Source: Pavona decussata
Taxonomy: Eukaryota
Direction: 5' to 3'
Length of the DNA: 64,000 bases
NCBI GenBank assembly: GCA_977016875.1
Contig: CDRNST010000010.1
Coordinates: 3,286,001-3,350,000, forward strand
The notes beneath the pieces are model-generated. The model searched no databases and had not been told where the DNA came from. It was given only the letters and a program-made list of their open reading frames with translations. Each line of letters begins with the position of its first letter. The first letter of the stretch is position 1. The position numbers and the translations under genes are program-made. Of this stretch, positions 1-64,000 are shown in pieces.

Positions 1-860
1 AGGACGTAACACTTTAATTCCAAGATCATAAAATATAGGTTTATTACCGTATAAAATAAAAAGCATTTGTAACAAAAATATGTATTTATATAGAATGGCA
101 TGCATTGTTGAATTTCTAGCCGTAACTGGGCACTTTATACGAGTTTAAATGTTAGTATTTGATGTCAGGTAATTGACAGCTGCATATGCAATTTATATTT
201 CACCATGCTTGGTTGCCTCCTCGTTATGGCGAGAGAAGTTAGAAAATTACTTCTCTAGGTTGTCAATGATGTTTGTATTTAGAGAACGCAAAGTATTTAT
301 GTTATGGGCAGTATCTATGCCAATCAAATATTAATAAAGGATGTCTTTTGTTAGTTACATTCTAGCTTAAATATTAAGCGATTCGTTCACACAAAACTGC
401 CTTTAATATATATTCCATGCAATGCATGTCCAGATTCATTTTTCTCTAATATATTTTTCTTTTTCTATCCATAATTGCAAACTATATAAAACTTTTTTAT
501 CAAAAGAATTCTAGTAGCCCGTTCGCAGAAAGAACATTTCTAGACCAAAACATTAATTTGTTTTAATGACCTATTCCCTCATGCCGACAATGTGGTTACA
601 TCTTTTTAGTCCTGGGACAAAATTCCTCACTCAAACCATTCAAAAAGCATCCTGAAGGAAGGTGGAGGGAATTAAATTCCTATTTTTCAGCTCTGGTTCT
701 TTGCAACCCAATTTCCTATCTTAACGTTTGGAAATACAATTACTCATAAAAAGAAAACGTTAATTCCAGCTCCAATGCCCCCACCTTCAAGACACTTTTT
801 AAACAAGAGTACTTACAAGCCATTCTGTTGGTGGCTAATTGCTAATCCTGCTCAGTAAGT

Positions 861-3419
861 TCATATGTGGGCTTCAATGTCCACTTGAATTTTTGAAGGC
901 AAGCTGAACAAGTGTGATCTTGCCGGCGCACTGAATTTTCTTCCTTTCAGTTTTGGCCGCGGTGAGGATTTCGGTTTTCCGAATGTCTCATTTCCATTTT
1001 CATCTCTAGATGATAAATTTGAACTGCTAATTGAAGAAACAGATTTTACTCTTGTCCTTGATCTTGTATCACCATGGTAAAATGGATCACTTCCAGTGTT
1101 GACCAACTCATTAAGTGCATGGGGGAATGAAGTTGCGGACTTTCTCTTCTCTTTAATTTGTTGTTTCCTTACATCAGAGACCTCGTTGCCACTGGGTATG
1201 TAAAACATCGGCATGGAAGGAAATTTATACAATCGCTGCGAAGTGCTGCTGTCTTCCTGCGGTGGATTACTCGAAGACCGTTCCAGGGACTCTTTTCTTT
1301 TTGGCATGGGCGCGAGAACTTGTTCCTTTTCATACCAATCGGCCTCTTCAGCAGTACGGGCAAAAACGTTATTAGAGCTAATCTCGTTCTGAATGATCTC
1401 TTCTGTGGTTTCATTATCCAATGGTGACCCGCTCGAGCGCGCAAATTCCAATTTTGGCGCTTCGCTTAATCCGTTTGCCATGTCAGTTTGTTTATCGTTA
1501 TCTTCTGACGAAATAACAACAACGGGTTTCTGCTCCATTGCGCCAACAGCTTGTGTGTCCTCGATGTTCACAGCTTTCTTTACCGGAATCGTATGTTCTG
1601 CATCCTGTTCTCCTGGTGTTGCTTGATCCCCCTCCTCCCGCACTATTTGCTTCTTCTTATTAGCGTGCCTAACACATTCAACAGCAAAGGCCGAGAGATC
1701 AGCGTCTTTAAACTTTAAATACTGCCTCATGCTTTCTCGAACACCCAGTTTAGAGCAAGCCTTTAGAGAATTTGCATCTGTAGACATAGCTCGCCTTTTC
1801 ACCCTGGGGCGATCAAGCTTGCTCGCTGTTCCATTCTTGGAACTAAGGTTACTCTCGTACACAGTCTTGACAGAGTTCCCATTTTCAATGTGTTCCTCTG
1901 TTGATACCGTCTTGCCTAAACGATTTTTGTTGTCTGCGACTTCGGGTGAGTATTCTTCAGTGACTCGTTGTTGCAAAGTAGTTTCGTCGCGTTGTTTTTT
2001 AACATGATTTTTTGGCGTCGTCTTTTTCGCGTTGTCACTGTCCTCCGGAATTGGTATTTCCTCAATGAGGGTCTCAGATATCAAAACATCCTGTAAATTA
2101 CGCTCGCTCACTGATTTACGCTCGCGTGGGCTGAAATTAGGCTGGTCACGAGTCGGATAACTTGCTTTCATGAAGATAACGTCATCGAGATCTACTTGAT
2201 CATTTTCGTTTTGGCGAGTGTCAAAAACGTCTGTTACTTTTATGACAGTGTCTGAATCGGCGGAACTCGAGCTGTTGTTTCGGCTCTTCTGTGACGTGGA
2301 TTGCTGTGCATCTCGTGAAACGTTTTCCATTCCACCATCCTTCTCATTACCATTAAATTCTCCATTCCGTTGACGATCACTTCCATGCCTCTCTGAGTTG
2401 TTTCTCGATCTGTTTCTACTTGACGAACTCGGCGAATTTGAGCAGGCATCTTGTAGCTTTGAAGGACAACTCTGTCCTCTGACCCCCACGTTTTCCACCA
2501 GTTCTTTCAATGCAAGTTCCAGCTCTTTAATCTTCTTTACTTGACTCTCGCTCTCTGATCCTGGCGTTAGCGATCTCGGACTATCGGGTGTGTTAGTACT
2601 GTCATCTGTCGAGCTTGCTGATTCTTCACTTTGCCTGCGACCGCGCACGGTCGCCAAGTGCGATGCGCGTTTCACCCATATTTGCAGTCTAGACTGAATT
2701 TGTCCCGATAATTCTTGCGCGTTGTTTGGAATGCTGTCGAGGCTTACAGCAGAGAACATCCTGCCGTTCTCAGGGCTTTCATGTTGCCCAGATAAATCAA
2801 CAGACGTCTTAGATCTTGTACGACTGAGTACATTACGTTTTGTTCGAACACGCGATCCAGGCACCTCTTGTGTGATTCTGTAACCGTTCATAACGTTTAT
2901 CAAGGGTTCATCCGTTCGGTCGGTAGTTTTTACTCCAACACAACAAGTTTGGTCTTCAAGAGTTGTTTTTTCCACGCATTTGTCGAAGGCATGCTGCCTT
3001 TTTAGTTGGACACTAGTGGGTGCGCTTGATGACTCATGCAATCGCACACTGTGAGTTATGAAACCCTGCTGAATTCCATTCTCCGGGTACGAATCATTTT
3101 TATCGTTCTCACGCACGATGTCTTCTTTCAAAGTTTTAGTGGGAGGGAAATTCACAGAGCCTCTCCTTAGCTTTTTGAGCTTCTTTTCCGTGCCCGGCAT
3201 AGGAATCGGCGTGCTGCGCGACCGTGAATGTTCCGGCGACAGAGTATTCGTGACTTTAATTTTTGAAGACTCGTAATCCGTCGTTTCCGCAGTGATTTCT
3301 TTGCCGACACGCTTATCGCGAACGTTTGCGTTAGCCTTTCCCATCCATTTTTGAAGCTTAGCTTTAACGCCGCTCGAGATGTTTATATTAGAGCCGTTTT
3401 CCTTGTACGTGGAGGCCAT
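861..3419 (-). CDS. Host gene: single large coding exon for an ~852-aa low-complexity, probably disordered Ser/Arg/Glu-rich protein of unknown function
   Basis: Uninterrupted 2.56-kb ORF in AT-rich DNA; first ATG at 3419 (MASTYKENG); many RRxS/RKxS motifs; no recognisable globular domain; candidate 5'-UTR acceptor near 3493. Confidence 0.75.
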   Translation of the reverse strand: MASTYKENGSNINISSGVKAKLQKWMGKANANVRDKRVGKEITAETTDYESSKIKVTNTLSPEHSRSRSTPIPMPGTEKKLKKLRRGSVNFPPTKTLKEDIVRENDKNDSYPENGIQQGFITHSVRLHESSSAPTSVQLKRQHAFDKCVEKTTLEDQTCCVGVKTTDRTDEPLINVMNGYRITQEVPGSRVRTKRNVLSRTRSKTSVDLSGQHESPENGRMFSAVSLDSIPNNAQELSGQIQSRLQIWVKRASHLATVRGRRQSEESASSTDDSTNTPDSPRSLTPGSESESQVKKIKELELALKELVENVGVRGQSCPSKLQDACSNSPSSSSRNRSRNNSERHGSDRQRNGEFNGNEKDGGMENVSRDAQQSTSQKSRNNSSSSADSDTVIKVTDVFDTRQNENDQVDLDDVIFMKASYPTRDQPNFSPRERKSVSERNLQDVLISETLIEEIPIPEDSDNAKKTTPKNHVKKQRDETTLQQRVTEEYSPEVADNKNRLGKTVSTEEHIENGNSVKTVYESNLSSKNGTASKLDRPRVKRRAMSTDANSLKACSKLGVRESMRQYLKFKDADLSAFAVECVRHANKKKQIVREEGDQATPGEQDAEHTIPVKKAVNIEDTQAVGAMEQKPVVVISSEDNDKQTDMANGLSEAPKLEFARSSGSPLDNETTEEIIQNEISSNNVFARTAEEADWYEKEQVLAPMPKRKESLERSSSNPPQEDSSTSQRLYKFPSMPMFYIPSGNEVSDVRKQQIKEKRKSATSFPHALNELVNTGSDPFYHGDTRSRTRVKSVSSISSSNLSSRDENGNETFGKPKSSPRPKLKGRKFSAPARSHLFSLPSKIQVDIEAHI

Positions 3420-6400
3420 TTTCAACTTTGACTCAGACGACAACAAGGCTTACAAATTCCTGTTGGACATTTGCATTACTTTGTACACAGGCCTGTGGGA
3501 GGTAACGATGACACGATTAAAATGTGCTTAATGATTTGTCAATAGAAATCTCTCGAGCCCTGCCCGAGCCCAGCAAATACGCCCAGAGATTCACAACTTG
3601 AACGTATGTGACAAGAGCTCACCTGAATGTGTCTAGCTCCAGAAGAACAACGTAGGCAGGAACAGTCAATATTTATCTACATCTCGTGTTTACGTCCCAC
3701 TGCGCGAGTATAAAGTTTCTAAACTGATGTAATAATAGCCAGGATATAGATTTACACTTGTCTGGTTTGCGTATCTTGCGGGAAAGTTTGGTTATCACGC
3801 AATTTGTTTTGTTATGTGTACGCAAATGTACAACAAGGCGAAAACCCAAGCAACTTCGTTCTTTGTTGACCCTATTGATGCTGGTTTGATACACTCACGT
3901 CATATCCTACAATTAAATCATAACTATTGTATTCAAGTATGTATCATTTCATCGAGAATTCAAATGTCAGGGTGATTGTATTATCCCGCAGACCTCCTTA
4001 GATAGCATCATCAATCTCATTGGTCAAAAGTTTCTCATTGTTCAAAGGTTGATTGTCCCTTGAAGACAACCGCCTGATTGTCGCTAAACTTTTTGTTTAG
4101 GTATTTACCACTTCCCGCAAATAATCTTTCTAAAGAATTGGGCAAGCATACCTTCAATACTTACTCATGTAAAAAGTAACTTCTTTTTTTTCACAAACAT
4201 CAAACATCATTCTATTTCACAAGTCCTGTATTCCGAGAAGTGTTGACTTAAATAACTTAATCTCTTTTATGGTGGTTCAGGCGACTGCAAATAATAAATA
4301 GCAATTTGTCATTTCTCCCATGACAGCATTTAAATTGAGATGACGTCCCTTAAGCCTCGGACTCATAATAAACTCTACAAAAGCAGAAGATTAACTAAAA
4401 GAACCTTCTTTGGAGTGAGCTAATTAAAAGCTAAGTAACCAACAATGCCGAGATGTCAACAAAAGATGCCATTCAGAATTGTAAAGCCCAAGATTTTAAT
4501 CCTTTCCCTACGCGGACGTTGTTGTCTAATTATGCAAAAAGCTTTAGGCCCAGATGGATCCGTGATAAGTCTTTAAGTAAAAGAACTAATTATTGAATTA
4601 GAATATCATGTAAGCGTGAAAGTCGTTAAGAACTCCGCTTTGCCACGTTTGTTCCATGTGTCGAGTGAAGTGGAACCTGTTGTTGTTTTCAATAGCACAG
4701 TCACTGCGGTTTACACCCTTACTACATCTATTCTTCTGAATTTTACAAACATCTCCACCGTAAATAATTCCATTCTTGTCAAGTCATTGTACATGTGTCT
4801 TGTGTTACAATGAGAAAAGTATGTTTCGTTTCCTCCAACGCGAATTTAGGCGGAAAAAAATTGTGGGTGCCTTTGCTGTGACTAATAAATCATGTCCCGA
4901 CTTTCCCTTTTTCGAACACTTCAAAAGTTGCACCGATCGCCGGATGAAATCCATCAGGAAAGACTCAGAAAACCAGCCGTCGGTGTAAAAATAGTGTTTT
5001 CATGGCAACAGACGTAAATATAAGTTCAAGATTTTGTTTGTTTAAACCGATTTTTTCTGTTGTATTTTGTGATTAAAGTTCTAAATCAAGCGGATTTTTC
5101 CGACTGGCTTGTGAAGTGTTGGGGGCAACGGAAGTGAAGAAATAGCGCTTACTTCTTTCCGATGACGAAGTCCGGCATACTTTATCGTATCAGGTAACAT
5201 CCATATTAGCTAACAAATAAAGAAAATCGACAAATGAAGTCATTCACTTATATATTTACAGTCCAAAGGGTAATTTCAGCTAGTGACGAGGAGTCAAAAT
5301 CAGATCATAACAAAAAATACCGAGACTTCACTGTTACGTAACGGGCCATACTACAGTATTTGATCCAAATACTCGAATTGAAAGTAAAATACTACTGAAC
5401 GGCCGGTTTCTTTCATTTAAATGATCGCACTTTAGGATTTCATTCCGGCCCAATTCAAGATTTCATGTTTTTGACCAATGTTTAGCTCCCGGCACAAGTT
5501 AAAAAGGTCCACTGATAGTGTTCGTGGGCTCGAGTCATTATTGCAACAGTGTAACTAATCGACCCATTCGTTTAAATTCAGAGCAAATTTACTGGGTCAA
5601 TCTTACACATTCATCTTTTCAAAGCGGCGTTTCTGAAAGGCCACCTTGTTACGAGAGGCGTTTTAATAGGTTATTTTAACAGCGTGAAATGGCGCCATCG
5701 TGTAAGTCTTGACACTCGAGTTCATTAAACGCCCATTTGCAGGTCACAAAATGATTTTATCATGAATTCGTTACTTCGTAATTTTTTTTATGCAGCTGTT
5801 GAAATCCTAATGTACGAGTTTTCCGACCTTGTAACGACTCCGTCAAGTGTAAGGTTTTGCTTATGGCCAGGCTTTTCTTATCAGTTTAGTTAGCAACACG
5901 AATGCCCCAAAGCACGCAACGGCAAGCAAACAAACACCAACACAAATAAACAATCTTAATTTCGTTAGTGTTTAAATATAAACAGTAGGATAAGAAAGAG
6001 GAAAAGGATAAAGCTTTCAGATGAATGGTGAAGAGCCCTGTTGGGAAAGATAAATTAATCATTCATTTGACCTCAGCGGTTTTGTATCGGACTCTGGAGA
6101 CTTTATACTCGCGTTATACACTTGGTATAGTAACTGGTAAACACTCGACGAATATTTCTAGTTAACGAGCAATTTGAAATCGAGCATCTCAACAAAAATG
6201 TTTTCTGTATACAAAACTGCATATGACCATTCATTTAATACGTAGAATTGTTTAGATTCACCTGCCTTCAGTCACTGTTTACTGGGTTAGTGTTAATCGC
6301 CCATAAGCCGATAACGAGTTTCTTACCTGTTGCGCCGTGGATGCGGATCTTCCATCCAAGGTTTGATCTCGTTTTGAAGGTTTTCTTGTCTTCTTTAAAT

Positions 6401-7146
6401 GTTGAATAATTTGGTGCCCTTCAACAGAACTTGACGGTCACCGAATGATTTACGATTTCTCTCAAGTAGAAAATCGCGTCCATGTCGTGCCTGTACATGC
6501 ACATGACTTATCAATCAATAGAGGGCCAGCGGAGTACAGTCGGCTTTAGCACGTGCATGGACCACCTGCGGTGTTGTTACAAGGCCATTTGAAATGTTAG
6601 CTGGGACAAGATTCACTGGGTCACGAAGTCCTCTAAGTTAAGATTTATCTTAATCATTGTCTCTTAACAAAGGGCTATTTATTTATTTATTTATTGGAAT
6701 AACAGCACACTCTTGTTCACAAACAATTCTTGGGATACATCTTAACTTAGGATGATGTCTTCGTGAATCTGGCCCCGTTGGCCCTTAAATTTAGTTTTGA
6801 AAGCAAGCAAGCTTCTAAAACCTAATTACATCAATTCTGGCAAATCTCTCCAAGTATTTCCTTTTTCTTGCTGTTAGTATGTTTTCTTTTGCAGAAATCA
6901 GTATAATGCTTTTATTTTATAATTCTATGAATAGAACAGGCTTGAAAAAAAGTGAGATTTTCTCATGCAAAGTCTATATTCGAGTGAACTGTAGACCCAA
7001 ATGACATAACTTCTTCATTGAATTGATCTGATTATCTATATGTTTTGTTTAGTCTACGTGGAATAATCAGTTGTTTTTTTAGTCGCCACTGTCGCGCTTT
7101 TAATGAAAATGTAGTGCAGGCCCAACTTGATTTCAAACTGTCATTT

Positions 7147-7240
7147 CGTTCTGACGAAGGGCTAAAGTTCGAAACGTCAGCGCTCGAATCTCTTTACGGG
7201 TCCAAATTACCTTATCAACTCTGCTGATAAAACCAAATTC
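7147..7240 (+). ncRNA. Minimal type-I hammerhead ribozyme motif in a Penelope-like/retrozyme repeat fragment
   Basis: CGTT-CTGACGA-A-GGGC-TAAA-GTTC-GAAACGTC-AGCG at 7147-7182: CUGANGA and GAAA core boxes, 4-bp helix I, 4-bp helix II, short palindromic helix III with GUC cleavage triplet. Confidence 0.55.
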
Positions 7241-10200
7241 TTGAGTTCAAAAGTGTTGCGGAGGTAAACCTAAACATTGCTGGTTGGATGAATAAGCCGT
7301 ATTGGCCAAGATTGGCCAGACGCAGAAAATGGGATTGGCTGATCAAGAGTTGCCAAGTATTGGATAGAAGATTGGGGCAAAAGTAGAGTTTGGAGATGAT
7401 ATTTATGATAAAACAATTGGGGCTGGAAAAAAGCATTATCGACAAAATATTACTTACCAGGTCTTTGCCATCCTTTCATAGTAGACAGAGTATCGACGTA
7501 ATTAAATAGACAGCCGAGAAAAGCCCTGTAACCTCGGATGTGTTGTGTGCAAAGGAGTATAAAGCAAAACATACAACTGAGAATTAATCTGGTGATTTCT
7601 GTAAACTTTACACGGACCCGGATTAATAAAAAAAAAGGGTAATTTGTAGCTGAATCTTCTTGTAGATCAGGTCAGCAATAAACTAAATAAAACCCAAAAA
7701 GGATCATGAAGGCTGGCTGAACAGCTAGCAGGCTAGTATTTGTTAAGATCGTTTGGCCAACATCTCAGAGTACCCTACCCATGCACCTCAGATACATACT
7801 ATATTTTGCTGCCAGTCGCCCAGGAGGCATCGCCCTTATTAAAGGTGTTATCCTGTATGTCGTGGAAGAAAGGGCAAAATAGGAGTGTGCCTGCATGGCC
7901 GGGGAGTGATAGGAAGGACAAGATGAATAGGCAATAGTCCCACAACTCCGCGCGCGCCACGTTTGTGAAAAAGCGACGCCCGACGGTGAGGAAGCCTTTT
8001 ATTTTTTGACGTGAAAATGTAAAATTTTAATTTTCTATAGTGAAATATCAGCGCCTTTGTACAAATGGAGAAAGGATATCAATGTTTCTAGTCATCGAAG
8101 GGATAAGAAAATTGTGTTTGATACGCGTCAGAAAAATAAAAAGAACCCCACCTGAGAAATCCGACATCTGAAAATTACGCGGAGGAATTCAAGTGATTTA
8201 GAAATTTAACAAAAGGTATATTCTGCTTTGGTATTTTATAGCTTCCAATAAAACTTGAAAACAATGGTATCAAATGCGGTCCCGGTTTCTTATCCCCTGC
8301 AGGTCAAACGTTTTTTTTTTCTTTAATTTACCTCGGGGGTTTCAGAGCTATATCAGACGCGTCCAAGCAGTCGGGTCACTGTACTTTTATCTACATCAAA
8401 CTCCGCAAGTGCAATATGCCTTATGGATTTCGTTAATAAGGATTGGACGCATTCTTTCTTTTTCATTCTAAAATGAGAAATGACCCGAAGTGTTTTGCCT
8501 CCCGCTGACTCAGTTTCTTGTTTTTTTTTATAACTAAACAGTTTGAAATTTCTAGTGCTTTGAGCTCCCATGAAGGGGCTGCGGTTCTTTTGATGAGTGG
8601 TTTTGTATAATAGAACTTTCAATTATTGTTCTACATCTATTATTAATAGCTGAATAATTAAGTTGAGTTGAAGTTGTCCAAGGCTGGCTTCACTTTTTGG
8701 GATTCCACTCAGAGTTACTAAGTAAAGAAACCTCAGGTAAAACCGCAATGTAGTTTCTAAGGAAATGAATGTGCCTCGTCAGCTTCAAGGCTCGTGAAAC
8801 CAAACAGCTCTTCTATGTCGAAAAGTTAAATAAGCTATTCCACTGTTATAACTGAACAACTAGAAACAAAACCCAAGGGACCATAAAACCGTCAGACTTA
8901 TAACCAAAGGATGGAAATGGACAGATTGATAAGGAAATTAAATAAGCTTTTTCAAGTTGCTCGTCTAAACGCGTTGCTTACAACCGTGAAATCTGTACGT
9001 GCTTCTGAATCAAGGAAGGGTTTTTTTAATGCACTGAAGCATGGTTGACAATTAACGATTCAGCTCACCAAGACAAGTGCTGCCACGGACGGGAATGTAG
9101 CTTCTCTCTGGCGTCTGCGACCATACAGAAAATAAAACCGCTGCTCTTGTTGAATGCTGATTGGGAACGTTAGCAACACAACTATAGTATAAACTAACGT
9201 AGACTGAGGTAGATTCACTTGTTCTTTAATATCACCCGTGTCAAGTCACGTGCAGGCAGAGGCCTGTTTCTTGATATTGACCTGTATTACACATGGTCGA
9301 TCAATCGTGATGGTCAAATATACGGTGATTAAATATAAAAACAAAAGTGTTTATATTATAAAAATGGGCGTATGAGTGGAATGCGGTCAAAGTGTTAAAC
9401 AAGGTACCTACTTTTAAGATAAAACACTAAAACATAAAAGAAACTTGCCTGATTTGCAAAAATCACAGTTAAACATGACACTCACTCGTGCCTTGACACA
9501 ATAGTTCTGCAAACGCCTCTGGTTTGAGATATTAAAAGAATGTTCATGCTCCGATACTTTTGGAATAAATAATACGGTTAATTTCAAAACGGCTTTTGAA
9601 AGTAGATTTTCTATGATGCAACTGACCGTTTTGACGCGACAAAACCTTCAACATAACGGTATTGCCATGTCCTTACAGTCGCGAAACACACTGAAGGCGA
9701 AGACGCGTCTTTACTCAAAAGTACAAGACAAATAAAGCATAACGAAAATGGGAAAAATACATATCCTGAGACTTTAACCAGTCATAGTTCAACGAAACAA
9801 ACACAATTATTAAAAGATTTCTTTACAGTTTCAAAAACGTCTCTTTTCAGCCCGTGGGCTGCTTTCATTCAAAATGGCGGCTTGTTTTGGGAAATTAAAA
9901 CTTCTCATGACGCGCGCGTATGCATTTAATATGCTTTTGTCGATAGCTTTCCTATAGTGTATTGGTCAAAAAACTAGGATTTTGTCTGTTCAGAATATCG
10001 CATTCAAATGTGAAGTTACCAAATATCGGGAAAAAAAGTTATAACCTACAAAAACACTAAATTTGCGTTTCAGACTTACAGTTCAGAAGTTAAAAGTTAG
10101 AGCCAAAGGACAACCCCTCCCCCTAAAAAACACACTAGGATGGCACCCTAAATATATAAAGTATGTAAAAATTTCGTCAAAAATATGTAAACAAAATGTA

Positions 10201-13200
10201 TTGAAAATACACTATATAAAAGATAGCCATGCATGCATGTGTTTCTCGTAAGTGCACTCCACGTATTTCAGATTAAATTGCTTCATCATACTGGTTTTGA
10301 CATAGTCTTGACTAAAATCCAAGAAAACCTCAGAATGGGAGTTCATGAAATTGTGATGACGATCAAACGCGGAGTATGGGATCAAAAGAACACTGGTCAT
10401 TTGAGACGTTCAGCACAATACGGATCTACCACATTACAGCAACAGCTATTTACTGAAATTGTCAAGTCAAAGTGAAACTTCTGTCTCCTGGAAAAGCTTT
10501 TGTCTTCCTAAATCAAGTGAAAATATTAACTATTAAAATGGCAATATGGACGAAAACCTTTGCGGTCATTAATTCGTCGTTTCCGTCCTCGGTAAGCAGG
10601 CGGCTGGGAACGAAGCAGACCAAACTCAAAGCCTTGATGATCCAGCTTACCTTAAGGTGAGCTGGATCATTCGAGAAACATAAATTTTCCTCAGAAAAAC
10701 CACGTCCAGGATGGTAAGATTTGATTAACCCATCCTTTGAGTTCACGTCAGCTCCTACCGCTTAGAGGCTTCTTGTAAAACCTTGTGCCATATTCGTATT
10801 TAGGGTAATGCAACACCATTTGAGGATAAGCCCAAATTTATTTTCAAAACATCTGAATATAGATCTTAGGAATTAGAATCTTTGTGAATAGTTACGGTAT
10901 CAGGAGCGGCAATAGGAAAAATTGTGTCAATCTACGAGTATCCTTATACCTAGTGTTAAAAGAAGTTTCTTATAATTTCGATTCAGTTTAATTGAATCTA
11001 TTTTCTTTGTAGACTATCAGATTTTGTGTAAAAAAGAAAGAAACAAGAATGGGGCTCTATGAAAAGGAAATAACTATAATCATCAAGTAACACTCTGAGA
11101 GAAAAACTGAAGAATTGACGATGCAGATGGAACAGGAACAGCAGCACCCGACCAACCAATCCTCCGAGTCCACATACACAGATCGAAAAAGTCCCAAAGG
11201 TGAAACACCCTTAGTTTTGTGCCCCGGCCCTAAAGCCTGGTTCATAGTCGTGCGATAAGCGCAGACATAAGAGTAAGAAAACCACATGCGGATCTGTAAG
11301 GGATAAGCAACAGCAGAAGCATAAGAAAAGACCCCATTTTCGTTTTGTGATGCATGTGCTTATGCTTTTTTTTCAGGGATGCTTTTGACTATTTCACAAG
11401 TGTGAACCGGTGTAAGATAAGCTGCGCATAGGAGGAAGAACTCAGCAGAGCTGCGCATGCGCATGTCGCCTAGTGCTTGTTCTTATCACACAGTGGGAAT
11501 GTCATTGCGCATGGGCTTATAGGGATACTTGAACGAATCTCAAATGTTTTAGTTTAACTTGCCGATGTGGAAGAATGTTACGTTTACAGTTTATCTCTGG
11601 AGTGAAAATTGGCAAAGTTAACCGAGTGATTGGATTTGCTAATGATTGCTGGCACACTTTGTTTCTTGAAATTGAGGAACTCAAAAGAAAAAGAAGAAAA
11701 ATAAAAAAACGAAAAAGGCGCTACTGAAAAATGTGATTTGAATTTCGGGAGTACAGCTAGTATCAATGACAAGTGCAATGCAACAAAATACGAGCGCAAA
11801 GAGTATCGTTTCTCTTCCAAGCATTAAGGATTTTTAGTTTCATTATCACAGATTAGTTAGTTCAGAGAAAAAACAAAGAAACAGTAAAAATGAGAGACAC
11901 GCTAAACATTTAAAGGAATGTTTATTAAACCTTAAAGAAAAACCACGTACATAAGCTTCCTGTTTAACTTAACGGTTGCGTAAAAAGCCGATCCACAATT
12001 AAAAAATCTTCCAGCTTCAGCTGAGCCCCTAATGTAAACGGAAGAGCTTGCTATGAAAACATATAGACACCCGGCCCATGTATAATTCTTCTATTCAGTT
12101 CAAAATGCGGTTGCATTTTCCTGCCTTGCTACTGGGAACGAGGAACTTCTTCAATAATCAAACGAGACACCGACATCCAGCCTGTATCCCCACCAGAGTT
12201 TCCATATCCAGGACAGTTGCCGATGTTGATTCCCACACGAATTTTCCCCTTGTGAATGTTGTCACAGTAGCCTTCTATTGCCCCCGGTCTATGGTTGTCT
12301 TCATCACTATTTCTAATCCAGAGCGCAGCGTCAATAGGCATTGGACCGCTGCACTCGGCGCCATTGAAGGTGATGAACCATCGCTTACAGCAGAAGGCGC
12401 AACCTGTCGAGCGGATGTTGCCTTGAAAGACAACGCGAAGAGCAGTGTCCTCCCTGTGTTTAGTGAACTGGCAGTCCTGCAACAACAGAAACAACATAAA
12501 CAACAACAATTTTCCATTGAGGCGCTTTGCAATGCAATGCTCTTTATGTGCAAGGATAGGAATTTTTACGTGTATGAACACATTAATCTATCCTAGGAAC
12601 TTTCGAATAATTCAGTAGTTCCCCCAAACTGCGACACGTTCTTGTTCTGTTGCCAAGGCCTTGAACGAAGACTTATAAGACTCACCTTTATCAGGCCAAT
12701 ATCCCGACCGTCATATATTTTCCACGCACATTGCTTCCAATTCTTTTGAAAAGTACTACTACGTGGTCCGGGGCTACCTGCCACGCCCTTGTCTCCTTTA
12801 GCACCATCTCGGCCTACTTCTCCCTTAAAACCACGTGGTCCAGGGGGACCTGCCACGCCCTGCTGTCCTTTGGCCCCATCACGTCCGTCGCGGCCTGGTA
12901 ACCCGTTATGTCCGTTCACCGGCCATTACTCCCCGGAAGGCCGGGTGATCCTTGCGGACAGATGTTAGGGTTCTGTGAGATAAAAACACAACATGATTAG
13001 AAATCAAAGGCCACAAAATTAGCCTGAAATATGACATGTATGAAATCGTACGCTGAAAGCTCAAATAGTTTCAAATAAAATTTCTTAATGTAGTCCTCCT
13101 TTCGTCTTTCCTCCATGGGCGAATTTAGTCAAATAAACGGGGCTCGTAAAGCCTGTTCGTGAAGGGGGCGTTAAGCGTCTTGTGCCCCATCAACACCAAT

Positions 13201-13330
13201 TTTAAATACATGTTTAGCTAAACCAGGTTTAAAAACATGAACGTCAAACACCATTACAACCAGGAAGACCAGGTTAGTTTTGTAGGCACCTAATATGGTT
13301 TTGTGAGATCGAAGTTTATTGAAATCGGAT

Positions 13331-13332
13331 AA

Positions 13333-13387
<55 letters not shown>
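13331..13387. repeat. (TAAA)n microsatellite
   Basis: About 14 perfect tetranucleotide units in intron 1 of copy A. Confidence 0.95.
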
Positions 13388-13949
13388 GAGTTTTAAAGGC
13401 GTCATGCGCTATATAACGACAGAATTTTCTTTTTGAACATCAAATGCCTATAGGATATTGCATCATCAAGTTACGGGCAAAGACGTTATTTGTAGGAAAC
13501 TGAATTACAGTCTCTTGTTCATAAAATATGTACATTTATTGAAGAGGAAACCCCTGTTGTTAGTGCTAATCGTGGTTGTACAGCACTTAAATAGCCATTT
13601 TAGCATTTCACCACTCGCTTTCCTTCCTCGACAAAGCCTCTCACGGCAATGTTTTCGTCCGACGTTTTGATTCAGAAAAGAAAACTACAGCTTTTTAAAA
13701 AGATCACCACCCGTGATATTAATATTGACAGCGATAACGAAAACCAAATGACAAACAAACAAACAACCGACAAAGACATCTCTGTGTAAAAATGAAAGCA
13801 GACAAACGGCCCGCCGACACAAAAGTCTCACTTCAATTATTAAGTCATTTTTGAAGAACGCCAAAAAGGACCCAAAGACTAAAATTGCTACCCAACAAGT
13901 ACGTATGAGTTGTTCAAGTTTCATTCAACTAATTTGGACATACCGTGGA

Positions 13950-14459
13950 CAGGCGCGTAGGTAAGGGTTAGATAGGGGTGTTCGTTGAGCCCCAAATCTT
14001 GCTGAGTGCCGGAGGCGCTCTTACTAAGGGGGTCCGGGGGCTTGCTCCCCCGAAAATTTTTGAAAATCTAGCATTTTGAGACCCATTTTAGGCAAATCAC
14101 AAATTTGTTTTATAATTGTTTCAACTTAAACAAGAAAGTTCAATGTACATTCCGCACCCTGTCGAGTTCTGATAGCTATTCGATCTACTGATAGTCATAC
14201 ACCAAGCTGGTAAACTGCATCATTCTCGGGTGTAGGCCTTCGAACAAATTGACTATCTCGTCAAGATTGACAGGCATATCATATTTGATATGCATTTATT
14301 ATATTTACTTACTAGAACCAGGGCGGACATTCTACTCTCTCGCATGGTACACCTCATGTAGTTGTTCAACCTCCTCATTAAGTGCTTTTTCTTCCGCCAT
14401 TACTGATCTGTAAAGGGGGTTCGTTCGAACCCCTCGAACCCCCCCCTCCTACGCGCCTG
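13950..14459. mobile_element. Non-autonomous TIR element (MITE), hAT-like termini with 5-bp TSD
   Basis: CAGGCGCGTAGG...CCTACGCGCCTG termini; GTGGA duplicated at 13945-13949 and 14460-14464. Confidence 0.7.
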
Positions 14460-15260
14460 GTGGAATGCCGATTTGTCCAATCCCGGGCACTGGAAGTACA
14501 TGTCGCGAAAGACAATAGCATTCTGGGTTATGTCGATTTTTTTGAAACTCCCCGCATTTCTTCGAACCAAAAGTTGTTGAACTTGAATTTGCTTCCGTCA
14601 GATATTTACCCTTGATTTTTGGAACTCTCGAGTTTTTGAACCAAATTAAGTTTCCCTTGGAGGTGCGAAAAATCGGTTTTCCACTGTATATAGATATAAC
14701 ACGCTGTCATGTTACTTACCTTATAACATAGAGGGCAAAATTACTAAAAGCTGATTGGTCGAAACAGAGGGCATTTTTTTATTCATTTTCCTTTCACCGA
14801 GGGCAAAATTAGTTCCCCCTGATTGGTCGAGCGGCGAAAATGCTTGCTCCTAATTGGCTGAGCACGCCATTTCTACATTTAGTTGGTTTCATCATTTTGT
14901 GCCGCGACAACAACGACTTCTTTCAGGTTCTTTGGAGTTTGACTTTTTAAGCCGGATTGTTTGTGCCAAAAATACTTGGAAATCAAGTGCATGCTACAGC
15001 TACAAAGGAAATTCCTAAAGGTGAACTTTCGTTACTTACAAGAAACAACATGACATTACTTGTGTCAAAAGCTAAGAAAACTTGATCGGATTTGTTTGGT
15101 TGAAAAACTGAAATAAATCATTCATGGCCGCTACCAAGTGCTTTCACCTCGCTACGGCTTCTTCCAACGAACGAAAACCGAACAATAATAACAGTGCCCT
15201 TTTGGTGGGAGGAAGGAGGCTTCAGCACCCGCGTTCGATACCTGATAAATTCATTTGAAT

Positions 15261-15262
15261 AA

Positions 15263-15293
<31 letters not shown>
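15261..15293. repeat. (TAAA)n microsatellite
   Basis: About 8 units. Confidence 0.9.
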
Positions 15294-16552
15294 CTTTAAT
15301 AGTAACATCCTCGTGAGGTTTTTCAGGAACTATTTACAAACTATTTCCAATTTATAAAAGCAAAAATGACAATAAAAACTCGAAATCACAATTTATGCTG
15401 GTATTTTACTAAAATTTAAAGCTTAATAATAATGGTCTTCCTGTAATTCAACTCCAGTGTCCACTTTTGTGTACTTGAAACCAAGGTTATATGGAAACCC
15501 TAAAGTAATGTGGAAATCAAACTACAGGCTATGAAGTCCTCTGCCTTTCCTTTTAAAGTACGTGACCATGCTTTGTCTTGATCGCTGTAAACTAAAACCA
15601 TAACTACAGTATGGAGTCTAGAAACGTAAGACATTTTATCTTACGACTCTTTGGCTCTTCGTTCTAACAAGAAATGTTATCAGTGAATAGTCTTTTCCTT
15701 ATTCGCCTTCTTTTATTCATTCCAAGAGATCATTCAAGTATTTTTGTTGAGCTCCTGACAATACTCTAGCACATTACGATATTAGCAGTCATCCCTTGAC
15801 GATTGCACTAGATTTTGATCAATTCTATGGTTTTGAGTTCCTACCTTTATCGTGGAAGCCGTCTCATTTCCTGCATCAATTGGCTTGTAGAGAGAAGTCG
15901 TCAAAACCCACACCAACAGAGACACTGTGCTGATTGTTCCAAACATTTTTTCCTTTCGTCAGCTAACAAACGAAATTGAGCTTTTTCTGCCAACACCGTC
16001 TGTCTGCTTGTGACGAAGAAGAAAGAAAATGCTACTTTGAAGAGACCAAAGCTCAACAGAAACGGCACTGTCGTCTTAGCGAGGAAGGAAGTGTATAACT
16101 GCGCTGTCAATATATTATTACTTCTAAGATTTCTGTCTTCAGGTTTATGATTGAAATGTGATCAGATTTTCCGCAGCCCAAGTGAAGCTCTTGTAGAGAT
16201 ACAGAAGGCAACTTGGGCGTGCAACAACAGATAGGCCTGGCAAGTGCTATGTTGACTATGTTAAATATACGACATTTGATTGCTTTACTGAACTGTAAAT
16301 ACTTGCTCTATCAAATAATGTTTCTCTGTTATTTGTTAACCCAAGTTGGCCTAAGATAAGGCTACGACCATCCATGTTGGGGCGACGGATCCGGAATGGG
16401 TTGACATGTGAGATAAACATGAGATACAACGAAATGGAGTCAAAGGACAAGACCCTCAAAGCGTCTTGTAAGAAACGCGGTAAGGTGATACCCTAAATAT
16501 AAAAGGACGTAAACATTTCGTCAAAGTATGTAAAAAGAATGTAATAAAAATA

Positions 16553-16557
16553 TTTAA

Positions 16558-16606
<49 letters not shown>

Positions 16607-17755
16607 CCGAGTTGGCTATAACTAATCTCATATCCAACAAGCGTGAATGGAATAATTGTTTTATTAAATTCTCCGCGTTTGGACATTGCTGTTGAAGTTT
16701 ACTGAATTTTTATATTTTAAGAAAAAATTTCTTTCAAATTAAAACGACCGGATGTTGAGGCAACCTCCGACCAAAGCGCGCGAAACCTAATGATCACATG
16801 ACACGCGCAGCTCTTTGCAAACGGAGTTGAATGAAAAATCAAAAGCGAAGAAAATCGGACACAGTCGGACATCTAAAATTCAAGAAACGTTTAATTGTAC
16901 GAATTATAACCTTTCTGAGACTAGCATTCAAGTGCTTTTGGAGTTCAAGCTCATCGAGAAGCGCAATAGTTGTGCACATTTGAGAAAATGTTCTGCTGTG
17001 TGGTGCCGAGCGAAGGAAGAGATCAGGGCAAGGACGGGTTTTTTCATGCTGAACTGAATTCCTCGCGGACGATTTAAAACACCTCTGGCAAATCCAAGTG
17101 TACGAGGTACAACCTTACTGAGACAAGCATTCAGTGCAAGTTTTTAAACTTCAAGCTTATTTGAGAAGCGTAAGAGCTGTGCACATTAGTGCAAATGTTT
17201 TGCTGAGTGGTGCCGAGCGACGGAAACGAACATGATGGCCGCCGCTCGTACGGATTTCATAGATGAATCATCTGAAGTCCTCGTAAATTCGTAAAAACAT
17301 AAAGGCAGGCATCGAGCTCTTCCTGAGAAATTTCTTCGATTGGTTTTAACCTCTTACCGCCAGGATTTGCAAGCCATCCTGAAATTTTTGAAGGTAACCG
17401 GTTGTTTATATTATTGTTGTTATGTGATCTAAAAAATCGTAAAATCTTGCAATTTTGAAGATTTTAAAGGAAACTTCAGAGATACGTACCATTAAATAGT
17501 GTCATACCGAACTTTGTGGCTTTTCTTGTTGTTATATTGAGATGGCATTGTTTGGAATTTCTTTCTTTTCCTTTTTTTTCTACATTTTTTCCGAAGAACC
17601 TTTTGCTTCCCGCCGAAAAAAAAAATTAGCTTAGCGACACCTGAAGCATTCGTTTTCCATATAAGGTCAAACTACGGTATATGAGCTGATAACCGAGATT
17701 TAGTGAACCAATCAGAACGCTAGAAATGCAATATCCGAGGCTGATAATTTAATAA
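16553..17755. mobile_element. ~1.2-kb non-coding insertion with a terminal long palindrome and an internal duplication (possibly Crypton-like non-autonomous element)
   Basis: Absent from the paralogous segment at ~10150-10235, where both flanks are contiguous. ~105-bp imperfect hairpin at 16556-16660; duplicated block at ~16920-17020 and ~17120-17225. Confidence 0.6.
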
Positions 17756-19525
17756 GTAAAGATAGCCATGCATGCGTTACTTGTAAGTGCATTCCATTTA
17801 TTTGTTAAAGTGCTTCATCATAATTTTGACCAATTTTAGCACAGTCTTGACTAAAAGCCAACACAATCTCAGAATGGGAATTGATAAAATTAGAAAATGA
17901 CCAGACCATTGTGCATCTTAGCCAGGTGATGACGAGCAAACGCGGAGTATGTGTTCCAAAGCACACTGTTCAGTTGAGACATTCAGCACAATACAGGTCT
18001 ACCACATTAACTTAATATCGCTACTTTTTCCTAACAAACATACAAACAAACAAACAAACAAACAAACACCTCCCAAACTTCACTTACAAATTATCAGCAA
18101 AACAACGACAGAGTTTGGAAGAATTGCGAAGTCGAAGCGAAACTTCTTTCTCCTTGAAAATTTATTTTCTCTTCCAAAATCAAACGGGAATATTAAATGG
18201 CAATGAGAACAAGTTCTTCGCGGTCATTAATTTGTCATTTCTGCTTATGAGCGGGCGTTTGGGGACGAAGTAGACCAAATTAAAAACTCTCAAAGCCCTT
18301 AAGATCCAGCTTCTCTTTAAGTTGCATATGAAGAGAAGCATATAATTTTCCAACAGAGAAACCACTTCTAAGATGGTAAGGTTTGATTAACCCATCGCTT
18401 GTGTTCACTTCAGCACACACCCTTACAGCCTTTTTGTTCGATCCTTCCGCCATATTCGTATTTAGGGTCATCGAAAACCATTAAAGGTTAAATCCATTTC
18501 CAAAAGATCTTCAAGAATATAAATCTAGGGAATTAGAATCTTTTTGGGTACCACTGAAGCAACAGGTGATCATGGGTCAATTTACAAATATCCTTATAAC
18601 TAGTGAATCATTAAGATGTTTTAATTTTAATTCAATTGAATTGAATCTATCTTCAGTTTGTATAACTATCAGGTTATAACTAAAACGTTCGAAATAAAAA
18701 GAATGTGATTCTATGAAAAAGAATAGGCTATAGTCATCAACTGACTATGCAGAGGAGATAGACTAGAACGGAACAACAAACCCAACGAACACGGATCAGG
18801 AACGTCCTAAAAGAGAAACACCCTTGGTTTTGTGCCCCGGCTCTAAAGCCTGGTTCATACTCGTGCGATAAGCGCAGGCACAAGTGTAAGAAAAATCACT
18901 TGTGGATCGGTGTGGGATAAGCAAGAGCACAAAGATAGATAAGATTTTCAGTTTTGTTTTTCTGATGCTTATTTCAGGGATGCTTGTGCTTTTTCTTTAC
19001 AAGTGTGAACCGGTGTGAGATACGATGTTAGTCAATAGATATAAAAAATGTTTAAATCTGGGTAAAATATGTAATAATCGAATGATAATTGCCAATGCGG
19101 AAGAATGTTAAGTTTATCTTACCGTTTTGAACAAAACAATGCAAAGTTAACCTAGTGATTGGAATTGCTAAAGAATGCTGACAGTCTTTGTTTCGTTTCT
19201 AGTAATCAAGGAATTCGATAAGAGCAAAAGAAACATCATCAACAACAACAACCACAACAACAACAATAACAACAATAAACAAACAGAAAACAAAAACAAA
19301 GAAAGAGTAAAAATGAACGACAAGCTGAATAATTAAAGAAATGTTTATTAAATCTTAAAGAACACCGCGTACGATGGCCTCCCGTTTAACATGACGGTTG
19401 TGAAACAGCTAACCCACGCTTAAAAAACCTTTCAGTTTACTGATAACGATATGAAAACTATAAGCACCCACGTATAATGCTTCTAGTCAGTTCTAAAAAA
19501 AAAACTGTTGCATGTTCCTGCCTTC

Positions 19526-20378
19526 CTACTGGGAACGAGGGACTTCTTCAATAATTAAACGAGACACCGACATCCAGCCTGTATGGCCATTAGAGTTTCC
19601 ATATCCAGCACAGTTGCCAATGTTGATTGCCACACGAATTTTCCCCTTGCGAATGTTGTCACAGTAGCCTTCTATTACCCCCGGTCTGTGGTTGTCTTCA
19701 CCATTACTTCTGATCCACAGTGCTGCGTCAATAGGCATTGGACCGCTGCACTCCGCGCCATTGAAGGTAATGAACCATCGCTTACAGCAGCTGCCGCAAT
19801 CTCCCAAGTAGATGGTGCCTTGAAAAACAACGCGAAGAGCTGTGTCGTCCTTGTGTTTAGTAAACTGGCAATCCTGCAACAACAGAAACAACATGAAAAA
19901 CAACAATATATAACTTTCTATTGAGGCGCTTTGCAAGTTTGCAATTCAACCGTAAGCTATTTTACTGGTCTATTAGAGGAACTTTTGAAAAATTTAGTAC
20001 TTCCAAACTGCGGCACGTTCTCGTGCTGTTACCTAGGCCTTCAATGATGAAGACTAGACTCACCTTTATCAGGCCAATGTCCCTCCTGTCATGTTTTTTC
20101 CATGCACATTGCTTCCAATTCTTTTGAACAGTGTTTTTACCACTCGCTCCAGTCTCTCCCTTTCCACCACGTGGTCCGGGGCTACCTGCCACGCCCTTGT
20201 CTCCTTTAGCACCATCTCGGCCTACTTGTCCCTTAAAACCACGTGGCCCAGGGGGACCTGCCACGCCCTGTAGTCCTTTGGCCCCATCACGTCCGTCGCG
20301 GCCTGGTAACCCGTTATTTCCGTTCACACCATTCCTTCCAGGAAGGCCGGGTGATCCAAGCGGGCAGATGTTGGGGTT
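19526..20378 (-). CDS. CTHRC1-like copy B, exons 2 (20378-20064) and 3 (19873-19526)
   Basis: 25 Gly-X-Y triplets, then NWKQCAW and the CTHRC1 C-terminal domain; phase-0 GT-AG introns; with exon 1 gives an intact 253-aa ORF. Confidence 0.9.
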
Positions 20379-21202
20379 CTGTTTAAAAAATTTCAATAAA
20401 ATCAGAAATTACTTGCCAAAAATTACCATGAAATTTGAAAGAGAATTAACAATGTAGTTCTTTACTCTCTCGACCAAGGACGGATTATAAATAAAGAGGT
20501 TTATGTCGTATTATCTTGCGCTTGTGAAAACTACTCGTAAAGGGGGTAGGGATACAAAGCTTTTAAAATAGTTTTAGTGAAACCACTCCTCACTCCCCGC
20601 CCTTCCCATCAACAGCCTAAAGAAGAAAATAAACAAACCAACAAACAAAACCGAATGAAACTTAAAGACTAAATCTTTCGTAGGTCTGGTTCAGATAATC
20701 TACATTGTGCTTTTATATGATTAGCTAAATTTGAAGTAAAAAAACACCAGGAAGCAACTCGTACGAAGAAGAAAATTTTTCATGACAAGGAAATAAACAG
20801 ATTTTAGTATATTTCATTTTAACTGTGAACGGAAAATTAGCAACTAAGCTATTGGCTGTTCGGAATGACTGTGCTTACAAGAATTTCTGCAATATACGTG
20901 CTTTAGAAACATTTCAGTTTGCAAACAGCAACATACTGGCAAAATATTAAGATCGAATCTCTTCTCTATTCGAAATAAGAACAAGACAGTGATAAACCTT
21001 TAGGAGTCTAGAAAGATAGTTTTTCTTTTCACGAAACCGTTTTATTGATACAAACGCTCCAATTTATGCTGTGCTTTTCATGTTCCCCTAACACCGCCAA
21101 CGCAGTTGAAACATTACAATTCATTACAAGTATTGCGTTCAGGGTCGATTGCACTAAACAGGATTACGACAAATCCAGCTCGTTTTAGATAAATCTTACC
21201 TT

Positions 21203-21809
21203 AGTAGTGAGGGGGGGATGTTTTTGTCCGGATTTTCGCGGGGGAATCTCATTAATACGCGGGGGCATAAATTAACGACGATGACGTCACCGCCCATTGT
21301 CTTGATCACGCATTATAGGATGACGTCATATTTAAGTTTAGTCTTACCAACAGGTTATGAACTGGTTTGACAGGTTGATCAATGATGTCATGCTCTGTTT
21401 TTAACGCGGTGGTTTCTCATTAATACGCGGTGGCATAAATTAACGACGATGACGTCACCGCCTATTGTCTTGATTACTCATTATAGGATGACGTCATATT
21501 TTATTTTAGTCTTACCAACAGGTTATGAACTGGTTTGACAGGTTGATCAATGATGTCATGCTCTATTTTTAACTCATTCTAGGATGACGTCATATTTAAG
21601 TTTAGTCTTACGAACAGGTTATGAACTGGTTTGACAGGTTGATCAATGATGTCATGCTCTATTTTTAACTTATGGCAGTCATGGGCGGTATCACCGGTTT
21701 GACAGGTTTTTGAAGTTATTTTTGGATACATGATGTCATAGCCTATAGCCATTGTCCTTAAGTGTATAAAAACGCAATAGCGGCCAAGTGCATCATTCAC
21801 AAATTGTGA
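21203..21809 (+). repeat. Polinton left TIR (607 bp) with internal tandem subrepeats
   Basis: Reverse complement of 35083-35689; I noticed one mismatch (21790 vs 35102). A ~88-bp unit occurs three times and a ~60-bp unit twice. Confidence 0.95.
21765..21798 (+). promoter_or_regulatory. Inward-facing TATA+Inr promoter in the TIR (mirror copy at 35127-35094 on the minus strand)
   Basis: TATAAAAA at 21765; Inr-like TCATTC with its A 30 nt downstream; followed by ATG 21809 (left) and pPolB ATG 35067 (right). Confidence 0.65.
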
Positions 21810-22447
21810 TGGTTCCAAACGTTCAAGTCGATTTGACTCCTAAACCCCTCCTGACAGTAGACGAAGTGCAACAAATTCAAAGGCAGAAGATAGCAAGTCT
21901 TGTTGGGCATGTGTTCCAGCTAACGTATGCCGCCATGCTAGACGCAATGATTGAAGAAGAAAAAATAAATCGTTGCAATGGTTGTGCTATCAACCACCCG
22001 AGTCAAAGACAACACTCTTGTCTTATGATGGATAGTGAAGATGGCTGGTTCTACTACCACGATGATGTTAGAGATAAAATCAACTTGAATGAGGTACTAA
22101 AAGCAGCTGACAGCATTTGCAGTGTGCTTGGTTTCAAGCTGGGAAAATCGTGGGAAGCCTACGTTTCCGAACTACCAAAGCTGCCTTGGACCAGCGTGTA
22201 CCTCACTTCCCTTGAGTTGGATAGCTTTGGTGAGCTTGTGCAATCGAAACAGCTACAAGAGCGCATTCTACATGCTCTTTACTATGGTCCCTGTGGAGAA
22301 GAGAGTAATGCTGTGAAAACTTGTGATGAGGATATGAAAGTTGACCTAATAGAAGTAAAATGTCCCGGGAATGTTGTTAGAAAAGAAGAAGAACTGATGG
22401 AACTTGATTATGTGATTAATGAAATTAAAACTAAAGTCTGTTTCTGA
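21809..22447 (+). CDS. Polinton accessory protein with a Cys/His motif (CNGC-x3-HPSQ-x2-HSC)
   Basis: ~212-aa ORF directly after the TIR promoter, followed by AATAAA near 22451. Confidence 0.75.
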   Translation: MVPNVQVDLTPKPLLTVDEVQQIQRQKIASLVGHVFQLTYAAMLDAMIEEEKINRCNGCAINHPSQRQHSCLMMDSEDGWFYYHDDVRDKINLNEVLKAADSICSVLGFKLGKSWEAYVSELPKLPWTSVYLTSLELDSFGELVQSKQLQERILHALYYGPCGEESNAVKTCDEDMKVDLIEVKCPGNVVRKEEELMELDYVINEIKTKVCF

Positions 22448-22510
22448 AATAATAAATGTGCACATTAGATAATTCTGAGTCAGTTTGTGTTTGTCATTAT
22501 TCGACTAAAC

Positions 22511-22795
22511 ATGGGTTTAACCCTCTCTAGGCTTGAAATCCAGTTTTGCGTCTACCGCCTTATAGCGAGAAAAGTGGTTACACCATCAAGTGAAATAACT
22601 TCACTTAAAGGAAAATTCTCTGATGTACAAGGACCGATGCTCGACAAGTTAAAGAATCTACATTCAGAAGTCTTCACAGAAGTTAACTGGGGGAGATTAT
22701 TGCTTTTCTTAAATTTTGTGGAACAAATTGGGTTAACCGAGGAGGAATGGAAAGAAGTCTATGATATCCTAGTTCCCACGCTCTCTCAGCTATAA
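22511..22795 (+). CDS. Small Bcl-2-like protein (BH1 NWGR motif), 94 aa
   Basis: EVFTEVNWGRLLLFLNF resembles the Bcl-2 BH1 consensus ELFxDGxNWGRIVAFFxF. Confidence 0.6.
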   Translation: MGLTLSRLEIQFCVYRLIARKVVTPSSEITSLKGKFSDVQGPMLDKLKNLHSEVFTEVNWGRLLLFLNFVEQIGLTEEEWKEVYDILVPTLSQL

Positions 22796-22866
22796 GGATA
22801 GTTATATAAGTGAAGGCATGTAATGAACAATTATAACGACTTCAACCGTGAAGGTAGACGTTGGTG

Positions 22867-23085
22867 ATGGGCTGTTGTCCGCCTTCGCCCTCTTTTGGAT
22901 TCGAAAGAATCTTTAACCGCATTCGCTGCGTATTAGCTTGCTGTGGTGGTAAAGTAATTGTCCAAAACTCTGAATTTTGCGATGGAGGAAAAGTTAGCAA
23001 GTATTTACCTCGACCCAAGTCAACCCGCAAGTTTCGGTGGTTTAGATGCTGTCTACAGAGCGGTCAAAGAAGAGGGAAACGGTAA
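22867..23085 (+). CDS. Putative small Cys-rich basic protein (MGCC N-terminus) overlapping the integrase 5' end
   Basis: 72-aa ORF ~60 nt after TATATAA (22803); possible myristoylation/palmitoylation start. Confidence 0.35.
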   Translation: MGCCPPSPSFGFERIFNRIRCVLACCGGKVIVQNSEFCDGGKVSKYLPRPKSTRKFRWFRCCLQSGQRRGKR

Positions 23086-24055
23086 AATTTCTCGCAAACA
23101 AGTACAAGATTGGTTGAGTCAACAAGATGTTTACACGCTTCATAAACCCGCCCGCAGACATTACAAAAGAAGTCGAGTGATTGTCTCTGGTATAGATGCT
23201 CAATATCAAGCAGATCTGGTCGATGTTCAAAGTCTGAGTCGATATAACAAAGGTTTCAAATACCTCCTGACCTGTATAGATATTTTCAGTAAGTACGCTT
23301 GGGTGGTGCCTTTAAAGACGAAACAGGGACAAGAACTAGTCAAAGCTTTTAAGACGATTCTATCATCTAGTCGTAAACCACTCAAGCTGCAAACAGATCA
23401 AGGAACTGAATTTCTCAATCGCGTGTTCCAGAAGTTCTTGCGTAATAATGACATCGATTTCTTTACAGTTAACTCAGGACTTAAAGCATCGGTTGTCGAG
23501 CGATTTAACAGAACATTTAAAAACAAGATGTACAAATATTTCACTTATAAAAACACTTTATCATACATCAATGTTCTCCCGAAACTGATTAAGTCTTATA
23601 ATAACACTTATCACCGTAGTATTAAAATGAAACCTACTCAAGTTACTAAGGCGAACGAGGCTAAAGTGTGGCATACGCTTTACGGTGATAATACACAGAA
23701 GCGTGTTCGTTTCAAATTTCAAGTGGGAGATCGTGTGAGGATTAGTAAAGTGAAGCGAATATTTCAAAAATCATATCTCCCAAACTTCACAGAAGAATTA
23801 TTTTCTGTGTACAAACGATTTCCACGTCAAGTACCGGTCTATAAGCTTAAAGACGACGCGAATGAAATCTTAGAAGGAACATTTTATGAAGCAGAATTGC
23901 AAAAAGTAATTAAGAATGATGAAATATATCGGGTAGAAAACGTTTTGCGTAAGAGAAAGCGTAACGGTAAAGTAGAATATCTTGTGAAATGGAAAGGCTA
24001 TGAAGACCCTAAATTTAACTCTTGGGTTCCTGAAAGTGATCTAACAAAATTGTAA
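22982..24055 (+). CDS. Retroviral-like (rve) DDE integrase with C-terminal chromodomain
   Basis: YQADLVD, LQTDQGTEF and VVERFNRTFK catalytic motifs; FQVGDRVRISK; chromodomain YRVENVL...EYLVKWKGY...NSWVPE. Confidence 0.95.
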   Translation: MEEKLASIYLDPSQPASFGGLDAVYRAVKEEGNGKISRKQVQDWLSQQDVYTLHKPARRHYKRSRVIVSGIDAQYQADLVDVQSLSRYNKGFKYLLTCIDIFSKYAWVVPLKTKQGQELVKAFKTILSSSRKPLKLQTDQGTEFLNRVFQKFLRNNDIDFFTVNSGLKASVVERFNRTFKNKMYKYFTYKNTLSYINVLPKLIKSYNNTYHRSIKMKPTQVTKANEAKVWHTLYGDNTQKRVRFKFQVGDRVRISKVKRIFQKSYLPNFTEELFSVYKRFPRQVPVYKLKDDANEILEGTFYEAELQKVIKNDEIYRVENVLRKRKRNGKVEYLVKWKGYEDPKFNSWVPESDLTKL

Positions 24056-24174
24056 TTAAGGTTTTTATGAGTGCATTTAATAAAAATAACTTTAAAATGA
24101 TCAAAGTGTGATTGAGTGAACTATTATAAATTAAGATCCCCCTTTAGAAAGTGATCATTTGATTACTAGAAGGC

Positions 24175-24939
24175 ATGGAAGCAACACAATTTTATCTGCA
24201 TCTTCCTAGTAATAGTAGTCTGAATAAATTCCCAAACAATACGCTAACCGAGTACCGAGTGGGATTACCCCAGACCATTAATTTGGAGGGGGACTGGGAA
24301 GTAGCCTTGACGGAGATTCATTATCCTCATAGCTGGAATAACGTGCAAGGAAATTTTCTGAATCGATTCCTTCTTCGCAATCGTGAGCTTCATGGAGTGT
24401 GGGAAACCTTGATAATTCCACTAGGTCACTATGCTTCAATTGATGCTGTTATTGCTAAGATGAACGAGTTGGTGGATAGTGAAAAGCGTTTCAAAGATGA
24501 TGTGAAATTCTCATACGATTCTCTGAGCCGAAAAGTCACTGTAAACTTACAAAATAACACAGAAATTGTTCTGGAAAATATTGGATACATGCTTGGCTTC
24601 CAATCTCCAACTCAAGTTATTTCAAAGACCACCACAGGTGAAAGAGAAGCGGATCTGGAACATGGTTTTCACGATCTATATATTTACTGCGACATTGTGA
24701 AGGGACAATATGTCGGAGATGCCCTTGTCCCCCTACTACGTATCGTTCCAGTAGAAGGCCTCGATGGTCAGTGGATTAGCAAGTCATTCTTACGCCCGCA
24801 ATACGTAGCTGTCAGCAGAAAGCAATTTGAAACAATCGAAGTTAATATAAGGCGCGATACAGGAGAATTAGTACCATTTGAGTTTGGGAGAGTATTGCTC
24901 ACACTTCATTTTCGTCAGAGTCAACCTCCGTTCTTTTAA
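24175..24939 (+). CDS. Polinton minor capsid protein (penton-like)
   Basis: FYLHLPSNSS...LPQTINLEGDWEVALTEIHYP and LYIYCDIV...VGD...PLLR motifs typical of Polinton mCP; TATAAA at 24125. Confidence 0.85.
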   Translation: MEATQFYLHLPSNSSLNKFPNNTLTEYRVGLPQTINLEGDWEVALTEIHYPHSWNNVQGNFLNRFLLRNRELHGVWETLIIPLGHYASIDAVIAKMNELVDSEKRFKDDVKFSYDSLSRKVTVNLQNNTEIVLENIGYMLGFQSPTQVISKTTTGEREADLEHGFHDLYIYCDIVKGQYVGDALVPLLRIVPVEGLDGQWISKSFLRPQYVAVSRKQFETIEVNIRRDTGELVPFEFGRVLLTLHFRQSQPPFF

Positions 24940-24942
24940 AGG

Positions 24943-25398
24943 ATGAAGAAACTTTACACACCAAATCATAAGTTGTATGAGCAGTACTATGTTAATCAGG
25001 CAAAACAAAAAGGTGGAAATTTGCCAGCCTTTCATGGCGCTCGATCTCAGCGGGGCTATGGACTAGGTGGTATATTCAGAGGTCTGTTTCGCTGGGCGAT
25101 GCCTCATCTACGACAAGGTGCTAGAGTGCTTGGTAAAAAAGCCTTACAAACAGGTGTTAATGTTGCCCAGGATGTGATTGAGGGGAAGGATGTTAAGAGG
25201 GCGGTCCGTAAACGCGCTAAACAAGCCCTGAGTGATATTACTTCCCAGAGTTCTCTGCAAGAGCAGTCAGGTGGTGGTCGAAAAGCTATAAAAAAGAAAG
25301 CTGATCTTAAAAATATCAGTTCACCTCCAGGCAAGAAACGAAAAACAACTCCGCGGAAGCAACAACAAGGAACGTTTAAACTTTTATCGGAAAACTAA
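24943..25398 (+). CDS. Basic virion core/membrane-active protein with QxGxG putative protease cleavage sites
   Basis: QRGYGLGGIFRGLFRWAMP amphipathic helix after the GxG motif; Lys/Arg-rich tail; lies between mCP and MCP. Confidence 0.75.
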   Translation: MKKLYTPNHKLYEQYYVNQAKQKGGNLPAFHGARSQRGYGLGGIFRGLFRWAMPHLRQGARVLGKKALQTGVNVAQDVIEGKDVKRAVRKRAKQALSDITSQSSLQEQSGGGRKAIKKKADLKNISSPPGKKRKTTPRKQQQGTFKLLSEN

Positions 25399-25400
25399 GG

Positions 25401-26735
25401 ATGGCTTTTGTACACCGCGACTCAATAGAGTGTACGAAAATGGAGTTAGATCTTTTCACTGTTCCCACCACGCAGACGTCTATCACCAAAGGACAATGGA
25501 TAGAGTATCACCCTTTGACTAACATCACAGACAGCGGTCCCATCGAATTTAATGTCTCAGGATCTGGAGAAGAATACCTAGACCTGGCACGCACGCAGTT
25601 GTATGTCAAAGTCAAAATTACAAAACCAAACGGTGCCGTCTTAGACCTCAACGCACAAGTGGGCCCCGTGAATCTATTTCTACATTCCTTATTTTCACAA
25701 GTGGATGTTTCTTTAAACGAGCGACTGATCTCACCATCAACTAATACTTACCCTTACCGCGCTATGATTGAAACGTTACTAAACTACGGTGAGGATGCTA
25801 AGGCTAGTCAGCTGTCTATGGCCATGTTTTATAAAGATACCCCTGGAAAGATGGACGCAGTTAACCCCACGGCTGAGAATGATGTTGCAAACATGGGCTT
25901 GAAAGCTCGCTATGAGCTCACAAAGGGTAGTGATACGGTCGATATGACTGGTCCTATTCACAGTGACATTTTCTTTCAAGAGCGTTTATTACTGAACGGA
26001 GTTAACCTAAGGCTTAAGCTTAACAGAGCCAAGAATGCATTCTGCCTAGTCTCTTCAGCCACCGGTCCCAATTTCAAGGTGGTCATCACTGAAGCGATCT
26101 TGTATGTTAGAAAAGTTAAAATTGCTTCCTCTATCGCCTTGGGACATGCCGCTGCGTTAAAGCAAACTACTGCCAAGTACCCCATACGTCGAGTGGACTG
26201 TAAAGTTCTAACGATTCCAGGAGGTTTCGGGGCATTTAACCCAGATAATATTTTCTTGGGTCGCATTCCCAAGCGTCTAGTATTGGGATTAGTGGACACA
26301 GAAGCATACAATGGATCTTACACTGCTAACCCCTTCAACTTTAAACATCACAACCTAAGTCAGGTCGGTGTTTACGTGGATGGAGAGCAAATACCTCGGA
26401 AACCTCTCTTTCTCAAGTTTGAGAAAGCTGGCGGTCAGAATTTCATAACTGGCTTTCAGAGTCTTTTCTCTGGAATTGGGACGTTTTCCCAGGATAAGGG
26501 AAACCAGGTGACTCGAAGCGATTATCACCAGGGATACACCTTGTTTGCATTTGACATGACCCCGGATCATTGTCCGGGTGATCATTTTGAGCTTATAAAA
26601 CAAGGCAACCTTCGCGTAGAACTTCATTTCGCTCAGCCCCTTGCCAACACAGTAAACCTCATCATCTATGCAGAGTTTGAAAGTGTTATCGAAATTGACA
26701 CAAACCGAAACGTTCTCTACGACTACAACAACTAA
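25401..26735 (+). CDS. Polinton major capsid protein (double jelly-roll)
   Basis: 444 aa; ELDLF.VP.TQ, LHSLFSQVDVSLN, YPYRAMIETLLNY, NPFNFKH and GYTLFAFD motifs. Confidence 0.92.
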   Translation: MAFVHRDSIECTKMELDLFTVPTTQTSITKGQWIEYHPLTNITDSGPIEFNVSGSGEEYLDLARTQLYVKVKITKPNGAVLDLNAQVGPVNLFLHSLFSQVDVSLNERLISPSTNTYPYRAMIETLLNYGEDAKASQLSMAMFYKDTPGKMDAVNPTAENDVANMGLKARYELTKGSDTVDMTGPIHSDIFFQERLLLNGVNLRLKLNRAKNAFCLVSSATGPNFKVVITEAILYVRKVKIASSIALGHAAALKQTTAKYPIRRVDCKVLTIPGGFGAFNPDNIFLGRIPKRLVLGLVDTEAYNGSYTANPFNFKHHNLSQVGVYVDGEQIPRKPLFLKFEKAGGQNFITGFQSLFSGIGTFSQDKGNQVTRSDYHQGYTLFAFDMTPDHCPGDHFELIKQGNLRVELHFAQPLANTVNLIIYAEFESVIEIDTNRNVLYDYNN

Positions 26736-26737
26736 GC

Positions 26738-27259
26738 ATGAACACCATTGAGCTTTCACTCATTTTAAGAAAGGATAAATATACTAGTGCTGTGTTTCAA
26801 GGAGTCTACCCTTCAGACAAACTGCCGAGGAGTGTTTTGTCATACCCAGCCCTGTTTATTGCCAATGTGGATAGCAGTGACAAGCCCGGATCTTATTGGA
26901 TTGCATTCTACTTCACCAAGGAAAAACAGGGGGAATATTTCGATTCCTATGGGCAACCTCCAAGCAGTTATTCAAGAACATTTACTCCTTTTTTGAACAA
27001 CAACTCTAACAGCTGGATTTTTAATACTGTGACATTGCAAAGTATTAACTCGAAAGTTTGCGGACACTACTGCATATATTATGCCTTATTTCGCTGTCGT
27101 GATATAAGCATGAGCACTATTGTACACCGTTTTTCTAACAACAAACGAGGAAATGATTTTCTTGTTAAACGATTTGTCGAAAAATATTTTCCTCTAAGTC
27201 TAAAAAAATATACCCATGTAAACGCACAAGGAGTGATAGTACAGCACAAAGTTAAATAA
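26738..27259 (+). CDS. Adenain-like cysteine maturation protease; catalytic His replaced by Tyr in this copy
   Basis: NVDSSDKPGS(Y)WIA, YFDSYG, LQS, VCGHYC; TAT at 26894-26896 where CAT (His) is expected. Confidence 0.9.
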   Translation: MNTIELSLILRKDKYTSAVFQGVYPSDKLPRSVLSYPALFIANVDSSDKPGSYWIAFYFTKEKQGEYFDSYGQPPSSYSRTFTPFLNNNSNSWIFNTVTLQSINSKVCGHYCIYYALFRCRDISMSTIVHRFSNNKRGNDFLVKRFVEKYFPLSLKKYTHVNAQGVIVQHKVK

Positions 27260-27312
27260 ATACTCCATGTAATAAAGTTTTAAAGTTTTTTTATTGAGTG
27301 ATCACAATAAAG
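27254..27312. terminator. Bidirectional poly(A) signal region between convergent Polinton gene blocks
   Basis: Several AATAAA on the plus strand and TTTATT (minus-strand AATAAA) near 27290 in an AT-rich gap. Confidence 0.55.
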
Positions 27313-27355
27313 AAAAACATTTACATTGAAAAAAAAAAATGTCTGTTATCATGAT

Positions 27356-28126
27356 TTATAATCGTAACCAACGGACAGCTTGGGGACGTGAAGTTAACAC
27401 TCTTCGCTTTTGCTTTTTTATGGGGGATGTAGTAGTGACTGGTGTTGGAAGCCAACGGGACGGACTCTCTGGAGTTTCGTCTCTGACCTTAGTCTTAAAC
27501 TCGCGAATGACATTCTGTCTTTGGGGATTACGAACCAAGTTTTCGGGAACGTTCATTCGGGCTAGGCCTCTCGCAAAGACCGGCCATGCAACAGGTTCAA
27601 ATCCCTTGCGGTGGCGGAGTGCATCGTTGATTAAATCCACTAAGTGAGAGCCGGGAATCGCTTTGTTTTCGTAGATCAGCTCCCCTTTATCATTCCAATG
27701 CAACACATTCCGATTTTCTTTAATTTTATCCAAGAGTTGTCTTGCCCCCGTCTTGTAAACCTTAGGAACGCTTTTCAAAACTTCTTCCTCAACAGATGTC
27801 GCCACTGCTTGTGGTATCTCTTTACTATTTTCTAGCTTTGATAATTCGACGAGCGGTTCACTCTTTGTCATCGGTTGGGCTGCAATCTTAACGTTTAACG
27901 GTTGGCCTTTTCGCTGATCGTAATAAGTCAGATAGCGCTGTAATACTTGATTGTATAACCTCGCTTTCTCTTCGTCGTCTAGCTGTTTACTCGTCAAAAT
28001 GTCCGACATTTCGGCATCTAAACTCTTCAATTGCTGTGTGAGCGGTGGTGATAATACGTTTTGACGATTTTGTAATCGTTCTAGGGTATTCTCGGGAACG
28101 AGAACCATTCGTTTGGCGTGATTCAT
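27356..28126 (-). CDS. Conserved-type Polinton accessory protein, 256 aa
   Basis: LDAEMSDIL...EKARLYNQVLQRYL and WNDKGELIY...IPGSHLVDLI motifs I recognise from Polinton ORFs adjacent to the ATPase. Confidence 0.8.
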   Translation of the reverse strand: MNHAKRMVLVPENTLERLQNRQNVLSPPLTQQLKSLDAEMSDILTSKQLDDEEKARLYNQVLQRYLTYYDQRKGQPLNVKIAAQPMTKSEPLVELSKLENSKEIPQAVATSVEEEVLKSVPKVYKTGARQLLDKIKENRNVLHWNDKGELIYENKAIPGSHLVDLINDALRHRKGFEPVAWPVFARGLARMNVPENLVRNPQRQNVIREFKTKVRDETPESPSRWLPTPVTTTSPIKKQKRRVLTSRPQAVRWLRL

Positions 28127-28453
28127 TTATGTCAGGAGTGCGCTTAATACTTTTAACACGGGTGGCAACAAAAGTCCTAAGATATTTCCTCCGTGTTGGA
28201 CTAATATTTTCTTCTTCTTGTTCAGTGGTGTTGTTTTTTGCGCTAAAGCCACCAAGGCTCTCTTGTGTGTTAGCAGTTTTCTCTTAATTGATTTGCTGAC
28301 AGGTACCGTTTGTTCTAACACGTTGAGAATACACTCACAAATAGTTTTTACCAAAGCGTCGTCGGCAACTTTTAGAATCACTTTACGTTGCGCTGGAGTA
28401 CACCTTGCAAGGAGTTTCAGAAAATCGTGATTCTTTCTCAGACGCTGAGCCAT
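28127..28453 (-). CDS. Small Polinton accessory protein (PW-like), ~108 aa
   Basis: LVKTICECILNVL...KKKILVQHGGNILGLLLPPVL; its stop codon abuts the next ATG. Confidence 0.8.
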   Translation of the reverse strand: MAQRLRKNHDFLKLLARCTPAQRKVILKVADDALVKTICECILNVLEQTVPVSKSIKRKLLTHKRALVALAQKTTPLNKKKKILVQHGGNILGLLLPPVLKVLSALLT

Positions 28454-28489
28454 GCTCAACTGATGTTCTATCACTATGATGCAGTCTTT

Positions 28490-29131
28490 TTATACCTTTT
28501 TGACGTAAGCAATCTGAGTCTCCCCGGGGAAAATGTTGGTTCTCAAGCGGAAGTCCTTCGGTGTTTCCGCTTTAAAATCACAAAACAAGTAACCATAAGC
28601 TTTGTCGGTGGCGTCTTGAAATGATTCGCGCATAAAATTCACGTGGCCGGGGAAGATCTGCTTTGCCAAGTGAATAACTTGACTGCTATCTCTCGGAGAC
28701 TTGAACAAAACCAAATAATGACAGTTCAAACTCATATCTCTCAATTCTTTTCCACGGTGAAAAATGTTTTGCAAAATAAAGATAACACTGAGGTTTCGAT
28801 GATGACAGCCTTTAGTAAACAAACTGGTGATTCGCTGATCGTTACTCAATTCGTGCATCAAATCATCGAGGACCACAAGATTCCGAATAGACGGATCTAA
28901 CATTGACTCCATATTATCAGGAAGACCTTCTATGAACTTTATGGTTGGCAGACTTTTCAAGATTTCATCGTAAGTAGGTTGATAAAATCCGTAACACCAT
29001 ATAATATTCTCAGGGGCACCGTCAATGACTTGTTCTCCCGATTCAAGTAAACGTTTTACAAACTGAGTCTTACCACAGCAAGTTGGACCAGCTACTAAAG
29101 CCGGGAAAGGGTGTTTCAGTCTTGGGTCCAT
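28490..29131 (-). CDS. A32/FtsK-like genome packaging ATPase
   Basis: Walker A GPTCCGKT, Walker B LVVLDDLM, FTKGCHHRNLSVIFILQN. Confidence 0.93.
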   Translation of the reverse strand: MDPRLKHPFPALVAGPTCCGKTQFVKRLLESGEQVIDGAPENIIWCYGFYQPTYDEILKSLPTIKFIEGLPDNMESMLDPSIRNLVVLDDLMHELSNDQRITSLFTKGCHHRNLSVIFILQNIFHRGKELRDMSLNCHYLVLFKSPRDSSQVIHLAKQIFPGHVNFMRESFQDATDKAYGYLFCDFKAETPKDFRLRTNIFPGETQIAYVKKV

Positions 29132-29198
29132 ATTTCCAAATGATTGATTGAACTGCATCCCCTACCATTTATAGAAAAATGGTTCTAGGTTCACCCTC

Positions 29199-29369
29199 TT
29201 ACTCGTAAACACGGAGCATCTTGGTGTTTTGTAGTTTAGCGAACTGTAACCAATACTTGCGTTCCATCTCGGTTAACTCGTGTACCTGACTTAAATGATT
29301 TGCTAATCTTACTAAAAATTTAGACGCACAGCCAGGGATGGGACAATGTTTACATTTTAGTCTCTTCAT
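29199..29369 (-). CDS. 56-aa C2H2 zinc-finger microprotein (below the ORF track cutoff)
   Basis: Hand translation: MKRLKCKHCPIPGCASKFLVRLANHLSQVHELTEMERKYWLQFAKLQNTKMLRVYE*. Confidence 0.65.
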   Translation of the reverse strand: MKRLKCKHCPIPGCASKFLVRLANHLSQVHELTEMERKYWLQFAKLQNTKMLRVYE

Positions 29370-29755
29370 GTTACCCCTATGAAAGGTTGATTAAAACTGA
29401 CGAAAATGATTTAAAACATGAAATTTATCGGGCATTAAGGGCACGAAGGGCAGAAGGGGCATTTTTTAGCGCACTGTTTTCCCTAAGAGCTCGTGTGAGA
29501 CACGCAACGAAGTTTGCGTGAAGAACCCACGCGTGGGATCGCGCGTGGAGTTCGCGTGTGCATTACTAGTCAGAGATCAAGCCAAGTTTCAACCAACTTA
29601 GTTTATTTATGTTATCACAAACTTATATACATATCTATATTTATACAATCTTTAAAACTATTTGGAAGGAAGATAAATAATATAATACAATATTTCTATA
29701 GCACTTATATATCGTTGTTCTTAACCTTAACAAAAAATTTAATTACAGCACATAG

Positions 29756-32700
29756 TTAAATTTCTAGAGGCACCGTGGTAACTCCATCTTCTAACACTTT
29801 TCGTTTAGGGTAAAAATACGAAAATCCATCCCTGATTTGTTCATAGGTATACATACTATTGTCGACTACCCGAAAACCTTTGTTCAAACCCGAACTACTC
29901 TTTTTGGTCAGCAGAACATTAAGATATTTTTCTTTGTTAATGTCGTTTGTTTTTTTATTGACCCCTTTACAACTGAACTGGTCATAAGCACCAAAACAAT
30001 AGTACGTCTTACTACTGAGACCAATTATTCCATCGCCCGACCATTCTTCTTTAAAAAGCCCAGGGGTTCTTTTATCGTAAGCTTTGTTTTCGTTTGTGTC
30101 GGTTCGAGGGAACCAGTTACACTTATCTTGTTGAAATTCTTCCTTTAACTCTGGCCTTACTAAACTCTCTACTGATGGACCTGAAAGGGCTATGTACGCT
30201 GAGTCCGTATCCATCTCACAATACTGAAAATCGCTACGATCTAGATATTTATCCATAAAGTCAAAATAAAACTGAAGCATTCTAAGTTTAGCGTACTGGT
30301 ACACAAAAAAACCGATTTGCATGGGTAGATTTAATTTGATTTTTTTCTTACAAGATTGTACTTCATACGTATTCGCATCAATTTGATCAATTTGTCTGAA
30401 GAAGGGCTTGTTGATGAGACGGGAAGCTTTGGTTTCTTCACAAAACTTGACCTCTCGATGGCGCTCCTGATCTGTAATCGTCTTTCCATAACTAGAGTTG
30501 CCAACCTATAAATAAAATGTATGAACTCGTAAATAAAACAGATGTAAACAATAAACGAAACAATAGACTTTTTTCAGATAAAATGGTACTTACCAATTTC
30601 ATTGTATCCGCGATAATAGCTTTATTTGGGTCAACATCTCCCGCACGTCTAGCATCGGACACAGCTTCCCCAAAGGGTTGGAAACAAGGAACGGGTGTGT
30701 ACTCTATCACCTGGTAGATGTGGGTCACGTCTAATCCATGCTCAAGGTACCATTTGATAAGCGGTGTGGCCAACAGGACCTTCTCTCCGAAATAACTACC
30801 GATGAGGCTTCTTCGAGCTTGTGGCATGATATTTTGCTCCTCAGCAAACGCTTTCATGTACTCGCCAATGTCATCTCGAGATATTTCCGTGTTTTTGAAG
30901 ATGGGACACATTTCTGCAAATTTAGGTTTCAGATGGTCCGGTACCTGAACGTCACACTCCACCACTCCAAACAGAGATTCGTTACAGATTGCTTTTAAAA
31001 TCTGATCTTTAGTTAAAGTCTCGTGATGGTCCAGGGGACGCTGAAATTTAGTGGACAGAAAGTGTTGAACTTGTGAGTTTGTTTTCTTGAGTCGACGCCA
31101 CTGACATTCAAACACTTCAATGAGTTGATATCCTTGCTCTTCAATGTATTTGGAGTTACCTTTTGTTTCTGCTAGTAACTCTTTCATGGGTCGTTTTCTT
31201 TTTTCGTTCATTTCTTTTCCCTCTGTTAGATGGCAGTCGTGACCGTGCCACCAGCAACCATGGAACTGGAACACTGTTTGGGAAGGACCGTGAAAACCAT
31301 CCACGGGAAGTCTTCTTTCGCCTATGCGCTTTTCTGTGGCGTTGATCTGGTGTCGTATGTGAATGCCACGGTTTTGAGCCTCCCATTCTAACCATTCTGT
31401 TGCAAGCTTGACAGAACTTTCTTTTTTAAATCCCGTTTCTTCTCTCCGTCTAGTAAACGAGCCGGTGGGCATATTTTGCATGATAGCCCACAGATACAGT
31501 GCATTGGCATCATATCCCACTATTTTCTGACACATTTTGGGTTCTTTTCCTTGGGCTGTCATTTCCACCTCTCTGATCTTGGTTTTGGTTTTTTCGTGGT
31601 AGCGATGAAATATGATGCTGGGGCCTCCTACCATGTTTTTCTTAAACAGCGTGTACAAGTCCTTGTTCTTTTCATCAAACAAGGAAAAGAAAATGCCAGG
31701 TTCCAGGGTGGTAAAGAGATAAGTTAATGTAACGCCAGGTATAGAAATGCCTTGTCTAAGCATGTCAATGTTTTTATTTTTCCAAAATGCGCACATCTTC
31801 TCCAGTGCATCACAAAAGGGTTGTACATCCAGGTTGTTATACCAGACAAGAAAATCTTTAAATGTTTGCATGTTGTTATCAGACCAAACGTTAAGGCAGT
31901 AGTGGTAATCTTCCTTGGAGATGTTGTCTTTCTTTAAAGAAGAGTAGAACGCTTCATGAGGAGGAAGGTATGTTTGATCTAACTTGTCCAGAGAGTCCAT
32001 CCACTCATAGGGGAAGAAGCCTTTAGTTTGTGGACACTCGTAAGCTTTAAGAAACTTTTCGTAACTAAATCCAGGCGCCAGGAAGTTGGTGACATCTAAG
32101 AAGCGGAGGTGTGCCGTCTTCAAGCACACAATATTATTATTGCGCTTAATAGTAAACAGAACTTCCTCGTTTTTGACCAGGACTGGGAAGAGAAATTCTT
32201 TTACGGCATTTAAATCATATTTTCCTGAGTTGAAGCCAAGTACAGGAAGCTCTTTCAGGTATTCGTCTAGTCTATTTCTCAATTTTTTCAAAGGGTGTTC
32301 TCTTTTCCACGTAGGTCCAGGTCTTTTTACTTCTGTTTTTTCGTTTGTATACTCTGGAAATTCTTTACGTTGTTTCTCGCGCCTATTATCCAGGGCACGG
32401 TAAAATGATGGCCCTTGCTCTTCCACCTCATCGTCTAGGAAAACACGATCTTCCTCCGTTTCAGACTCAATGTCTCCTTCTTCATTATCCGTTTCCATGA
32501 GATCTTCTCCCTCGTCATCACTATCTTCTTCTTCAGCGCAATCATTCCTTTTTGTCTGCTCCCTCGCGTTCGTTTCTAACTTCTCATTTATTGCGTCAAA
32601 AAGAAAGGAAAACTCTATTTTCATCCGGCGACAACTTTCTTGACTTATTTCTACTAGATAGGCGACCATCTGTTTGACAAGTTGTTTGGAATCCCCTTCG

Positions 32701-35067
32701 GAGACGAATCATTTGGGTTGATCGTAGCCTGGTACGTTTGAACAGACGCTGACACTCAAAGGGATGTGCTTGGTTTCCCAGGTTAATTTCTCTGTATTTT
32801 TGAGACCAGTGTTAGGGCTGAACATACACTCAAAATCAAAAGTAGCCCTGTAAGGAAAATATTTGAGATGTTGAGGAACGGTAAAGCCTTCGTCCTCTAG
32901 GAGCTGAAAGATGGTAGGTGAACTCTTGTACGCACCCCCAGGAAACTGATAACACACTTTAGCCTCACAGGTTCGCTCGTGACGATTTAACTTGAAGCCA
33001 TCTTTCCAATAGGTTCCGCATCGAGAGCAGCAGTACGATTTGGCGTATTTCTTCATATCTTTGATGTATGAAAAGTGGTTCTGGTACAGGTTAAGGTATA
33101 GAGTACTCGGGTAGTGGCAAAGGGAGCGATGTATCAATTGCGCTGCAATCTCTGGTGTAGAACCCTTGTCTTCTTTTATCGTGTCTTCTTCACCCTCTTC
33201 TCCGTCAGGTTTGGTAGGTTCAAGGCAATAGACGAAAAGGTTAACTTCAAATAGATGTTCTAGGTCGGACAGTTCTGTAAGCTTCACACCACAAAATTTC
33301 TTTTTCTCGGGAAACGTTTCGCGATATCTCTCGTAGTAGTGTTTAGCATCTCTCTCTAAGTTTTTCGGGTGACAGCCGTTATGAACAGCCAGGGCTCGGA
33401 AGAAACAGAGGTTATCGGTGTAAACTTTTCCATTGTTGTGATCGCGATCCAAGGTAACTAAACCATGGTTTTCAGCGAGGTAAGCAGGTAGATCTGTGCC
33501 TCGTCCTATGGTGTGGCCTCGAAGCTTCGTTATGAAAAATGTGACATTAGTCACTTGCTCTACGACCCATTTAGAGTTGGGGCGTCGCTGACGCACCCAT
33601 TCTAGTACATCAAGATTTTGCAGTGCTTGATGAACGCTTTGTAAATCAGCCGCGGTTGAAATCTGGAACGGTTCTTCGAAAACTTGATCGTTGTTTCGGG
33701 ACGCGTAATAATATTGCAGTTGGCCAGTTTCGTTATTACGCAGTATAAATCCAAAAGACACATTCAGCTTAAACACCGTGGACTGATCAGTAAATATGTC
33801 GTCAAGATGTTGTATAATCTGTTGCGGTTGAAGGGAAGTCAGGCGATAATTGTACCAGTCCAAAAGACGGTTTTGTCTGTTAAAGCGAGTCCTTATTTGA
33901 TACCAATGGCGCCGGTACTCAGGGACAGGGCTTTGCTCGTCTTCTGGAAGGTCAGCCAAGGCCCTGGGGTCTTCTTGCCAGTTTGTACTTGAAGCTGCTT
34001 TTTTCTCGATAAGATTTCGCTTTATTTTCTTGGCGCTTGGTCCTGAATAAAGTAATCATACACAAAATGCCCGATGTTAATCCCTTGCATAATAAAACGA
34101 TTTCATACTCCATTGTTTTAGCATAGCTCAAATTTAACTTCATTTAATTAGCAACGTTAATCCTTGACACAAAGAAATTGTTCCACTTCACTTCTTTTTC
34201 GTCGGAAATTTAATTTGCATACGATACCATACAATCATTAACATATTGTAGTCTGCTGTAAAAAACAAACAAGTGCTTTGTATCGCACAGATACGATGGC
34301 AAAGTTTATCTTACTGAGTTCTTACCTGAGTCATCATCGCGTGCTCGTTTTGTGGCTGCAGAAGGGTTGCTGTGAGCAGTTTTCTGGTGAGCTCGAAATG
34401 GGGCCACGTTGTGAAAGATCTCTCCGCAGGTAAGGCACTTATATTCACGCTGAGCTGCTCGCTTTTTGTGCACTTGTTGTTCGTGGCGTTGTAAATCAGA
34501 TTTGCGATGGAAGGTCTTGTCGCATTTGGAACATTGATGTTTCTTTATCTTTAAATGAGTCTCTTCGTGACGTTTCAATTTGTCTGCTCGAGTGAAAACT
34601 TTTCCACAAGTCCCACATTCATTTCTAGACTTTTTGACAGACGGCACGTCTGCGTCATCCTACAAAACAATAAACAAGCGTATTAGCATCTCGATAAACT
34701 CAACAATATTCAAAGTTCAATCGATGGTACCTGAGCTGGTCGTTTTCTGCCGGCTCCATTTTGTAAATCGCTTCCAAGAAGCTGTTCAATATCCTGAAAA
34801 AAGGAATAAAATTTGTGAGTTTTGTAAAGTTATCGAGTAGAGGTATTGAACAATACAAGACAAAAAAAATCGACTTTGTTGTAATAAAAAAGACAATCAA
34901 TTGGTTAAGTCTTGAAAACAAATACACTAGATTTCAAAATTGGTACTACATACCATGGGAAATGTCAACGCCATCATTTGATCCACTGCGAGACAAAGCT
35001 GATCACTTGGTATCTCGTTGTGCCAGATACAATTTTCAAATTCGTTCAAAATAGTATCAACATCCAT
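29756..35067 (-). CDS. Protein-primed family B DNA polymerase, 5 exons, ~1569 codons, with an in-frame premature TGA at 32711-32709
   Basis: Exons 35067-34954, 34793-34731, 34659-34326, 34042-30594 and 30505-29756 join in frame through GT-AG introns. Three C2H2 fingers, OTU-like DNLCFF/NHF, ExoI FDFE, ExoII FNSGKYD, motif A YDANALY, Vsr-like VDGF..FHGCWWHGH, motif B MKL|VGNSSYG, motif C DTDS. Confidence 0.92.
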
Positions 35068-35082
35068 GATTTCTACTGAAAC

Positions 35083-35689
35083 TCACAATTTGTGAATGAT
35101 GTACTTGGCCGCTATTGCGTTTTTATACACTTAAGGACAATGGCTATAGGCTATGACATCATGTATCCAAAAATAACTTCAAAAACCTGTCAAACCGGTG
35201 ATACCGCCCATGACTGCCATAAGTTAAAAATAGAGCATGACATCATTGATCAACCTGTCAAACCAGTTCATAACCTGTTCGTAAGACTAAACTTAAATAT
35301 GACGTCATCCTAGAATGAGTTAAAAATAGAGCATGACATCATTGATCAACCTGTCAAACCAGTTCATAACCTGTTGGTAAGACTAAAATAAAATATGACG
35401 TCATCCTATAATGAGTAATCAAGACAATAGGCGGTGACGTCATCGTCGTTAATTTATGCCACCGCGTATTAATGAGAAACCACCGCGTTAAAAACAGAGC
35501 ATGACATCATTGATCAACCTGTCAAACCAGTTCATAACCTGTTGGTAAGACTAAACTTAAATATGACGTCATCCTATAATGCGTGATCAAGACAATGGGC
35601 GGTGACGTCATCGTCGTTAATTTATGCCCCCGCGTATTAATGAGATTCCCCCGCGAAAATCCGGACAAAAACATCCCCCCCTCACTACT
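35083..35689 (-). repeat. Polinton right TIR (607 bp)
   Basis: Reverse complement of 21203-21809. Confidence 0.95.
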
Positions 35690-35692
35690 TAC

Positions 35693-35791
35693 CTTGGTAT
35701 TAGAAGACGCATTTTTGGCATCATAAACAGCACAGTGCAACAACATCACCAGGAAAAATAAAAACACAGCAACGGAGATTGCTCTAGTCAT
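35693..35791 (-). CDS. CTHRC1-like copy B exon 1 (signal peptide), separated from exon 2 by the Polinton
   Basis: MTRAISVAVFLFFLVMLLHCAVYDAKNASSNTK|GTAAGT; nearly identical to exon 1 of copies C and D. Confidence 0.9.
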
Positions 35792-38700
35792 GTTGAAATA
35801 GACACACTCGTGAGAATAAGAACCGAAGTAGCTTTACACAGATATGATGCTCGAAGGTTATGATTTCAGAACGGCAGAAAACAAGAATAAGAAAAAAAGG
35901 GGTTTGAATAAATTTCTGCGACATTTTTCGAGTTCGTAAAGTAAACGTGAGATGCTGTCGATCTGCCACGTTTTCATAGTTGATCTGTAGCAAGTCAGCC
36001 ACGGAAGCTTACGCGTAACTTAAAAATTTAGCACAAGTTATCTGTTGTTTGTTTTTCACTCTCCGTTGGCGTTAATTTAGGAAAAAGGCGAAAATTTATT
36101 GAAACAGAATGCAATAAAGACATTTGAAATTTGTTTGCTTCTATTTCGGTGGAAGAAAAAACTCGCGATAAATATGCACGACGAAAGATTTCCCTTACTC
36201 TTGACGGCAGCGATATTTTTATGCCTAAGGTCAATCGTGGTTTCATTAGCGCGTTACCAAATATTTTCAACAGCTATCAAAGTAACACTGTTTATAGTCA
36301 ATAGAATGTGGGTTTCTTAGGCGCGGTCCAGGCGCCTGAAGTGATGAAATATTCGCCTTGTCAAGCAGCGATCATTATACTTAGGATTTCTTCATTCAAG
36401 AGAGTAATATTGAGATTGCTTGAGGCATGAAGCGTTCATGACCCACAGCAACCAGCGCCAAGCAACTGAAGAAAATGAACGTCCTATTAAATATACACCG
36501 GTATATATATTTTTCAGCTGTTTGTTTTTATCAGTTTTTATAATCCACAGTAGACCGTACGTGGTCAGATCTGTGCAGTTCACTATTTTCTGTCATTTTC
36601 CCGCTTTGTTTCCTTCTAGGAAATAAAGAGCCTACTTGCATTTTTTTTCAAAAGAAACAGAAGATTAAAAGAAATTTGAATTGTAATTACTATGAAATAT
36701 TTAAATCTGTTCCCATTTACCACTACCAAAATTTGGCGAAGAAGCAAGACGCTCAAAGATTTTACTGATAACTACGAAATATATCTAAATTAGACGTCGA
36801 GTATTGGTGTATAAACCAAGATATCTGCTCGTGTCCGGCACGATAAACGATTTGTAGCTTGATTGCCTTAGTTGACACGAGGAAGAAACATTTTGAAACG
36901 ATGGTGATAAGCAAAACAATCTGACTACTTACTCTTGTCTTTTCTAGGAAGTCTCGATATTGTTTTACGCCAGTAGTTCAGAAACAGATGGTTTGAAATA
37001 TTATGTAGGGGTTATAGAGTTGTGAGTATTCTTTCAAACCGTGAGGACTTCTAAGTTCGTCCCGCGAATAACGGTCATTGCATGCTTCCTCCCCTACATA
37101 TATGCGAAGTTTGAAAAGATTTCACGGTTTGGTTGATTCATAAATGAAGTACGGCTGAGGTATAAAGGTCAACCTCGATGCGCTCTTCATAAACAGAATA
37201 CGAAAAATTCCTTTCCTGAGCTCCCGGATTGTTCAGTTTATGGCCTTGCAAAAGGAATACGTTTCTAAGATGCTACACTTTTACCTGGTCGGATTCTTTA
37301 GAAGAAAATTCAAGTGTCTGAACGCGTTAGGGCCGAGCTGTTATAGCTTTCTGAATTCGAAAATGCTAGATGGCATTATTTCGCATTTCGAAGAGAAACT
37401 AAAATATTTTTTCAAAAAAAAATTTTCAGCTTAAGCTTAAGGTTTTCAACACAGTTTTACCTGAAATTCAGAGGTGATTCAGTTTGCCTTTTAAAAGGAC
37501 ATTCAATGCCAACGAATCAGGCCCTTTCACGCGAAATTAGCCGCTATTATTACCTGGAGCAAAATTGGCCCAAATGCTACAATCTTTGTTTTAATTTGGA
37601 AGGGTGATGACCAATACTTCCTGTGCAAAATTGATTTTGGACATGTATTCAAAGTCAAAGAACTGACAGAAGGTACTTGGCACAAAAATTTTGGCGATGA
37701 AATGGTTTGCTGGAACGTAGGCAATCCCGTTTCTATACATTCGTCTGTAGAGCCCACAATTAAGATTATTCAAAGTTGATTATTTTACTTGTATCGCATC
37801 AACTTCAGAAATAATGATCCCAATGTTAATTATCTGTTATTGGATTCTGGTAGAAACAGCGCATCACTTGTTTGCCCCAATTTAACAAAATTCGCCAATT
37901 CGCGAGGGAGGGATTTTAAAATTATTTTCCGAATACCAATGCGTTGGTGTTTAGAGTATTCTTGTCGTTGTGTTAGCGATTTTAGACATGCAAGTCAAAC
38001 TGACAGAATTTTTGTTTTTCAAAAATTTAAGTCAACTGATGAGCAGTTTCAGTTGATTGGTCACCTGTTCAAACCCTTAGAAGCCCTCCGCAAAGTCAGC
38101 CGATTTAAGAAAATAATCGCATATTCGTTTTAACAAATTGCATTGAAAAGCGAACTGCATCATGGAAAAGTACGGCTGATAATCTTTGAAAAGTCAGAAT
38201 TTCATCGCGAGACACTTTTCAACTGGAACGCGAATTTGTAATAAGAAAATAAGTTTACAGGTTTAAATTTCAGTACAGCATAGCGAGCAACGTCATGCTC
38301 GGAAAAATACTACTTAATTAAAGCTTTTATCCGGTTGAATTGTCAGGCGGATAATTTAATAGCATACATTAGTTCCTTCGAAAGCTAAGATTTTATTGAA
38401 TGAGTAGCCGAACGAAAATACACAAAATAATTCAACAATTTTATCCAAATTTACTTCAATTCTATTCAGAAGCAGAGACCATATAATATTCAGTCCTAAT
38501 ATTCTTAGCTAAACTAGATTGAATTTAATCTTACCTTGATAGCAGCGGAAACATCTCATCAAGACACACACCAAGCACAGTCTGGAAATACGAGTAGACA
38601 AAATATCTAGAGAATTGTTACGACGGAAATTAAACTAAATTGATTGCCTGAATGTTCCTTTCATTGCAAGGCCGAAGAGCGCGACAACATTCTTGAGATG

Positions 38701-40811
38701 CAAAACTTAGCAGGAACAAAACGGACGTTTTTGAATCAATTAATTTTGCGAACTTTTTCTTGTTTACTAATTCAAAGGTTTCTACTCTGTGATGTAAACT
38801 TTTGTCTGATGTCTCGCCGCTGTATTTAGGAACTAAGAGAGGAAAATAAACCGAAGACTTGTCCACGAAACACATCTGAACTCCAGTCGTCGAAAACAAA
38901 GCGAACAATTTGGATTTGCAGTAATTTAAAATATGAACGGTAGATTAGTTTATTTCCGTTCTGATAATTATGTATGAGTACAGTTTTCAGTTGAAGGAAA
39001 TGTTAATAGATATATAAGCAAACATGATTTATTATGGACAACTAACAAATATTTGTAAAAGAAATGTTACTGAAGTGCATTAGCTAGCGTTTATAATCAA
39101 TACGCCCGGGAAAGCGAATTGTTTTAACGACGAGGGAAAGGAATGGGACAAAATTCTGGTAGGCTCGATTTCTGGCGCTTCCTCGGGTCCGGGACTTCCT
39201 CCTCGAGAAGAGAACGGTCAGGGAGGAGCGCGGGCTCATTTATCGAACAGCGACTTAGGCTGGCCTATCTTCTAATTTTTTGGAGACTAACAGAAACTTT
39301 CTGACAAAATAAGCCACCCAGAGTACAAGGGGCGTTGATGGATATTTCTCGTAAATCATTTGTAAACAGTCAGTTAGGACACAAGATTTCTAAGTTGGGT
39401 GCTCTCAAGATTAATGCCCGTTGGCGGAATTTGGGCGAATAAACGCTTCCTCTTTTATGAATTGACTGGGAATTATTAAGTGGCTGTCTTCTAAAGATCC
39501 TCATCACCCAAACTGATTTGCTTCAAAATCTTGTCCGCCTGTGGTTTACACTAACTTTGCCTTGTAACTTCATACAAAACTTCCAAGAATAATATATAAG
39601 CCAGCCATCAGGAGAAAACGCTGTTTATCCAGCTTCTTTCTCGTTTTTGATATTTCCGATTTATGAGAAAATTTTATTGAAGACGAAGAAGAAACCCGTG
39701 TAACTCATCTTTATCAAACAATATTCTGTAAAAAGGAATTACACATCACGTAGACAAAGACAGAACTGAAGAACTGACTATGCAGAGGGAAAGGACTATG
39801 AAGGGAAGAGCAGAACCCGACCAACCAATCCTACGAGTCCACATACACGGATCAGAAAGTCCCAAAAGCAAACATCCTAAGTTCTGTGTGCCCTATAAAG
39901 CCCGATTCATACTGTGATAAGCGAGGTCATAAGAAAAGAAAAATCACGTGTGGATCAGTGTGGGGTAAGCAACACCACAAACAAGACATTTTTTTGTTTT
40001 CCTGATGCTTATTTGAGGGACAATTGTGAACTGGTGAGAGATAAGCTGTGCATAGGCAGAACTCAGCAGAGCTGCGCATGCGCATGTCGCCTTGTGCCTG
40101 TACGTATCACACAGTGTGAATGTACTTGTGCTGTGCTTAAAGGTGTGCTTGTGTGAACCAGGACTGACTCTGCTCGCCGAACGTTTTAGTTTAATTTGCC
40201 TTGGGGATTCTGCTGAAGACAGTTTTTGATGTTTGCCAATGTGAAAGAATGTTACGTTCATCGTACTGTATTGTTTTGAGCAAAAAATGTCAAAGTTAAC
40301 TGAGTGATTGGAATTGCTAAAGAATGCTGACACACTTTGTTTCTTGTAATTGACGTATTCTTAAAAAGCATTAAAAATTTGATTTGAATTCCGAGAGTAT
40401 CAGTTAGTATCAAATGCAGTGCAGATAGCCCCTCTGTTCTGGGAACAATACGAAAGCAGAGAGCATTATTTTTCTTCCAAGCACCCAAGGATTTTTAGCT
40501 TCATTGTCACAGATTAGGTAGTTCAGAGAAGAACAAAGATATCAAAAATAAACAGTAGAATTGTGCAACACGCTAAATAGTTAAAGCAGTATTTATTAAA
40601 CCTTAAAGAAGATCCCGTACATAAGCCAGTGCCGGGCCGTTTAATTTGCCGGTTGCAAGAAAAGCTGATCCACGCTTAAAAAATCTTCCAGCTTCAGTTA
40701 TTCCCCTCATGTAAAAAGCTTACTGGTAATACTAAGAAAACTACAAGCACCCACGTACAATAATGCTTCTAGTCAGTTCTAAAAATAAAACTGCTGCATG
40801 TTCCTGCCTTG

Positions 40812-43310
40812 CTACTGGGAACTAGGGACTTCTTCAATAATCAAACGAGACACCGAATTCCAGCCTGTATGGCCACCAGAGTTTCCATATCCTGCACAGT
40901 TTCCGATGTTGATTGCCACACGGATTTTCCCCTTGTGAATATTGTCACAGTAGCCTTCTATTGCTCCATGTCTGTGGCTGTTGTTGCTACTGGTTCTGAT
41001 CCACAGTACGGCGTCAATAGGCATTGGACGGCTGCACTCGGCGCCATTGAAGCTGATGAACCATCGCTTACAGCAGTTGCCGCAACTTCCCACGTATATG
41101 TTGCCTTGAAAAACAACGCGAAGAGCTGTGTCGTCCTTGTGTTTAGTAAACTGGCAATCCTACAACAACAGAAAATAATTTTTTACAATTCAATTCGCAA
41201 TGCTCTTTTCACAGGGATCACTTTGTAACAGTAATCAATATCGCGGAGTTATATATTCAAGGAAAGGATTTTTGATGCATGAGAAAGAAGACACTAATCT
41301 ATGTGGGGAACTTTCGAATAATTCAGTACCTCCAATTTGCGACACGTTCTCGTGCTGTTTGTTGCCAAGGCAATGAATGAAGACAAAACTCACCTTTATC
41401 AGGCCAATGTCGCGACCGTCACTTTTTTTCCAAACACATTGCTTCCAGGTCTTTTGAACAGTGTTATTACCACTTGCTCCAGTCTCTCCCTTGCCACCAG
41501 GTGGTCCCGGGATACCTGCCACGCCCTTGTCTCCTTTAGCACCATCTCGGCCTATTTCTCCCTTAAAACCACGTGGCCCAAGGGGACCTGCCACGCCCTG
41601 TTGTCCTTTGGTCCCATCGCGTCCGTCGTGGCCTGGAAACCCGTTATGTCCATTCACACCATTACTCCCAGGAAGGCCGGGTGATCCTCGCGGGCAGAAG
41701 TTGGGGTTCTGTGTGATAAAAGCCCATTAAAATCAGAAACTATTTGCCAAAAACTAGAATGAACTTTGAAAAGGAATTCTTTACTCTTCGACCAAGGACG
41801 GATTTAGTTGAATACAAGATCAGGTTAATGTAGTATTTAAGAAAATAAATCTCACCCCTATACCCTTTTCCCCTCCCACCCGTAGAATTACCAGAAGAAC
41901 AAAACAAACAAACAAAACTTGTAAAGACTGAATCTTTCATAGGTCTGGTTCAAATCGTCATTCTGCTTTCATCTATATTGGCCGAAGTTGAAGTCAAAAA
42001 CATTAGGAAGCAACTCGTACAAAGAAGACAATTTTAGTTAGATTGAACTAAACAGAATTTAAAATATTTGTTTTATTGTGAAAGAAACATTAGCAACTTA
42101 ACTCTTGGCTGTTGGGAATGACTGTACTGACAGGAATTTCTACAAAGTACGTTTTTAAGGTTACCCTATACCTTCAGAGGTGTCTCGCGTTTAAGCGATG
42201 TAGCGCGTCCAGTTTAAACTGTAGATATCTAAACCCCTATATCAAATTAAAGCTTATAGAGCTGGCTATCAAAGGAGCCGTATCAAACTATACCAAGAAT
42301 TTTAAAACAAAGTGAATTGTCGAATTTTTCACGACCTCTAAATGCGAGCGTCCGAATCACCTTTTTAAAGGTACAAGACAAAGCGAATTTTTTTTTTTCG
42401 CTAATTTAATTTGCTCCTCAGTTTCCGGACCCAAAGCGCTAAACAAACGTGTCTGCGTTGAGCCATATTCAATCGCAATGAAACGTTATAGAGCATTTTC
42501 GAAATAGGCCGATGAAAAAAATGTGGAGTGATCGTACAAAAATCGCTCTCGGCGAAAAAATATTTCGAAAGAAAAAATTCACAGACACGTTTTTGTTGTT
42601 TACATGTTAAACTAGCTACTGTCCAAATTTGAAGGCAAACGAACAAATTCCTTTTGAGTTTTAGCTCTTCGAAGTGGCTCCTCCAAGTGAAAAAATTGAT
42701 TCGAGAAAACAGCGCTAAAAATTCGGCAATTCATTTTATTTTAAAATTCTTTTTAAGTTTGATAGCCAGCTCTTAAAGCTTTAATTTGATGTAAGGGTTC
42801 AGGTATCTACAGTTTAAACCGGACGCGCTACATCGCTTGGACGCGAGACACCTCTGAAGACACCTCTGAAGGTATAGGGTAACCTTAAGTTAATTTTAAG
42901 TTATTTGTTTAAGTTAGTTTAAGTTAATTACAAATAGAAACATCCTGTCAAAATATTAAGACCAATCTTCTTCCTTTTTTGAAAGCAAGAACAAAACAGT
43001 GATAACTCTTTGAAAGTAAAGCTTTATGTTTCATGAGAACATTTTACTTGTACAAACGTTCCAAATTATGCAGCGTTTTTCATTTTCGCATAACGCCGTC
43101 AACGTCGTTAAAACATTACAATTCAAAACGTTATCAAGGTATTGCATACAAGGTAGATTGTACTACAGGGTTACGACGACAAAATCCAGGCTAGTTTTGG
43201 ATAAATCTTACCTTGTTATTGGAGGACGCATTTTTGGCCTCATATAAAGCACAGTGTAACAACACCACCAAGAAAAATAAAAACACAGCAACGGAGATTG
43301 CTCCTTTCAT
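40812..43310 (-). CDS. CTHRC1-like copy C (intact, 253 aa)
   Basis: Exons 43310-43212, 41708-41394 and 41159-40812 (99+315+348 nt), phase-0 GT-AG introns. Confidence 0.9.
42159..42884. mobile_element. Kolobok-like MITE in intron 1 of copy C
   Basis: ~115-bp TIRs (GGTTACCCTATACCTTCAGAGGTGTC...), TTAA on both sides (42155-58, 42885-88); empty site in copy D near 52635. Confidence 0.8.
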
Positions 43311-44779
43311 GTCCAAATAGACACGCGCGTGAGAATAAGAACCGAAGTAGCTTTACACAGATACGATACTCGAAGGTTATGATTTCAGCACAATGGAAAA
43401 CAAGAATAAGACAAAAGCATTTGAATTAATTTCTGCGAGATTTTTCAAGTTTGTAAAGCAAACGTAAGATGCTGTCGATCTGCCACGTTTCATTGCTGAT
43501 CTGTAGGAAGTGAGCCACGGAAGCTTACGCGTAACTTGTAAAATTTAGCTAAAGTTATATTTTGTTTGTTTTTCACTCTCCATTGGTTTCAGCAATCCGA
43601 CGGAAAGTTTATAGAAATTGAATGCAATAAAGACATTTCTTCGGCTGTACTTTGCTGTGAGAAAAAACGCGCGAAGAAAGTTTCTATCCTGGTTTAGCTT
43701 TTTTTTCTTGCTTCAAATATTTGAAGGAAGCAAATTTCCTTCTACCTTAGGTCAATCGTGGTTTCCTTGCCCGTTACCAAGATTGCCAATAGCTTTCAAA
43801 AATAATGCTGTTAATAGTCAGTTGGAGTGATGTAATATTCGCCATGCCGCCGTTGCAGAGATCATTACAGTTGAGTCTTTTGCTTAAGATTCCTTCATTC
43901 AAGATAGTAATATTGAGAAGTTGCTTGAAAGACGAAGCACTCATGATTCTAAACAACCGCCGACAAGCAGCTTTACCTTTTTAATCCGTAGTTTACTGAG
44001 GTCAGATATGTGCTGTCCACAAATTTCTCTGTCACTTTGTCGCTATATAATTAGTTGTTTCGGTCTAGGAAATAAAGAGCCATCTTGCATTTTAGTTTTC
44101 AATACAAAACCATTGAAAAAATTTTGAATTGCTCTGTTTGTAGAATATTTCAATCTGTTCCAAATTTCCCACTGACAAAATTTATGGCAGAAGACAGGCC
44201 CTCAAAGTTTTACTGATAACTTTGAAAAATATCGGAATTGGCGTCGTATTGGTGTATAAACCAAGTTATCTACTCGTGTCGCACGCTAATCGATTTGCAG
44301 GTATTTCGCTGGTGGATGCGAGGAAGAAATGTTTTCTGACGACGCAGAAAAGCAAAACAATTACTATTTACTCTGGTCTCGAGAATTTCTTACGACGTTA
44401 ACTCAGAAACAGATGGTTTGAAAATATTCGTGTTTCAGAATTGTGAGCATTCTTTCAAACCAAGGACTTCTGGTGCAGTTTACATCTAAATCCGTCGAAT
44501 TAATAACGGTCATTGCATGCTTGTTCCCTTAGATATATTCGAGGTTTGACCTAATTTTTGTCTTGGTTGATTCATTATGAAGCCCAGCTAAGGTTGAAGG
44601 TCCAACTTTGATGAGCCCTTCAGAAGTGCCCAACGAGGAAAAGTGAAGTACGACAACGCTTGAGGGAAACGGGTGCTATTTTTCCCCAAAAATTAGCCTA
44701 ATGATCTAATGTTTGTTTGGAAATGTAATAAACAAAAATTCCTGTGCAAATTGATTTTTGGCGCCGAGTATTAAAGTCA

Positions 44780-46870
44780 GAGAACTGAGTGTACTTGGCA
44801 CAATATTTTCCCAATAAAATATAAGCTAAAGTAGGTTTGATGGAAAGTGGGCAATCGCGTTTCGCGAGCCCAAGGGAAAATCTGTAGATAACTAAATATG
44901 GAAAAGTTCAAAGTTGATTATTTGACTCGCATCGCATCAGCTGCAGAAATAATGATTTCTATGAAAATTATCTGTTATAGGATTCTCGTACAAACACCAC
45001 AACAATTGTTTGCCTCAATTGAACAAAATGGCGGCCAGTTCGCGAGAAAGAGCTTGTTGTGATGTATTGGTGTTTAGAGTATTCCTGTCGATGTTTCGTC
45101 GATTTTAGATCATTAAAACCGACAGAATATCTGTTTTTCAAAACATTTAAGTCAACTGATTATCATTTTCAGCCAAATCCTGGAGAGAGCTCAAAGTGAA
45201 CCGATTTAAAAAAAATAATCGAATATTCCTTTTAACAAACTACATATGAAGCGAACTGCGTCATAGGAAAGTAAGGCTCATAATCTTTCGATTGTGAGAA
45301 TTTCAGCGGGACATTCTTCAAAATTGTGACGAATTCGTTATTAGAAGAGAAGTTTACAGGTTAATATTTCAGTACAGCATAGCGAGAAACATCATGCACG
45401 GAAAAATACTGCTCAATAGTTTTATTTAGTTAAGTGGTCGAATATAGATAATTTAATACAATATATTAGTTTTATCGAAAGTAAGAACCGGGAATTCGCC
45501 AGCGCTGGTGTACTCTATTGAAAAAAAAAAACGAAGTAATTCAGCAATTCCTTTGAGGAAAATTCAAGTGGCAGAACGTTTAAGGGAACCTGGTGTTATT
45601 TATTCGAATTTGCGTGCTGCCGTAGGCTTTCCGATTTCGAACATGCTAGACGGTTTTCAGCTTTAGCCTTTCAACGCAGTCTTATCCGAAATTAAGAAGT
45701 GGTTCAGTAATGCCTTCTGAAAAGATTTCCATCGAGATGAACTATTGGGTGCATCTTGGCCTTTGTTTGAAAATGAGATGACCAAAACTTCCTGTACAAA
45801 TTGATCTTGGACATATTTACAGTCTGAAAACTGAGGGTACTTGGCACAAGATTTTGCTAATAAAGTATGAGAAGTACGGTAGGTTCGGTGGAGAGTGGAC
45901 AATCGCGTTTCCATACACTCGTTTGTAGAGCCCACAAGAAAATCTGTAGACAAGCATATAAAGAAAAATTCAAAGTTGATTATTTGACTAACATTGTATG
46001 TCGTTACGAGCTTCAGAAATAATAAATCCTTTGGAAATTATCTGTGATAGGATTCTCGTACAAACACCGCATCAGTTGCAATTGTTTGCCCTAATCATAG
46101 TTAATAAAAGGCAGTGGTTATGAAGCCTGGCAAACGTCTTTGTCATATGTTTTTGTTAGCATTTTTGGCCTTGACCGTGCACAAGCTACAAAGGACGGAT
46201 CGAAGCGTTCCTGTTAAGATGTTCAGCTGTAATGTGAACGCCAAAACAAAGGATTGTGCACGGTCGCGGCGCTTTCAACATAAATTGCAACGCCATTGTT
46301 TTCATGGCAAGGTTTCATAAGTTGCAGTCCCTCAACTAACTATTCCCCAACTGAACGAAATGGCGGCCAATTCACGAAAAAGGGCTTATTGTGATGTATT
46401 TTTGGTTAGAGTATTCATGTCGATGTTTTGTCGATTTTAAATAATTCGAACTGACAGAACCTTTGTTCTTCAAAAACTTTAAGTCAACTGATTAACAATT
46501 TTAGCTGATGGGTGACCTGTCCAAACCCTGAGGAACGCTCAAAGTAAACTGATTCAAGAAAAATAAAAGAAAATTCGTTTTACCAAAATGGATTGAAAAG
46601 CAAACGGCTTCATAGGAATGTACGGGTCATGATCTTTTGAATGTGAGAATTTCATGGTGAGATACTTCACAATTGGTACGAATTTGTAAGTTAAGAAGTT
46701 TACAGGTTTAAATTTTAGTACAGCATAGCGAAAAACGTCATGCACGCGAAAATACTGCTCAATAATTTTATTTAGTTAAGTGCTCAGATAATTTAATAGC
46801 ATATATTAGTTCCTTCCAAAAGTAAGAATCGGAAAATCGCCAGCTCTGGTATGCTCTATTGATTGAATAG
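44780..46870. repeat. Tandem duplication (2x) of a ~1-kb upstream non-coding module
   Basis: Blocks GTACTTGGCACAA, TTCAAAGTTGATTATTT, TTAAGTCAACTGAT and AGTACAGCATAGCGA recur at ~44.8 and ~45.8 kb; single copy at 37.6-38.4 kb. Confidence 0.75.
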
Positions 46871-49018
46871 TCAAACGAAAATACACAGAGTAATTAAACA
46901 ATTTTATTTCAATTTACTTCAATTCTGTTCAGCAGAGGAGACGATATAAAATTCTGTCCTAAAATTCTCAGCTTAACTAGATTGAGTTTAATCTTACCTT
47001 GGCAGCAGCGAAACATGTAGTCAAAACAGACACCAAGCATAATCTGAAGATACGAATAGAGAAAATATGAAGAGAAGTGATGCGGTGGAAATTAAACCGA
47101 ATGTTCCTTTCATTGCAGTGTTGAAGAGCGACAGCATATTTGAGATGCAAAAATTAGCGGGAACAAAACCGACGTGTTTGAATAAATTAATTCTCCGAAC
47201 TTTTTCTTGTTTGCAAATTCAAAGACTTCTGCTCTGTGTTTGTGACATTTTTTTTGATGTCCCACCGCTGTATTGTGAAATCAAGAGAGGAAAACAAACC
47301 TAAATTAAGAATTGTTGACACCTTTAAACATTAGTCTTCAAATACGAAGCGAACAATTTGGATCTTGGTCTTTGAAAATAGTTTATTTCAATTTCGTTGT
47401 GACATTTCTGTATGAACAAACGTAAAGTTGTCAGTTGAAGGAAGTGTTAATAGATATATAAGCAAACATGAACTATTCAACAAAGAACAAATAGTGTAAA
47501 AGAAATGTAGAAAAATAATAGGGAGGAGCGTGGGCTCGTTTCTCGAACGGCGGCTTGTAATGTAGCAAGGTTGGCCTTTCTTTTCATATTTTGGAGACGA
47601 CAAGAAACTTGCAGACAAAATAAGCCAACCACAGGTATAAGTGCTGTTGGTGGATATTTCTCGTAAGGCATTTTTAAAGTTTAGGACACACGAAGTTACC
47701 CTTTTTAAAGCCATAATAGTGATCACCACCAAATTTTGCCTTTTAATACCAATGCTTAGGCACCCCTGAGGTCATGAGAATTAAGGATGTGATCACCCAG
47801 AGTGAATTTTCTTGATATTTATAACAATTTTTCCCAAATACGTTTATAAGAAAAGTATGGAGACAAGATCGGAGAATTTGTTCATTGATATTAGGGGATA
47901 AAGAGTTAAGAATGCCCTGAATATTGAAACGTTGGTACTCCGTCTGTTGGATCCTGTTGCTAAATAACCTCATTATCATTTGTCGACGACGGAATTTCGA
48001 AAAGAATAAATCTGACTGGAAATTGGAAATTGTTAAGTTAAATGACCAATCCTTACCAAAAAAAGAAAGCTGGAAGAAGACAACAAACTGTGATATACGA
48101 ACAAAGTCTATTAACAAAATAAAAAATTCGCAATCAAAATACGTTCTACTGAATGTTACACAAACGCTGAAAAGCGGCAATACCATTATCATACCAAATT
48201 TACACAGGATAAATATTTGCGATACATTTTGTGACGTTTGTACGTTTGTGAAACCGAAGCAGAGACATAACTATCTTAAAACAGAGACAGAGTGCAGATT
48301 AGCAGACATGCAAAACAGACAGACAGACAGGCAGGTGAAAAGACTGGCCACTAGAGACGGACCAATGGGGGAATGCGTTAAGCATTTCTCTAGATGTTTT
48401 TTTTTTCTCTAGTCCTTGTCCCTCACCAAACTGAAACGTCCTAGTTCACAATAAGTAAGTAAATTCCAAAACATCAATTTTTGCATCAAAGCAAAACATA
48501 GAAGATAGACTGGCCGAGAGTTCATTTTTCTAAACTGTTTTAAATTTCAATCAAAATATGTTTTTTTAATATTGGGAGTGGTGTGAAAATAAAATACTCC
48601 GTGTAGATCCTTAAATCTTCTAACCTTCCAAATCAGTACCTTCAATTTGTTCTAATAGACCCCCCCCCCCCCTCCAAATCAATCTTATTCACGTGAGTGC
48701 ATTAATGCGTCTCTTTTCAGTGCACTGCACGTATTTAGTCTTAAAGTGTTTCATCACAATTTTGGCACAGCTTCGACTAAACCACAAAATCACAGAATGA
48801 GAGTTTAAAAATTGGATTTATCTAGGCTGTTGTAGTGCAGGTGATGACGATGAAACGAGGAGTATCGGATCAAAAGCACACTTGTCAGCAATTTCGTTCC
48901 TAGGGTCTGTTCTCTTCACGTCCCAGGGAGCTCCCATACATTAACGTGCATGCGAAGAAGAAAGACCTTGGGAACGAGATTAGGTTGATTAGTCAGTTGC
49001 AACTGATTAGCACAATAG

Positions 49019-49212
49019 GCAGACTCGTATCCAGTCGCTATTTCTGACGTCTTTTGTGGGGTGAGAAGATTGGACGCGAGGATGGATTGAGGCTCGCGGG
49101 GTGCCATTTTTCCTTGGCCTCTGCCCATGACACCACGCGCGCCTCAATCCATCCTCGTATCCAATCTTCTCATCCCACAAAACACGTTATTAGCGACTGA
49201 GTACGAGTCTGC
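49019..49212. mobile_element. Small fold-back MITE
   Basis: GCAGACTCGTATCCAGTCGCTA...TAGCGACTGAGTACGAGTCTGC ends plus internal inverted arms (AGAAGATTGGA...TCCAATCTTCT). Confidence 0.65.
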
Positions 49213-51142
49213 ACAGTACGGGGAATACGGATAAACCGTATTAACTTCAAATCGCTCCTAACACTTTGTCTGGTAACTTTAAAAACATTTTTCGTTTGCG
49301 CTGTAAATGCTTTCTTCGTCAGTTTCGAGGGAGATATTAAGGGGGGGGGGGGGGGGTAGCATAGTGGATCCAAATTGACAATTGCGAAATTTCAATAACT
49401 TTGGTAACATGATCTTACAAAACTTCAAAGAATAATAAGCCATCAGGAGAAAACAAAGTTTATTCTGCTTCTTTCTCGTTTTTGATACTTCAGGTTTTTA
49501 AAAAGAATTTATTGAAGACCAAAAAGAATCCCCTGTAATGCAGCTTTATCAGCCAATAGTAAAGCCAGGGTTCGTAATTACTTTTCAGTTTAAGCGTGAC
49601 CTAACTTTCAGGTTGATCGAGAAATCGATCGATCGGGGATATTTGTGTACATGCTTAGCCTCATAAGTATACATTAGCGTGAACGAAACAAATAGCTTCA
49701 AATAAATGGTTTCCATAAATTGAAAGAACGCGGCAAATTTAGTATTTTCAAAAAATTTGGGCGAGGTATGTCAGTCAGATAGTTTTTGAGGAGGAACGTT
49801 AAAACTGTCAAGAGTAAACCTTATTCGGTTGATTTTTCTGTGGCTACAAAATGGATTTGAATGGAATTAATGCTGTCCCAACAGAAATGGCCACAAGTAT
49901 TTAAGGATTACATGAGTATCCTTATATATCCTTAATGTAGTATGAAGGTTTCTTAACTTAATCCAATTTTATTGCATATCTTCGAGGTTATATGAAAAAA
50001 AAATCAGATTCTGTCAAAAGGATTTAGACTAATAACGAAAACAAAAACGTTTGTGAAGAATAACCGGACTACATGAATTCAGAGAAGAATGAGTGAACGG
50101 GCGGGAACAAAAGTACCCAATGAACTGGCCGTATTCGGAGTATAGTGCCAGAAAAGAAAGAAAATGCCATTCGTCGTGTTTCTACCAAAGCTTGGTTCAC
50201 ACTTGTGAGATGAGCACTCGTAAGCATAAGACCAGGTTAAGAAAAATCACAGATAAACCAGTGTTAGATAAGCAAGAGCACAAGCATGCATAAGAAATTG
50301 ATATTTCTTTTTTTCTGGTGCTGTGCATGTGTGTTTTTATGACTGACAAGCTTGCATTTCCTTCCTAAGTGTGTCCGAACTGGTGTACAATGAGCAGAAG
50401 AACTCAGCAAAACTGCGCCTGAGCATTTCGCCTTGAGCGTGAGAATGGGAATGCACTTGTGCATGTGAACCAGGACTAGCGCTGTTCGCTATAATACAAA
50501 TAATATAGTTTTCATTTAAATTTATTTTTGTTTCTCTTGGGGATTCTGCTGGATTCCAACGTTGAAGAATGTTATGCTTATCCAACTGTAGAAATTGCAA
50601 AGTTAAGATTGACATGAGTAGTTTTTAGCTTTATTAACGTGTCAATAAAATATCTAGCAGGGGTTAAGCTCGCAGCTAATAGGGGAAACCTAACTAAGCG
50701 TCACTAAGAATCTAAAATATACAATGTGATAAAATATATAAATGCGATGTACTATGTCCCCCTTTTCTGGAAACAATACGAACGCTCAGAGTATAAGTTT
50801 TCTGTCAAGCAACAAGGATTTTTAGCTTCATTCATTTCTAGTCACAGATAAGGTACTTCAGGGAAGAACAAAGATAATAAATTGTACTATTAAAGATGAG
50901 CGAAACGTTAAATGGTTAAAGAGATGTTTATTGTTGAACCTTAAAAAAGACCCTGTAGATAAGCCTGCCGTTTATTCTAAACGCTTGCGAGAAAAGCTGA
51001 GCCATACTTAAGAAATAGCCCAGCCTCAGTTATACCCTTCATATAAAAAAGCTTACTGGCAATACTATGACAACTATAAGCACCCACATACAATAATGCT
51101 TCTAGTCAGATCCAAATTAAACTGTTCGTTTTTTCTTCTTTG

Positions 51143-53047
51143 CTACTGGGAACGAGGGACTTCTTCAATAATCAAACGAGACACCGAATTCCAGCCTATA
51201 TCACCATCAGAGTTTCCATATCCAGGACAGTTTCCAATGTTGATACCCACACGGATTTTCCCTTTGTGAATGTTGTCACAGTAGCCCTCTATTGCCCCCG
51301 GCCTGTGGTTGTCTTGACTACTACTTCTGATCCACAATACTGCGTCAATAGGCATTGGACCGCTGCACTCGGCGCCATTGAAAGTAATGAACCATCGCTT
51401 GCAGCAGTTGCCGCAACTACTCAAGCGGATGTTGCCTTGAAAAACAACGCGAAGAGCTGTGTCGTCCCTGTGTTTAGTGAACTGGCAATCCTATAACAAC
51501 AGAAACAACATGAAAAACAACAGTAATTTTTCATTAAGTCGCTTTGCAATTTTTCTAATTCAATTGGCAAGGCTCTTTTCACTGGGAACACTTTGTAACA
51601 GTAAGCAATATCGCGGAGTTATATTTGCAAGTATAGGATATTTGATGTATAAGAAAGAAGACACTAATGTATGCCGGGAATATTCCAATAATACAAGTAC
51701 CTCCAATTTGCAACACGTTCTCGTGCTGTTTGTTGCCAAGGCACTGAATGAAGACAAGTCTCACCTTTATCAGGCCAATGTCCCGACCGTCATGTTTTTT
51801 CCATGCACATTGCTTCCAGTTCTTTTGAACAGTGTTTTTACCGCTCGCTCCAGTCTCTCCCTTGCCACCACGTGGTCCAGGGGAACCTGCCACGCCCTTG
51901 TCTCCTTTAGTACCATCTCGGCCTACTTCTCCCTTAAAACCACGTGGCCCAGGGGGACCTGCCACGCCCTGTTGTCCTTTGGCCCCATCACGTCCGTCGT
52001 GACCTGGTAACCCGTTATGTCCGTTCACACCATTATTCCCAGGAAGGCCGGGTGATCCTTGCGGGCAGATGTTAGGGTTCTGTGTGATACAAACTCAATA
52101 AAATCAAAAATTACTTGCCAAAAATTAGCGTGAACTTTGAAAGAGAATTAACAATGTAGTCCTCCTTTTTCTCTTTTGACCAAGGACGGATTTAGTTGAA
52201 TATAAGGTCAGATTAATGTAGTATAATCTCGCGCGTATAATAACCACTCGTCAATGCTGTTCCTGGGGTACGGTGTGTGTGGGGTGGGAGTTAAACGTCT
52301 AATGCCAGGTTTAAGAAAATGAACATCAACCCTACACCCTCCTCCACTCCAATCGCTACAACCCTCAGAAGAACAAAACAAACGAACAAAACTTTTTAAA
52401 GACTGAAGTTTACGTAGGTCTGGTTCAAGTAATCTTCATTCTGCTTTTTATCTGATTGGATAAATTTGAAGTCAAAAACATTAGGAAGCAACTCGTACAG
52501 AGAAGAAAAATTTTCAATTGATTGAAATAAACAAAATTTTAAAAAATTCAGTTTTATTGTGAACGGAACATTAGCAACTTAGCTCTTGGCTGTTGGGAAT
52601 GACTGTACTGACAGGAATTTCTACAAACAACGTTTTTAAGTTAATTTAATTTAATTTTAAGTTAATTACAAATGGCAACATGCTGTCAAAATATTAAGAC
52701 CGAATTTCCTCCTTTTTGAAAGCAAGAACAAAAGAGTGATAACTCTTTTAAAGTAAAGTTTTATGTTTCATGAGAACATTTTACTTGTACAAACGTTCCA
52801 AATTATGCAGCGTTTTTCATTTTCGCATAACACCGTCAACGTCGTTAAAACATTACAATTCAAAACGTTATCAAAGTATTGCATACAAGGTAGATTGTAC
52901 TACAGGATTACGACTACAAAATCCAAGCTAGTTTTGGATAAATCTTACCTTGGTATTGGAAGACACATTTTTGGCATCATAAACAGCACAGTGTAACAAC
53001 ATCACCAGGAAAAATAAAAACACAGCAACGGAGATTGCTCCTTTCAT
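51143..53047 (-). CDS. CTHRC1-like copy D (intact, 253 aa)
   Basis: Exons 53047-52949, 52079-51765 and 51490-51143 (99+315+348 nt). Confidence 0.9.
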
Positions 53048-54739
53048 ATCGCAATAGACACACGCGTTAGAATAAGAACCAAAATAGCTTTACACATATA
53101 CGATAGTCAAAGGTTATGATTTCAGAACGCTCGAAAACAAGAATAAAATAAAAGCGCCTGAATTAATTTCTGCGAGATTTTTCGAGTTTGTAAAGCAAGC
53201 GTGAGATGCTGTCGATCTGCCACGTTTCATTGCTGATCTGTAGCAAGTCAGCCACGCAAGGTGACGCGGCTAACTTGTAAAATTTAGCGAAAGTTATATT
53301 TTGTTTGCTTTTTCCACTGGTTTTAGCAATCAGACAAAAAATTTATAGAAATTGAATGCAATAAAGACATTTCCTTGGCTGTACTTCGCTGTGAGAAAAA
53401 AAAATCGCTATAGATAACGCGCAAAGAGAGTTCCTACCCTGGTGATGTTTTGTTCTTGCTTCAAATACGTGAAGGAAGCAAATTCTTTTGTACCTTAGGT
53501 CAAACATGGTTTCCTAGCGCGTTACCAAGATTGCCAACAGCTATCAAAAGTAATGCTGTTAATAGTCAGTTGGAGTGGTGAAATATTCGCCGTGCCATGC
53601 AGAGATCATTACAGTGAAGTCTTTTGTTCAAGATTTCTTCATTCAAGATAGTAATATTGAGAAGTTACTTGAAAGACGAAGGACTCATGACCCTCAACAA
53701 CCGCCGACAAACAGCTTTACCTTTTTAATCCGAAGTTTACTGAGGTCAGATATGTACTGTCCACAAATTTCTCTGTCACTTTGTCGCCGTATTATTAATT
53801 GTTTCGTTCTAGGAAATAAAGAGCCTTCTTACATTATTCTTTTTTTAATAGAAAAACATTGAAAAAATTTTGAATTGCTATATTTGTAGAATATTTCAAT
53901 CTGTTTCAAATTTTCCACTGACAAAATTTGTGGCAGAAGCCAGACCCTCAACTCTCGGAATTGGTGTCGTACTGGTGTATAAACCAAGATATCTACTCGC
54001 TAATCGATTTGCTGGTATTTCCCTGGTAGGTGAGAGGAAGAAATGTTTTTGTGACGACGCAGAAAAGCAAAACAGTCATTTCTTACTCTCTTCTTTTCTA
54101 GCAAGTCTCGATATGTTTTACGACATTAATTAAGTACCTTCACTTAGCAACAGATGGTCTGAAACAATAGATCAGGGTTTCAGAGCTGTGAGCATTCTTT
54201 CAAGCCGAGGACGTCTGACGTAGTTTAGATCTAAGTTAATAGAATAAAGGTCATTGCATGCTTGTTCCCTTAGTATGCGAGGTTTGACCTAATTTGTTTG
54301 GTTGATTCATTATGAAGCCCACCTGAGATTGAAAGTCCAACTTAAACGAACCCTTCAGAAGTGCCCAACGATGAAAAGTGAAGCAGGACAACGTTTTACG
54401 GAGACAGGTGTTATTTTCCCAATTTCCTAGTTGCTGGCCTTATTTCGTATTTAAATCGAAAGAACAAGATTCCATTTTCCAGTGTTTTCAAAATTGGGGC
54501 GACATTTCGGTAAAGAAAGCTTTCGGTTTTCAATACTTGGTTATTCGAATTACACGGAAGTGGTCCAGTAATGCCGGTATTCTGAAAAGATATTCGTCCA
54601 TCGAAGCGAACTGTTGAGGACATCTGGCCCTTTCACGCCAATTGGCCGCCATTATTAATTGGCCCGAATGATCTAATGCTTGTTCGGAAATGTGGTGAAC
54701 AATAATACCCGTACAAATTGATTTTTGAGATATTGAATC

Positions 54740-57070
54740 TCAGAGAACTGAGTGTGCTTGGCACAAGATTTTCCCAATGAAATATAAGTAGATTTGGTGG
54801 AAAGTGGGCACTCACGTTTCCATACGTTCGTATGTAGAACCTACAAGAAAATCTGTAGATAACTAAATATGGAGGAATTCAAAGTTGATTATGTGACTCG
54901 CATCGCATCAGCTTCAGAAATAATGATTCAGTATCCATTGTTTGCCACAATTCAGTGGCGAAGGGCCCACAAAGGGCTTAACGATTGGATGTGGGTGTGT
55001 TATCGATCGTAGATAATTCGAACCGAATGAACCTTTGTTTTTCAAAAATTTACGTCAATTGACCAACAGTATTAACTGACGGGCTATCTTTTCAAACCTT
55101 GAGCCGCGCTTAAGTTATCCGATTTAAGTAAATAATAGAATATTTGTTTTATCAAACTGCATTGAAGAGCGAACTGCGTCATAGGAAAGTACGGCTCATA
55201 ATCTTTGGGTTGTTAGAATTTCAGCGCCAGACTTTTCATAATTGGTAAAATATTCGTAATTAGAGGACAAGTTTTCATGTTTAAATTTCAGTACAGCATA
55301 ACGAGCAACGCCATGTACGAAAAAATACTCAGCTCAATAGTTTTATTTAGTTAAGTGGTCAGATAATTTAATGGCATATGTTATTTCCTTCGATTAATAA
55401 AAATCAGAAATTCGCCAGCTCTGGTATGCTCTATTGATTGAGTAGCCAAGCGAAAATACATGAATCAATTTAGCAATTCTTTGTAAGGAAAATTCAAGTT
55501 GCAGAACGTTGTAGGTAACGGGGTATAATTTTCCCAAATTTGGGAGCTGCTGTCCGAATTTGAAAATGCTAGATGCAGCAAGTCACAAAAACATTAAGTT
55601 TTCCAGTGCTTGGACGGTCAGTTGAGACGACAAATCGCTAAGAAAAGCTTTATTCTTTAAACACAGTTTTATCCAGAATTTATAGAAGTGGTTCAGTAAT
55701 GCCTTCTGAAGAGATGTTCCATCGAGACCAACTATTGGGTGCATCCGGCCTTTTCACGCGAATTGGCCGCCATTTTTAATTGGAGCAAAATTGGCCCAAT
55801 TAATACAATGTTCAATGTTTGCTTGAAAATGTCATGGCTGATAATTCCCGTACAAATTGATCTTGGACATAGCAGAGAACTGAGGGTACTTGGCACAAGA
55901 TTTTGCTGATAAGATTTGCGAAGTGTAGGTTTGGTGGAAAGTGGGCAATCGCGTGTCCCGCCGGCCGGGACACGCGATTTGAAGACAACTATAGATGGAA
56001 AAATTCAACGTTGATTATTTGACCAGCATAACATGAACTTCAAATAATGATTCCTGTGGAAATTATTCCCGTAAAAATCCGCATCACTTGTTTGTCCCAA
56101 TTGAACAAAATGGCGGCCAATTCACGGAAAAGAGCCTATTGTGATGTATTGGTGTTTACAGTATTCGTCGATGTTTTGTCGATTTTAGATAATTCAAACT
56201 GACAGAATCGTTGTTTTTCACAAACGCTAAGTCAACTGGTTAGCATTTACAGCCGAAGGTTGTCCTGTTTAAATCCTGAGGAGCGCTCAAAGTAAACCGA
56301 GTTAAAAAAAATAATAGAATACTCGTTTTAACAAATGCATACAAAAGCGAACTGCATCATAGAGAAGTAAGCTCATAATGTTTGGGATATGAAAATTTCA
56401 TCGCGAGTACTTTACAACTGGGACGAATTTGTAAGTGAAAGAGAGTGACGATTACACGTTTACATTAGCGAGAAACGGCATCTACGGAAATATAGTGCTC
56501 AGTAGTTTTATTTAGTTAAGTGGTCAGATAATTTAATAGCATATATTAGTTCCTTCGAATGGTAAGAATCGGAAATTCACCAGCATTGATATGCTGTATT
56601 GATTGAGTAGCGAAAAGAAAATACATGAAGCAATTTAGCAATTCTTTGAAGAAAAATACAAGTGGCAGACATTTTAGGGAGCCGCCGTTGGCTTTCCGAA
56701 TTCGAAAATGCTACATGGCTTCAAGCGATTTTAGATAATTCGAACTGACAGAATCTTTGTTTTTCAAAAACTTTAAGTCAACTGATTACCAATTTGAGCT
56801 GATGGGTGATCTGTCAAAACCCCGAGGAGCGCAAAATAGGAAAGTAAGGCTCGTAATCTTTGGATTGTGAGAATTTCATCGCGATACTCTTCACCATTGG
56901 GACGAATTTGTAATAACAATACAAGTATCCAGGTTTAAACTTCAGTACCGCAAAGCGAGCAACGCCATGCACGAAAAAATACTGCTTAATAGTTCTATTT
57001 AGTTAAGTTGTCAGATAATTTAATACAATATATGTGTTCCTTCGAAAAGTAAGAATCGGAAATTCATCAG
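54740..57070. repeat. Tandem amplification (~2.5x) of the same upstream module
   Basis: Copies start at ~54.75, ~55.88 and (partial) ~56.72 kb. Confidence 0.7.
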
Positions 57071-57995
57071 AACGAAATACATGAATGAATTGAACAATTT
57101 CATTCAAATTTACTTCAGTTCTGTTCAGCAGAGGAGACCATATATAATATTCTGTCCCAAAATTATTGGCTTATAACTACGCTTTACTTTAATCTTACCT
57201 TGGCAGCAGCGGGAAAATGCCATCAAAACACACACCAAGCAGAGTCTGAAGATACGAGTAGACAATATGTGGAGAATTGTTACGGTGAAATAAAAAACAA
57301 GTCTTCCTTTCGTTGCAAAGCGGAAGAGAGTTCTGAGATTGAATTAGCGGGAACAAAACCGACGTGTTTGAATAAATTAATTCTGCGAACTTTTTCTTGT
57401 TTGCAAATTCAAAGGCTTCTGCTCTGTGTTTGTGACATTTTGTCTGATGTCTCCCCGCTGTATATTGAAATCAAGAGAGGAAAATAAACGGAAAACATTG
57501 TCCATGAAACATCTGTAAATTTCAATCTTTGAAAATGAAGCGAAAAATTTGGATCTGCATTTATTCTGAAAATAGATTATTTAAGCTCCGTTCTGACCTT
57601 TCTGTGAGTAAACGTCAAGTTGTCAGTTGGAGGAAATTGAAAGATATATATGAATAAACATAAACTATTTAACAACTGACAAATAGTGTAAAAGAAATGT
57701 TTTATTAGTGAGCACCTTTTAATCCATAATTCAAGCGAGAAGCGGTTTTGTTGTGATGAAGAGGGAACGGAATGGGACAAAAAGGCTGCTGGCCGCTCGA
57801 TTGCCGACGCAAATTTCCCTTTCGTAAACGGTCGTTGCCATTTGAAACGGTCGATGCCATTTCTCACAACGGTCATTGCCATTGAAAACGGTTGATACCA
57901 TTTCGAAAACTAGCCGAGCAGACGACAGCCCTCGTGAATAGCTCGTACGCGGTTGGCACGCTCGGACGTCACTTCCGGGCAGTGTTGTAATCAAG

Positions 57996-59280
57996 ATGGT
58001 GGAGCAATCCACGTGCGCGAGAGTTGAGCCAGCTGAACCAGAAGCAACCCATTCTTCTTGTGCAGAAACAAAACAAAAATCAATTAAGAAGCCAACGGGG
58101 TGGAACTCCTTTATGCAGTCAGTTGCGGTGAGTTTGTTTTGTATTTCCCGAAATATTCAATCATTTTCAGCCTGGATAAAGTGCTTGTTCATCCTTTACA
58201 TCCGATTAAATATCAGTGAAAAATAAACCGCATGTAAAATTTTCGTTTATGTCATTAACAAATATGTTATCTTTAAGTGTTGCACTTATATTCGTTATTC
58301 TTGTGGGCCTTGAAGTTACATTCGATATAAGCTGATATAGTTTCCTCGTTCGTTGTTTCATTCCCCAGCCAGATGTCAAGGAACAACTTGGAAAGGGGGC
58401 AGGAATCGGGCAGGTTTCCAAAGTGGTTGGCAATATGTGGAAGAAATTGCCGACAGACAGACGAAAGGTTAGTTATAAACTTCTAACATTGCGAGTGTTT
58501 GTGTATTAACCCTGCCCCATTTCAGTGGACTGCTATGTGGTTTACATGGCTAACTTTGTAAGGACCGAGAGTGTAAATGTTCTCGTCAAACCTTCAAATT
58601 AAAAGTATTTTAGGTTATGAGCGTTGATCTTGAATCAAGCTGGGACCTCAAGCTGAATGTCAATTTTGTAATATAATGTTCAGACTTGTTATTTTTCCAG
58701 AAAGAACTGTAAAATATACCTAGGGCATGGCCCATTATAATGTACCAATTAATTTACCCTAAATTTTAATTAGAAATAACTTACATGTGGCGGATCCAGG
58801 TTTTGAGGAAAGGGGGGAGGGGGGAGGGGGGGTGGGGGCAAGGGGGTATTATCCTCAAAAAATTATGATAGAGGGTGAAAAAAAACTGTCTTTGCAGTCT
58901 AGTTTATATAAAAATAGGGGGGATCATAAATACACGATTGTTCCCTAATATATTCACCCTTTTAAAATATCATGCTATGATATTCATAGGACTGGAAAGA
59001 TAAGGCACAGAGCTTGAGGGAAGACCTTGATATGGGAATAGCAGAGATAAAAACATGTCCAACCTGCAGCACCCAGTTCACAAGGGAGAAGGACTTTAAA
59101 TACCACCAGGAAGGTTGTCATGAGTGCATTTGCGAGGAATAAAATGAATCGTTTGACCATGAGCAAAAGCAAAAAAGGCATAAAGACAAGAAACATAAAG
59201 ACAGCTACAAGTGTGATCATTGTCAAAAGACTTTTGCTGAGAAACGAAATCTTATAAGACACCAAAAGTCACATGTTTAG
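57996..59280 (+). pseudogene. MULE-borne spliced HMG-box plus three zinc-finger gene with one nonsense codon
   Basis: Exons 57996-58127, 58369-58467 and 58990-59280 (phase 0) give KKPTGWNSFMQSVA|PDVKEQL..IGQVSKVVGNMWKKLPTDRRK|DWKDKAQSLRE then CPTC..H..C, CEE*..RH..H and CDHC..RHQKSH; TAA at 59140-59142. Confidence 0.75.
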
Positions 59281-59378
59281 TTAACCTATCCTACATTTAG
59301 TGATTTTAATTGGAGATGGTTTGAAAGGACTATTGGATCAATCTATAATACATAATTGTTTTTGTTTTTAAATTATTA

Positions 59379-59380
<2 letters not shown>

Positions 59381-59416
<36 letters not shown>

Positions 59417-59424
59417 ATTATTAT
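59381..59424. repeat. (ATT)n microsatellite
   Basis: About 12-14 units, slightly imperfect. Confidence 0.85.
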
Positions 59425-59699
59425 CGATTTTTGAAATTAATTGTGGTCATTGCAGCACATGTACGTCATGTTACTGTTCAAACCAAATTTTAAATCATTA
59501 CAAATGTTGTGTTAGACTTTAACAGGAAAAATGAATTAAAACTTATTTACAATGTCCAAACCTCAATCTTTTTAATAACCTTGTTGTTCAGGGACAGATC
59601 AAAGGAGAGAAGTTTTTAATCTAGGCAATTTGCCTTGAGTGAATTTCCCTCTATGTTACACATTATGCGAACATTCCATTGTTTATTCACTAAGATTTC

Positions 59700-62524
59700 T
59701 CTGTTTTCCTATTTTTTCCTTTGCATGTGCTTGGTCTTGGATTTCATAGTATGGGATCCAGACTTCTTACTACTTTTAGTGTTTGTTTGTACTGCTTTAG
59801 CCAAGTCATGGCTGTGCTTCCTCTTGGAGGTGGGTTCTTGAGATTGTACTGGTCGGCCCTTTGATACAACCTGACGGCTTCCACTACCACACTTTCGTTT
59901 TCTGTTGGGCTGTACTCAGATCTATTTTCCATTTCCGGTTTTTTTCACCTCACTGGACCCAAAAGTAAAAAGAGCGCTTGCCAAATTAGAATGCATAGAT
60001 CTAGCAGCGGTTAAGGATGTTACCCTTTTTGCGAACCTGATTACACCTTTAGCCAAATTAAGGTCTCTTGAGCTTTGGAGCTTTTGAATTATTTGTTCAC
60101 AAGAGTTTCTCAACAATTGTTCAGCATTTGCAATGGAATCATCCTCATCATCATCATTGCTCTGTATTGGTTCAGCAGTGCAGCAGTTTGGCCCTTGTTG
60201 TGCTGTTTCCACACTAGTGGATGCCTCTGTTACAAAAACATTAGAACCATCAGTTTGTGATGTTTGTCCAGCATCACTAGAGCGTAATGGCTTATAACAA
60301 GCAACAGGAATTGTCTTTCCTATTGCTAGCCAGGCCAATTTTTGTTTTTCAATCTGTAATATATACATTCTAGACCTTCAACTGGTTGATCCACTAAGAT
60401 ATTAATGGAAATATTCCTAACAGCAGAGTAAGGGCTTGCTCTTACTCTGCTATAAAAAACTCAATAACCTGCCAAGAAGGGAAATTACTAAAGGTACCCC
60501 ACCCCCTGGACAATATATTACTCTTGTTTTGGTCTTCCTTATGCTAAATCAACATCCTTGAAATGCAGCATATGGATGAACTGCAGGAATTATCTCATAT
60601 GTTATGCATGTTATGTCCCAATGTTCTATGTATTTTTGCCCCAAAGGGGAGGAGCCTAGAAACACTGCCCCCTCCCCCCCTCCTTCCCCTATCAAGATAA
60701 TTTGAATCAGACGATGGGGAGAAAGATAGGAAAATAATGCCCACCCACACATGCCCTCTTGTACCACCAGAGCGTTATGCTATTGTGACGGCAAAGAAAA
60801 AACACTACTGACCTGTGACTGCTCTCTGAAGAGCTTCCAACTTTGAATACATTATTGCCAAAGTTCTCTACAGTTGAGATGTAGGCATCAAGATCTTTTT
60901 TATCTGGGACTTTAAACCCTGTGCTTCCGTCTTTCCCTTTCCCAAAGAATCGATGTCTGTACACGCCATCAAAACTCCCATCAGCAATACTAAGGAGCTT
61001 ATTCTTGTAGTGATCTTCTAGATAAATAGTCAGGTTGTCTAGAAGCCCAACAACATTGTACTCTTTGGTGCGCTCCAGAATTACATCCTTAAGAACCAAA
61101 AACTGAGCCTCGGCAAAATTGTTGGTGTGGTTCCCTCTAACAGGCAGTTCAGTTCTAAAGCATAGAGCAAACGATTCTTTGTCATTGTATAGATTTTGCA
61201 AGTAGCTGACTAGATTTGGGTATTTCTTGCAACGGCCATCATTCAAAAGTTCACTGAAGTAGTTCTCAAAATCTTGTTTTGTCTCGGCATAAAGGGTGAG
61301 AAAATAGGGTCTATCTGCTTGGCTGATACTGTTCTTGCTCTCGTGAAGCCATCTCCAAAGTTGTTGGAGCATGTGGAAGATGCAAAGAAGTAAAACAGAT
61401 GTTAGCCAAACAGACTTCAGAGCATTTCTTTCCTCTTTACACAGTTGTCTGTTAGGATGACTTGAGGGCCTTGTTCCCGACCTGTTTAAGTGTACGCTCC
61501 TGCTCATCACTGGTGATCAAGATGCCAAGTGGAAGTGCTCCAGATACATTGTTTGTGCACATTAAAAACACTTTAAGATTGTGCTCTTCTGTATTAGAAG
61601 TAGCATCAACAAAAACCATCTCACCAGACTGCTGCACTTCCTTGTGTACACGGGTCATGAGAGGCGTTACAATAGTAATTATAAGAGGCGTATCATCACC
61701 TTCATACATCTGGTAACAAGCAGTAGCTTCAGGGTTGTCTTTCTTGTACTGTTGAAGCCTTTCGGAAAGTCTTTCAAACATCATAACGCCCTGTCTACCA
61801 TACCTATCCTTACCAAATTGCGTGTAGAGGTAACTAAAGTCCCTTTTTCTCGGCATAACTGCCCGATTGGCCTTTTTCCTGTGAAATTCCGATTCATCCT
61901 GACATGATTCTTTGAGTTCTTTTAAGCACTGTCGCCTTGCGGTTGCTGGTGTATGCCCACTTTCAAACAACTTCAAAACCCTTTTTGTGCACTCAGAAGA
62001 AAGGTCACAGAAATTAGAGGCCTCCAGAGTTTCAAGTGAATGGTTGTGTTCCCACTCTATGTCCACAGAACAACATCCCTCGCTGTCTATTTTGACTATC
62101 ATCTGAAAGGGGCAATTGGTGTTCTTTACTCTGGCAGATGGGTTCAAGTACAATTTCTGCTGTGGATCTTTACTTGGACTCCAGTTGCGAGTGTTGTGTT
62201 GGCATCTATAGTAGTTTTGCAACACATAGCCGCTTGTTGGTACCTTCTTTGTCTTTCACTTCACTGAGATGCTGTTTATCGCTTCATATTCGGATATCCA
62301 CTGCTCCAGGTTTTCTTTCGTTATATCTTCAGTCAAAAAGTGCACTTTGAACTTTTCTCCATTTCCTGAAATTGGCTTCAGGTAGTAAAATGAATCATCT
62401 GGCAGCGAAGCCAGAAACCTCTCCTTTGTAATTTCGGTCGATTCAAAAGATTTACTTTTCGATTCGACTTCTTTATAGCTGAAGATATTAGATCTTTGAG
62501 AAAATTGTCGGGTTTGTCCGCCAT
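59700..62524 (-). pseudogene. Decayed MULE transposase
   Basis: YYRCQH..CPFQM..HNH, VFVDAT...GALPLGILITSDE, (frameshifted) ILTDNC..ERNAL, LCIFHMLQQLWRWL and RGNHTNNFAEAQF motifs spread over several frames. Confidence 0.85.
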
Positions 62525-64000
62525 TTTTATTTGATAAAAATCGCGATGGTTTGTAGGAAAGCTAGTCACGCATTGCTCTGATTGTCACGCATGTCGTCGG
62601 AGAGAGTCGGAAATATCGGTTCCTTTTTGGCATCGACCTTTACGATGGCATCGACCGTTTCAAATGGCAACGACCGTTGTGAGAAATGACATCGACCATT
62701 CCAAATGGCAACGACCGTTTACGAAAGGGAAATTTGCATTGCCGACGCTCCCTTGGGTTCGGGACTTCCTTCTCGAGAAGGGACGGACAAAAAGGAGGGC
62801 GGGCTCGTACCCCGAACAGCGGTTGGTAATCGAGCAAGTTTGGCCTTGCTTCTCATATTTTGGGGACGACGTGAAACCTGCTGACAAAATAAGCCAACCA
62901 CAGGTACAAGTGCTGTCAATGGATATTTCTTGTACGTCATTTTTAAAGTTAAGGACACACGAAGTCGAGGAGGCCTTGAACATTGCCACGTTGGTATTCC
63001 GCCTGTTGGTTCCTGTTACAAAGTAACACCCGTTACATAAATGTGGACCCAATCTGTAATGACCACAACGGCAAAAGAAACTCCAGCATTCCGTATTAAT
63101 AACACGCTTTATTGAAAGAACGACAAACGAAAACTGCCTCCAAATGAAGCGGCGAAGAAACTGCTAAGCAGCGTAGCGATGAAGTGAGGCGGTGAAGTGA
63201 AGCGAAGCGGTTAAAACTAGAACAAACAAGCAAACAAAACGTCACAAAATGAACTAGCGCAAATAGATGGCGCGAAGGAAAAACCGACACTTACATTTGT
63301 TGCGGAGCTGGGCAAACCAAAGTAACTGGAAAAAACCGACTGTCCTAAATCGTATAGCCGACGAACAAACTTTGTAGGTTGACTAACTGCTCTCGCGGTG
63401 AAGAGATATACTAACACTAAAACGTCCAAAAATTCTATATAAACTGCCAAAACTTGTGAACAAAAATGTGAATAAATAACACTAAATCACACAACTACAA
63501 ATACCGCACGCACGAGATATAGACAAGAACATTCCTACAAAAAATAACACAATAACCTAAATGACTACGCGTTTAGTTCTTACACCGGCCCCTAAGTGTT
63601 GAAACACGGGCGAAAACACTTACAAATATTATTATAAACTAAACGACCCTAAAAAAAAAAGACTTGTACATTGTAAGATAGCGATAGCTAAATAAAGCTA
63701 GCGACGCGAGACTAACTTGGGTAATAACGCAAAAGAAACACGCGGCGGGACTACACGCGTGTGAATAAATCGCAAACTACCCGAAAACCAGTACAAGAAA
63801 ATGTTTATTTCTATTTCAATTACGTGTCCGGTTGTAATCTGTAGTAAGCTCTCGCTGAAATCCTTAAAGTTCATATCACACAGGGTCTTCTCTTTCAACA
63901 ATGAGACAAAGCTTGTCAACTGGTCTTTCAAGAATGCCAGATTTAATCTTTACTTTCGTCGCTCGACGAACCAGGCCTTTGCTGTCCGGAAACACTTCGA

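Follow-up and report, generated by a model that had tools for sequence, protein, structure and literature searches.

The function of the second gene has been obscure in Mutator elements ever since mudrB. Host HMGB1 is a DNA-bending cofactor of RAG1/2 and of Sleeping Beauty. The TnpA protein of En/Spm and the Myb-like protein of Harbinger are encoded by the elements themselves, bind subterminal repeats and aid the transposase, and these elements need both of their genes. To our knowledge, MURB has neither an HMG box nor zinc fingers and is confined to Zea. The mudrB gene is needed for a late step by a mechanism that is unexplained (general knowledge and PMC6446971). The second ORFs described in Mutator-like elements (MULEs) include mudrB, mutB, vanB, vanC, a C2H2 ORF in Spectre and a RING ORF in Ghost, with no mention of an HMG box (Dupeyron et al. 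2019, PMC6446971). VANC, from the Arabidopsis element VANDAL21/Hiun, is encoded by an extra MULE ORF and is a sequence-specific binder of the element's own non-coding repeats (PMC6446971). A search of the searchable literature, Repbase being outside it, returned no description of an HMG-box ORF in MULEs or in other DNA transposons.

We analyzed a 64,000-nt stretch of genomic DNA from Pavona decussata (hereafter the window), which contains a dead copy of a stony-coral two-gene Mutator-like transposon. We show that the second, accessory gene of this transposon belongs integrally to the MULE lineage, being inherited vertically with it, transcribed and kept under selection, and that it is not a captured host fragment. 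Its product combines an HMG box with three zinc fingers.

The element, its ends and its transposase

The element occupies positions 57809-62737 of the window (4.9 kb), in eukaryotic DNA of ~39% G+C, and has ends of ~95 nt built of 19-22-nt subrepeats. The termini were placed at 57809 (GCAAATTTCCC...) and 62737 by alignment with sister copies. An inverted repeat pairs 57809-57901 with 62645-62737, the 93-nt arms being 91% complementary. The left terminal inverted repeat (TIR; 57809-57903, plus strand), delimited from inverted and direct repeats and from alignment of both ends, consists of the terminus GCAAATTTCCC followed by four subrepeats of the type ACGGTCGWTGCCAT at a spacing of 19-22 nt. 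The right TIR (62628-62737, minus strand), delimited from direct repeats, the inverted repeat (91% complementary over 93 nt) and end alignment, has five subrepeats. The element is flanked by the 9-mer ATTGCCGAC at 57800-57808 and again at 62738-62746. Perfect 9-bp target duplications were found around the window copy and around 10 other copies, each with its own 9-mer. The family thus shows a PF10551 domain, a 9-bp duplication, the typical length within the 8-11 bp range of MULEs, and long TIRs; the TIRs, the duplication and the broken MULE transposase together identify the window element as a decayed MULE.

The transposase gene lies on the minus strand and starts at 62524, 213 bp inside the right terminus. 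Its first exon (60905-62524, minus strand) encodes the MULE catalytic domain and is split by frameshifts over three reading frames in the window. The last exon (59712-60350, minus strand), located by tblastn and blastn against the sister copy L034 and from the ORF list, encodes the region after the SWIM finger; here an internal stop shortens it, and its first 53 codons have been lost through a 193-nt deletion at ~60337-60341. The window transposase region is 93% identical to that of L034 but frameshifted, and it was the L034 ORF, which is open, that matched the Pfam MULE profile PF10551 (E 7e-12; 46.1 bits, cut-off 27.6). A SWIM zinc finger commonly, though not universally, follows the MULE catalytic domain. 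In the next exon of L034 the SWIM profile PF04434 scored below its cut-off (E 0.079); the CxC...CxH pattern is present in the ORFs of L034 and of the metagenome contig L074, and database relatives of the transposase carry PF04434. Relatives of the transposase occur in Nematostella (83% identical) and Branchiostoma (57-63%). In its N-terminal region the transposase also matches RRM_1 weakly (residues 61-101 of L034 3640-5334, minus strand; E 8e-4, 19.6 bits, cut-off 20.7). Between the 3'-ends of the two genes lies an (ATT)n microsatellite (59366-59431, a direct repeat), and the RNA contigs stop just short of it.

The target duplications of ~15 independent insertions (the window duplications and those of L031-L044, L069 and L073) yielded the palindromic consensus GTCGSCGAC, each position being conserved at 65-85% in DNA of ~39% G+C. 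This target specificity is unusually sharp for a MULE. The half-site GTCG of the consensus recurs in every end subrepeat. Subfamilies whose UTRs can no longer be aligned still show ~80% conservation of the terminus and subrepeats, which are looser but recognizable in a lineage whose accessory protein is 42% identical. RNA contigs up to ~590 deep cover just the outer ~50 nt of the TIR (57813-57859), beyond which they continue as unrelated sequence; other transcripts probably contain many short derivative elements with the same terminus.

A second gene with an HMG box and three zinc fingers

The initial annotation had proposed that three phase-0 exons at the left end are spliced into a sequence encoding an HMG box and three zinc fingers, with one cysteine position replaced by TAA, and that this gene begins just inside the left TIR and faces the transposase as in mudrA/mudrB. 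Each of these points was borne out. Exon 1 (57996-58127, plus strand; 44 codons) encodes the N-terminal tail and the first HMG-box helix, and its donor GTGAGT is kept in all copies. Intron 1 (58128-58368, plus strand) measures 241 nt here and 267-275 nt elsewhere, has GT..AG ends in all copies and occurs at the same position and phase in the diverged copy L073. Exon 2 (58369-58467, plus strand; 33 codons, acceptor CAG, donor GTTAGT) encodes the loop and the second HMG-box helix. It is followed by intron 2 (58468-58989, plus strand; 522 nt, GT..AG), which contains a G-rich run (58805-58840) that recurs in inverted orientation within the transposase region, at 60665-60686. Exon 3 (58990-59280, plus strand; 96 codons and the stop, acceptor TAG) supplies the third HMG helix, one C2HC and two C2H2 fingers and the termination codon. 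All three exons are in phase 0, each being translated separately.

We searched the window exons one by one and let database proteins, chiefly P0082, stand in for the spliced product. P0082 (Porites harrisoni KAM7436075.1, 173 aa) was retrieved in two steps: exon 3 of an open copy served as query for a word search, and one of the proteins found, P0077, for a second search. This independently annotated protein agrees with the exon translations: over the full length of the window exon pieces, 166 of 172 residues are identical, including 41 of 44 residues of exon 1 (P0082 residues 1-44) and all 33 of exon 2 (residues 45-77). The sole in-frame stop in the window exons, TAA at 59140-59142 in exon 3, stands at the second cysteine ligand of finger 2. 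This codon specifies cysteine in all ten of the other readable copies, and the RNA contigs agree, reading G and C at 59141-59142.

From the left terminus at 57809 it is 187 bp inward to the accessory start codon, which comes 93 bp after the last subrepeat. Since the two genes start near opposite ends on opposite strands (187 bp and 213 bp inside, respectively), they are convergent. The presumed promoter and 5' UTR of the accessory gene (57904-57995, plus strand) are not conserved between subfamilies; the RNA contigs begin at 57876, the edge of the repeats, so the true transcript start is not fixed by them.

A Pfam search had been suggested as a check on the HMG box; we took the gathering thresholds of HMG_box (PF00505) and HMG_box_2 (PF09011) as the criterion. 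Searched singly, the window exons reached at best 16.2 bits for HMG_box, and exon 2 alone matched profile positions 28-48 of 69 in the correct register (E 0.014). P0082, the equivalent of the joined window exons, passed both curated thresholds (HMG_box 29.4 bits, cut-off 25.4; HMG_box_2 26.8 bits, cut-off 22.4) as well as that of zf-C2H2. Both HMG profiles also exceeded their cut-offs in P0259, P0263, P0084 and P0105, and in P0086 and P0085, which are frameshifted downstream of the HMG box; P0194 passed HMG_box only. Species with members above the thresholds include those of Stylophora and Pocillopora as well as Aplysia. Amphioxus and Nematostella members fell just under the HMG_box cut-off (P0089, 25.3 bits; P0077, 23.8 bits). 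On exon 3 of an open copy zf-C2H2 matched three stretches (E 1.8e-11). Across 10 family members the zinc ligands and the aromatic residues of the HMG core are invariant or nearly so.

Among solved sequences, the closest to the HMG box are HMGB3 and box B of HMGB1, with E-values of 5e-5 to 4e-4 and with HMGB1 chains from RAG complexes among the matches; next come SSRP1, TOX, HMG-D and NHP6A, and SOX-type boxes are last. AlphaFold models place helices at residues 35-51, 57-70 and 73-91 (pLDDT 75-86), and three beta-beta-alpha fingers after them. When whole proteins were used in structure searches, the finger arrays dominated and the HMG matches were weak (VIA, Z ~4), no better than those to unrelated helical proteins. 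We also searched the PDB with Foldseek using the HMG-only model of a naturally finger-less family member, and all of the top 50 matches were HMG boxes. TM-scores rose to 0.75; for SSRP1 the TM was 0.71 and the rmsd 2.6 (65 columns), and for HMGB1 in RAG the rmsd was 1.9 (53 columns). The E-values of this search were only 0.03-1, in line with the small size of the domain.

One further protein with the same module is P0105 of Aplysia californica (XP_005111139.1, 380 aa), which carries the HMG-plus-fingers module at its C-terminus and scores higher on HMG_box than any other family member (34.3 bits). Its N-terminal 200 residues have no Pfam matches. P0105 may represent a cellular relative or a domesticated copy, or its gene model may be a fusion.

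Splicing was examined with contigs of four coral RNA-seq runs aligned to 57800-59500. A 983-nt contig of the polyA run X13 skips exactly 58468-58989, with GT..AG ends, which is intron 2 as modelled. None of the aligned full-length genomic copies has lost this stretch, which places the origin of the joint in RNA. Every contig of the four runs that covers intron 1 still contains it. Its removal, which would yield the full HMG box, is indicated indirectly by the gene models, by the conserved splice sites, position and phase, by the continuity of the box, and by the contrast between the metagenome contigs L071 and L074. These two contigs are near-identical and part exactly at the homologous intron-1 junction, where in one of them exon 1 abuts exon 2 and in the other stands unrelated sequence ending in a pyrimidine run and AG.

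Three proteins from ORF callers (P0087, P0088 and P0099) read straight through intron 1, which in several copies is 267 nt long, a multiple of three, and nearly open. We considered whether this read-through is a genuine coding variant and rejected the idea: every copy of the genome has at least one stop there, and we therefore attribute the read-through to chance and to ORF-caller ascertainment. A separate RNA contig skips 58493-58843, within intron 2, with ends GA..GG that are not splice-like; some copies may be without this segment.

Distribution, linkage and selection

The gene region is present in at least 12 copies that are 92-95% identical in the 602-Mb genome, and the accessory gene is found in every full-length copy of the element. 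In two copies (L032 and L035) all three accessory exons are open. Two further subfamilies of the same genome, known from coordinates, identities and open frames, carry the same pair of genes in convergent orientation. In subfamily C83 the transposase is 66-73% and accessory exons 1-3 are 58-60% identical to those of the main family, the transposase running rightwards from one end and exons 1-3 leftwards from the other. In subfamily C49 the corresponding values are 64% for the transposase and 53% for accessory exon 2. The metagenome contig L074 encodes an accessory protein that is 42% identical, followed by the last transposase exon, convergent and 29% identical. Linkage with the transposase, which the initial annotation had asked to be tested, thus extends from all full-length copies through C83 and C49 to the 42% lineage.

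At the protein level, homologues with an HMG box and three fingers occur in Nematostella (66% identical) and, in multiple copies, in several amphioxus (Branchiostoma) species (55-60%). These are the same taxa in which relatives of the transposase were found. In two Branchiostoma belcheri gene models (P0103 and P0100) the HMG/finger module is joined to transposon-like sequence unrelated to it, such as the DDE-type N-terminus of P0103; nested elements have probably been predicted here as chimeric genes. At more than 90% identity, accessory proteins are present in Porites, Stylophora, Pocillopora and Oculina (P0082, P0259, P0263, P0270 and P0075), which represent both deep stony-coral clades. Together with the 83% identity of the Nematostella transposase, this level of identity suggests horizontal transfer or unusually slow change, with contamination as a further possibility.

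The possibility that the gene is a fragment captured from the host by a single copy, as in a Pack-MULE, had been named as what would overturn the initial reading. The element departs from a Pack-MULE in that its transposase is present and its accessory gene is complete and common to all full-length copies and to diverged lineages. A whole-genome search for a host parent gene with exon 2 returned MULE copies alone, from which we conclude that this genome holds no such parent. Outside the family, exon 3 found generic fingers only, at 35% identity or less. Viral and prokaryotic genome contigs scanned with the family alignment gave no match.

Selection on the gene was assessed by comparing the main family with L073, a copy of a 58% subfamily. 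Summed exon by exon, pN was 0.30 and pS 0.85, the latter being saturated (Fisher's exact p = 9e-24); identity was 0.59-0.76 at codon positions 1 and 2 and ~0.40 at position 3. The expectation of a dN/dS below 1 therefore held between subfamilies. Within the main family, singleton and shared variants were equally dense in exons and introns and codon-position bias was absent, a neutral pattern that is expected because inserted copies are dead and that adds nothing to the case for selection. With pN far below pS, and with the zinc ligands and HMG core conserved, the accessory gene is under purifying selection along active lineages. Two comparisons were dropped: C218, considered as a diverged copy (86%), proved to consist of 5'-truncated copies of the same family, useless for dN/dS, and intron identity between subfamilies taken from a global alignment was unreliable.

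Possible roles of the accessory protein and comparison with known systems

We infer, with a probability of about 0.5, that the element encodes the accessory protein as an architectural cofactor, which would bind DNA at the end subrepeats. In this role the three fingers would anchor the protein to the conserved 14-nt subrepeats at both ends, and the HMG box would bend the end DNA, helping the transposase to pair the ends and to assemble the complex for cleavage and integration. The protein would then be a built-in counterpart of host HMGB1, as used by RAG and Sleeping Beauty, and of TnpA or the Harbinger Myb-like protein; it may also help to read the target GTCGSCGAC. The situation in MuDR, where the transposase itself reads the subrepeats, counts against a cofactor of this kind. 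A broader and more tentative proposal, which we regard as doubtful, is that an ancient MULE lineage of cnidarians and amphioxus obligatorily encodes a site-specific DNA bender, with an HMGB-type box and with fingers on the subrepeats and possibly on the target. If true, this would be the first eukaryotic cut-and-paste transposon with its own HMG subunit of the transpososome, a subunit that RAG and Sleeping Beauty borrow from the host.

The main rival to a cofactor is a regulator of the element: a sequence-specific DNA binder that might activate the element's own promoters or counter silencing in the manner of VANC, or else a repressor of copy number. Both genes start beside the subrepeat-bearing ends, which probably serve as promoters; HMG-plus-finger proteins are typically transcription factors and are named so in public annotations; and MULE second or third ORFs with anti-silencing or unknown roles exist (PMC6446971). 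The conservation and selection described above would fit any function useful to the element. However, the HMG box is closest to the non-sequence-specific architectural class of HMGB, SSRP1 and HMG-D rather than to SOX or LEF, and the protein has just 173 residues and no recognizable effector domain. We consider a regulator rather unlikely. It is less probable still that the accessory protein acts as a target selector, guiding integration to GTCGSCGAC rather than working at the ends. The consensus is shared by ~15 insertions in DNA of ~39% G+C, its GTCG half-site occurs in all subrepeats, and three fingers could read ~9 bp, but target choice in cut-and-paste transposition is normally set by the transposase, and the data fit equally well a transposase that reads both ends and target. 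Reading of the target by the accessory protein would also be compatible with the cofactor model.

An old capture of a host gene that has no role for the element, and is conserved through host benefit or hitch-hiking, appears very improbable. Gene capture by MULEs is well known (PMC6446971), and the Aplysia protein P0105, with the same module, implies that a cellular relative or ancestor may exist. Against this, the gene is whole, having a start, introns and a stop of its own, its position and orientation are constant in lineages down to 42% identity, and its parental gene was not found in this genome. Purifying selection is strong along the element lineages while individual copies decay neutrally, which argues that the gene is needed for propagation of the element and not by the host.

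The cofactor reading, if correct, would mean that an element can itself supply the HMG-type bending that RAG and Sleeping Beauty are known to need. MULEs with second ORFs were already known, but in the searchable literature we could find no description of a MULE second gene that combines an HMG box with three fingers. This second gene of corals has readable domains, candidate sites and a sharp target motif, making its role directly testable with two small proteins and short DNA sites. Such proteins are annotated in corals, the sea anemone and amphioxus as 'zinc finger protein 260-like', 'sdz-12-like' or 'GDNF-inducible zinc finger protein 1-like', and should be recognized as transposon genes.

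Among known systems, maize MuDR shares with the coral element the MULE domain, 9-bp duplications, long TIRs and two convergent genes that start beside opposite ends. The coral accessory gene differs in spanning cnidarians to amphioxus, and MURB is set apart by its description. Spectre, Ghost and Mutyl likewise have a small second ORF, with a C2H2 domain, a RING finger and the DNA-binding mutB, respectively (PMC6446971); they too are set apart by description, no HMG box being reported in them, and conservation across phyla, selection and linkage have been shown only for the coral gene. VANC differs from the proposed cofactor in acting in anti-silencing and not in transposition, in having a fold unrelated to it and in being restricted to plants. 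TnpA and the Harbinger Myb-like protein belong to other superfamilies, use other DNA-binding folds and have no homology to the coral protein. With HMGB1 the likeness lies in the HMG box, that of the coral protein being most similar to HMGB box B, and in the proposed job, which is likewise the bending of ends with spaced sites. HMGB1, however, comes from the host, has two boxes and an acidic tail and lacks sequence specificity, whereas the coral accessory protein is the element's own product and joins a single box to three fingers that could confer site specificity.
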